A DNA stretch of 64,000 bases from Fimbriosthenelais zetlandica (Eukaryota): the NCBI GenBank assembly GCA_977030845.1, contig OZ365113.1:37014001-37078000 (forward strand), given 5' to 3'. Both the position numbers and the translations under genes were made by a program. The notes beneath the pieces were generated by a model that had not been told where the DNA came from, ran no database searches, and saw only the letters and a list, made by a program, of their open reading frames with translations. Positions 1 to 64,000 of the stretch are shown in pieces; the first letter of the stretch is position 1, and every line of letters starts with the position of its first letter.

Positions 1-1337
1 AAATGCTGCAAGCGAATTTATTGAGAAGCCCCTCTAAATATCCCTATGTTGATGTGCTTTTCTTGATTAAAAATATTCATATATTTAAAACTGACAACTC
101 AATAAATGTTTGCTAAATCAAAATGCATAGATATACGAATGTTTCCTTTCAAGTAGAGATGTTTTTTCACTTTAGTCCATATTAAAACCATGTTGCAGCT
201 ACCATTAAGCTAGAAGCTTCAAAGCAATATATTATGCAGAGTTCAGTCCCAAACGTAGAGGGCCATTGTACAAAATGTTAACCACTTCTGTCAAAAGGCA
301 GGTCCCCCAAAGATTAATAGAGTCATGAATATTAACTCTAGAACCTTGTCGTTACTTCCTACCTTTATAGATCAACATCTTCCCATGGGAATATATCACA
401 ACAATGACCTCGTCACATTATTCTCTCTGTACCGAATATCAAACAGAACTGTAGTGTCCTCTTAACATGAAATAGAGCCTAGATTTAACAGATCTATTGT
501 CGTCTTTAGAATCGTATCACAGACAAATCATAAGGTACCTTGACTGATATTATTAAGTTGTAGAAATCATATGAACCATAATATTCTTTGCAGTTATATT
601 GAACCGACGATTATAGGTTTGAAAATGCTCAATTTTCACATTTGAATTCTAAAGGACCTGTCTACAAATATCTAAAACAAAAAAAAGAAGTCTAAACTAG
701 ATATTGGTATTGTGTGAAAACCGGCAACAAAATAAAACATTTCTGAAATCAATTATACAGTAGATATTTTGAAAGGCAAGATTGTTATTTTTAACGTTAT
801 ATATTAGCATACATGTATATCAAATTATCTACGGAGTTATTTTGCTCTTTTTTCGAGGGTAGTGTTCTTGATCTCCTTCTATTTCCCCGTGTATCAAAGG
901 TAAAAGGAAATATCTCTCCTCGTGTGATAAGGGTCCACAGTACAACACCATGAGGGATGTTGAAGAAGTCTCATGGAAAAAAATCCAGCATATGAAAGAA
1001 GATTGTATTATCACTATATAGATAATATTTCATATGAAGACAAGAAGAGAAGTAGAGTTATGGATGTATTGTTATCTAAGGACGGGAGTGATAAGAGAGA
1101 GAGGAGTGACAGGTAGCATGGGTGATATCAGGATCACACATTGACACAGCTACTGTAGGTTCAATGTGTGCAAATCAAATACGGAATTACTTCTCTTTCT
1201 CTCAACGCTAGAAATATGTTGATATTTTCTGAATTATTGACACTGAACTCTTCCCAGGATTAGTCAATACTAATATTGACAATATTTATCCTGTTTAATT
1301 GTCCATATTTTCAGATACTTTCTGTTTCATAAATAAA

Positions 1338-1384
1338 TATTTAATAATATTATTTATTTAATTAAATAAATATATTATTAAATA
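1338..1384. repeat. A/T-only near-perfect palindrome (arms about 23 bp)
   Basis: tatttaataatattatttatttaa|ttaaataaatatattattaaata, with one indel. Confidence 0.8.
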
Positions 1385-3786
1385 AATATCTTTTAGCTTC
1401 CTTGAGGGCATGCCATATAGTCAGTTTTTGCTTAAAAATATCAAAGCAGAAACACAGGCCTTAATTATAGCTGGTTCCAAAGACTGCCAACAATAATAGG
1501 TAGTGAAAATAAAGATTAATATTTACACACAAACCTGTGTCAAGACTATCACTCCTTGAGTCCAATCCATTGTCAAATGTATTATGGTGAAATAGTAAAA
1601 CCTCTCTGGGTTTATCTGGGGGTTGGGTATGGGGGTACTCTAGGTGCCCCAGCTCACCTCCACCCCACCCTCTCCGTAAAGCCCTGTACATTCTAACTCA
1701 TCAACCTGTCAACTTGTAAAATCTGGACTTTTTTTATCAGTTATATATACAAAGGCCACTAGCGCCACCGTATGGTTATTGTTATCACTATAAATTAGTG
1801 ACAGATCGGATGTATGACAAGGGACATGCCTCATGATCACGCTTTTCGTACACTCAAGTGTTTTTTCCACCCCTTGGCTTAAAGATTGACCCAAGGTATC
1901 ACTTGTAAAGTCCTTGTTTCTAATAATGAAATGTATGTTAAAGAATTCAGCCAGTGGAACCAAGGAGTATAGAAAGAAACTCATTGGTGGAACCAACGAA
2001 TATAGAGTATTGGTGGAACCAATGCAACAGAGGATATGGTACTTATAGAATATTCAATCAGTTTCAATAAGTATATAACATATGCAACAAGTTAGTATCG
2101 TATGGGATAAATCCTATGCATATTCAATCAGTATTGAATATTGGATCTAAGATCAATGTTAATATTGATTGTGAATTTTGGATGAATCATTAACTGGGTA
2201 GGTTATGAGGTAGGTTTGTGAGTTACCTGCGGCTTGTATAGGCTCAGCCTCGGCTTGTATAGGCTTAGCCTCGCTAACAGCTGGTGACTGGAAGCTGGTC
2301 TCACTCTCATCCTTACAGTGACTTCTTACCTCCAACTTCTGAGTTACAATCTTCTTCAACCGAGCCAACCCCAAACTCAACATCCAAAAGTGTTTTTCTT
2401 CTCAAAATATTATCAAAGGAAAGACATCATGGGATGCTATAGAATCACTCCAGTGATTGTCAAATCTCTATGGTGATTGTCAAATACTCTATCATCAAAA
2501 TCACTCCATGGTGATGTCAAAATCACTATGGTAACTGGTATTATTATGATAGTCCGGAACAGTTCACTCCATGTGCTGGGCAACAAACAATCCCAGGTCC
2601 ATGTGGTTAGACCAAACTACTACAGGAAGAACTGTAACAAGAATTAGATTCCTTGCTAGAGATAATAGCCTTTCAGCGAGATATGCGTGGGGTTATGTAA
2701 TCCAATAGTAGCCCAGTTTCCATGAATAATTCCCAGAAATGAACCGTGGAAAGTGATGCACTTCCAACTGGAGTTTAGCTTGTGTGCTTTACCTAGAGCT
2801 TGTGGTAAGTGGGGAGAGATGGGGAGAGATGGGGGAGACGGGAGGGGTGAGAGGTGGTGGCCATTTACTGGAGATGGGGAGAGTTCGTCTACAAGCCCCA
2901 TGTGGATGGTGAAGTGAGGTGTGGGTTGAGAACTACTCACTACGTTTTTACATTTTTTTCTCACTGACGACTCTAAATGTCCTACTATTATACCTGTACA
3001 GGATTAATACCTCAGTTAGGCCTTCAGAAAATCCTAAAATAAATGTTAAAATGTGTACAACTGAATTTTAATTAGTTAAAATTGGTAAAATGCATCAGGC
3101 TATGTTCAGAAGTTATCTTGCTTTCCTGAAGGAATACCACAACTTTGCTCAATGAATAACACTTGTGACGTTACACATTTTGGTTTTAATTTTAATATTA
3201 AACATTTTGAATGTAAACATGTTGTATATTAAACATTTAAATTGTGAATGGCCAACACTTTCCAGACACCTTTTGATTAGAACGTGACCAGCTCAAAGAA
3301 AGCCTGGGGCCATGAATCAAAGATGACTTTTAGTTTATAGATATTGGGGTGGCTAATGGGAGCCTGATGTTCGCGCAGTGAGTGGAAGCAGCGGGGATGT
3401 CTAATCTCTGCCCACTAGGGTATGTAGGGGTGGATCAGGGAGCGGAAAAAAATGTTTACAGTTATTGGAAGAGGGATGGGACTGGTACACGTGGACGGGA
3501 TGAAGCATTGAGGTGTGGGCGGGGGGGGGGGGGGGTAGAGAGGGTGCGTGCTTCAATGGTTGAATGGTGGGTGAATGAGTGAGGGAAGGATGGAGAAAGC
3601 AATCAAGGGAACAGAACAGGAGAAAGGTGGGAGGAAGTGATAGGGAGAGGGAGAGAGAATGGAGGGAGAAGGGCCATGGAGTGGAAAGTTGGGACAGGAA
3701 CGAAGGGACATATGACAAGGAAATCTTTTCCTTTGTTTTGTTTTATGAAATGATGAATATGAGGAATATCGAATCCCTCACTCAAA

Positions 3787-3947
3787 AGCCAGGCCTCCAC
3801 TGCTGTGATTATGCTTATGATAGTCTCCCAGTGAAAAATCTACCAGCAGAGGAAAGGCTTCGACACTTCGACCACACTGCATTAATTTCATCATCACTTT
3901 CGTTGCAGTAGTGTCGCAAGCAAAATCGCAGCAGTGGAGTCCCAGCT
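3787..3947. mobile_element. MITE family A (Harbinger/Tourist-like), shortened copy
   Basis: TIRs agccaggcctccactgctg / cagcagtggagtcccagct; TSD decayed. Confidence 0.75.
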
Positions 3948-4346
3948 TGATTGTACAGCTTGATTGTACTATACCCCAACACTTTTCATATACAGTTTCA
4001 TAAAGTGTGGACCTGTTCATATGACTTAGGCGCCAGGCACGGGATATCAAGTATAAACCTGTGATACTTGGCCACATTCCTGGTCTGGTAAAAGTGAGTT
4101 AGCACCGGAGTAATAGAGACTGAAGTGATTGAGACACTACACAGAAATGGGTGTGAGTGGGAGGGGCCGGGAAACATGTATACACAGTGGATCCATAAGC
4201 TCCCCATCCTGTCTAATCTTATCACCCACAGACCTACCTTTACCCTGCTAGCACCACTGATAAGGTTCATTGTAAAGCTATGCTCACCCCATCTGTCTTA
4301 GCCAGGTAAAAGACCCCATTCCTGAATACCCAAGAGTATAAAAGAG

Positions 4347-4697
4347 CAGGGTATATAAGCCAGGGCAAATAAAATTAGGGTTCTCAGCATTTCATGGAAA
4401 TATCGTGATTTCTTTCCGGTGATTTTTGAAAATTCAAGAATGATACTCTGGACTTATTTTTCATTTTGTCGCATTTTTATTAAGACGAATATTGATGCGT
4501 AGTCAATTGAAGAAAAGAAACTTAAAATGAATTCCCCTAATTTTCCACCGATTTAAATATTTCTTTTCCTAACTCTTTCCCTAATTTCCAGGCTGGCAGG
4601 GAACCGATTTAAAGTTTTTTTTCTAAACATTTGTTGTTCAAATTCCCTAACCGGAAAAAAGGGACAACTCTTTCCCTAATTTTGGCTGGGTACCCTG
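4347..4697. mobile_element. Possible decayed hAT-type MITE
   Basis: Left end cagggta..agcca..aattaggg versus right end ccctaattttggctgggtaccctg; repeated internal ccctaa motifs; no TSD. Confidence 0.4.
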
Positions 4698-5580
4698 TAG
4701 CTATACCCACTACATACATACACCTATACCCATGTGTATAGGTGTATGTATCTAGTAGAGGCCGTCTGGTAGACAGGTGTGGCCTGGTACAAGTTGCCAG
4801 TCATCGTTAACTTTTCAACCAGCCATCAAATATTCTTTCCACAAAAAATTAACACATAACACTGGCCTTCACTGAGAGGAAATGTAGATGAATGAAAGGT
4901 CAGGATCCCAGCATTCTTAACATGAACGCGAGACACTCAGCCTCTCAAAGACCTAACCCAATAATGCTCATTTATCATACTTAATCCACTCCAAAAAATG
5001 AACTATTTTTAAGAATTTGTATCAAATCTTCCAGATTCAAATCTTCATGTGCATAGGCTTTCTACCATTGAATATCTTATTGCCATTGAACTAAGCCAAT
5101 AAATATAATTTATCATTTTTAATCCACTACCAAAAATAACTATTTTTGGATTATTATTCAAACTTAGATAGAGATATTATTCAAACTTCCACATCCAAAC
5201 CTTCATGTGTATAAGCTTTGTACCTATGAATACTCATTGCTATAGAATTAATACAGGCAGCCAGAATTTACCTCCAAACTTCATCGGACAGTATAGGTTA
5301 ATGTTGCAGTTCTGTACAGTCAATATGTATTCTTTCACCGTCGATTTCTCTCGGGTGTTTAGTGTATTGTTTTTTGTGAGTTCATGATGGGAGGTATATA
5401 AGCTACACCTACCACCTGGGTGTATGGGTAGAGCTTGGTGATATAGTATAATAGGGAGGGGAGTTAATAGAGCTATGTGATAGGTAGCAGGGCTAGATCT
5501 ACTGATACATCCTCACTGTCCAAGGTTCTTATAATGCCTGTAATGCCTGTACACCTCTACTGTACATCTGTATTGGAGAA

Positions 5581-5601
5581 GAGAAAGAGACGCAGAGAGA
5601 G

Positions 5602-5648
<47 letters not shown>
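5581..5648. repeat. (GAAA)n/(GA)n microsatellite
   Basis: Direct reading of the sequence. Confidence 0.95.
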
Positions 5649-5684
5649 TGATGAGAGGCAGAGACACGAGAGGGAGTCAGAGAG

Positions 5685-6060
5685 GGAAAGACAGAGGGGT
5701 AGCGATAATAGGGAAGATAGGTAGAGAGGGGGGAGCAGAGAGGGAAAGACAGAGGGGTAGCGATAATAGGGGAAAGACAGAGGGGTAGCGATAATAGGGG
5801 AAAGACAGAGGGGTAGCGATAATAGGGGAAAGACAGAGGGGTAGCGATAATAGGGGAAAGACAGAGGGGTAGCGATAATAGGGAAGATAGGTAGAGAGGG
5901 GGCAGAGAGGGAAAGGCAGAGGGGTAGCGATAATAGGGGAAATAGGCAGAGGGGTAGCGATAATAGGGGAAAGACAGAGTGGTAGCGATAATAGGGGAAA
6001 TACAGAGGGGTAGCGATAATAGGGGAAATACAGAGGGGTAGCGATAATAGGGGAAATAGG
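5685..6060. repeat. 28-bp minisatellite cgataataggggaaagacagaggggtag, about 11-12 units with interruptions
   Basis: Period 28 (e.g. 5761 to 5789). It accounts for the repetitive ORFs 5529-6212 and 5677-6237. Confidence 0.95.
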
Positions 6061-6789
6061 CACAGAGAGAAAGAGGTAGAAAATACAGACAGAGGGAGAG
6101 AAGATAACAAAGAGAGGCAGATCTGGCAGAATCTGATGGATAGAGATATTATAATAGAGAAATATATAGAGACATAATATCTGTGATAACATAGCAGGTA
6201 CCACCCACACACACAGCGGGATAGGGCAGGTTATCACCTGATACCACCACCATCACACTCACAATGATTAGATAACGTATAAACAGCCAATATCCCAGCT
6301 TCATGACACGCCCCCAACAACAGTGTTTTACCATGGCAATGAGCAGGTTTTACCATGGCAATGAGCAAGGTCTTTCATCTTTTCTTCTACTTTGCTTTAT
6401 TGCACTGACTTATTGGCAACATGTTTACTCCAGTTATTAACTTCTTTTTTTTCGCTTAGAAAATGGAATTGAGCAAGGCTTTCCAGAGGATTTCTGTGGC
6501 TTGATATAATCATTTCAGGGGGTCAGACTCAAAGAGCAAATGCCAAAAACCCTTCTACTAGTGTATCTACTGGTTTCAATATCTTCAAGAAAGAAAATAA
6601 AAACAGTTCAAAGATCTCAAAGGGAAAAATCAGTCAATACTGAAGTTTCCTCATTCGGTCATTCCACATGACCTACTTCTGAGAGGGGAAAGGGAAGACA
6701 GCTGCCCATCCCCTTCCCTGAACCCCACCCCCTCCCCTATCCTTCTCCTCCCCCTTCCTCCCACCCTCCCCACAACAAAGCCATATTTT

Positions 6790-7030
6790 CATCATACTCT
6801 TTTACACCTTATGTTCACAAACTAGTGACTAATCCCATACTTTGCCTCAGGGTTTTGTGACCCTCCAAACTAAGCTGGACCAGACTATAGATGCTCTTCT
6901 CCATCATCCTAACAAAGTATCTCATCTCCATCATACTCTTTGACACCTTGTGTTCACAGAATACCTACTAATCCCATACTTTGCCTCAGGGGTTTGTTGT
7001 ACCCCAAACCGAAGCAGGACCAGACTATAG
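6790..7030. repeat. Diverged tandem duplication, period about 139 bp
   Basis: catcatactctt..acacctt.tgttcaca..actaatcccatactttgcctcaggg..ggaccagactatag at 6790 and 6929. Confidence 0.85.
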
Positions 7031-7374
7031 CTGGTTTTCCCTTTAAACATTTCTGACCATTAGCTATCATTAGTGTCAATAGTAAATAGCCTGAGGTGAT
7101 AACAAGAGATAATGACAGGGAACACTTGTTGGTTTGAAAAATAATTATTAGTAAGACAGAATGTGGGGAGGTGCTATAGGTGGAGGTGGTGAAGGGTGGC
7201 AGGAACCAATGTTAAAGTTTAATTACTACAACTCTGTGAGTCTACTACTGGCCAGGTGGACTTACTATCAGTCTCACCTGTTCTCAAACAATACAAGTTT
7301 GGCAGCACTTTATTCTGAAGTTGTAGAAGCTTATGCCATGGCTGATTGATTATAAGTTGTTTGGTCTCTCTGTG

Positions 7375-7434
7375 GACCTCAGAAGAAAGGCAAAAAGAGA
7401 CCTCAGAAGAAAGGCAAAAAGAGACCTCAGAAGA
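7375..7434. repeat. 24-bp tandem repeat, 2.5 copies
   Basis: gacctcagaagaaaggcaaaaaga. Confidence 0.9.
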
Positions 7435-10400
7435 GCAGCTATCATGGCATTTATACATCTAACAGAACAGGTGATGTTCAGAGGGCAAAGGCAAGGGTAC
7501 AGCAACTTCATATACTCAACATAAATCTGGTTCTAACGGTATTTTTTTGAGCTATTTATTTTAAACATTCAATAGTAAATCCCCAGTAAAGGAGCTCTGG
7601 AATTTATATTTCAGGTATTCATTCGGAACCAACAATATAAAGGACCTACTCTCTTTTCTATTGTAGTGTGTTAATCGCTACCCTAGGCTAGCAGCCCCGG
7701 GCTAGCATTAAAAGGTTTTAGTAGCGAGGATAAAACGACTAATGTTCGCCATTATTGTGCCATAACAGAAAAACACCTGCCTTTCTCTCGCTGCATTTTG
7801 CATGCCAAGTATCCCAATTATTTCTATAACTTTAAATTGCGAATATTCATTAAAATCCACACAAAATGTAATAAGTGGTATAAGTGGTTTCTTGGTATGT
7901 AATTTACTTCATAACTATGTTTACGCTGGATTATTATGGAATGTATGGAAGTTCATTAAAAATAAATGTGTTCATGATACATTTCATGAGACCACATGCT
8001 GAGTAAATAAGTGCCTTCGGTATGATGATTTTACTATTGTTGAAGCTTTAAAGCTTTCCAAGTTAATAAAACTTCCACCACCTCCACCCCCAACAGATGT
8101 TTCTCTCAGGCTATATACCAATATGGTTTTAGCTCTTTATTTATATTGACTTCAATATCAGGGAGGAAGTTACTAAACATACAAAGTCATAATAACTTTT
8201 ACTTACAATGAGAAAGCATCCACTGTGACAGTAATCATTGCAATATAAGACACTGTTCCCCCTTCTACATAAATTAGTATCCAGACAAAAACTATTGTAT
8301 ACTCTCGATTTCCAAGCTTGAACAAGTGTCTTAGTATGGCATAGGTCCAAGGCATTCTACTATGAATTGTTGATATAGGAATACGGCTTAGCTTTGTTAC
8401 TACCTTTGTTGTCTGGTATTCAAGAAAAGTTTTATGACCTAGAAGGGTGGCAGCATTACCCGCCCCCTCACCTACTTTAGACATATGATCAATTCTATAA
8501 GGTGTCGGATAGAGAGAAAAGAAAAGACCATATCTCTGGAACACATCAAGTGAAATGGAAAAGCCTCAGTGGGCACAAGGTGATTTTAAAACCAGAAATA
8601 CCAGATGAAATACAAGTTTGATATCAATCCTGATACATGGGGAAAAGGTCATGATATCGTATATAACTGTTCCAGGAAAACCAGGTTGATTTAAACAAAA
8701 TTAAAATTGCAAGTGGATTTGTCTGAGGATTGTATTAATTATTGAAGCAGTCTGTGAGAACATGGGTTCAGTCTGGACCTATGAATGAGAGTAATCAACT
8801 TGAATTAAATGGTTTTGAAGTTGTCACGGAACGTCTGTCAAACAAGGCCATGAGATAAGTTCACTTTTCTTAATTATTAACAACAAAGACCACAACAGAT
8901 AATCAGTGAATCATCAAAAGAAAGTGAAAAATGACTCATTATTTTATATCCAGACAACGAACATGAATGTCATAGCCAAAATCATGGAATAAACAGTCTA
9001 AAAAATCAGTCAAAATAAAATGTCCAAAATCTCAGATGTCTTTATACTGAACCTGTTTTTCTAAGGAAAGTTATTCAAAATCAAAACCAGAATCAATTGC
9101 AGAGCTCTGATGTACATGAAACCATGAACATCAAATAAAGAACAGAATCATATGAAGAACCAATATAGTAAAGATCTCAATCTTGCTTCAAGTTCTTCCA
9201 CATAAAAGGACAATGGATGATGAATTAGAGCGGGAAGCAGTCAGGATGATGAGTGGATTTCTCTGAGAATATCTCCTGTCAAAGTCAATCTCTACCTTGA
9301 TTTGTGTTATGTATATATACAATATACCATGACGGATTCATGTCACAATGTCACGCTCCAAGTCTCAACCTTTAAGTTGACCTAAAACCCTCCCATACAT
9401 AAACCCAAACAAACACGATGCGCAGCGTCCCACCTATATTAAACAATAGGTAAATCTCACATTATAATAAATATACCTCACAGAGTGACTAATCCAACCT
9501 TACCTTGTGTAATTATCATGGCTAGTTTGGTAAATATATCCAAGGAGAGAGCATGCTTGAGAAAGGTGTCACATCATCGGTACAGTCCACCTGAGGTGTG
9601 TGTAGGCCTGTCTGTGATAATAGCCTCTGCCCTGTCTGTTTAAGTTTGAATTCCTATACACACCTTCCCCACACACACGCTCGCATCCCCCACTAAGGGT
9701 CAACTGATTCTTAACCCTTTCCAGGTAGATTTTCCAAACAGCAATCCATGCACTCTTAACCCTTTGAATCCTGTGGTTGTGGATGGGTCAATGTTAAGTA
9801 TAGTAATGTAGGACTGTGGGAATGTATTGTAATACACTAGGTCGGTAAATGAGTGGAGGCGTTCCCAGCTTCCTGGGGTTAACTAAATTAAAGCGGAGAA
9901 GGCAAGCTTTGTGATGCTACCGCGCGGGGGCAGCAGCAGCCACCGTCACGCTTGGGTGAACAGAGAGGCCAGTTAGCTTGGCATGTGGGGTGGAAGTTAG
10001 GGGTATCAATACCTATAAGCTAACACACGTGTGTCATGGTGGCGATGCCACGGGTAGAGGGCATCAGCAACAACATCAAAGTGGTGTAGTCATAGCTGAT
10101 AATCTTTGATATCCATAGAAATAGTCATTAGTCATTGTGTGAAATTAATATATTGACTAGATGACCTGCATTCCTGTACACATGCTGAGTTATATGGACA
10201 TCCATATGTGTGTATATGTCAACAAATATGTATTTGATATTCATATGGTATCCTCATCGTTGACACACAAACATGGATCTTTTTCTATAGCATTATATGC
10301 CTGTATATCAGATATAGTATGGTAAGCATAGATGGTCTATGTGTAGGATACGTCTTATATGCATCTATGTCACATCGCCCTGGGCGTATTCTAGTTAGTG

Positions 10401-10594
10401 TAAACAGCCACAGGGGGCTGAGAGGTAGACTAGAGCATGTAGAGAGGATGGGTAAAGTCATAATGTTCCACCATTGAGCACTTATATATACAGAGGTATT
10501 AGCAAAGCGTCTGCTTAATGCATGACACATTGTCAAGACAGGGGTAGAGGGGTGTAAATCTGCTATGTTTATAGGCTATACATTTTAAGGATTA

Positions 10595-10841
10595 AGGTGG
10601 GACTCCACTGCTGCGACAGTGTTTGCGAAACGACAGCGACAAAGGTGATACATGTGTTGCAATGAGACCAGGACCACCTTAAGGCCTTAGACATTTAAAG
10701 AAAAATTTATTAATTTTGTTGTGGAGGACCACCTTAAGGCCTTAGACACTTCAAATCAAATTTATTAATTTTGTTGCGACACAAGCATCACCTTTGTCGC
10801 AGTAGTGTCGCAAGCACTGTCGCATCATTGGAGTCCCGCCT
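10595..10841. mobile_element. MITE family A with an internal direct duplication
   Basis: TTA|aggtgggactccactgctgcga ... tcgcatcattggagtcccgcct|TTA. The internal segment ggaccaccttaaggccttagaca...tttattaattttgttg occurs twice. Confidence 0.85.
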
Positions 10842-12129
10842 TTAAGTTAGTGTACATGGTACATAGACGACCTATCATTCATTATAAGGCGCGTGCTTAT
10901 CTGTTAAAGGGTGGAGAGGTTCGTTAAGTCAGTTTTAATTAGTGGGGGTAATTAGATGTCACGTGATGATGTCACGTGATATCTCTGTATAATGTATAGA
11001 GTTCATGTTCTATCTGTAAACGTCAGTTAGTGACACACTGTACGTTCTCCCGAGATGTGGAGATCTAATAATTATAAATCTCTTAAATAAATTGCATCCA
11101 AACAAGGAGAAAATACCCTTAACACACAATTTTAGATTATATTTGGTTGAAATAGTGTTGTTCATAATTGTGAAGCAAGTATTTATTTTTTTTTTTCAAA
11201 AATTGTAATTCATTTATGCATATATGATGCCATTAGTGTAAACAATTATTCACCAAAATAAAATTCCATGAAAATAATTTGAAATATTGAATGTCAAATA
11301 TTTTCTATGAACAAAATTGTCAGACAAAACACTGTCAATAGTTCACGTAGTAAAACCACAAGGTGTTGAGAACAAAACACAAACTAAAAGTTGGCAGTTG
11401 ACACTGTCACCTCAGGCTAGACGTGCATTGTGACGCTATGACGAATTATTCTCCACATGTGATTCACTTCTCGGAAGCCTGGGCAATGGTCTGGACGAAA
11501 TATCATATCAATTAATTATTAGAAACTAATTGCAGAGCTTAACAACATAATTATGAAAAAATATTTTTTTCCTCATTAATTTTCTTTCTTCCTTTGTCTT
11601 AGCAAATGATTCAACTTGGATTAGGTTAAGTTGAAGTAAGGGTTCCATTGTTCTACAGTCACCTGCAGAGCGCTTTTTAAGCCATCAGTCGGGATTAGCT
11701 GATATTTTTGAGAATGAACTTAAGGTAAATCTTTAATTAGGGAATGTTCGCACTTCTTTCAGTGGGGAAAGCCACCCTTTGAAGATCTGAAGTGCTTTCT
11801 GTGAGGGAGGTTTTAGCAAGGTGTGATAAGACAGACAGGTAAATGACAGGTGATAAATACTTTATAAAGCCTATCAGATAAAGTCTACCTTAATTAGAAG
11901 GTGTGAAACAATGTCTATACTATAACCTATCTATATTCATTAACAATGGATCTATAGGTATAAATATCTATCCACTTTTAGGGCTGGTGAAAGTTTTTCT
12001 CTGTGCAATAACTCCAATGTTGCATGTAATGGCAAATTTTCTTTTCTCTTGCTTGTAAATTTAAAATGTTTATTTTTCTAAGATGGGCTATAATTCTCAT
12101 TGCTAGCTTAGAGTAAAATAGATACTCTA

Positions 12130-12164
12130 AGCAACGAGAGTAAATCAATTTTACTCTCGTTGCT
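12130..12164. repeat. Perfect 15-bp inverted repeat with a 5-nt loop, probably a MITE relic
   Basis: agcaacgagagtaaa-tcaat-tttactctcgttgct. A related agagtaaaat..attttactct occurs near 12980-13000. Confidence 0.75.
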
Positions 12165-12434
12165 CTAAGTTACTAGGTATCTGAAATATCAAGATGGTTT
12201 TGCATTCTCTCAGTTTAAAAATCTCTCTCTCTTGTTATTTATTCTGCATAACAAATGATTTAGTGAGATTAATGAGTTATTTTCAGTTGGTTGTGAGTGA
12301 AACCACTACAGGGAGGTTTTATGGAGACTGCCATGAGGCTGAGACTGTAACGTTTTTACTAGTACCAGAGGCAGGCAACAGATGGCACCACGGTTAGGTA
12401 CACTCCACGACTACTACAGCCTACAGGGGAGTAA

Positions 12435-12691
12435 AGCGGGGCATCCACTATCACGATAGACCACTAAGATAGCAGTTAAGATAGGTTATACAACAGAGGA
12501 AAGACCTACAATTAATGTAGCAACAATTTATCCACATAAAATATTAAATTGATTCAAATATATTCTGATTTGACACAGTTTTTCCAAGGTGTAAAAATGA
12601 AATTTTTGGCAGGATTTTATGTGTTTTCTCTATCGCATAACCTATCTTAACTGCTATGTTATTAGTCTATCCTGATAATGGGTGCATTCTT
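12435..12691. mobile_element. MITE family B (GATAG-rich TIRs)
   Basis: TAA|agcggggcatccactatcacgatagac ... gtctatcctgataatgggtgcattctt|TTA. The inverted similarity extends about 55 bp. Confidence 0.7.
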
Positions 12692-13322
12692 TTAACCTCT
12701 ATTTGCATTCAGCTCAGAATACAACTAACTTTCAACCAAGACAGCTGATCTACGCCTGCCTACTGCCAGCTGCATGTGGTGAAAGAAAACAGACAAAAAT
12801 ATTGTCTTCAAAAACATTCAAGAAATAACTGTCATAGTCTAACAGCGAGTTCCTCTTTGATGTCAGTAATAGTACACACTGAACTGAGAGGTGATGCTGC
12901 TACCCATGTAGCACATTCAAACAGCCCATCTATTTGACACCAAATAAAAAATCATCCATTCTAAATCCTTCTAAGCGTAGAGTAAAATCATTTTACTCTA
13001 AGTTCTATGCAATATTCAGGGATAAAATAGTTCAAAAGACATACATGCATTTGCGCAACTTATCAGTGTAGCTTATTTGGAGTACATGAATAATTCAAGT
13101 TATTTTGAAGCACATGTTGGCTAGTGTCTATAGCTTCTATAATAGAGCATCAGCACCACCTTCTATCCATTTCAAGCCTACACAAAAAGTAATCAAGCAA
13201 GAGAATAATCATATGAAGGCTTCATGACAGGACAGATTAGGTGACATAATAGATAGAGGCTAACGAATGTGATAGCTGGGAACCAACATTCTGCCATAAT
13301 CTTCAACTGGGATCTTTGCTTA

Positions 13323-13538
13323 AGCCGTGACTCCACTGCTGCGATTTGATTTTGCTTGCGACACTACTGCGACAAAGGTGATGCTTGTGAAGTTGTGTAA
13401 GAAATAAATTTATAAACTGTGGTTCAAGTGTCCAAGGCCTTAAGGCCGTCCTCCAATGGTAACTTTATCATTGAAACACAAGCATCACCTTTGTCATAGA
13501 CGTGTCGCAAACAAAATCGCAGCAGTGGAGTCCCGGCT
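13323..13538. mobile_element. MITE family A, full length
   Basis: TTA|agccgtgactccactgctgcgattt ... aaatcgcagcagtggagtcccggct|TTA. Long (~60 bp) imperfect TIRs and a 3-bp TTA TSD. Confidence 0.9.
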
Positions 13539-13829
13539 TTATTCGGAACCAAAAGCCATGAATACTTGACTAATGCAGACGATATCAATGTCACATTGGG
13601 TCCTTGATAGATTGCTATTTCAACAGACTACGAATTTGACTCAAACAAAGTAAAATTGAGGAACCTGACAATGAATATGGAGCAGTTAATCAATTGACAC
13701 TGTACCTCCGTTTTTCATTTCATTATGAGGGACCTTCATATTCTTGTCATTTTTCAGTCCGGAAATTGCATCACATGCTCGAGCAGCATGAGCGAGGCAC
13801 GTGTGTGAAGAGGTGGGCGTACAGATTTA

Positions 13830-14113
13830 AACCGGGACTCCACTGCTGCGATTTTCCTTGCGAACTCACCGACACAGATGATGCTTTTGTCCTAATGAAA
13901 AATGTACCAGTGGTGGGCAGCCATCAGGCATTGGACACTTCAACCACAACATATAAATATTAGATTGTTGTTTTTTGTATTTCATTTCTTGAGTATTACT
14001 TTAGGAGAAAGAATTCATTTTTTCTGTACGTATATAAATTTCAATGTGCCACAAGCATCATCACCATTGTCGCAGTAGTGTCGCAAGCAAATCGTATCAG
14101 TGGAGTATTGCCT
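13830..14113. mobile_element. MITE family A, opposite internal orientation to 13323
   Basis: TTA|aaccgggactccactgctgcg ... atcagtggagtattgcct|TTA. Confidence 0.85.
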
Positions 14114-16255
14114 TTAGTGTGGGAGGTAGTGGGCATGATAAGACAGATGTTAAAGTAGAGGTATAAGGTAAAACAGCCATGAGTGAGAAGGTAATGACGC
14201 TAACACCTCTACCTATCACCCACCTATAGCGGTATGCTGGCTACTGGCAGCACCATGTCTACCATACCATGCTTCCTATAGGCTCAGTGCATTTCACGCT
14301 CAACATGATGGGTGCATTTCCACTAGGTCATTTCCTGTTTTCCAGCGGGAATAATAGTGCATATTCTTCAGTTATTTCCTATTAAGTTTTACGGAGCAAA
14401 TAATGGGAATGCAGGGTTTGACATTCAGCAATTTCCTGTGTTCTATAAGTGCTTTCTTGCCTACTTTAATTGCATTCCTGCAGATACGATCTAATATTAA
14501 AAAATTATCAACATGTTTTATAAAAAAATGTTTGTATCCATTTTAATATACCTGAAGTGCATCGATTATAACTATCTTGTAAGTGGGGCAAATGTGTATG
14601 ACACTTTTTCCACATTTGCACATTATGGTAATTGAGAACTGACATAAAATTTCATTTTTATTTCGAAATGATTAGTATTTTCTCTCACTTCATTTAACAC
14701 AGAACACCGCTGTTTCTCCTCACATCTTGTTCACATTCGTCTTAGGGACAGCAAGAGGAGATTATTTTTCAGGGAAGACAAATTGTTAAAAAAAGGACTT
14801 GTAAATGTTATTGGCAGAAGAATTCCTAGAGTGACAATGTCTGCATCTTTTTAAGATTGTGTTTCCAGTGAGAGCACAACTGGCAGGTTCAAAATGATTT
14901 CACTTCCCATGTTTTTTGAGTGGCAAGATAATTATTTTTCTCATATTCCTATGATCTTCCATTTTCCACTTCGATTTTGAGAAATTTTCTTGTCTTCAAA
15001 AGAGTCATGTCAGTCCACCTGTGAGGTGGTCATGCGAGGGGGAGGGAAAGGTGGGAGGGGGGGGCAGGGAGAGGGGGAGGGGGAATAGGGTAGGGTAGGG
15101 ACAGGGGAAAGGGGATGGAATGGTTTAATAAGGCGTTGTCATGCATGCTCACGTCATACTTGGTGTTTTAACAACTCAATCCTACATAATAAGTAGTTCA
15201 GTTCAGTTCAATGCTTACCTCCAACAAAACCATCCACCCACACTTAACCCCTGCACCTAAACCTTCATAACAACCCTAGCAACCATAATAACCAACCCAT
15301 TCTTCCTCTCACTTCTCAAAAATGTCAGTACTATTCACCAGCTTGGTACAGTGCTCCCCCTTAAACCGACCACCTTTAGGAATGACCAAAAGTGGTGGTC
15401 GGGTAAGAGGGGCATTTTAAACATAAAAGAAAGAAAATGAGACCAGACCAACATTAAGGGGTCGGTTTATGGGGGTGGTCGGTTTAAGGGGGTTGTCGGA
15501 TGTGGGGGGAGAACTGTACTTTGTACCTACCATGCAGTCTCTCTATCTTGTCTTCCCCATCCATTCTGTCACTCCTTTCCCCGCCCATTCTTCCACCCCT
15601 CCCATCCCCCCACTCTTCACCAACAGTGTTTTGTCTTGGTGTTTTGGGAGCTTCCCCTCCCCACTGTATAACATGGTGAAGTAAGGACCAATTACTCGCC
15701 TCTCTATGCCACCTCTCTTCTTTATTCCCATCTTGTCCTGCAGTATAAGCCCCAGCCACCGCCCGCTCGTCCTTCCACATCCCCCTGGGCTATTTTTACT
15801 GGCACAACAGCTCTGTGGACATCATGTCTTTTTAATGGCATTTTCTCCCTTGTTGCCATTCCAGCTTTCAAGAAGTGCCAGTCATAAAAATTGCCTTCAT
15901 AACAATAAACAGGGGCAATGTTATCTGGTGGACAAAAACAATGGTTTCACCCATTATAGTCATATTGATGGGAGGACAACATGCACAACTAAATCACAGA
16001 CCTAGCTAAGAGAGTGCTTTATGTGTATGAGGTTTTTAGATGGCATCTAGAAATACAATGTAGCATGGTAGGATACAATCCATTTGCATTCCAATATTCC
16101 TTCTATGTATATTATTCCAGTGGAGCTTTTTAAGTCAGTCGAGAAGCAAAATCAACTGAAACTCCATCATAATTTGCTGTGTATATCTCAAGAACATATG
16201 CAGCAACATATGTTAAAATTAAAGGCATTTTTGTTGTAGATATTTTACTATTTTA

Positions 16256-16450
16256 AGTCGGGACTCCACTGCTGCGATTTTGCTAGTGACATTACTGCGA
16301 AAAGTTGATGCTTGAGTTGCAAGATACCAGTGGAGGATGGCCATAATATGTTGGATATTTCGACCACAATTTATCAATTATATTGCAATATAACCATTAC
16401 ATTTGTCGCAGAAGTGTATAATGCAAAATTGCAGCAATGGAGGCCCTGCT
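16256..16450. mobile_element. MITE family A
   Basis: TTA|agtcgggactccactgctgcg ... tgcagcaatggaggccctgct|TTA. Confidence 0.85.
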
Positions 16451-16672
16451 TTACCTAGGCTAGCATGAACGCTGTCAGAATTCAGAAGTTAGCAAGAAAC
16501 TTATATAATCCCCAGATGTTAACTACCCGGCAGGCATGATTCCCACTAATTACTAGTGTAAAGGTTGGCTGGGTCACGAAGCTAGATGTATATAATCAAG
16601 TCACGCCCGTCCTAAAGTGAACCCAACCATAACAAGATGATGTAAACATGACTGATTACCATCACTGACAAC

Positions 16673-16840
16673 ACTGTCACAAACAACCTTCTACTGTCAC
16701 AAACAACCTTCTACTGTCACAAATAACCTTCTACTGTCACAAATAACCTTCTACTGTCACAAATAACCTTCTACTGACACAAACAACCTTCTACTGTCAC
16801 AAATAACCTTTTACTGTCACAAACAACCTTCACTGTCACT
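16673..16840. repeat. 20-bp minisatellite aaayaaccttctactgtcac, about 8 copies
   Basis: Direct reading of the sequence. Confidence 0.95.
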
Positions 16841-17515
16841 TACTTAATGCTGTTAAAATCCATATACATAAACTCATATGCTAAATAGTTCTAAATTTTC
16901 AATTCAATTCATTAAAATATCTTTACTTTAGAAGGTTTTTCTAACGTGTACAAATGAATTATGTCTATTTTTCATATATTGTAGGTGTTTTGCTACTGCA
17001 TAAGCTATCTCTCATCAGTTGTCCATTGTGGGGTCTATTTTTAACAAGTATTATTTAGGACTTTTATACAGCAGATATGCTTATGGTGAGTTGAACAGTT
17101 CTGAAAGTACTTATTATTTATATTTAATATTAATATTCATAATATTTTCTGTAGGGGACGTGTGTCAATTATACATGTAAGCCATGGATCAGGTGTCAGG
17201 GGTGCTGTCAACATCTGCTGCCAGCATTCCTGAACACAAGCACCAGCAAGCATCCAGGGTCCAAGACTGACAAATAATATACCAAATAAAAGCTATAAAT
17301 ACTGAACCAACACCCTGATAAACCAGACTGTGGAACGGATGGCTGGTTTAAAGCCTTCAATGTAAAGCATAGGGGAGTGATGTGGGAGGGAAGTTATTAA
17401 AATTGATATACAAGACCAGTGGCTTGCCCTGGCACATGACCTTGACCTATGACCTGGTACTGGACCCTCATAACTATAGAAGGGAGGTGGTAGGAGACAG
17501 AGGGGACACCTGAGC

Positions 17516-17644
17516 CTACTAGAGGGATGACAGGGAAGCCTTCTATCTTTTATAACATGGCCCTGGCATACACACATCTCTACTAGAGGTATGACAGGGA
17601 AGCCTTCTATGTTTTATAACATGGCCCTGGCATACACACATCTC
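17516..17644. repeat. 64-bp tandem duplication
   Basis: ctactagagg.atgacagggaagccttctat.ttttataacatggccctggcatacacacatct, two copies. Confidence 0.9.
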
Positions 17645-18624
17645 CTGTTTCAAATCTCTGTTGACATTCAGCCAGTCAACAATGTCAGGGTTTTATGGAA
17701 GAAGGACACACTTGCCAGGCCTTTACTGGTGTGAGATTCTTGTGTAGGCAGGGAGGTGTTAAGAGATGTATCCTCAATTTGGATTGATTTTCTTGACGTG
17801 TTTTGACAAGGTTGAGGCCATGGGTAAAGTTTATGCCACAGTAAAGTAACAAAACAACAAGTACAAGTATGTGCTGCCACTTCTACCCTGGAATGATACA
17901 TTACTAAAATGAAACATTCCCGGTGGGAAAGGAACTAGGAAAATATTCAAAAACAGGATAGTTGACAAAGCTGTTCCAAAGGGTCCAATCTCCAAGAAAA
18001 TGCCCTTTCCCTGTATGTTACACTGCAGAGGAGGAAGGGGAAAATTTATATTGCAAAATATTCAAAAACTTATTTGAAGAAAATGAATAATTTGAAGACA
18101 ATCAAAAGTCCTCATTTGACTCCTCTGACTTTGACCTGGGCACGTTTGCCTTCCCCACTATATCGCCCTCCCCTCCCGTCGGAATCCCCGACAATCCCTG
18201 GTGTGTTCCCCTTGTATCAGGCCGACAAGTCCCACACTGGGTTTAGGGTGAAAGATGGGAAGAAGGACAGTGTTACAGAATGAGGGCATTTCTACCATTG
18301 TAACCTGAATCTGACCTAAAGGATTGACAGGACTAGTGGGTGCAGGTCACATACCATACTCGGTATTTAAGGGGAGTAGGGAATATACCCTGGACACACA
18401 ATAACAATCTTCTCTTTTGTTCCACTACTTTTGTCTTAAGCCTGGGACACACTAACGTTATCTGATGGCAATCGGCTGACTCTAAATGCATTAACTGTTT
18501 CTATTCCAAAAGTGTTTTCTTTATCACTGGGTATAGTTGTAGGTAGCCAGTATAACCAGCCCTTACTCCATACAGAGATGGATACTCCGTCTAATTTTTA
18601 GGAAAGTGATGGCAAACCTACTCT

Positions 18625-18733
18625 TTATAAATTGTGGTCCAAGGCCTTAAGGCCACCCTCCAATGGTACATTTTTTATTGCGGTACAAGCATCACCTTTG
18701 GCACAACCAAATCGCAGCAGAGGAGTCCTGCCT
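18625..18733. mobile_element. MITE family A, left-truncated
   Basis: Family core ccaaggccttaaggcc plus right TIR aaatcgcagcagaggagtcctgcct|TTA; left boundary approximate. Confidence 0.6.
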
Positions 18734-21188
18734 TTATAATGAAATAAATTATTTTAAGATTCCCATCTGTTTTTCTTCTGTCTGTCCATCTCTATCTGCA
18801 GTCTTTGTCTCTCCCTTTCCCCACTAAGTGCTGTCTGAGATGTTCCTCTCACATTTACAACAGTGTCTGATTATTTACCTTCTCTACACTACAAAACATC
18901 ACATCAGTAATTTATTTTTAGTCAGTAATATAATCTTCATCATGCCTAGACATTTGTTAATGGTAATAGGGCATTCATCATTGGCATCATATCAATGTTT
19001 GGTGCTTAATTACATTGATTATCTTGACCCAATTAACCGCAGGGAGTAAAAGGACAAAAAACTCACACCATACTAATGAGTTTCATATTATAGGGAGCTC
19101 CATACAGGTTTGATTCTTCCCCCTTTCACACCATTTCCTCGTTAGTACAGCATCTATTTAAGAAACCGACAAAGAGCAGAGGGGGCCAGTCTGAAGTTAG
19201 GACAATGGGTGCGAGTTTATCACTAAATTTCTAAATTGTTTGAGCCAAAATTAACACAATTGTGAAAGAAATATAGCTTTAAAATGAGTCTATTGGGATT
19301 CAGACGTTTCCTTTCCGTATAATTGACCTGCGACTTTCAGTCTATAAATACTTTTAAAGGATGAAAAATGATCGCAAAATGGAGTCTGGCTTTGAAAACA
19401 TCAACTGTCTCCCGGTAGTCATAAATGTTTTTGGGGAGACAGACATAGCAACAAGTAATTAACTGCTGTCTGGATGGGACATAAATCAGTGGAGTTTGTA
19501 AGCTGATCAGAGAGACTAGTCCAGCCATCTGAGCTCCATTAGACGCCTCCTATACTCCACCATTACTCATCAATCACTGTCTGTTTGCCACCTTTACCAC
19601 TGCCCATACATCGCAGCTATATCTGGGTTATTACATAATAATGTTTACAGTGTATAACGAGGAGTGATCAGAGATAAAACCATCATCAGACGTAGAGAGA
19701 CGGGGCGGATAATGATCAAACAGACCGGTATAGCCAACACAGCAGTACATAAGATTTGCTCATTTCAGCTGGAGATCTGCCTGATACAATTCACTGATTG
19801 ACTAGTCGCATCCACTGATTGACTAGTCGCATCAATCGCCGACCAATTTCGCATCAGTTGCCGACTAATTATCTCAACAAAACGATTTATTCTCAAAGCA
19901 CTTTTACGGGAAGTAGTCACTTTAAGTGGCACCAGATCCTGAATCTTGGTAAAATGATACACCCTGATAAGCCTGCCATATTTGATGGGTTTTTTTTAAA
20001 ACTTTAAGGCAATATTTTACTGTCACGTAATTTTCAGGATGGAAATTGTCCACCAAAAGGACATACGGGGGGAGGTGAGGTAATAACATGGTCTCACTTT
20101 CTCTCGACTACAATGACAAGAACGGCCAGAGTTGGTTGGTAAATTAAAGACTGAAAGCCCTCTCGCCCGAGGCTAGCAAGCCTTTAATGCCTATACACTC
20201 ACACACATCAGAGAGTTGAAAGTTAAAGTGGTGGATCAGTAAACGAGCAGTAGGTGATGAGGCCACCCACCCGGTGATACTTATCACTGCTGATAGAAGC
20301 TTTATCTACACTAGTATCAAACCAGGCTTTGATGTCCCATCACAGCAGGTAAAGAATGATCGATCCCTTTACATCCTTTATACCATACTTTCTCTTACAA
20401 ACCTACACAACAAGTTCAAGCAACAGCTTTAGAAACAATGATAAAGTCCCGGGCAAGTCTAGTAGGAAAGGGTAAAGGTACAATGACCCTGGGTGAGGGC
20501 CATTGAAGGGACAATCACTTCCATGACTATTTTGCCATAATGGCGGCTCCTAAACTATGCATTCTGAGGTCGTTCAAGCCACAATTTGAAATAATAGATC
20601 GTGTGGTCATATCCTGGGTTATTTCCACATATTCATTGCAGGTTTGGTCAAGATGTTGGGGGTGGAAATGGGATGGCAAGGGGAGGGAAATGACCCCACC
20701 TCTGCCCCGAGACAATCGTACTAAAGTATAGCACTTGATGGCCTTTAATAATAGCACAAAACTTGGGAAAGAGTTGAGATTTGGACATAATATTTGGTGT
20801 ATATTGGCTAGGATAGACATTTTAAAACAAGTGGCATATGGGCGGTTGCACCCAGAAGATAGTACAGATCTAAAAATATCATAAAGATTCGCTATTTTAT
20901 AATAGAAATAGTTCCAGAAGTCTAAAGGGTTTCAGAGACTCTATAAAAGGTCAATAAATGTCCAAATGTGATTACATTTCACAGATCCCAGAAAATCCAC
21001 TTTATCCAATGCATAGGTTTACCATCAAAGACGAGATAAGTGGAGAAAAACAAACACTTCAGACAAGGTAAGAGGTTCAAGGGTGAGTATTTATAAACAC
21101 CCTGGAGTTAGTGACCGCAGGACGCTAGTGGTCAAATGACCACTCACCAAGAATCTCACATACCAAACCAAATACAAGAGCTTGGTGG

Positions 21189-21202
21189 GTTTCCATGGTA
21201 AC
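21189..21202. promoter_or_regulatory. RFX X-box, perfect consensus match
   Basis: GTTTCCATGGTAAC matches GTTNCCATGGNAAC. Sequence match only; function untested. Confidence 0.5.
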
Positions 21203-21607
21203 CGCTGGTTTTGGGTGTGGAAGGTTGACTTTGACACGCATGGAGCGCTAGATATGCTCCCTTAGAGGCACACTGAATGGATTAAGGCCACCTAATACTG
21301 ATTTATCCCATAATCTGGCGGCTAAATCCAATAGCCTATAGACTAAATCAGGAGATGTATATGTTTCAGATCTAGATTATCACATGTGGTATGGATATGT
21401 GACTCGGGCACAAGTAGTGATTGGAAACACTGAAGTACACTATATTATTATTATTCGGGGAATAGTTTGAAGTACACTTTATTATTCTGACAACCTTTCG
21501 AAGTAAACTTTATTTCTATTTATTCACCAAATTAAAGTAGGGACCTGGCCCGTTTTCATGACGTTAATATTAATAGAATTATTTCTCATAAAATGTTAAT
21601 AACTTAC

Positions 21608-22943
21608 CCTCGCTTTGTATAAACTTAATCTCTCCTTTGCAATCCTGACACCCTGTCACAAACATACGTTCCAGTGACGTATTAAACGACGTGGAGACGT
21701 CGTCTGACGTATCATTAAGGTGCTGACATCCTATACCAGCCGATGACATGCTGGTAGGCATGCCCTTTGGCTGGGGCATTGCCCTTTTGTCACCGGTTTT
21801 AGGGGGTGACTGGTGTCCTTTACAACATAAACCGTCACCCCTGTCAACTCGGTCCACGTCTGGCGCCTCCCTACTAGTTGTCACTGTAGAGATTCCCTCA
21901 ATGCCTTTTTTCAAGGCTTTACCTTTACTGGATTTACTTCCGATACCACCTTTATGCTGCAGAGAATGCACACTCCCTTTGAGGGTCTTTTCAGAGCTTT
22001 GACTTCCCAATTTACTCACTTTTGGGACCTTGAACTTGCTCATGCCATGCTTGCCCTTGACAGGAGCAATTTTGGTTTGATTTGTTGCTGTTTTTGTCTT
22101 ATTTTTGATATTGTTACACATATGACAACCACTACACACACTATGATGAGTGACGTCATGCTTCACACTCGTACAGGCGTCTAGATCTGTCTCCATGTAA
22201 ACACCTTTATTAACCTCCCGGCCATTTTGAGCACCAGTTGATCTCAGGTCACTACATGAGCAGTTCCCGCGAGCAGCTCCGCTCTGTGGGTCATTCAGTG
22301 AATCATGGCTCACCCCCCGGGCATTCTGGTTGAGTTTCTGACAGGATGCCCCACTGGTAGTCAATGTAGGAGGTGTGTTTTGCATTAAGACTGAAGATGG
22401 AGCATGTCCGCATCTTCCATAGCAAGAGCATAAACCAGAAGTTCCACAACTCAGGGGGTCCCGACTACTGCTCCTTTCAACATCATTATTTTTGTGACTC
22501 AGACCCGGGGCACCATCACAGACACCATTCCTCTGGTCTGCTATCCTGTCACACTGACAGCTGGAATTGCTGTCACTTTCAAAGACATTATCATTGGAAT
22601 CACTCTGAGTGGTGTCCTGATTATTTTGGTACTCCAAGAAGAAAGTTTGTTCCAATGTTTCAGAAGGAGTGGCAAGTCCCTCCTCAAATCCACTCTCAGC
22701 TATAGAGCTGGGGGAGGCCTCCTCCTGGTCCCTCAGATCCTGGTATGATACACTTCCCTCCAGGCTTTCCTCCAGGATGGTTGGCATCTTCCCTGATTCC
22801 CCTGGGATCAAAGCTTGAGGGGGGAGAGGGGGTGGTGTCTGGGGTAGATTGTGGATGACGCCCGTGGTACCGTTGGTTGTGATGGTGAGATTATGGTTAG
22901 GGTAGAATTCCCCACTCTCTATCTCATCATCAGACCAGTACAT
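21608..22943 (-). CDS. Candidate large alternative coding exon of the MAGI gene (445 codons + 1 nt), low-complexity product with no recognisable domain
   Basis: By far the longest ORF in the window (454 aa, 22943-21579), on the MAGI strand and GC-richer than its flanks. A consensus donor GAGG|gtaagt at 21608/21607 lies 29 nt before the ORF end, in phase 1. A plausible acceptor ttttaatag| lies at 22964/22963. Confidence 0.7.
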
Positions 22944-24226
22944 GATTCCTCTCTATAACTGACCTATTAAAACCTCATATAAATATTAGAATTTCCCACT
23001 TTTTAAACACCAATTAACTGGTGATTAACTTCAATTTACACTATCCTTCAGACATCGAGGAATGTGTGAATACATTTTGATCGTACATCCTCAATCATAA
23101 CGACTTCCCAAGCCAAAAGCAATTTGCCATTAGTAACTCTGAACAAGTATGGCATTTACTTCATTTTGACAACGTCAAAAAATAGCTTCATAATGAAACT
23201 GCCACAAGGATCAGGAAACCATCAGGAAACCATTCTCCTGTTTCATGTTAAAACATGACAAACTTCTGGTGGATGGGTATCCATAATTTGACTTGAAATC
23301 TCACCGCGAGTTGACAAACTTTTTGGTCACAATCCAGAACTCTCCTTTGACTTTGTGGAGATGTTATATATTCCAGTGAAGCTACAGGTACCTGAGGAGC
23401 ATTCATGAGAGCCTATATTCTCCCCACCTCTCCTCAGGCTATTATAATTTCCGCTGCACTGAATTTGAACTTCAAACAAAAAATATAAAAAGCCTCCAGC
23501 AGCAGAATACATAACATGTATGGAGATGGCTGGGGGAGGGGGTATACTATGTGAGGACCTTTTTGTTCCTGTGTCAACTTTCTCAGCGAGAAAAAAATAA
23601 TTTTGCTCAGATGAAAGTCGGTATAAAATGAACTGTGGATGAGAGCATCTGACACCTCAGACTCATCTACCCCCTTCTCACCTTTCTCTTTTTGTTAATG
23701 AAGAAAGAGTATTCCCGCCTGGTTTTGGATCCCCAGGACCAAGTTACTCGGTTCCTTTGCTTATATTGGAAGTTCCAACAATTTCAATACAGTACAATTG
23801 CGTTGCACAGAATGATTCAACAGATATATCCATACAGATTATTTGGTCACGAGCCCTGTATGTATTAAGTATAGGTATGACTATTCAAGTTACTATAGTC
23901 CAAAATGATGTCAGTGTACTCCACTTGTGCAGGTGTTTTCTTGTCAGTGAGTTTCTTTTTTCCTTCATTCACTTGTTGGTGAACTGCATGGGTGATCTGC
24001 ACTAAGTCCCACTCTCCACCAACAACAGGCCTACATAGAGGTATGATGTAGGCTATATACCTCACAAAAAACATAAATACTGTATCCACAGGAGAAAAGT
24101 AAACACAACCTGGCAGATCAGTCTATGGAGGTATCCCTAGTCTCCCAACCTGTTGAGTCCGACCATTCAACGCATGATTCTACATTGAGTATGCTATACG
24201 AGTATCCAAGGAGATCTGGGTGTAAA

Positions 24227-24240
24227 GTTACTATGGCAAC
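24227..24240. promoter_or_regulatory. RFX X-box, one mismatch
   Basis: GTTACTATGGCAAC. Confidence 0.4.
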
Positions 24241-27200
24241 CAAACGATGGCAACCAAAAGGAACAGATCGTTTTGGTATCTTTAAGGAGTGAGTGCATGA
24301 CTTGGTGACTGTGAGTAAAGTCAGTGAATGACTGGGCCTCCCACTGTACAAGCGTCTGGCCAATCCTACAACTGATGGCCTAGAGCAAGCAGGGGTAGAG
24401 TTGCCCCTGCCTCTTTCCCCTACTTTTTCACGCTCCAGAGAATCCAGCATGGAGCCTTCAGATCCGGGTGCATCTAGCTAGCTAATGTCAGGAGTAAAGT
24501 TCTGTTATATATCCCGGCTCTGGACTGAGAGGTTTCCACATGAGATGGCCCTATCCTAAGATTTTTATTCCTCAAGGTGATTTTCATATGCAGCAGTCCG
24601 TTTCAATTCACGACATTAGAGTGGAGACATTATGGGTAATGATTACTCCTGAGGTATAAAAAGTCCCGACAGAAATGAGCCAAGGTGGAGAAATGGTTGG
24701 CAAGACTAGGAGTGGAGTGGTCATTATTGTCAAATCTCAGCCTGTGTGACTCACGAATGGGGCACGAGAGGAGGTGACTCAAGGTATAGGGGCTATACCC
24801 AACGCCAACTTATTCTCAAGAGAACATACATATAAGTGTCAGTAGTCCCCCTTAAACACAGTGGTAGAGAGTATAGCCGTGTGTATACCCTCAGGGGGTG
24901 TGGAGTGGGGTGTGAGAGGAAGGGGTATAAGTTTCTACCCTATCAGATCTAGGGGGGACAGGGTGGTTGGCGAGTGGCAATGCATTAATCCTATCACAGC
25001 CACTAAAGTACCAGGGCGTCTAAAACATGTGTAGAAGGGAAAACATGAGATCTTTATGTTTTCATGATGTAACATCCATGTCATTTGGATCAGTGTCAAT
25101 GTATGTATGACCCACGGAACCCGAGTGAGGATAACGCATGGATAATGACGTTTTTGACCTCCCGGGGTCCTAGTCTTTCTGACATGCACTTTTTCTCATG
25201 CACCTATTCAGAGTGGCCTCAGTTTTTTTTTTAGTTTTTTTTTCATCTCTGGCCCTAATGTGAGCTGAATGGATTTGCACACGATATTAAAGATTAGTGT
25301 GCGTGGGAAGAATACTCAATTCCCAGGGAACATATGGGACTCATGACCTTACTATATATTATTGGGCCCACACGCTAAGGTACAATTAAAAGACTTTAGA
25401 GGCTAAAGGTGCGACTACCTCCAATACTTGGCACTGAGCTTAAAGTTAGGTGCCAAGAGAGTAAGTTAAAGACCACACCCAGTGAATGGTCAATTCACGA
25501 GGTGAAATGACCATAAAAACAACAATAATGTGAAACAATGATCCTCTTTACTTAACAACAATGAAGTTGTTACTACCAAAGAGGTACAACTCAAGGCCAA
25601 ATTTGCTGGAAGCTGGAATGCCCTAGGATCAGGGAAATTGCTCAGGTATTGGTTATTTCCTGTCGGGAAGGAGCATAACAGGTATTAATTGATTCCCAAT
25701 AGGAAAAGCCCGCAGTAGCAGGTGTTTTCACCCTGGAGTCGCCCGGTTGGTGCGGAAAAGTCGCCCGCTTGTAAAATGTCCTGTGTTTAGCACCTGTGGC
25801 TTCCAATAGCTGAGAGAGTGGACTAATAGGGCTAGACTGACTCCACGCACCACCCACGGTCCTCATTCATACCCCAGCCATCATTATTCCATTACATTAA
25901 TGCTTTTAGTCAACCCACCACAATAAAAGCCTCAATGGCTGCACCGGCTGGAAAAAACGAATCACTTTAAATGTAAAGCCACGATTTGAAGGTAATCTAT
26001 TCCAGTCAAGTCAGAGGTGCGCGACCCCCTGGCTCGTGTTTCTGTTCTGATTGGGATGATTTAACCACAGACCAATAGCGTGTTTCCTCACATGGGAACT
26101 TCTCCTTAAGCAATTGATGGGAATAAATACGTGCCATCAACGATTGTCAACATTAACTATTACCTATTATGGAGTCCAATACAAAAGCTCAAAAGGCCTT
26201 TTTACCAGGGAAAAAGCTTCCAAGAAATCGGTCCTGGACTTTTTGTATGAATATATCCCAAGTTGGGAAAATCAGGCAGAATAAGACTGAATCAGTACTT
26301 TGCACGTACACAAATGTATTCTGTTATATGTATATCTATAGGTATGAAAATGGTCAAATGACAGGTGCACGTGGCTAGCTTATTGAGTGGCAGTCGTCAG
26401 GGGTATTTTCCCCAGGCAGGGACAGGTGTAGGGGTAAGATAGTTAGTCATATCCTTTAATTACCCCTCTCAAATATCCTTGTTGGTTAAGGAATCTCTCT
26501 TCGCTATCAGTGGACAGTGGAAGATTAAAACATATGATTCCATGTCATAAAGGATTTTGTTTTGAGTTAAACTTCCCATGGTCATTCAACGCATCAATGG
26601 AGACCAATAGATCAAACAGTTCAATGAGCCCACATAATGTCTGTGTACCAGTGCCACCCATCTCCATATGGATACAGTATATATCTCAGTTAACAGAAGG
26701 TGTCTTAAATGTTGACAATCTTGTCAGTAGATTATTAGAGTTTGTCTGTGCGTGGGTTGCGTCCCTGTCACGGTCCACTGGCTCCACATCCTGGAGCAGG
26801 TGAAGCAGGTGGATTATTGGAGCCTACTCACCCTGCTGACACCCTGTATAAAGCCTGGGTAAACTCCTACCAGGCCTCCATCTAACACAACTCTCACTCC
26901 AATAATAGCCCGGATATGATTGAGGGATCACGATCAGTAACTCACATTTCTAATATAACATCCTGAAACTGTATCCACAGGTGGATTCCAGGGTATTAGG
27001 GTAAAGACACGGAGTCCATATTTCTAAGGGTAAAACCAGGGTAATCCTATTGGAACCAAGATGGAAATCCCACCAGATATTCAGGCCAAAATTAGGCTAA
27101 AGTATTGTTATCATCTGGTAATAAACGTTCCCTGATTTTCTGGTTAATATATTTGATAATCCCAATGAGTTAATAGTTGGTTAAATGCCCAATGTACAGG

Positions 27201-29073
27201 CAAAGTGGATACTGTATCCGAACGGGCTATGGGTGTTGTTCTCTTTGACCGAAATACCCAATAAATGAGCATATATATGTGGCTGTGAAACCAGTGACTT
27301 GGCAGGGTGAGTGAAGCCTCGATCAGACTGTCTATTTGAGTTCACAATACAATACGTATCAATTCCCCTCACAGAATGATGGCAGATGAAGCATGACCAA
27401 GATACCGGCCAATCCTTCACGTTCATGCCTCCATAGCCACAGCTCGTTTATTACTTGGTTCCAGTCCAAATGCATGGATTGGCGAGCATGGTTGGGGAGT
27501 GTGTGTGAACTGTACAGGTCTGGAGGCAGGTAGTGGTCATAAGTCTCACCTGTACTAAACTATACCTGACCTTATCATTCATACAGGTGTTCATGTTTAT
27601 ACCTTCTCACCAACCAAGAAATAGTTAGCACACAATGCCATGTGGTGGTATGGTAATGCTAGCAGTCATGCTACTCGTTATGATGGTATTTACACGAGCT
27701 ATACGGAATGTCTACTCACCATCACTCGTGGATTCATTACACCTCTCACCTGGAATCTATAGCATGTGTGTGTAGCATACAAATAGATGTCTGCTACCTT
27801 GATTTATTTACCTTAGTAAATCATTCCCTCCTGGAAATGGCCATTTCTATGACATACGAGTACACATTTAATTTCACTGAGTGTTTCTCATCAACAGAAC
27901 AAATTTTGAACCTACATTAGTGTCGTTTTGTCATTCTATGGCATTTGTTTTGATTTCCATGTATTTAAGACCAAAATTGTTAGTACCTTTAGATTAGGAT
28001 ACTTCACCATTCAATCACTGGAATCTATAGGGCACGTGTTGTGCCTACAAAATGACTACCAGCAACATTTATCTCCCCCCCCCCACTCATCCATCATCTG
28101 TATTAATCATTCTATGCCAATTTCTCATTAGCTATGAGTAAAAAATTTTAAGTAAATGAATCTTCTATCAACTTTGAATCGATTAATATTGTTTTAAGGG
28201 TCAGAACGTTTAAGTCAACAAAGATTTGTCAAAGACAAAGATGCAGCTAATTCCAATGTTCTAATTGGATTTAGGGAAGTTTCCAAATATTTTCACTTGA
28301 ATCTCATCTCATTCCTTTGAAATCAGTGATTTGAAATTCAAATATGGGGACATAACATCGGGTAGGACGGTGACTTGATTAATTTGACATCAGTATTGCC
28401 ACCTATACCAGTGTGATGTTAGATCTATTTTCCACCTATATATCTCAGCCTATAATATATGTATATTCAGGAGACAGAACCAGCGGGGGATTAAATGTGT
28501 AAAAGGTTAGGTCGACTTGTGGGTGATCAGGTTTGACTATAGATCTTGTAGAGGGTGAGGCGGTGAGAGTGAATGGTCAGTTGACGGCCCTCATCTCTCC
28601 TATCAATGACTATTCACTCCAGGTGACCAAGCCTTGCTCCAGGGCCTTACATCAGTACCACTAGCTCCTCCTACCGTCACTGTCTTCACTTAATGACCAT
28701 AGAGCATGGCCCTTCAAGGCCCTTAGCAAGCACTCGGCCCAAGGTCTACAATAAATAAAAGAGAGGTGCTGTCCTCTTTTGTGACATCATTAACTTTTCT
28801 TTTAGTACCCTGAAAGAGTACACACATATGCAAATGATTGCCGTTAGCCCGAGGGCATGTATGTATCCCGAGTGGCAACATATTGAACCGATTCTAACAC
28901 TGGAGGAAAGGATAAGGAAGACCTTTAAGAACAGTTGTAAAGGCATATAAAACACGTTTAAATGGTATCAGATAAGAACTGTAGGCTACATATACTGTTA
29001 GAACTTAGTGCTCAAATATGCAAAATCCTAAGAGAAATATCAAGAAAAACCATTGCTATCAATTTGAATATTT

Positions 29074-29160
29074 CGCCGCCATGTTTTTAAATCGCACCAG
29101 GAAGTGACGTCGCACCAGGAAGTGACGTTGTATGTGCTGCTGATCAACTCTGACCAATCA
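29074..29160 (-). promoter_or_regulatory. Promoter-like motif cluster: CCAAT, two ETS-CRE composites, YY1
   Basis: tgaccaatca (29151-29160); 18-bp tandem cgcaccaggaagtgacgt x2 (29093-29128); cgccgccatgtt (29074-29085). Confidence 0.4.
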
Positions 29161-32100
29161 GAGGTCAGCAATCCCTGCTTGCTAGCGTCGCTCTGTGTCC
29201 CATATCCCTTTAAGACCTGCAGTTCTATGTTAACTGTCCTTTTCGGTACATAATGGTTTATTAAACATTATGCTGTGGTATTTTAAACATCATTGTGGGT
29301 AGATGTATGAGGGCTGGTAGGGGATGTGAGTCAGTGGGGAATGGATCCAGAGCAGGTGTGGGTGGACTATGTTCAATACAAATACAACATGATGTATGCT
29401 GTATGTAGAGTGGTACAATAGATGAGGTAGTGAGGGGCGGGCGACAGGTGGGTCATGTCAAATTACTGTTATGGCAACGTAACAAAGCGCCAGCTTCATT
29501 AAAATTTAAAACCAATGGGTCATTTTGTTTGGGAAAGCGACGGAAATTGTTTTTCAACGAGGCAATTGAAAGGTTAAAATGGAGGTACATTAACCAACAT
29601 TGAAAATGCACTGAGAATGAAATGCCAAGCTGACTTTTCCATACATATCAACATACCATATATAAGCTTGTTTATTAGACGTATTGAACCGAATTGATAG
29701 GTTAATGGATCTACATTTCATGTTTGCAGAGATGATCAGAACATCTGGCTTTCAGCCAAAGGAGTCAATATAGGCAATTATTAAATATCATACACCCAGA
29801 TCCAAGCTAATGTTCAAAGCCAATGCTTTTCTAGTTACTGGGGAGGATCGGGAATAAAGCTAATGAAAATATTGCTTTTGCCAATAATGACTGATTAAGG
29901 ATCGATCCAATTTGTCTCATTTCATCGGGCACGGGCTTACCCCAGGACCTTTTAAACAATCAACAATGCCAATCTTTTGGGGATGAAAAAGATCACAGAG
30001 CCCGAATTAGAAAGCGTTTGTTTTTGTAACAAATGAGGAGGAATTACTGGCTCATTCATTGTCTCTGTCATGTCATGGTAACTACTCATGAAAGTGAACC
30101 AGACGTGGCATCAATATTTCCTCATCTCAATGTACCCCCCCCCCCCCCCCCCACACACACCCCCGCTCTCCGCATCCCATTCTAGAGATACTTAAGGGGA
30201 GGTTGGATCCAAATTAAGGAATCAATCACCACGAAGAATCAATTTTAATATCAGATGTCAATTTCTGAAGACTGAAGGTTGTAGCCATAGAATATAGCAG
30301 TTGTACAACAGCCTAAAACAGGGCGTTGTACAACAAGGGCGAGGGTACCTCTTTGAAATTGCATAGTAGAAGTGCCGTTTCCTCTTTGATTTCTTCAGCG
30401 AGGATCCAAATCCTTTCAAAATATGCACAAACTTTGCAATTTACACCCTCCTCATTTAGGAGACGAGGGCTAACGTGCCCCTCGAACCCTCGTCAACTTT
30501 CGCCCAAACTTGAATAATAAGGTAAATGGGGATATAGGATATGTTGTAGCAATGAGTATAGATACTTGTTGGTTGTAGAAGGTGACACATTCCATGAAGG
30601 GGAGTCAGAAAGAGGAGACAATGTAAGTGATGATAGCCATCTGGAGACTGAACCCAGTCTAATCCCAAGATATCACTTTCAAAAGACAAATATGGAAAAA
30701 AATATCCTCAGATTCTTCACTATTCGTGACTTGCTTTGTTCTCTCTATAGGCCATTCCAACACATATAAAAGATTCATTATACTATTAAGCAGACAAAGC
30801 ATTGTTATGCCATGGATCATCTATAATTTAAGACTGACAGACAAACGGAGCAACGACTGATCTATAAGTCTTGTATTATTGAGGCCGTTCAACACGAAAT
30901 GTATTTCATAATTTAATGAACTAAGGTGACATATTAGTCATTAAAACCGCACTTGTTGACAAGAAAGGACATTGAAAACTAAAAACATAGAAGGATAGTT
31001 CCCGGTGTTCCTGGGAAGTATTTCATTGATATTCTTGTCATATAAACTAACTAAAACACCGTAGCGTGGCACCAAAAGGTTCTGCTGCTTTCTTAGAAAG
31101 AACTCCATTGATTTTTCACCTAGATTAGAGGAAAGGGGTGTTTCTAAGTTTGGTCTAGAGTCTTTAGTTCTAACCAAGAGAGCACTTCAATCTCTAAAGG
31201 GTCACACTCTGCTTTGCTCCACACTTTTTTCAGAAACTTAACTTTCAAAGGATTGAGAAGGCCTTCTTTTTCATGGAAAACTTTTTCCAGTCTAGAGATT
31301 AAGGGGTGCAGGGTTGCCTTGGCCAGTTTCAGTGTAAGATACCTCGCCGGGTCACATCATATTCCTGAATAAGATCGATCAGATATGACCTGGCCATTAT
31401 CCGCCAGAAATAGCGCTCTACGGGAAATCACAACCGAACATTCATCATCTGAAAAGCTTGTCCGGGATAACAATATCATAAAAAGGACAGTATAAGTGGC
31501 CGAAAAAAAATGGGAGCTTTTGAAGTAACAGGAGCTAAGAAGGAGAGTAAAAAACTTGGACTTGTTCATTTTTCTGTCAAACAGGGATTTGAGTTCTGGG
31601 TAAATCCTAACGGCAAATCTCCACACTAAATTGGCCGGTGGAAATCCGAATTTCCATGTATAACCAACGTCATATCTATCATGTTTAAATTTACATTTAA
31701 AGCCTATGAGGTCAACAACGGTCATGAAATCTCGATATATCCACATATTCTAGGAAAATGCTTGGCTCGATAATCTACATTATTTTTCTATATTATCCAT
31801 ATCCATGGATTAGAAGGTGAGAACAGGTAGAAGGGGTAAGATTATAGGTTAAGTCAGGACAAATACCTTCCAGACACGAGGGTATAGCAAATTCCGAGCA
31901 TATAAGTCTTAATATTTGAATTCAGACTAAGCTCTAACATATGTGTTTAGATATGTGAGTCAATGATTGCAGGTCAGAAAGTGACTGAGCAGATTGTAGC
32001 AGGAACGAGCTGATATAGACTTTGTTCCGTAATTAGGCGATTCATGTTCGTTTTAATTATTGTCAACAAGTCATGGCGATACACATGTCGCTTCTAATAG

Positions 32101-33727
32101 AGCAAAGGGGGCTCAACCCTTAATTAATCCCATGACTACCTAATAGGATAATGAGGCGAGGGTGTTTACCTTAATATTTCAGTATTAATTTAGGGTTAGC
32201 GTCATTATTCTCAGAGGCCCTTTTTCAATTTCAAAAGCCATAATGGAATTAATAGCTCATATATGCCTCTGACACCGAGTTATATTAATGAAGTTGTCAT
32301 CTTTTAATAGCCTATATAGGAGAGGAAATCCCTATTCATTACTCAGTAATTGTTTATGATTAATGTGTTTACATGGGATTTCCTGGAGCTTTCCCCTTTG
32401 CCAATTGTCATAAATAATGAAGTACGCAGATTGCATGCGTCCTATATACCAATAACAGGCTGAATAGGCTGTCAGTGAGTTATGGCAGGAACAGACTGCA
32501 AACGCCTCTGGTTGCTTCCCTTTCTTGTAATGCAACTTTAGAAAAAAAACGCCTGCAATCGAGCGCACCTAATTGAGATTCATAGGCTATGCGTTTGCAT
32601 GATTTAGGCGCACTCTCTCAGCTAGCAGTGCAAAAAGAGAAGTGATTCTATATAGGCCGGTGATTCTATAAAAAGAAGTCGCCTGTGCCAAGATTGCCAC
32701 TGCTGCCACAAAAACGCTCTGGTTTGTTCAAGGCATTACAGTATCATTCAATGATATGACTTATTGTATCATTCAACGTTTTGTTTGACCCTAAACCTCA
32801 AAGATATATTGACTGAGATAAATGACTTATCAAGATAGATCACGTACGGGCTATTAATTAATCATCCAATTAATAAAGCAAACAGAACGGGATAATATGT
32901 GACTGCCAATAGGTCAGGTCACGGCAGACAACTATCCCTAACCTTTATTCAATGTTCAGTTTCATTCAGTTCAGCCCAAAAATTGACTCTAAAGGTATGT
33001 ACTCTCAGGTAACTAGATGACCTAATATTGAGCAATCACAAAGAAGCATGGAATGTGATTTGAATAGTTGTGCAACTGGCGAATAAAGAGTTAGTTATTA
33101 GTGAAGGAGGGAGTGAGTAATTTTAGAATGGGTTAATGATATGGTCCCACCTTGGGACCTCCCACCTGAGGCTTTAACCCCACAGGGTGTTTATTTGAGG
33201 GCCTTTATTAGAGGGTAAGGCCCTTCACTGTATGATTCCATACTCATCCATCATCCTCATTCTCCACTAGTGGCCTACACATCTGAAGGACTTGGGAGGT
33301 AAGGGGAAAATACAGCCTTCACCTTTAAAATCCACTTGAGATTTTCTCATGGAAATGATGGAGGGCCTAAGAGGAAATCACTATGTTTATAAATTGTAGG
33401 TCTTCTAAAAATATGGCTGGCAAACGCCAACCATAAAATTCAGCGAGCTTAAATGAGCACCCAGAGTCCATAACCCTATAATTTATCCTGATAGATTGAT
33501 TGGTTTTTAAAGTAGAAATGAAATATTTAGATCCTTAAAGCTATGAATGGCTGAAATAAAGAGATATGACATACAAAATTCACATTCATTGAACAAATAA
33601 ACAATGCCAATGGCCCCTGTTACAAGCAAAACTTAAACAGAAATATCTTTCAATCAAACTTCGCTTCAAGCACAATTTGCAATTAATGATCATGTTCAAA
33701 TGTAAGTTCAAACATATCTATAGGTAA

Positions 33728-33906
33728 AAGGGGACCCTACTATCGCGATAGACAACTAAGGTAATCATTAATATAGCTTATGCGACAGAGAAACCATGAA
33801 CAACGTAGCTAAAATGTATTTACATTCAAATTTTGGCTTCATTTCAGGGGTTTTCTAACCTATACCTTTGCTATCTTAGTTGTTTATCGTGATGGTGGAG
33901 GCTGTT
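33728..33906. mobile_element. MITE family B, about 140 bp from the WW1 exon donor
   Basis: TAA|aaggggaccctactatcgcgatagacaactaag ... cttagttgtttatcgtgatggtggaggctgtt|TTA. Confidence 0.7.
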
Positions 33907-34046
33907 TTAGTCCAGATCTTGTCTTCTTTGCACACACAAAGTAACAAAAAATAAGATATTAGTGAGTGATTTGAACTTCTAGCAGGTGCCATGGTGAGAT
34001 AAAGTAATAATAAGTGATATAAAGCTGGTTAACGTACTCAGATTAC

Positions 34047-34126
34047 CTTCGTCGTCACATTCCTCCAAATTCTTTTGTAACTTTGGGAGGCGCGGGTCGA
34101 GCCAATGGGTCGTCTCGTTGTTGTGA
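34047..34126 (-). CDS. MAGI: MAGI-family internal exon: second half of WW1 and WW1-WW2 linker (phase 2-1, 80 bp)
   Basis: Acceptor tttttcag|T and donor G|gtaatc. Translates (D)HNNETTHWLDPRLPKLQKNLEECDDE, completing WW1 (W...YF.DH..TTHWLDP). Confidence 0.92.
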
Positions 34127-37100
34127 CTGAAAAATAAATGATTTTCTATAAAAATGTCTGTTTTTTTCATCACTTTTCAAAATAAAAACCATTAGATCAA
34201 TACTAAGGAACCCACTAATGTTCAGGATAGGGTTTTAGTATCATTTGATTTGGGGAGAAGGGCCTAACGGCAATTATAATCTTGGGCAGAAAAATAGGGA
34301 AAATAGAAAAGGAAAATAAGTAAGTAGCTCTAAAGAACTAATCAACATAATATTGCTTTATCATGTCGATTTTTATCATATTTTTATGATGTTCCTGACT
34401 TTAAAAAATAAAATCGTTTTCCTGACACTTTCCGAAACAGTGGGAACCCTGATTACACACAATTTGAATAATAGAATGTTTCAGTTATCTTTTCCTTATC
34501 TAAACAACAATTTTCACTTTAAATTTGAGCAAATTTACATGAAATAAATATGGAAAATAACAGAGAATCGCGTGGGCGAGCGATTCGTGTGTGGAAGCAA
34601 ATTTAGACCAATTCAATTTGTCGCCTCATCAGAAGTTAGTGATGTGATAATGACAATCGTCCCTTACAGAAAAACTGATTCAGTCGGAGTTCAATAAAAA
34701 GATTCCTATTCTTTGTACCACATCAGACCGACTACAAACGGAGCCCGTTTCAACAGGACCAGCAATACTTTAGTGAAACAGGTTCAAGATCGCGGCAACC
34801 CGAACTAGGAAGAGGATCTGTATAGGCCCTAATTTAAATCAAAATCGACATATTTAAACAGGGTCAATTGGCCACATTCTTGGGACATTTTTCTCCAACT
34901 TACTTTCCAAAAGTACCATTAATGTACTGAAAAGTAGGGGCAATGCTAGTTCTTACCATCACCCGAATTCTTCTCTCAGACCCAAATTTCTACCCTGGCC
35001 ACCATCATGGACCCCTACCCTGCCAGAACTACTGACCACTGGTGCTAAACAGGCTTACAAAGTAAAGGGAGGCCATGCAAATGAGATGATGAGGTCATTT
35101 TGTCCCCCTCTTTGACCGATCAATCAAGTCTTAAACATTTGTTGCCCGGTCGGCCCGACAGAGGCGCCACGTAGTGGGTGAAGCGTGTACTATCATCTGA
35201 ACCTCACATAGTGGAAAAAAAGGCCAGAAAAAGAATTAAAGGACTTCGACCCTAAAGTGGCGACATTGTACGTGAATAAATTGTCTCTAGTAAATTAGAC
35301 CCAGCGGGCTAAGCCCAGGGTAGAGGGGAATAATCTTTTATGCAGTTTTTCCCACTCACTAAATGTTCAGGGATTTTTGAAGTAAAAACTACCAACATTA
35401 ACATCTCAAAAGGGGCATAAAAATCAATGAACGGTTTTTGAGGTCTGAGACTGATCACACTAAAAATTATAAAACGTTGCACATGGAAAACAATTCCTAT
35501 GACAAAGTTCTTGATTCATGGCATACAAAAGTTCCGGACTTGTGAAGAGAACTTTGGACGTTTCTAATCACCAAGCTTGACTACCAGAAAGAGACAAGGG
35601 CATTGCGTGAACTAATCAAATGAGCGAGATTCATTTTCATCAGGACAAAACAAAATAATTTGTGGATTATCCGTCCATGAGAATTAAACAAATCTCTTGG
35701 GTAGCAAATCCTCATTTCAGATGCGTGTCCAAAGGACACAAAGCCCTCTAGTGAGAAATTGCTAAACTGACCTATTGAGGTGGAATCAGTTGGCCTTAAC
35801 GTTGTAACTGATCAGGCAGACCGTGCTCTGAATTTTACCTTTTTTACGGGGTGTCTCAGGGGGTAAAACTGATGAGATTTATGTTTGAGTTTGTTCTCTA
35901 GAGACCTGAGTTAGGTGACGGTTATTTCTTGTGTACCGAGTTGTTGCCTTAATAGCCCGGCAGCACAAAGGTTCTAATTTAGTCCATTGTTTCAGAGAAT
36001 TGAATAGTAGCTATGAATACCAGCATCAATATCACTTCCTCTTCGTCTCAAAACAGCAGCCGAACCAGGATTTTTGAAGGGGGTCTATCTTTCAATAGGC
36101 GGGGGTCCAGTTTCCAGAATTGTGGCCAAACATATTTATTATTTGAGCGACAAAAAGTTATCTCCGAAAGGGTGCACTTCACCACCTGCATTTCGCAATG
36201 TAAATACATTTTGGATCCAAGTATTGTGCAAATCAATTTATGGTCCCAAACCTACTTGAAGGAAATATAAAACCAATTTCCCAAGCATGCAATATAAGTA
36301 CCCGAAATCGAAATTGATGAGAAAACTTTTATCCAAAGAAGGAACATTCTAGGGTCATTTATAAACTGTATGTGGAGACGAAAACAAAAGAGCATTTCTG
36401 AAGAAAGGAATGCTCACAGCCTAATTAGGGATGCCAGTTGAGTTTGAAAAGAACGAAATTGCAGTATTTGAGTGGGAAATACTAGTAGTTAGTGTGTGGG
36501 TGGGATATTTTAGGAGGGGGATGGACACTACAAAATGCTGTTATCAGCGGATCATCCATAAAATTATTTCATTTCAATTAATGTTAGGAAACAAAGGACA
36601 ATCCAGCAAACAAAGGACAATGGAACTCTCGATAAAATCATTCAGTACTAGTGGGAGGGGGTGCTTTACAAGTCACATGATCATTGAAATTATGGGATGC
36701 CCCCAACTATTCTCCCTGGTAAGTAATCACTTCATAATGTATTGATTTCCAGCGGATTCCAGAGTCTTTTCGTAACATTTGCTATCTCTCCCAATCGGGG
36801 ATAACCCATGGAACTCTTCAATGTTTGAGGTAAGAAACGTCACTTCCGGTATCCCCGATTGGAGAATTGATGATTCCATAACTTTTGCACAACTTTCATT
36901 AACCGTTTTCCCCCAAAAAAATGTTCCAAAAACGGTAGTAACCCTGCACAATGTATCGTAGAAGTCTATCGGGGTATTGGGGGCACCTCATAAATGAAAA
37001 CTTACTCTGGGCTTATCTTGTAGCAGACAACGGCACAGATACAATGATGGCATCATTTTCCAAACACATCGCCCCAGGGAAGGAAACAAGAGGTTGTACA

Positions 37101-37769
37101 TGTAAATAAAACAACCCATACATCTACCCATACCCCAGCTGCTCACTGCTCGAACAAGCACTGAAAAAAACTGGCTAATTTCCTCTGACTGTCACAAGTT
37201 TTTTTTAGGAGAAGGTGGCTGTTTCTGCAGCCTTTTGGTGCTGTTTTTTCAGCCTTCTTCTTTACTTGATGATGGGAGAATATATGAATATAGTCAACAT
37301 TGTGTCTTCAGTCCGTATAAGTGAGGAGAGAAGTGCTACCGGGTTAATCCATATGCTTCCTATGTATATATACCATATAAAGTTTCCCCAGACAGCTAGG
37401 GCCTGCCACGAGGTGAAACAACAGACTTATCCCATTTCCCTCCTGTCATATTTTTTCTGCTTAAAGTAGCTAACGTAGATAGGCATGTAGGGGTTCTAAA
37501 GCCAGGCAATATCCGTGTTGAACTGTTGGACTTCCGTTGAAGTCTAAGATTTGGACGAGATATATTTGGAAATTCTCTTATCAGATACTTTTTCTAGAAG
37601 GCCTTTTTTGATTTCCCCCTTTCATGGTTATCAACAACCAGGGTGTTTTGGGACTTTTGGTGTTTTGGGAAAATTGGTGTCTTTAGCACTTTTTGCTAAA
37701 AGAAATTTGTAGCTAGAGTGAGCCCAGGTAAAAACTTACCAGACTCAACCAATCCACAAAGCTACTTAC

Positions 37770-38085
37770 TCAATAAAGTAGACAGTGCCATCATCTGTGA
37801 ACGACATTTCCCAGTTATCCGGTAGGGGACCAAGACTAGAATTGCTTTGGGCTCTCTCCAGGGACCTCTTGCGCTGTGTGGGGGCAGTGGAGTCGTCTGC
37901 TGACATATTGGTGGGGTAGGTGGCCGATGTTTTGGCCGTCGTCTCAATGTTGGAGCGGTTCCTCCGTCGCTTGCCTTCTGATGAGGCATGTTGACCAGGG
38001 AGCAGCTGACCAGTTGAGTTTGTTCGTCGGAACGGGGATGGACCAGAAGGTTCCTTGGGTGGCTTGGGTGTTCCATAGTGGTTTC
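37770..38085 (-). CDS. MAGI: MAGI-family internal exon: end of GK domain, linker, first half of WW1 (phase 1-2, 316 bp)
   Basis: Acceptor tacctttcag|GA and donor GA|gtaagt. Translates (G)NHYGTPKPPKEPSGPS...EGKRRRNRSN...LGPLPDNWEMSFTDDGTVYFI(D). In frame with the 39731-39850 exon. Confidence 0.95.
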
Positions 38086-38142
38086 CTGAAAGGTACAATG
38101 CGAAACCATTAAATTTCAGAATAAGCATAAATGGCACTACTT

Positions 38143-38324
38143 CAGGGATGAAAGACGACCAATGAAAAGAAACTGAGAGTATTTGGAGGACCGACACCAG
38201 CATATAATAAGAAATAAGAAACCATTTTTGCGCCTTTCAGGATGCGACAGGTAGATTTTCCCCAAATTTCCCAGATTATGAAAAAACCTGAAATCAGTAG
38301 TTATAAGGAGGACTGCCATCCCTG
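38143..38324. mobile_element. Possible hAT-type MITE about 60 bp upstream of the WW1 exon acceptor
   Basis: Termini cagggatgaaag / ctgccatccctg (CAGGG... ends typical of hAT). No clean 8-bp TSD. Confidence 0.45.
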
Positions 38325-39319
38325 GCACTTGATAAGTGTCAGTGACATTGACAAATCACATTTAGAAGCAGTTGCCCACTGACAACCATGTTCTGTTATA
38401 ATGCATTGTTGGCCTTACTTTTGAAAGGCTGTCACAACACTTTGGTAGTCCACTGACAACCAAAATTTGACAACATGGTTGTCAGCACCTTTTTGGGTAG
38501 TCCAGGGCGCCAATTTAGTAAGCCCTGCGTAATCAATGTTAAACTGAATACGGAAATTTCAAAATAAATTTCTATACACATCGAAATATTTCCCAATATT
38601 CCTCATATAAACTAACCACATGTAAAAGATACAAATTTACAAGCAGTGCCTAAGTGATACATTTTTAGTGATGCTCAATATATATACAGTAACTTAATAT
38701 GATAATTACTATAAAATAAAAGACATCTATACCCATTAAACAAGCCAGTTGTATACAGTGTAAAGCCTGCATCCTTCCACATCCCAAAACGTCGAGGAAC
38801 ATACTGGTTCCACAGATGGAGGCCTTCACAGATTAACCGCTCAATCAGCTAATAGCATGACCCATTAAACTTTATTGTTCCAGTCCAAAAATAGTTATAT
38901 AAACCTTTTTTATGGGATTCATAGGTTAAACAGGATGAGGATTTATGAAGTGGTCATACTTTGTCTGGTATTTATAGAGGATATTAATGGTTCATTTAAT
39001 GCTATTATTCACTATATAAATCAGACGACCATAGTATATATACCGTGTATCATGCCAACTCATCATCTCATCTCTCATTGAATAAGTGTGTTCACTGTCT
39101 GATCATATTTATAACACAATATAGCACTATCAGTAGATCAAATATTACAGACGGTTTTTATCCCAGAATCAGAACAGTCAATTTACGATGCAGATCAAGA
39201 AAAGATTTTTCTCAGAGTTGCCATTAGTGATAGAAAGCCTCCTGTTGTTTGATTGTATATTTAGCAATGGAACACAATGATCTACTCTTTTCAAAAGGTA
39301 GCAATGGTTCTTTCACAAG

Positions 39320-39645
39320 CCTCTCACCACAGACAGTGGTAGACATGGCTGGCCTTTACATGCCTCTCACCACAGACAGTGGGAGACATGGCTGGCCTTT
39401 TACATGCCTCTCACCACAGACAGTGGGAGACATGGCTGGCCTTTTACATGCCTCTCACCACAGACAGTGGGAGACATGGCTGGCCTTTTACATGCCTCTC
39501 ACCACAGACAGTGGGAGACATGGCTGGCCTTTTACATGCCTCTCACCACAGACAGTGGGAGACATGGCTGGTCTTTTACATGCCTCTCACCATAGACAGT
39601 GGGAGACATGACTGGCCTTTACATGCCTCTCACCACAGACAGTGG
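39320..39645. repeat. 43-44-bp minisatellite, about 7.4 copies, 85 bp from the GK exon donor
   Basis: Unit cctctcaccacagacagtgggagacatggctggccttttacatg. Confidence 0.95.
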
Positions 39646-39689
39646 TGGACCAACTGATTTACTGATGAAATCATTTGATGTTTCAACTA

Positions 39690-39875
<186 letters not shown>

Positions 39876-41837
39876 TTAGTCAAAGATTTCATATAAGATT
39901 TGAACTAGTTTCACGTTTCTCTCCATATTGTATACCAAATGCAATCAATGAAACCACAAAGAATCCTTTGACAGTTTGAATGTCAAGATTTGTTCAATAT
40001 TGTACATCTACTAGAGCAACAAGTCGTGGCCTATGGTAGTTTAGGCGCTTTTGAGCATAGCTTCACGTTTCAATCTGCAATGTACACCAAAAACATTCAA
40101 AGAACAAATAAGACAAAAATATGGGTTAGACAAAGATACCGTTTGGTATTGGCAATGTTTCACCTTTCAATCTGAAGTTTAAACCTAATAAATCAAAAGA
40201 TCATAAACGTGAGAATCGTCTCTTTCTTGCGCGTCAATTGGTCCCATGTTCCACTCCATCCACACATGCCCGCTACATCTGAATGCATCCAGCAATATTT
40301 CTAAAGCCATTCCTGTCTGATTTAATGCGGCAAAGCTGCAGCATGAAATTACCCCAGACAGCAACAATGAGTAGAGCTTAGCTGAGGTGCGGCAGACGAG
40401 TCGTTACAGTGACTGAGGAGTAGACAGGGAAAAGGTGACTACCATAGACGATACATCAAACCAAAGTCACCCCCCCCCCCCCCCCCCCCCCACCTGCCAC
40501 CCATGATAAGGATGAGTGAAGAGTTAGTTTTTTTAACAAAGCAAACAGACGAGCCGGGACAGGCTGCACGCAAGGTATCAGACTCCTGCAAAAGCCTGCC
40601 AATCGAATCAAAAGCCGGTTTGGCTTGTAGTGGGGAATATAATGAATTCATCGCATTTGGTCCGCAGCCAAAGTTACGTGGCGTCTAGGGAGCAGCGCTT
40701 TACAAGGATGAAATTCGGAGTCGGCTGGACTGGTGTTTAATTCTGAGATCACAACTGTTTTTGGTTTGAAGAAGAGAGAAAATTGTGAAAGAAAAGTAGT
40801 TTCAAATGTAAAACACCAGCCCCTAATTGGAGCAGTTTAAACTCGTTCCAGAAAAGATAGATGTCTCAAGATTATGGTCGGATTTTTAAAGGAATGATTC
40901 AGGGAAAAATTGTTCGAAAGAAGACATCAGAATGTGGGTAAGTCGAATCGAGTGAACATCCAAAGAAAACAGTTTCCAAACTATCAACTGCCATAAAAGG
41001 CAGGCATACACAGCATTTGACAGCACAAAGACAAGCTCAAAGACAAATCTCAATAGAAGTGATTGGTGTGGGAGGTGCAGCATTGGGTTAGAACCACTTT
41101 TCATCCTATATGATTTCCCGCTGACAAGGATATAGTCCTATTTGTGTAGGGAATGTGGGGCTAATTGAGTAAGAACCCATTACCACAAACACTTGCCCAC
41201 TCCCCCCAGGTCTCTCCACTAATTAACACTGCTCTCTGTTCTTCCCTTTACACTCTCGTCTTCAGACAGGAAAGACCGGAGCAACAAATTGGAAAGCAGA
41301 GCAGTTGCTTCTTTCCAGACAGCTCCACCAATCGAACCATCACCTTCCATCGACTCTCATGGCAACAGTGAATTCCAGGCTTTCAACTGCAAAAACAGCT
41401 CTTAATAGCTCAGAGCAGAGTGGTAAAAAATGCTCAGATATATAAAAATAAACCCATACACAATACACTGAACCATTGGTATACGCAAGAATAACAAGTT
41501 TCCCATACGAATACAAGTTCCTCCAAGGCAATACAATAGAAAGGAAACTAAATACAGATGATAGAATATTGTGATGAGACACAGAACATCTAATAGAATA
41601 TCAGGTGTATATAAACGGTCCACCACTGTACGTGTATCACATACTTATACAGTACATATATATTATGTACCAGCATTTCTCTGGGTAAAATGCCAACTGT
41701 TGGTGAACAAAAGGAAGGTATTGTCTGGTCTCAAACATATCTTGTGATGTGGGAGTGACGGGGCAAGGCGCGACCTTTTCACCATATACCCATGCCATTT
41801 GTCTACAGCTTTAAGATCAGGCCACCAGGGGGACTTA

Positions 41838-42048
41838 AGCCGGGACTCCACTGCTGCGATTTTGCTTGCGACACTACTGCGACAAAGGTGCTGCTTGTGA
41901 AGTTGTGTAGGAATAAAATTTATAAATTGTGGTTCAAGAGTCCAAGGCCTTAAGGCCGTCCTCCAATGGTAAATTTATCATTGAAATACAAGCATCACCT
42001 TTGTCGCAGACGTGTCGCAAACAAAATCGCAGCAGTGGAGTCCCGGCT
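41838..42048. mobile_element. MITE family A, best-preserved copy
   Basis: TTA|agccgggactccactgctgcgattttg ... caaaatcgcagcagtggagtcccggct|TTA. Confidence 0.92.
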
Positions 42049-43184
42049 TTACGGAGCACTTCCATGAAATGCCCCCCAACAAACGGAGTCTCAAACATCA
42101 TAGCTTCTCTGTGCTGGGCGAGCTTTTATATAGATGAGGGATAACAAGCCGGGTGTACATCTGTGTTACCAGCAAGGCAAGCGTCTATAAATGATGACAG
42201 AGAGACGCCACCGAGCCTGTCACCGAGCCTCTCACCGAGCCTCTCATCGGGTAGCATCCATAGCCTATAATGGGTATCTTTACTGCATTAATCCCGGGTT
42301 CATTTCCTTATCTCTGGGTATATGTATAACATTAGCATCTGGGAGAAAGGCCACAGTGAGTCTAAAGTAAAGGGTTAGCTCCACTGGGGTTCTTTCGCCT
42401 TGCGAGTGTTATTTTGATTTTGTGTTATTTTGTTGCGGCTAGTTTTTGTGGCTTACTTTTCGATGGCTTCAACTGCCATTTCTGCCATACCACTCACAAA
42501 TAGGACACAATGTAGGAGCTAGCCCCTGCTAGTGCAGTTACACTTGCGGTAAAGGGAGAAAATCCAGTGGAGCTACTCCATAAAGTGTCAAGAGTGAGGG
42601 AGCCACTGCTTAAAGGACCTTTCAATGAAGATGCAAGGAGATGCAAGGAAGCCATTGCGGCGCTTGTAATGGGTGGGCCATTCATCATTGGTGCTATAAC
42701 TCATTGCCATTATAATTACAGAAGCTCCATTAATTTCCTACTAAATCAACAAGACAACAATATGTGACAGCTCTGCTGGGACAGCACCAATCCCAATTAA
42801 CAACGGTTGATGGAATTATCACACTACCAAATCTTAAAGCTCATTTTTTAGGAGAGAAACAGTGCGGGGAAGGTGTGAAATTAAAGGAAGTGCTGGCAGG
42901 AGGAAGATAAATGGATGATTTATGTGCTACCAGTGAAGATGCGGCTACTAGAACTCCATGGATCACTATTAGCACCTTTCTAACCCAGCATCTAACTAAT
43001 GGGTGAGTGGTGGCGGCCGGGGCGTGAACACTTGTATGTCATTTAGCCGGGAAACGTGCTCCTCACCTGTGAATGGGCAGAGAGCTGGTCAGACCCCAGA
43101 AAACCAATCTCTACTTCATGGACTTAATAGATGAACTGGTGTAGGAATTACCCTCGCTAGCAAATGCTCAGCTATTGGTGTTAA

Positions 43185-43330
43185 AACAGGGCGTCCACTA
43201 TCACGATAGATCACTCCGATAGTCGTAACGATAGACCACTACGATAGCTGTTACGATAGCCCACTACGATAGCTGTTACGATAGCCCACTACGATAGCTG
43301 TTATGATAGCTTTTCCCATAGAGAAAACAC
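43185..43330. mobile_element. MITE family B left arm with an internal 25-bp tandem expansion
   Basis: TAA|aacagggcgtccactatcacgatag followed by about 4 copies of acgatagcccactacgatagctgtt; right arm not found. Confidence 0.55.
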
Positions 43331-43849
43331 CTTCAAAATTGACCAAAGATATCAAGTATGCTTAATTTTGTGGTATGTTCAGCAAGGAGTTCCAGGGCTG
43401 ATTTCACATGCATGGAATATGATGATAGTCATTGCCATATTCATCTTTATAAACACGGTAGTAAATCAGGTATATCTTGAAAGTCTGGTAACAAGAGGTA
43501 AGTTCAGAAACATGATGATGAAGTGCCTTGAAGATGGAATGAAACTCACTGGATGAGCATAAAGATTCTCACATAAACTTAGCTCACTACATTAGTTTGG
43601 TGAAGGGAAGTGAAAAACAGGGATAGTCTTCCATCGATCAGCTTCTGTGAAGGACAAATTGTCAATAAAACAGATTGTTTCTGCTTCAGATACAATACTA
43701 TTATGAATGGAATCTGAAGAAAAAAAGTTTATTCAGTCTCAATACATGACCTGGGTGCTACACATTGCTATTCCACAACAGCGTGTCTTATCAAGGGCTA
43801 GGAGAGCAGAGGGCAGTACATGTAGAACTCAATATGAAGGCCCAGTAAA

Positions 43850-45600
43850 CACATCGGCTTTAATTTCGCCAGTGCTCGAACCTTCCCCCATCAAAAACTG
43901 GACGTGAAACCGCTGTGAGCCTCCCCGAGCATCAATGCGATCAAAGACGGTGGAAAAATTCTACAAGATTATTTTATCTCCCAGCCTCTTGAGGTGAGTT
44001 CTTTTCAACGAGGAATGGATTTCTGGAAGGCAAAAATGATGAGCTGGCTTTTTCATCTTCAGGACCAGCGTTGAAGGGAGAGAGTGTGTGAGTTCCAATA
44101 TTTGTCAGCATCCAACGTCATTATTATATAGATTTCACCATTTTTCCTGCTGATAATGCTGCAGGTCTCAATTGAAGTTTTCGCCTGGGACTGCAATGGG
44201 ATTTAACTTGTCTATAGAAGGCAGATACCGAACATTGCATTTCAAAGAAAAACATTAGCCAATGTGTTGAATCCTGGCTTTTGCAGGAAGTAAGTTATGG
44301 TAATTGTGTTTTGCTGTGCCAGATGTCGAAGAAGGTCATCAAGGACATACCAAAAGAGAAGTCCTCCTTATGGGCACAAGTTACGGAACACAATGGCCAA
44401 CAACAGAACTATTAAAGCTAAAGGCCAGGCCATTTGACCTGGCATTCATAGAACTCAGAGAAAGGGCTCAGATGTTGCCCTGAAGAATGAAAGACATAAA
44501 AAGTGGTACACTATAATGGATGTATGTATACAGGGAGAGTGGGAGCGTCACCCCGAACCTCCAGCAAGCTTTGCCACTTTTTATAATGGCAATCTTAGTC
44601 AGCAAATTGATTCCAGGAGCTGTTGATCAGGCTTTCGCATACAATCTGATTTTCCTTGCTCACGTAATGCTGTGAGGCATGCAAAGACCATCTAAAACAG
44701 GCATCTGCTCACTTACTATTCTGTGTATACTGATACAGACCTACGCCCCCGACATCTCCCAAATGAACGGCAACATATTCATCAGATCTAGGCTACACGA
44801 TCAGATATCGGTAGACTGCCTTGGATAATTAATTAAGGGGCCCTCAAAAAGCGTGATATCAGTTATTGAATGCCCCTGAAGATTCGAAATATATATCCAC
44901 TTCCATCTGTGGAAAGGGAAATATAGAGATTTAATTATCTTCCTCTGGCCATTTTATCATCAATGTGTGAATGTATATTCTATCTGTGGCAGCACCTGGT
45001 AGAATGTAGTACAATCTCCTACATCATATCCTCACCCAGCAGGCACGGGTAGTGCTTGTACCATTTATATTTCACAGGGGACCATATACATCTGTGTTGC
45101 TTGTCCATCAGAAGTAATCCCTCTCCTCACCAATATGCCAGACAGTGTACAAGCCAGCCCCAGTGTCAACTGAGTTAGCCTCGCCTACCTCCCAATAAGC
45201 CCCACACTTGGCATACCTCTCCCTAGGTCAATAATGCCCTATTATTCAAGGTCCCACGCTGGTTCCAAATATAGAAAGTATGTAGATTGAACATCAATGT
45301 CTTGTCTCTGTACCAGCTTGGAGTCACTTTGGTGATCTCCACCAGCTATCAAACGGCAATTAATATGACTGGGGCTTTTGGACGGCAGGAGCTCAGGGGA
45401 TTTGGCGACGGCTCGGTTAACGCTAGAAGAAAACAAGCGTCAATGGAGCTGACTAGGTAAGCAATGGGGCACAAATCACATGCTAAGATGGTCCTAGAAC
45501 GGCTGAGGGCAGGCTCAGGGAGAACCTTCATCTTCACCAAATAGACATGGCTACTGGCAAGGCTAGAAGCACTCAACTCAACTCAATACTGCTCAATACC
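43850..45600 (-). mobile_element. Heavily decayed tyrosine-recombinase retrotransposon remnant (Ngaro/DIRS-like)
   Basis: By-eye motif echoes in RT-RNaseH-YR order across broken frames: SSIDAC..PKAPVILIAV, YRDKTLMFNL..YIWNQ (cf. YYDK.LPFGL..P.IFN), HYVSKENQIVCESL (cf. HIPG..N.IADSLS), VKSHCSPRRKLQL. Boundaries approximate. Confidence 0.4.
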
Positions 45601-47314
45601 CGGCAGGTAACCTATTAATTCATGCACAGAAAAGCTACAAAATCATCTTTTTTTGGTTGACATGGAGGAAGCACTTCCAGGCAAACTCGTAAAACTAGAA
45701 TGTATCATCCCCTGGAAGTCATATCCATTTTGTCACACATACTTCCATGGCTCATCGTATAAATCTTTTATTCTGCCATACTTGTATTCCATGGAGACGA
45801 GAAATGATAAAATACATTTTATGTGGCAACCAGATTGCAGGGGAAAATTATATGGGGAATATTGGTGTGGGTAATACGACATAAAACAGTTTTGTCCTTT
45901 CTGTGGCTGGCCCTGCCTCTAACACAGTGAATTGCTGGAGCAGATCCAGGCAGACTAACGAGTGAAATCTGTGAGGCGAGGAAGCAGTGGAGCTGCAAGC
46001 AGGTCCTCCTTGGAATTTATGGCTGCAATATGGCCAGAGTTTAAAGGCTTCAAATATGACGCTGAGACTAAGGAAGATATGGTTTACGTTGTAGATGTAA
46101 CAGACAATGATATGGTTGTCTCTGAGGAACATAACATAGTTAATTCATACAAAAAAGGTGTAGCTCTTATGTAAAGAGAGGATATGAGGAGATGTGGCTT
46201 AGATAAAACAACCTGGTTCAACAAATACTGTAGTCGGTGTGGTTGGAATCATAAATATTCTCATGGGGATCTTTACCAATATTTCCTCTTCTTATTTACG
46301 ACTGATTCCGCAGTTGATAACAAGAAGCTGTTGTTATCGGACAAAGCATGTTCGGGCAATGCACCGAGGATGCAGTAATCAGATTTACAGATATGACATA
46401 CATATGTATAACATTTTATCATATTATCATGTTGGAAAATCGGTCCATGGATATGATGGTATTCTATATTCAATATGGCCTCAATCCATCTGAAGCTGTG
46501 AGGTTGTTGAGTTATAATAAGTCCCGTCAAGCATTGTTTCAATGTTTTCATGTCAATAATCGATTCAATGTTGGATGTAGTCAGTATTATGTAAATGCCT
46601 TGACAGGGAGAGATCAGATACTGAATCTGGAGCCTGAATCTGGGACCCGTGCCTGTGAGCTTACACTGCAGGAGGGAACTCAATTAGCGATGTGGCGCCA
46701 CAATCCGCACCAGATCACGTAGGCTCCAGGCCAACCGTCAGACTTGAATCGGAATTCGCAATACAGGCCTTTGTAGCGATAGGAATAAGACAATTAACAA
46801 TCAAATAATAGATCTTATTGACCCAGAAACTAAAATGATTCAGGAATATGCAGTGTTTGATAACTACATCTTCGTTATAGTTGGTTTTTAAAAAAATGGG
46901 TTCTGAGGAGAAAATGAGATCCGAGTTTCAATTAGAGTTGAATGTAACACCAGGTTGGATCAGAATAAACGGTAATTGATGGCAGTAATTGCAGTTTTAT
47001 CGCACTATCAGGGCATCCATTACAAAAAAAATACCAGCCCCGGGAACATAATTCAAAATTAATACTACCACAAGCCCCCGATTACCGATGGCATAGCCAG
47101 CTCACAATGATTGATCTAAACCCAGTGTTTTTTGCTCCGGGGAAGGTGGGTGGGGGGGGGGGGGGGGGGGGAGGGGAACCTTGTCAAGCAGGACACTGGA
47201 CTGCCAGTCATTCCACAATGCTCTCACCAACAATAAGTAATCAGGAACAGTTAGTAACCTAGGATACAGCACCATGGAGATGACCTCTTCTCAGTTTTGT
47301 GACCTCTCAAGTAA

Positions 47315-47545
47315 TAGCCTGAACCCACTGAGCTACGATCTCCCTACGATCTGCCTGAACATGCTCAAAATAAGATGTAGAGTTTTCTGATACATGAAGA
47401 AAAACACAAAGCAAACAAGAACATGATCGTAGGTTAATTCCACATACTTTTTCATTAGTTTCATTCAACATTCTGTAAAACATTTTGTTGTAATTGGATC
47501 GTAAATCAGATAGTAGGGAGATCGTAGCTCAGTGGGTTCAGGCTA
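47315..47545. mobile_element. MITE family D, perfect 33-bp TIRs, TAA TSD
   Basis: TAA|tagcctgaacccactgagctacgatctccctac ... gtagggagatcgtagctcagtgggttcaggcta|TAA. Confidence 0.85.
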
Positions 47546-50500
47546 TAATGCTGAACAATCAGTAACCTGGGATACGGCACCATGGAGATGACCTCTTGGG
47601 AGTTTCCTGAACTCTCAAAGTAATACCTGGCTATCCATCAGCCGCTCGCAGGGTCACACCCAAGGCAAGAAAGCAATGAGGCAAAAATGATGCACATTTT
47701 AGGTGCAATATGGCAAGATGAGAAGGGTCATTGATGTGATGTATGGAACGCCATCAATTGAGGGAGGTAGCCGTTCACGAGGCTCCAATGTCAGCCATTT
47801 ACCATATTAGGTTGGGGGAGCTCCAGCCAATGACACCCACACATCAAGGTAATGGATAGATCAGGCCCTCCCTGTCCCTGGGTGCACTGGAGATCCAGTT
47901 CCAGGTAAAGGTTCAGGGCTTATAGGCACTAGTTATAGATTATGTCCACATTGCCCGTGGAGACTTCGTTTGTATGACCTGTAAACTTCTTGTAACTTTC
48001 CACACAATTTGGGAAGTAAAAATGTGGTTTATGACACACACTAAACTATATTTAAGGTGTCCCCCCACCAATAACAACAGCTCCCGATAGGTAGCCGATA
48101 AAAAGCTCTCCATAGAGGCCGATGGGAACCGATAATAAGGAATTTCTTGTCCTAACTGCCTTCGGGAAGCCTATCGGCTTAAGTGACATGGTAGAAAGCA
48201 GTGGACAGATCAAGATGTCTATGGCATTAAATGTGTCTTTAGAGAGCTAGATTTTCATTTCAGAAATGCATGGCATAGAACAAGGTGCAGAACAGAAGTA
48301 TTTTAGGAAGAACTGGTCCCTAGAGGAGCAGGCGGGGATACTGTAACATCTGACGATATTGTGTTCTGTTTTGAAAACAACATTACATGGAAGAAGAAGA
48401 AATGATATATGTTTAAAGCCTCGTTTAAGTGGAGTCCTGTCTGGAGAAGCAATGACTTGTTTCTCTCACTTTTTCTGTCTGTGATGCCGGGATCTGATGG
48501 ATTGGTGGCCGATGGGACTTTGCCAGTTGACTGGATAGATCATGAAGAACAGGGACAAATCCATAGCTCGGTCTTAGCACGCTCTCTTATTTTTAGAAGC
48601 ATCTAAGCGATATATTAAAGAGACATTGCTGGGACAAATCCAATAGACGTCTTTAGGACATTCTCTACAAGTCAATGTTTCAGATTGACAGACATTCATG
48701 GCGTATTAGCATCTTTAATTCAAGAGACATGTGGATGGGAAGTTGGTGTGTCAGAATAGATACTTCATCATCCACGATAAATGTACTGATTAGCTCTGTT
48801 TGACCAAATCTTCGTCAAAAACATGCCAAATCCAAACTGGCAACTTTAAAACTATAATGGCGTTTTCCAGCCAGCGAGACGGATGCTTTATTTGTCTGGG
48901 TTTAACAGACAGCAAGTTATGGACGGCCTGGTGTTTGGGTTGGAGCTCCGCCAGCCTATTTGCCACTGTCATTTGGGATTTTGGCACAACAAGTCCGAGA
49001 TAAAAAAAAATTCCCAATCATTTATTTAAAAGGGACGTGAGGTAGGAGAGTCTAACAATAGATGTAAGGCCATTAAACCTGCCTAACCCCCGTGTGACGA
49101 GAGGCTTCTTCTCTCGCTGTTTTTCACCAGTTGATGTAAAAGTTGTATAGCTTTGGTGAAGATCTTCTGGGATATTCCCACAGGAATAGCTACTACTGAC
49201 TAATCAATAGGGGCTTAAACTTAAATGTTTGACCTAGAACTCACACTATAGTGTAGGATAGTATTTAGACAAACAGAGGGAATAGGATAAAACATGCATA
49301 GGCCTATATATGTATAAGAAATAAAAAGAACTCGGTTTACTGCTTCGCTCTGCATCATTATCTATTGTGTGAATAAAAGGCAAAAACTCAGCGATACAGA
49401 AAGAGGATTCTTCGCGAGGCTACATCTTTGATAGCATCTTAGAGTTTACTTTAGTGCTTCTGACACTAATTAGGTAGGACATATCTAATATAAAGAAAAT
49501 GAAAATATAGTTCCGTACCGAACAAAAGATGCGATTACATCCATTGAATTCATATAAGATGTCAATTAGACTAGAGGGGCATCCTCCCTCCCTCATCCTT
49601 CTAAAATGAAATTCACATCATGTTGCTTATAACAGTAATAATATTAAGTAGTATATGGAAAGAGTGGACTTTTTGCTTTCTGCCAGAACCATGTATTGTA
49701 GTTTTCCCTTCTATACTGGTAGCCTACTGGTACATTACAAATTCTGCTATCGGGGAAGGTATTCTGGGAGTCGAGGAAAATATTCTAGTAAAACCATGTG
49801 AGGAATTCAATGTATTAACTTAAATGCAATAAATTCGATTTCAAATAAGGAAACAAGATGGCCGGGGATATAAGGAAGGGCGAGAGGCACAACTAATCTA
49901 ATGAACCTATTTCATTAAACGGAAGAGCAAACTTCTATGGCTCATGTAAGACTTCAAAGTGGAAAAGATGAGAATGCACTCATATCAAAGCGTAACTTCC
50001 TCCTGCACCATGCTATGATATACCAGTGGACTAGATCCTATGTAGATTTCAATAGCCTCTCAAGTCTTGGGAGACTGGCAGAGATGGATGGAGCATGAAT
50101 TAGATGTTTTCGCAGCTAAAATGGCGGATCTATCATTTGAGAGAGAGGGTGGCAGGCTTTCAGGTCTGGCGAGTCACGCGATAGTTTCCCGGCCGCCTCA
50201 TACCACCGTCTGATGGATCACACTTGTGGAGCCATCCCAGGTCCAGGTCAGTCCACCCGGACGCCCACCCAGATCCTTCCCCGCCCCAAAAAATCTATCA
50301 CAAAGTGCAGGTCCATCACTATGGGTCACTCAACAGTGATTCTAGCTAGTCAGAAGTCTGGAACACACTAATCAGATTCTCCTATCCGTCGCCATCCGAT
50401 ACCTTATTTCCGATGAAGTGGTGAGCCTTACCTAGGTGAAAAGGACTTAAAATCACAAGCATTTGGTGTGAATAAGAAATATAGTTTCGTAGCCTAATAG

Positions 50501-51998
50501 GGAATAGAGAATCAGATTTGTGTGTTCCAGGCTTGAGTCTGACCACATAGAAAAAGATGTACTCATAGCATCATGCGTGGGAATTTAAACAAAATATTTT
50601 TCTAACGTGGCAGTCTGCTATTGTGGGATTTAAGTGTACTGGCAGATCCTCAATACCAAGGCATTGATCTCGGTAATACTAGAGTCTATAGTATAGAGGA
50701 GTTCACGCGGCCAGGGAATAGCAGTTGGTAGGTCCAACAGTCATATTTATAATGTTTCAACTCAACAGCCCAAACTGATGGTTGTATTTTCCCTACTCGC
50801 GGCCAAACCTCTACCGGTTCCATTTTTTATCAAACCATCTCCCTTGAGTATAATTGTAGGAGTTAACATCGCTTGACTGTGACAATGGAATCGTTAAGCC
50901 AAGAGACACAATACATGAGGATTTGGTGGTGTGTAGGCCTTGGTCTCATTAAATGTATTCAAGTAATCTGCCCCTCCATTCATATAGCATGCAGCCCGGG
51001 CCTCTATCCATAGACCCTGGATGGATTCCTTTGAAGCACAAGTTACACTTATCCAAGTCTGTTTGAGTCTTGGTCAACTACTGAATAAAGGATAAAGCAG
51101 TGAGAATACTCAGCTATGATTCCCCAGACATACAGGAACATGAGATGTCAAAGAGGATCAAGATGTAGACAATGGAAATATACAAATCCCTGAAGTTGTG
51201 ATTCTCCTGAGCTCAGGGGATTGAAGCACGAAGGTTAAAGATCAAGAGTCAGGTATAATGATAGATTCCCTTTAAAGCAGAAGACTTCACTTTTACAGAT
51301 GGGGCAATTACAGTGTCATACAGAATGCAAAACCCTTTTAAAAACCTGGCAAGGTCTGGCTATGACAGACCATAGAGTAGACTGCCAGGAGATATAGTGA
51401 AACTTTCATATACAGAGCAATGATCTATGAGGGAGCAGATTCCATGATACATCCTGGTAATAAGGATCATAAACAGACACTAGGAAGGTTCTGGCTACAG
51501 ATCCAAGCTGAAAGCCTCCAGAAGGTGGCCAACTGCTTCCTCTAGTGGCTTCTCAATATGGACCAGCTAATTAGGCACTAGGGAAGTCAGAGAGCGTGCC
51601 CAGGTATCATAAATATACCACTATACCCGGCTACAGTCAGAGTAATCTATAATAGCAAGGCAGCTGATAAGAGTCCAGGCTTTTTTTGGTTGCTGTGATA
51701 TAGAACAAAGGTTGGTTATAAGTCAGTGCATGATCAAACACTTCACTCACCTGGCTCCACGGATACTACAAGGAAATCCTACACGGCTCCAGGAAAATAA
51801 TGGAAAGATTTAACATGCCGAACTACAATCAATTACCGCTGGATTTCTTCATGTTTACCAGTGATGAATTAAAGATTAAGTTTGTTCCATTGTTTGTCTG
51901 TTGTGCAACATCCAGTTCGCAATTGCTCAGCTTAGGACGCGAGGAAATACGCTGTTGGTACACAATGCGTTCTTCTGTAACTACAGCAATGGTTCTTA

Positions 51999-52106
51999 TA
52001 CATGTCTCTCACCACAGAAAGTGGGAGACATGGCTGTCTTTGCTATCCCAGTTAGCAGTGCTAGGTGAAGGGCAATGGCAAATTTGGAGAATGGTTGGGG
52101 AACTGA
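51999..52106 (-). mobile_element. Fragment of a dispersed SINE-like repeat
   Basis: tacatgtctctcaccacagaaagtgggagacatggctg..tcccagttagcag..ggcaatggcaaatttggagaatg.ttggggaa. Overlapping parts recur at 59755-59845 and 63006-63087. Confidence 0.65.
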
Positions 52107-52569
52107 CATATCCCAACTACTTTTAAGGATTCTACCAGCTGAGCCACGAGCCTGCCTCTAAAGATTAAGTTGCTGTTCTTGTGTTGTTTCTTCATGACAT
52201 TGTAACAATGATTGTGACTGGTGTGAGAAAGCAGCTTACATGTGTAACATCTTACCGGATATCCACGTCTTTGATGAATTCAATAGCAATAGCTCGTGAA
52301 TGGACACAGTGAGGATAAACCATTCAGTGACAAACATAAAGGACATGAAATCAATCTCTTTCTGACACTTTGCTATATTTTGTTTCTCAAGAGTACTTTC
52401 TTCAAGAGAATTGAGAAGGGATTGAAAGCTTTTCAGATGATCCTCTTCATGTCCATGTGAAATATGTCGCCCACACTCCGCGGATTAGACCCGGAAATGA
52501 GAGGCAGACAGAATCAGTCAATAGTACGACAGAACCATTTACACCAACACGTGCTGGAGTTAAGCATTA

Positions 52570-52762
52570 TGCCAGGACTCCACTACCGCGATAGTCCTGG
52601 AAACACTACCGCGACAAAGGTGATACTTGAGTAGCAATAAAATGAATAAATAGCATTCGTAATGTTCATGACCCTCCTCCATTGCTACATTTTTCACTGG
52701 GACAAAAACCACCTTTGTCGCAGTAGTTTTGCAAGCAAAATCGCAGCAGTGGTGTGCGGGCT
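52570..52762. mobile_element. MITE family A, diverged
   Basis: tgccaggactccactaccgcga ... tcgcagcagtggtgtgcgggct|TAA. Confidence 0.75.
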
Positions 52763-54039
52763 TAAGAGTCATATGCCTGCCAGTGAGGCAATCACTACAT
52801 GTCCACAAATTCACACCTAGACCACCAACATAGACTCCAACACCGCGACCCATTTAGTGTGAATGACGATATTCACACTTGTGGATTTACCAAATTTAGA
52901 AGGTGTTTCTCTTTCATCAAGGTTCCATGAATCAAGGGGTGAAGGGAGCATTAGGTATCCTCTCTAGGGTATATATCATACATCATGTGATCATGGACTA
53001 CCTCCATATCCCCTGGCCATACAAGCTGAGGGTCATTATTTATACCGGCCATTTGGACCTGTAATGTATTGCCTTAAGCCCTTGCTATATTCACCTATTG
53101 AGTTATGGGTCGCAAATTTATAATTACACTGGTTCTACTGCCAGTGATGCATCAGTAGGCAATTGCAACGTGATTGGCATAAAAGCACCCATAGGCTATA
53201 TTTAAAATGCGGATTTTTTAGTTCAGAATTGTAACTAACTGAAACAAAAGCCAGTTCCTTCATATTAGACCAGTCAAAGAATCGTTATTAAAAGCCTTAT
53301 TTAAAGCATATTGTGAGTCCTAGCTAGAGACCTGAAGGTAGAATGAGGAAAATCAATCATTTTAATTAATTGCTTTCATTGGCGAGTAACAGCTGTCGAG
53401 TGTGTTTTTCCTCAAATCCACCTTTCCCATGTCCGAGGGAACTCTTCACTACTGAATCATATTCTGCATGGGAAGTAAAAATGGCCATCCGAAGTTTCCT
53501 AGACGCAAATAGTAGCATGCCAAAGTAATTACCAAAGGCGCAGCAAAAATGCATGTATACACTGTGTTTGGATATAGCTCAGTTATATGTCCCCATATTT
53601 CACTATATTTTGTATGGATATATGTTATATGAACCACCTCATAGATTCAGGGAGATATAATCTAAATCTAAAGTCAGGGCTCTTTTTTGACTTGTACCAA
53701 TCTGCCTCCACCATCTGAGCTCACAGTTTGACCGGAAATGGAGCGCTGAGATTCCCGGGGAGGTATCAATAACATTTTTTCAGTTGACTGGTGCACTGTT
53801 AGACCCATCTTGTTAGAAAGTGCGTCATTAATGTGAAATGAAGAGGCTGGCTGCACCTGCTGGCTTATTAAATTAGTTCTGCCTTCACAAGTCAGAACAC
53901 CATACATCATGAGCTGGTGAGGGTAATCAGACAGGGTATTGTTCTCCTTCCATAACCAATCACTCTATTCCATCACAATCGACAAATGCCAAGGCCTGCT
54001 GCACAGCGGCTCTAGCCTCCACCTCACACTCCCTTCTAA

Positions 54040-54245
54040 AGCCAGAACTGCACAGCTGCCATTCTGCTTGGGACAGTACTACAACAAAGGTGATGCTTGT
54101 GAAATACCCAAACTTAGAGACGGAGAAAAAGCAGGGGATACAAACTAAAATCTGCGAAGAGACCTCTTTAATCGGTCTGTAGAATATTGTGGTGGTTAAA
54201 CTCAGAGGCTGTCGCAAGGCAGGACGGATCAGTGGAGCATGGCCT
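54040..54245. mobile_element. MITE family A, highly decayed
   Basis: TAA|agccagaactgcacagctgc..acaaaggtgatgcttgtg ... cagtggagcatggcct|TAG. Confidence 0.45.
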
Positions 54246-54530
54246 TAGAAAATCCAATCACTATCCATTTTATTGTCGCAGCAATGGATGACCGGCTTTA
54301 TACAGGCCTATACTACAGGAGTCAGAGCATATAGGAAAAGCACACCAATTGCCTTGGGGAAAATATCTATTATTTGATCTTTCCTTGGTCTGGGTTCTTA
54401 AAAATAGCTCGAGTCATTTGTCAAAGAGAAAGGCTCTGACTGGTCAACTGTGTGTTGGCTTGGTTGTTGTGGGTGAGCTCTGACCCTGTAAGTCCCATGG
54501 TGAGGTATGATGAGAGGTGGTGAGAGGAGG

Positions 54531-54601
54531 TGGGCAGCCTACACCCAGACCCCGGGCAGCCTACACTCAGCCCCCCGGGCAGCCTACACTCGGACCCCCG
54601 A
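54531..54601. repeat. About 23-bp tandem repeat, 3 copies
   Basis: gggcagcctacac.c.g.cccc. Confidence 0.8.
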
Positions 54602-55949
54602 GCTTTAAGCTACACATTACCCCTGTCTGCCTCTGTAATTGGATCTTAAACCACTAGAAGTAGAAAACAGTTTTGCCAAGAGATCATTCTCTCTCTCTCT
54701 CTCTGTATATTCTACAGGCCCCAGAGTCACTGCTAATGTGGTAGGTCTAGTGAATTGTCTGCTATAACTGCAGCAAGTGTAACTGCACTAGCAGGGCTTG
54801 CTATTTGTAAGGGGTGCCTATATATTGTGGTCTATTTGCGAGTGGTGTGGCAGATATGGCAATTCAGGCATAGAGAAGTCAGCAACAGGGGCTAGCCGCA
54901 AGAAAATCGCAACACTCGCAAGACAAAAGAACTCTAGTTGAGCTACCTCACAAGCACATTTTAAAAGCATGAATGGCTCTAAAGTTTCCACACTGAACAA
55001 ATGAAGCTATGATCGATAAAGGATAGTGGACGACAAAAATCCATGACACATTCCCAACGAGAGCAGACTAGATGTGGCTGAGACAATTCAGCTGACGGAC
55101 ATTGATTAATGAAATAAGTTCAGGACTGAAAGAACCGGAAAAATCTCCCGAGAAAAGAAATCTGTCTTCCTAGGAATTAACCATGGAATTATCGATCTTA
55201 GATTTAGGAGAAGCTTAAAATAAAAAAGGTATAATAGAATATATATTATATACGGGAGTGAATCTCACCTTTGGATCTTTTTTTCTTCTTGTGTATGATA
55301 AGTACAACATGTCTCATGACGTCACAACCTTCGTACTCCAGGAGCACACTAACAGAGTGAGAGATTGTAGAGAGATCATCAACTAACTCCAATACCCCCA
55401 GCACCCCCTTCACTCCAAGGCTGGCCTGATAGCGAGATCTCCACTCTGTTTGCTAGCCATTGGAGGAGGAAGTTTATATCACAATATTTTTTCCTCCGTG
55501 AAATATTGATGACCACCAATGCATTTGCAAAGGAACATTGCTACATTTCAGCCTTCTCCGATTGATCTTCACTGAAATAAGTGGATTGGGAAATTATATT
55601 TCTTGTAGTGTAAGCCCTTCAGGAGATTCTTAGGTCGTTGTATTCTGAATACTGAATGGTGCGCTTATGAAATCCTCAATTTATTTGATTTTCAGATTCA
55701 TCACAAATTTTATTGCGAAGTTTATTTTCCAAATCAGATGTATAGAGATAAATAAGACCCGAGTGGCGTGCGTGCAGAGAATGTGGGAATACTACATTAG
55801 GTGCTTTTAAGAAGGAAGGCTAGGGCAGGGCCGGGTTTAATGCATTGAATCCATCACTAACTAATAAAGGCACGTTAAGGGAAAAGAGACAGGTAAAGTA
55901 TGGGAGCAGTAGCAGCCACCAGCGATACAAAATGTCTACAGCATATCAT

Positions 55950-56470
55950 CACACGCGTCCCCCTTAATATAAAGCCCTGTCTGCGACACAGTGGTCCTCA
56001 TAACCCTGTCCTAACACAGGGCACAGCTTGAAAGCATTTCACAGGGATCCTTTGTGTCACGGACCAGTGAAGCACAAGGAAGGATGGTGGAGGCAGTGAA
56101 TGGCTGTAATAGATGTAGATCATCCATGGTCAGGCCGTATATACAGGGGTACTGGATACACGGGAGCTGGTCACGCAAACCTTTGAGGATGCCTCAGAGA
56201 GTCTGGTGATGTTCATCTATAGACTGGAGCACTGAGGTAGCTGGTGGTATAAATAGGCAGTAGTCGTCCCCTCATACCCACTTACTGCTCCTCCAAATGG
56301 CCAGGCATGTCAACTTGCCAACGCCTTGTACTGAATTTATGGGCAAAAGGGATTTGTTGACATAATAATCGGTATGGATTCATGCAAATTGGGCCTACTT
56401 TATGATGCAAGATTTCCCTAATCTGCATTAGATTTCCAGATACCCCAGAAGGTGATGTAATGTGCCACAA
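55950..56470 (-). mobile_element. Decayed Ty3/gypsy reverse-transcriptase remnant
   Basis: Broken frame reads GPICMNPYRL, SYLSAPV..SPDSLR, YPVP and QRIPV, in the order of gypsy RT motifs (PI...PYR; SPWSAPV..KPDGSLR; YPLP; YWQIPV). Confidence 0.35.
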
Positions 56471-59400
56471 ACCATACGATCATTCCATGCGGACTAATTT
56501 ATGCCAATGGATTTTTTAAATTAATACAAAATATTCCTACGATAAAATGCAGCTTAGCTGCCAATGGAAAATGAAACGAAAGTTGGTGACCAATGGAATG
56601 ATTTTCATAGATTCAGCTCTTATGAAACCAGATCTTTCCAGTACAATTCAGTCAATTGCCTTTACCTGACCAAGCCTTGCGTTCTGCAGCTCTGTGATCT
56701 CTACAATATGACACGCTATGCTCGGGGCGGCAGAATGAGTCCGGATGGACTACAAGCCTGGCCTTTACTAAGACCTTTCATATGACCCAAGGTACCCACG
56801 CCCTTTGAAGAATATCCCAATTACTAAATGCGTCTGATACGTATTAGGACAATAGAATGCACAATATTGCAAAAACCTGCCACGGCCCTGTGATAAAAAT
56901 GGCCTCTGAATGATTCATGAAGCGGATTGTCGGCCCAAGCTACAATCACAGACCCCCTGGGGTCCAAATTACACTGACTCGCTTTTGACACAGGAGTATA
57001 ATGCATTCAGTGACAGGATAATATTTTTTGCTGCTGTCACGTCCAAAAGAATATCATTCAAACTGATATATGGCATAGCAATTCATGGGAATAACACTGT
57101 TATATCAAGGTATGATTTTGAATGGCTGACGCAAAGGGTAAACAGTGGGGAAATAGTATTAAGATGAGGCATTTAGATAGCGGTGGCCTACACAACCTGC
57201 TCTATTAATAATGTATTAATGGCTTGATGTATTGCTGCAATAGCAATATTTCAAATGATCCGGATGAATACAGACTGTAGAGCTACATTGTTGGTGCTAT
57301 TGATTATATATATTCCACTCTACCAAGGTTCCCATCTGAAAATTGATTTCTATTCTTGAAGAATGCCAAGCAGGAGGTGTTAGGGCACACACATAGGGCA
57401 AGTAGACCAATTCCAATGGCTTTGTTCAGAATTAGTCCAAGAGCAATTAATCCGAGAGAAATTGATCAGATGACGTTCACAGACTAATCCCTGACTAATC
57501 CTTTATTAATGACCAGAGTAATGTATGTCTAATCCGTGTGGACAGTGTTGTTAATCCCCTTCGTGTCTTGTCTCAGTGTATCTGGTTGTGACAATATTTG
57601 CCAAGGTAACTTAACTACCATTGTACACTTGTATAGCAGATCGATATTATTTCATGCATCTATGCATCAGGCTTCCAACTGAGGACAATTGAGAGATAGA
57701 AGATGGACTGAATCTGCATCTATATCCTGTAATGTAAGACCAGTGAAGTTTTCCATGAGAGTTACTTCTACAATATTGTATCCCGCACGTAATCCGTTCC
57801 TTGGTGTACAACTCACTAATCACCCATTGCTGTGCAATTCACCAGGCAAGAGCAGTGCTCAAGAGTTGCTGCCAATGATGCTTGGCAAGCATATGAGAGA
57901 TTGTTGAAAAAGATCACTCTCATGAAAGCTGGATCACTGAGGAACTCAGAGCCAGTTCCTGTGAGCAATTCTTCTGAGTGAGTAAGCTACCAGACGGTCG
58001 AGTGAGAGGGGAGGAGCTCCAGTGATGAGGGGACCTGACCATCCACCCACTACCTGGATACCACGAGTACTGGCACTTGATGAGCCAGCCCAGGCACTGG
58101 TAGGTGTATGCCAATAGTGTGTCAGTCCATCCAACAAGTATAGACTTTCATCAAGTCTTACTCTCAGAGTCAGAGACTGCCGTGGTGCCGTGATCAGGAT
58201 TGAGAGTCACATTTTTCACTCATCTGTACACTCCTCCTCTTGCCAGACTGTGGCCGGGCCAGCTGCCATTGCCATACTGATTTCTTCCTCCTCTCCTCTT
58301 TCCTCCTCCCCCAGTCTTACACCCAATAACACCTGGTAGGCCGCCGGGCACCGCAGCGCCACTCAGTGGCGGGGGACAAGACTACATAAACATTCTGACA
58401 ACTGGCTGGTGGGTGGGGTGTACTTTAGTGATGTTACATCAGGGGGAGATCTCATACCCCCAGGTTGGCACCTCATAAATGGTGTCCCTTCCCTCTTGAG
58501 AGAACTCCAGTCTTGGACTGGACAAGCCGGGTTTTACTATGCTAAGACTAGCATTGGGATATGGAACTGGAGCATAGAAATCAATGGTGAATCGTTTCTA
58601 TTGATTTGTAGCATGTTTTCCCAACTAGTAAACAGTGAATCGTTGACGTTGCCTCTTGGCTATAAATAATTACATAGTATGAGTAACGGACAGTACTGAT
58701 TTCACTCATTGATTTAAGCTTAATGGCTGTCATCATATGGGTTCAAATGAGCTTTTATGAGTTCTATACAAAATGGTTCATGCAGAAAACGATACTCATA
58801 ACTTATGGAAGCTTTTGATGGATTGCAGCTAGAAGGAGTACATGTCAAGGGAAGTACCTCAAAAAACTATTAGAGAAACCAATCTCAAGTGAGTTCCAAA
58901 TGCAATCTCTTTGATAGAATGCCCTGCAGCAGGACCATTCCTTACCACAAGAACATCCATTTATTAGAAGATACAAGAAAGGAAGTACTTTCTCATGGAA
59001 ATATCTTTTCAGTAATCTTTCATAAAGAAGAGCCAGTGTGACATATAATGTCTCAACTTTTTTGATTAGTTCACATATTAAAGTTCTCACTTTCAGAATA
59101 AGTATCAAGGGAGATGACGATTGGAAATCTTGGAAATAGAGAAGGCCAGGTATAGGCCTATTAGAATACTTGAAAAAGCAGAATGAAACTGCTCCGTAGT
59201 TGGCACATTTCTGCAGGGTATCCACCAGGGTTCCCAGCAGATCATGAAAACAGAATTCCCCGAGTTTACCCTGTTATATGTAAGCCCTTAAATTATACTT
59301 CTGAGTCAGTATTGAAATTCCCTGAGTTTTGCCTGATTTGTCCATTTCTTTCAGATTTCCTGAATTTTCCCTTTCTGGAAAAAGTGAAACTCATTTTCCA

Positions 59401-59754
59401 GGTTTTTCTCTCAGGCTCTAGACTGACTGGGAATCTGTCAGTCGTAACCTCATCCCTCAACCTTCATCATAAGACACGACCAGCCACGCACATCAAAGCG
59501 GACATGAGAAGAAAATGGTTTCCTCTGAGGAGGGAACAGTCTCCTGACGAGAATCCCAGGGGAGTATTCAGTCTCCGGCTACTACAACAGGTTTATAATC
59601 CACCCTATACTTGACAATACAGACACAGACCCGAATACCTAATGCCAGGTTTCGTTTGTATATTGTTTAACCTTTAATCAGTTGGCAATCCCAAGATAAG
59701 AAACATGCTGTTGGCACACAATGGCCTGGTATTCTCGATCGACATGAATGGTTA

Positions 59755-59845
59755 TTTTACATGCCTCTTAATATAGACAGTGCATTGGAGACATGGCTGG
59801 CCTTTGATAGCCCAGTTAGCATCACTGGGTGGAGAAGGGCAATGG
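59755..59845 (-). mobile_element. Fragment of the same SINE-like repeat
   Basis: ttttacatgcctc..agacagt..ggagacatggctggcctttgatagcccagttagca..gaagggcaatgg. Confidence 0.6.
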
Positions 59846-60435
59846 TAGAGTATACCTTTTTAAAAGGGCACTGCCACAATGTCAATTGAAATCATGTGAC
59901 CTTGTACAACGGCATATATTTGCTAGTCTGCACACAAAGATAGTAACAGGGCAATCAACAGAAATTGCCAATAGAAGATAAGAAGGAATGCCTTGATAAT
60001 TAGACCCATGGAAGTAGTTCCAAGTGTATACAATCAGTACCAGATCCAATTGTGCATTTCCCTATACTACTATCAGGTTCAAACTGACTAAGCCCAGGGT
60101 TGTGAAAGATTCTCTAATCGATAACACCTTTACAGAGCTTCCAAACTGGGTTGTCAGTTAATCCCCTGAAAATCAATGTAGGCAGACATTGATTGATAAT
60201 TAATCCGGGCTCCTTTAAAAGGACGCCATTAAGGTGTGTAGACGGAAGACGCATGGCAACGTCAGGCCCATCAAAACTGGGAAATCGATGCAGATGAAAA
60301 ATATTACCAGTTTTTTTATGGGCAACTTTGATAGAACAATGAAGATGTATAGGTGGATGGAATGGCCTTGACACATCCCAAATGAGGGGCATACAGTTAC
60401 TGGATACATGCTGCAGGCAGTATGAGCAGGGATAA

Positions 60436-60666
60436 CGCCCGACATCCACTGTACGATCCTTGAGGGCACCGATTTTTGTGATCGGCAAAGATCGAATTAG
60501 AATCCTTACGGATCATTTTTATATTGATTTGCTATTGAAAAATCGGCGCCGATCCCAAGATTTTGGCATCCACCAGCCCGATCATCTGAAGGGATCTTTT
60601 ATTTGGTCCTGATCGCCTGTGATCGCTTAAGATCGGGATGAAAATCGGGCTGGTGGATGTCGGGCT
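60436..60666. mobile_element. MITE family C, GATC-rich, TAA TSD
   Basis: TAA|cgcccgacatccact ... ggtggatgtcgggct|TAA, with many internal cgatc/gatcg motifs. Confidence 0.8.
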
Positions 60667-61262
60667 TAAGCCTCAAGCCTTAAGAAGTGTGTAGTTAATA
60701 GGGCCGGAGGATTCTGGCAGATCCAAGGATTATTATCCATTTTAATCAAATCCAACAGCCCATACCGACCGTCGTCTGAATAACGACATCCCAATAATCT
60801 CCCGTCTATAAATAATCACCTGATAAGACAAAATACTTCACATATCAGTCAATGAATGTGGCCACACATTTTGAACAGACCGTCTTTCTCTTTAAAATAT
60901 TCCTCCATGAAAAAGTGAGTGGGATATGAAGACAGTGAGAGTTTCAAACAATCCCACTGATCACCTAAAGTAAGGCTTGTCTTAGTCAATGGGGAAACGG
61001 TGGATAAAAACAACACGCAACCTTGACATCTCATGTGGGCTGACCCCAGCAAGGCCAGTCAGTTTGCCAGTTTCACCGCCTAATATGAATTGATTCACTT
61101 TTTTCGAAGCGCCAATTCTTGGACGTGTAATAAATCAAGGTAAAAAAGAAACCCATGGAGGTTCCCAATCATGAAGATAAAGAATGGGAGCTGACCCCTT
61201 AATGGGACGCGTCACATTACTTGAAGTATCCATCATGGAGCAGACTGGGGAGTTATAGGGGA

Positions 61263-61630
61263 AGACAAGCCAGAGATGGTCCGTATAGACAGGCCAGAGA
61301 TGGTCCGTATAGACAAGCCAGAGATGGTCCGTATTTCACCGGGAAGACAAGCCAGAGATGGTCCGTATTTCACCGGGAAGACAAGCCAGAGATGGTCCGT
61401 ATTTCACCGGGAAGACAAGCCAGAGATGGTCCGTATTTCACCGGGAAGACAAGCCAGAGATGGTCCGTATTTCACCGGGAAGACAAGCCAGAGATGGTCC
61501 GTATAGACAAGCCAGAGATGGTCCGTATTTCACCGGGAAGACAAGCCAGAGATGGTCCGTATTTCACCGGGAAGACAAGCCAGAGATGGTCCGTATTTCT
61601 CCGGGAAGACAAGCCAGAGATGGTCCGTAT
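61263..61630. repeat. Two-state minisatellite: 12 copies of a 24-bp core, 8 of them followed by a 10-bp module
   Basis: Core agacaagccagagatggtccgtat, module ttcaccggga. Order S,S,L,L,L,L,L,S,L,L,L,S. Confidence 0.95.
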
Positions 61631-63005
61631 TCCTCCAGTCTTCCTCCACTAATGTCAAGAGACACTGAAGCTCTACAGTTGATATGTAGACGGTACAGTA
61701 TAGGCATAATGGATCCAAGCAGCCATATAGCATGACCTATATATTTCAGTTTGCATTTAGCAGTGCCAGACACTATATACCTGCCCACGCAATTGGTACC
61801 GATAGGCCTATATTTCCCCCCATTTGAAACAAGAGTAAAATATTGAAGAAATTTTGAACAGAACTTGGCGTGCCACCTGACATTGTGGCCACCACAGTTC
61901 TGCTATCCACAGTATATTGCCAAGTTTAACCACAGTACTCTTCTTTTTTTAATCTTTTACTTAATTTTATTGGTCGAAAGATTGTCTCAATGCCAACCCA
62001 CCAGATCGACCAATTCCTGTGGAAATCGGTAAACCAACTATTTATGTGAAGACACAAGTCAAATATATACTTCCTTTTAGTGGAAATATTGTCAAAAGCC
62101 ACCAAATCAAATCAGTGGACCGGGGAAGAACAATACAAAGTACCTGCACACAAGTGCAAGATTAATGCTATATCTACAGCTAAAGGCCAATGGGTAATCG
62201 ATAGTAATCCAGGTGTTTACCACTCAAATGTTTACGATATTAGCCCAGCCTCATCGCCCTTAATGATGTCTAAACACGTGTGGGAGGCTAATCAGGAGGC
62301 AGGTCGATATAGTAGAGGGGAAGGAGCGGGAGAGGTACACCCACATGTGAAACACGTCACAAGCGGGTGCCATCTACCAACATGAAGTACCACCAAATTA
62401 CCTCCTACTCCAAAACCTCCATATCCAGTTACTTCAGCAAAAAGCACAAGCACAAGCAACTTCTAAATGCAAACTTTGGTGCTGAAAAACTTATTGCAAA
62501 ACATAGGCTAATCTTTATAGAAGAGATTTTTGTTACGCGATGAATTAAATTTTATAATGATTGAGGAAAGTGATGAGAAATATTGATGGAAATGAATGGA
62601 ATGGCTTTAGTTTGGCCATCAATCCGAAGAGAGATATGTTCAAAGTTTCTTCCTGCGGCAATCCATCATTTTATTGTACATAGAGAGATATGGCAGGGGG
62701 ATGAGTAATGTCAATGTAAACCATGTATAGACCATCTACATCTTACCCTGATGTAACTCAAGCAGAGCAATTAATTAATCCCGGGAGTAATATTAGCCTC
62801 AGTGTTGCCGTGATCCGTACTAATTGGTCATGTGATGCCGTGATAAAACAATAGGCCTATATCATACAATATACATTCCACGTTAATGCGTACTTCATAG
62901 ATTTCATACGCCATGGTCGAGAGGAAACACGCTGTCGACACAAAATGTCTACTCTTCTTGAACAGCTGCAGCAACTGTTCCTTTACGTCATAGCTAGTCT
63001 TCAAC

Positions 63006-63087
63006 ATCCCAGTTAGCAGCACTTAGTAGAGAAAGACAATGGCAAATTTGGAGAATGCTTGGGGAATTGAACCCCAGACGTCCTACA
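63006..63087 (-). mobile_element. Fragment of the same repeat carrying a Pol III B-box (tRNA-derived SINE head)
   Basis: Shares cccagttagcag..aatggcaaatttggagaatg.ttggggaa with the 52 kb copy. The minus strand reads GGTTCAATTCC, matching the B-box consensus GTTCRANNC. Confidence 0.6.
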
Positions 63088-64000
63088 TTGAATTTTAATT
63101 CTACAGCCTAAGCTACAACCCCACCATGCATGAAGTGTCTATTTACATTAATATAGTTTTTGTAGGCCTTGTCTCTGGGAGGTATAGGTTGAGAGTATGT
63201 ATCATACTATATAATATCCTGCCTGCAGCATTCCTCTGGTGGTATACTACCAGTTCACCTGTCACTGACTCTCTATCTGCAAAGTCTTTCATCTCCCAGG
63301 GGTGCAGCAGGCAAAAATCAAAGGACTTTTCATTAGGTATCTGTTCATGTTCTATTTTAAAGTTGATGTTATATGGAGGTGTGTGTACTGTAAATGCTGG
63401 AGAATTGTACTTGATAAACTGTTAAATGTGGAACATTCCACTTAGCCTGGATGTGAGGAAATGGGCTCTTTGAACTATTGTCAAGTTCACAAGTTGTAAA
63501 TGTTCATAGATAAATTCATGACTTAAAAGTTCGTAAATGGACAATTTGAAAAGAGTTCATTTTAATCGCTTTGAGATGATAAATCATCGTATTGAGATGA
63601 TAAAATTTCAGACTTTTTAAAGACTTTTTAAGACCTATGATCTTTACCTTGACGACCTACAAACCAGATTGCAAATGAATAACGTAGACTGCTAAAATCG
63701 CCAGTTAAACCTGTATAAATACCGGGGACTGTCAGAGGTAATCGGCGACGTGAGGAGTCCAGTCTCAGGCCTGGATCATTTATATAATGAATCACTAATG
63801 GCTCCAGGATGAGCTTCTTTTTCTCGCTCTAATCGTGTCCTATACGGAGAGTAATTAGTTTTATACATACAGCAAAGTGTTTTTACTTTCACACTAAGAC
63901 AACAGCATTAACACGTGATTATATGAGGGAGGGAGGGGGGATAATCACTCTTATAATGCGCCACTTCTTGCTGAATACAGATTTAAAGACATATTTCATT

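What the first reader, a model, noticed from the sequence alone, without database searches (positions are those of the whole stretch)
21608..22963. Unrecognised 445-codon exon inside the MAGI WW1-WW2 intron: candidate new isoform N-terminus
Seen: a 1.36 kb ORF on the MAGI strand in an intron otherwise lacking long ORFs. It ends at a consensus donor (GAGG|gtaagt) in phase 1, the same phase as the end of the WW1 exon at 34047, so it would splice in frame to the same downstream exon. An in-frame TAG lies three codons before the ATG. Known: MAGI proteins run PDZ0-GK-WW1-WW2-PDZ1-5, and vertebrate MAGI2/S-SCAM has N-terminally shortened isoforms; I know no insert of this kind at this position. Inference: an internal promoter yields a MAGI lacking PDZ0, GK and WW1, with a lineage-specific, largely disordered N-terminus fused to WW2 and the PDZ array.
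Basis: partly seen in the sequence, partly recalled or inferred. Interest (0 to 1): 0.7.

Follow-up and report, generated by a model that had tools for sequence, protein, structure and literature searches.

The report
Conserved alternative start exon in MAGI
A 445-codon open reading frame inside an intron of the scaffold gene MAGI is a real protein-coding start exon, conserved in related invertebrates, and most likely gives MAGI a second form with a new disordered head joined straight to its second WW domain.

Summary
The ORF has its ATG at 22943, a TAG three codons upstream, and a GAGG|gtaagt phase-1 donor after 21608. The WW1 exon also ends in phase 1, at 34047.

It is not chance and not a transposon:
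- It is single-copy in the 447-Mb genome.
- Homologues occur in at least three other invertebrate assemblies. Similarity begins at the ATG and stops at a G|GTRAGT donor in the same phase.
- Two near-identical contigs of one relative give dN/dS 0.19 (P about 1e-6).

In a relative with only about 30% identity, the exon lies in the same WW1-WW2 intron, on the same strand and at similar spacing. No other conserved coding piece lies before the phase-1 WW2 acceptor. A cuttlefish MAGI gene model (AIP3) starts with the exon's C-terminal motif (C-x-D-C...IQ[SC]E) and runs directly into WW2.

Best reading (about 0.75): an alternative first coding exon giving a MAGI form without PDZ0, GK and WW1.

The product is predicted disordered. 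The internal promoter is inferred only; candidates are a conserved upstream CCAAT/RFX X-box block and a recurrent X-box just behind the exon. No RNA run was listed, so the splice is unproven in this genome. The scan holds no other note on this exon.

The parts
21608..22943 (-). Alternative first coding exon: ATG at 22943, 445 codons, plus the first base of a split codon (G at 21608).
   Evidence: ORF. Single copy. Homologues P0001, P0002 and P0003. dN/dS 0.19 between L003 and L018. DNA similarity to L002 runs only from ATG-3 to donor+5.
21602..21607 (-). Splice donor gtaagt, phase 1.
   Evidence: The same position and phase hold in L002 (GAGG|gtaagt) and L003 (GATG|gtgagt). P0003's read-through residues G-E-Y are compatible with G|GTGAGT.
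22953..22955 (-). In-frame TAG three codons before the ATG. It closes the frame upstream.
   Evidence: L002 and L003 also have in-frame stops 5 and 8 codons before their ATG.
22973..22987 (-). TATA-like AATATTTATATGAGG, 30-44 nt upstream of the ATG. A possible proximal core promoter; speculative.
   Evidence: L002 has AATATTTAT at -35 and L003 has an AT-rich AAATTATAAT near -40. The intron is AT-rich, so chance cannot be excluded.
24200..24776 (-). Single-copy conserved non-coding blocks 1.26-1.83 kb upstream of the ATG. They include a CCAAT box (GATTGGCCAG, 24356-24365) and an RFX X-box (GTTGCCATAGTAAC, 24227-24240). Candidate distal promoter, 5'UTR exon or enhancer.
   Evidence: Collinear blastn hits to L002 67-610 at the same distance from the ATG. 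Motif coordinates. Single copy in the genome. No Rfam family match.
21189..21202 (.). Palindromic RFX X-box (GTTTCCATGGTAAC), 405 nt downstream of the donor.
   Evidence: L002 has an X-box 0.72 kb after its donor. L003 and L018 have one 0.28 kb after theirs, in otherwise unalignable intron.
34047..34126 (-). MAGI exon encoding the second half of WW1 (HNNETTHWLDPR...CDDE). It ends in phase 1.
   Evidence: Homologous exon in ctg38650.
37770..38085 (-). MAGI exon encoding the GK end, the unstructured linker and the first half of WW1 (...GPLPDNWEMSFTDDGTVYFI).
   Evidence: (weak MAGI_u1 and WW Pfam hits).

Best explanation
The ORF is an alternative first coding exon of the MAGI gene, lying in the 36.3-kb intron between the WW1 and WW2 exons.

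Proposed mechanism:
- Transcription starts inside that intron (inferred).
- Translation starts at the exon's own ATG at 22943.
- The phase-1 donor after 21608 splices over 23.9 kb to the phase-1 acceptor of the WW2 exon.

The product has an intrinsically disordered N-terminal region of about 445 aa. This region has an acidic first third carrying two conserved short motifs (KMPTILEE and SPSSIAESGFEEG..TP), a cysteine-rich middle, and a polybasic stretch. It ends in a conserved motif, C-x-D-C-x-G-[QE]-I-[RK]-F-I-Q-[SC]-[ED]. That motif joins directly to WW2 and PDZ1-5. PDZ0, the guanylate-kinase-like domain and WW1 are absent.

This isoform would therefore keep the PDZ scaffold but lose the WW1-WW2 tandem, and its new head would supply different targeting or partners.

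Shown: the exon is coding, selected and single-copy; its boundaries, phase and position in the MAGI intron are conserved; a mollusc gene model joins the end motif to WW2.

Inferred: the splice in this genome, the internal promoter, and any RFX control.
For: 1. Anatomy and frame compatibility are confirmed.
2. The exon is single-copy with no Pfam domain, so it is not a transposon.
3. P0001 (58% identity), P0002 (about 30%) and P0003 (a 134-aa short form) share the motifs. All stop being similar exactly at G|GTRAGT after FIQ[SC][ED]. DNA similarity to L002 is confined to ATG-3..donor+5.
4. Purifying selection: 23 synonymous against 14 non-synonymous differences between L003 and L018, dN/dS 0.19, binomial P 9e-7. 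The flanking intron is 92-95% identical.
5. Microsynteny in ctg38650, all on one strand: GK-WW1a 501089, WW1b 507008, exon 519791-521222, WW2 543861, PDZ1a 547346. The exon lies 12.7 kb after WW1b and 22.6 kb before WW2, against 11.1 and 23.9 kb here. The acceptor cag|AA CTA CCC is phase 1.
6. tblastx finds no other conserved coding piece between the donor and WW2.
7. P0003 lies on the same 193-kb contig as the best MAGI PDZ1-2 exon homologue, P0006.
8. The NCBI model AIP3 of Acanthosepion pharaonis (P0012) reads ...[24 protein letters not shown].... The exon's end motif therefore abuts WW2 exactly at the predicted junction.
9. No poly(A) hexamer follows the read-through stop in L002, L003 or L018.
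10. AlphaFold gives mean pLDDT 35, rising to 57-63 only in the last 20 residues next to the junction.
Against: - No RNA evidence. No sequencing run was listed for this DNA, so the junction, the transcription start and expression are untested here.
- The similarity to the cuttlefish model covers only 14-16 residues (BLASTP E 0.024; hhalign E 0.001).
- tblastx could miss a short or fast-evolving second exon of a nested gene.
- The window has three AATAAA hexamers 54-95 nt after the read-through stop.
- An AG compatible with inclusion as an internal exon exists just before the ATG in each species, though in a poor acceptor context.
Confidence: 0.75

Rival explanations
1. An independent gene nested in the MAGI intron on the same strand. 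It would be either a single-exon gene ending at the read-through stop (21579), or a gene with further small exons before WW2 that never joins MAGI exons.
For: No transcript data link it to MAGI. The window has AATAAA hexamers 54-95 nt after the read-through stop. Nested genes can keep their position for long periods. All database homologues were called as stand-alone ORFs.
Against: - Similarity ends exactly at a conserved GTRAGT donor, and the read-through tails (5 to 29 aa) are unrelated.
- L002, L003 and L018 have no poly(A) hexamer within 400 nt.
- No second conserved coding piece lies before WW2.
- The donor phase equals the WW2 acceptor phase in both genomes.
- The cuttlefish model fuses the motif to WW2.
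Confidence: 0.13
2. An internal cassette exon, or an alternative terminal exon, entered from the WW1b exon. It would insert about 450 aa between WW1 and WW2, or truncate MAGI after WW1.
For: An AG that would keep the frame from a phase-1 upstream exon exists 7 nt before the ATG (gttatagagag|GAATCATG). Comparable AGs exist in L002 and L003 (my reading of the sequence).
Against: - In-frame stops 3, 5 and 8 codons upstream leave only a 9-24 nt slot for an acceptor.
- The acceptor contexts are purine-rich and not conserved.
- Protein and DNA similarity begin at the Met itself (M-[YV]-W-x-D) in all species.
- The cuttlefish model has no WW1 before the motif.
Confidence: 0.07
3. A chance ORF, a decayed pseudogene or a transposon remnant without function.
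For: No Pfam domain, no confident fold, no named homologue.
Against: - Single copy.
- The frame stays open in four or more genomes at 30-58% identity, with invariant motifs.
- dN/dS is 0.19 with P about 1e-6.
Confidence: 0.02

Closest known systems
C. elegans MAGI-1S (short isoform of magi-1, independently transcribed from exon 7; PMC2645691)
   Same: An internal transcription start within a MAGI gene gives a protein without PDZ0 and the GK domain but with the common PDZ1-5 array.
   Different: MAGI-1S keeps both WW domains. The form proposed here starts after WW1, keeps only WW2, and adds a large conserved isoform-specific N-terminal region (134-477 aa in different species).
Mammalian MAGI-2/S-SCAM beta and gamma isoforms (Hirao et al. 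2000, as cited in PMC2645691 and PMC8428372)
   Same: N-terminally shortened MAGI forms lacking PDZ0 and part or all of GK.
   Different: [quoted passage not shown] They have no unique N-terminal exon, and both WW domains are retained.
NCBI gene model AIP3 [Acanthosepion pharaonis] (P0012)
   Same: Its N-terminus ends in [14 protein letters not shown] and continues directly with ELPFGWEK (WW2), PDZ1 and PDZ2. This is the same motif at the same junction as predicted here.
   Different: Only 58 residues precede WW2 in that model, and the acidic motifs of the annelid-like exons are not in it. It is an uncharacterised, fragmentary model whose evidence basis is unknown.
Alpha/beta N-terminal isoforms of DLG-family MAGUKs such as PSD-95 and SAP97
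   Same: Alternative promoters and first exons give one scaffold different N-terminal heads that decide targeting: palmitoylated cysteines versus an L27 domain.
   Different: A different MAGUK subfamily with no sequence similarity. Palmitoylation of the cysteines here (for example the CC in GLCCKGH) is only a conjecture.

Membership tests
MAGI gene locus (MAGUK with inverted domain order) | GK-like domain followed by WW1, WW2 and a PDZ array, encoded in that order on one strand. | tested here: met
   All on the minus strand: GK exon 39690-39875, GK/WW1a exon 37770-38085, WW1b exon 34047-34126. WW2 is at L008:7690-7747, and five GLGF-type PDZ exons lie further left. Homologues are named MAGI/AIP3/AIP1.
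MAGI gene locus (MAGUK with inverted domain order) | The candidate exon belongs to the MAGI transcription unit, shown by a splice junction to MAGI exons. | tested here: inconclusive
   Same strand, matching phase, position conserved in ctg38650, and the motif-WW2 junction in cuttlefish model P0012. No RNA was available for this genome.
N-terminally truncated MAGI isoforms from an internal start (MAGI-1S, S-SCAM beta/gamma) | An independent transcription or translation start inside the gene. | not testable with these tools
   Indirect evidence only: similarity starts at the ATG, stops close the frame upstream, and there is a conserved upstream non-coding block with CCAAT and an X-box.
N-terminally truncated MAGI isoforms from an internal start (MAGI-1S, S-SCAM beta/gamma) | Retains both WW domains plus PDZ1-5. 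| tested here: not met
   The exon lies downstream of both WW1 exons, so the product can contain only WW2.
RFX/X-box-regulated gene | A match to the X-box consensus GTHNYY AT RRNAAC (quoted in bioRxiv 10.1101/2020.08.21.260547) near the start. | tested here: met
   Sites at 24227-24240 and 21189-21202. They lie 1.3 kb upstream of the ATG and 0.4 kb after the donor, not within about 200 bp of the ATG as is typical in C. elegans.
RFX/X-box-regulated gene | The site is conserved in relatives beyond background. | tested here: met
   The upstream site is conserved in L002. A downstream site is present 0.28-0.72 kb after the donor in L002, L003 and L018, in unalignable intron. The genome-wide density is about one per 75-100 kb.
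RFX/X-box-regulated gene | RFX binding, or RFX-dependent expression. | not testable with these tools
   No expression or binding data were available.
Transposable-element ORF | Multiple dispersed copies and transposase, RT or integrase domains. | tested here: not met
   One match in 447 Mb. No Pfam hit at E<=1.

The most novel reading that the evidence does not exclude
This would be an ancient isoform, predating the annelid-mollusc split, expressed under RFX control in ciliated or sensory cells. In it, a conserved Cys-containing module replaces WW1 and the inter-WW linker. The high-affinity WW tandem would become a single WW2 with a new intramolecular partner. The cysteine-rich and polybasic head (possibly lipidated) would re-target the PDZ1-5 scaffold to a different membrane compartment such as the ciliary base.
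Probability: 0.15. Interest if true: 0.65.

Novelty: new variant of a known kind. Interest (0 to 1): 0.45.

Why it matters
MAGI proteins organise junctions and synapses. In MAGI2 and MAGI3 the two WW domains act as one high-affinity unit (PMC6744271). A conserved isoform that starts between the two WW domains would separate the PDZ scaffold from that tandem and from PDZ0/GK, and would add a selected but uncharacterised head. That gives a natural 'single-WW' MAGI to compare with the full-length form. It also suggests that lophotrochozoan MAGI loci carry an unannotated promoter, so gene models in these genomes likely need this exon added. The gain is modest: alternative first exons are common, and shortened MAGI forms are already known.

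Tried and rejected
- RNA evidence: two searches for sequencing runs listed none, so read laying could not be used.
- Pfam: no family for the exon.
- ESM Atlas: only low-score, unrelated hits.
- AlphaFold with the six-sequence alignment: mean pLDDT 35 and no fold, so no fold search was run.
- Rfam on 20000-26000: only a chance mir-532 hit at E 0.79.
- Transposon origin: rejected, single copy.
- The length-limited homology search added nothing beyond P0001 and P0002.
- The MAGI GK/WW1a exon search did not return proteins from the contigs of P0002 or P0003. Synteny was obtained instead by walking along ctg38650 with neighbouring called ORFs.
- The first 20 kb around P0002 had no MAGI exon. The exons appeared only after further walking.
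- For the 193-kb contig of P0003 and P0006, no DNA was served. Order and orientation there remain unknown.
- The cuttlefish contig also gave no DNA.
- Other long MAGI hits either show the canonical WW1-linker-WW2 or start after WW2.
- Local X-box density is not above the genome-wide density. Only the cross-species position counts as evidence.
- A literature search for how the cuttlefish genome was annotated did not settle the basis of model P0012.

Full report
**Observation.** The minus strand carries an ORF at 21579..22943. Its ATG is at 22943, and an in-frame TAG (22955-22953) lies three codons upstream. After 445 codons the sequence reads GAG G|gtaagt, so the exon's last base is 21608 and the donor is phase 1. 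The second WW1 exon (34126-34047) ends GAC GAA G|gtaatc, also phase 1. I fetched the DNA left of the window. The WW2 exon is at L008:7690-7747, about 2.25 kb left of the window, with acceptor ttttgcag|AG TTA CCG TTT GGC TGG GAG. The join therefore reads ...[26 protein letters not shown] in frame. The host intron is 36.3 kb, and the exon's own downstream intron would be 23.9 kb. PDZ1-5 exons follow further left.

**Not a repeat, not chance.** The protein has one match in the 447-Mb genome, namely itself, and no Pfam family at E<=1. A full HMMER scan of 1.84 billion cluster representatives found three relatives:
- P0001: 58% identity, on a 6.3-kb Logan contig (L002).
- P0002: about 30% identity overall, on an ENA contig of 1.41 Mb.
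- P0003: a 134-aa short form, on an ENA contig of 193 kb.

The alignment shows invariant islands:
- KMPTILEE
- E-A-x-PSSIAESGFEE..TP
- DNVFESD (absent from the short form)
- a CxxC
- a terminal block, F....C-x-D-C-x-G-[QE]-I-[RK]-F-I-Q-[SC]-[ED]

P0003 keeps only the N-terminal and C-terminal blocks, so the long middle is dispensable.

**Exon boundaries are conserved.**
- Similarity begins at the Met (M-[YV]-W-x-D).
- In-frame stops lie 3, 5 and 8 codons upstream in the window, L002 and L003.
- Similarity ends at the same place in all. The donors are GAGG|gtaagt (window, L002) and GATG|gtgagt (L003), and P0003's read-through G-E-Y is compatible with G|GTGAGT.
- The read-through tails are unrelated.
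- At DNA level, window-versus-L002 similarity covers only 22946-22564 and 21875-21602, that is ATG-3 to donor+5.
- Poly(A) hexamers follow the read-through stop only in the window, not in L002, L003 or L018.

**Selection.** P0002 and P0005 come from two contigs of one sample at 44x and 45x coverage, probably haplotypes. Their exons differ by 23 synonymous and 14 non-synonymous changes. That gives dS 0.070, dN 0.013 and dN/dS 0.19. The binomial P is 9e-7 against neutrality. The flanking intron is 92-95% identical. Window versus L002 gives dN 0.35 with saturated dS.

**Link to MAGI.** I walked along ctg38650 using neighbouring called ORFs. On one strand I found, in order:
- GK/WW1a at 501089-501427
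- WW1b at 507008-507091
- the exon at 519791-521222
- WW2 from 543861, with acceptor cag|AA CTA CCC, phase 1
- PDZ1a at 547346-547558

The exon thus sits in the same intron, 12.7 kb after WW1b and 22.6 kb before WW2. Here the distances are 11.1 and 23.9 kb. The predicted join there is ...IRFIQCD-E-LPYGWEK. tblastx of that interval against the window region finds the exon, WW2, two further small exons and PDZ1a, but nothing conserved between the donor and WW2. P0003 lies on the same 193-kb contig as P0006, the best homologue (71%) of the PDZ1-2 exon. Order and orientation there are unknown because no DNA was served.

**A public model with the junction.** Among hits to the PDZ1-2 exon, the NCBI model AIP3 of the cuttlefish Acanthosepion pharaonis (P0012, 446 aa, gene span 79 kb) begins with 58 residues. 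These end in ...[16 protein letters not shown] and continue directly with [21 protein letters not shown] (WW2), PDZ1 and PDZ2. The last 14-16 residues match the exon's terminal block (BLASTP E 0.024; hhalign versus A1 E 0.001). The similarity is weak as a bare alignment. However, it ends at exactly the predicted junction, and nine constrained positions at a fixed place are very unlikely by chance (my estimate). I could not establish whether that model rests on RNA. Other long hits show the canonical WW1-linker-WW2 or start after WW2. MAGI exon homologues are named from an annelid (Ridgeia, 67%) and the cuttlefish (56%). The window is therefore from a lophotrochozoan, probably an annelid, and the end motif predates the annelid-mollusc split.

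**Protein properties.** AlphaFold with alignment A1 gives mean pLDDT 35. Only the last 20 residues reach 57-63. By charge, residues 1-150 are acidic (net -23) and 301-350 are basic (+10). There are 19 Cys and 58 Ser. The Atlas search gave nothing useful. The region is best read as a disordered head carrying short linear motifs, with an end block that may fold against WW2. In MAGI2/3 the inter-WW linker and a helix after WW2 lock the two WW domains into a tandem, and in KIBRA such a tandem binds about 3900 times more tightly than the isolated WW domains (PMC6744271). This isoform would lack WW1 and that linker.

**Promoter (inferred).** Single-copy non-coding blocks at 24200-24776 are collinear with L002 at the same distance from the ATG. 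They contain GATTGGCCAG (CCAAT, 24356-24365) and the X-box GTTGCCATAGTAAC (24227-24240), which matches GTHNYY AT RRNAAC. A second palindromic X-box lies 405 nt after the donor (21189-21202). L002, L003 and L018 each have one 0.28-0.72 kb after their donor, in otherwise unalignable intron. Genome-wide the motif is very common: 5926 strand matches against 15 for the reversed control, about one per 75-100 kb. Local density is therefore unremarkable, and only the recurrent position is evidence. A TATA-like string lies 30-44 nt before the ATG. None of this shows a transcription start.

**Known comparisons.** C. elegans magi-1 has independently transcribed long and short forms, the short one having two WW plus five PDZ domains (PMC2645691). 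MAGI-2 has shortened forms from alternative initiation sites (PMC8428372). The present case differs in two ways: it starts between the WW domains, and it adds a conserved unique head.

**Verdict.** This is a real, selected alternative 5' coding exon of MAGI, with confidence about 0.75 for the splice to WW2. It is a new variant of a known kind. The missing proof is transcript data.

Noticed in passing
whole genome G000; in the window 21189-21202 and 24227-24240: The X-box pattern GTTKCCATRGYAAC has 5926 strand matches in the 447-Mb genome, against 15 for the same pattern read backwards. That is a roughly 400-fold excess. Earlier scan notes also report X-boxes at many loci.
   Followed up: partly
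L008:3272-3285 (about 1.0 kb downstream of the PDZ1a exon); ctg38650 record 548872-548885 (in L017): Both genomes carry an X-box about 1.0-1.3 kb after the PDZ1a exon, in the PDZ1a-PDZ1b intron. It could mark a second conserved RFX site, or a further internal start, in MAGI.
   Followed up: no
L010:1993-3339 (minus strand; about 47 kb left of the window, beyond the MAGI 3' end): A 449-aa open frame starts like a C2H2 zinc finger (KKFQCTVCGRQSS...DLRVHMQNVH). It then repeats the 15-aa unit MQNVHATGKSNNSSY about 25 times. This looks like a tandem expansion inside a zinc-finger exon.
   Followed up: no
L003 versus L018 (ENA sample ERZ25767047, contigs ctg38650_44x and ctg39115_45x): The same locus occurs on two long contigs with equal coverage and 92-95% identity. 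These are probably two haplotypes of a highly heterozygous animal assembled within a metagenome-style assembly.
   Followed up: partly
P0003 (134 aa; ENA contig of 193,191 bp): One species has a short version of the exon that keeps only the N-terminal acidic motif block and the C-terminal Cys/IRFIQSE block. The roughly 300-aa middle part of the window's exon therefore seems dispensable.
   Followed up: partly
window 5477-6237, 39249-39657, 61221-61735: Simple or tandem repeats create spurious long ORFs on both strands: PLSLPL-type, HASHHRQWETW-type and GRQARDGPY-type units.
   Followed up: no
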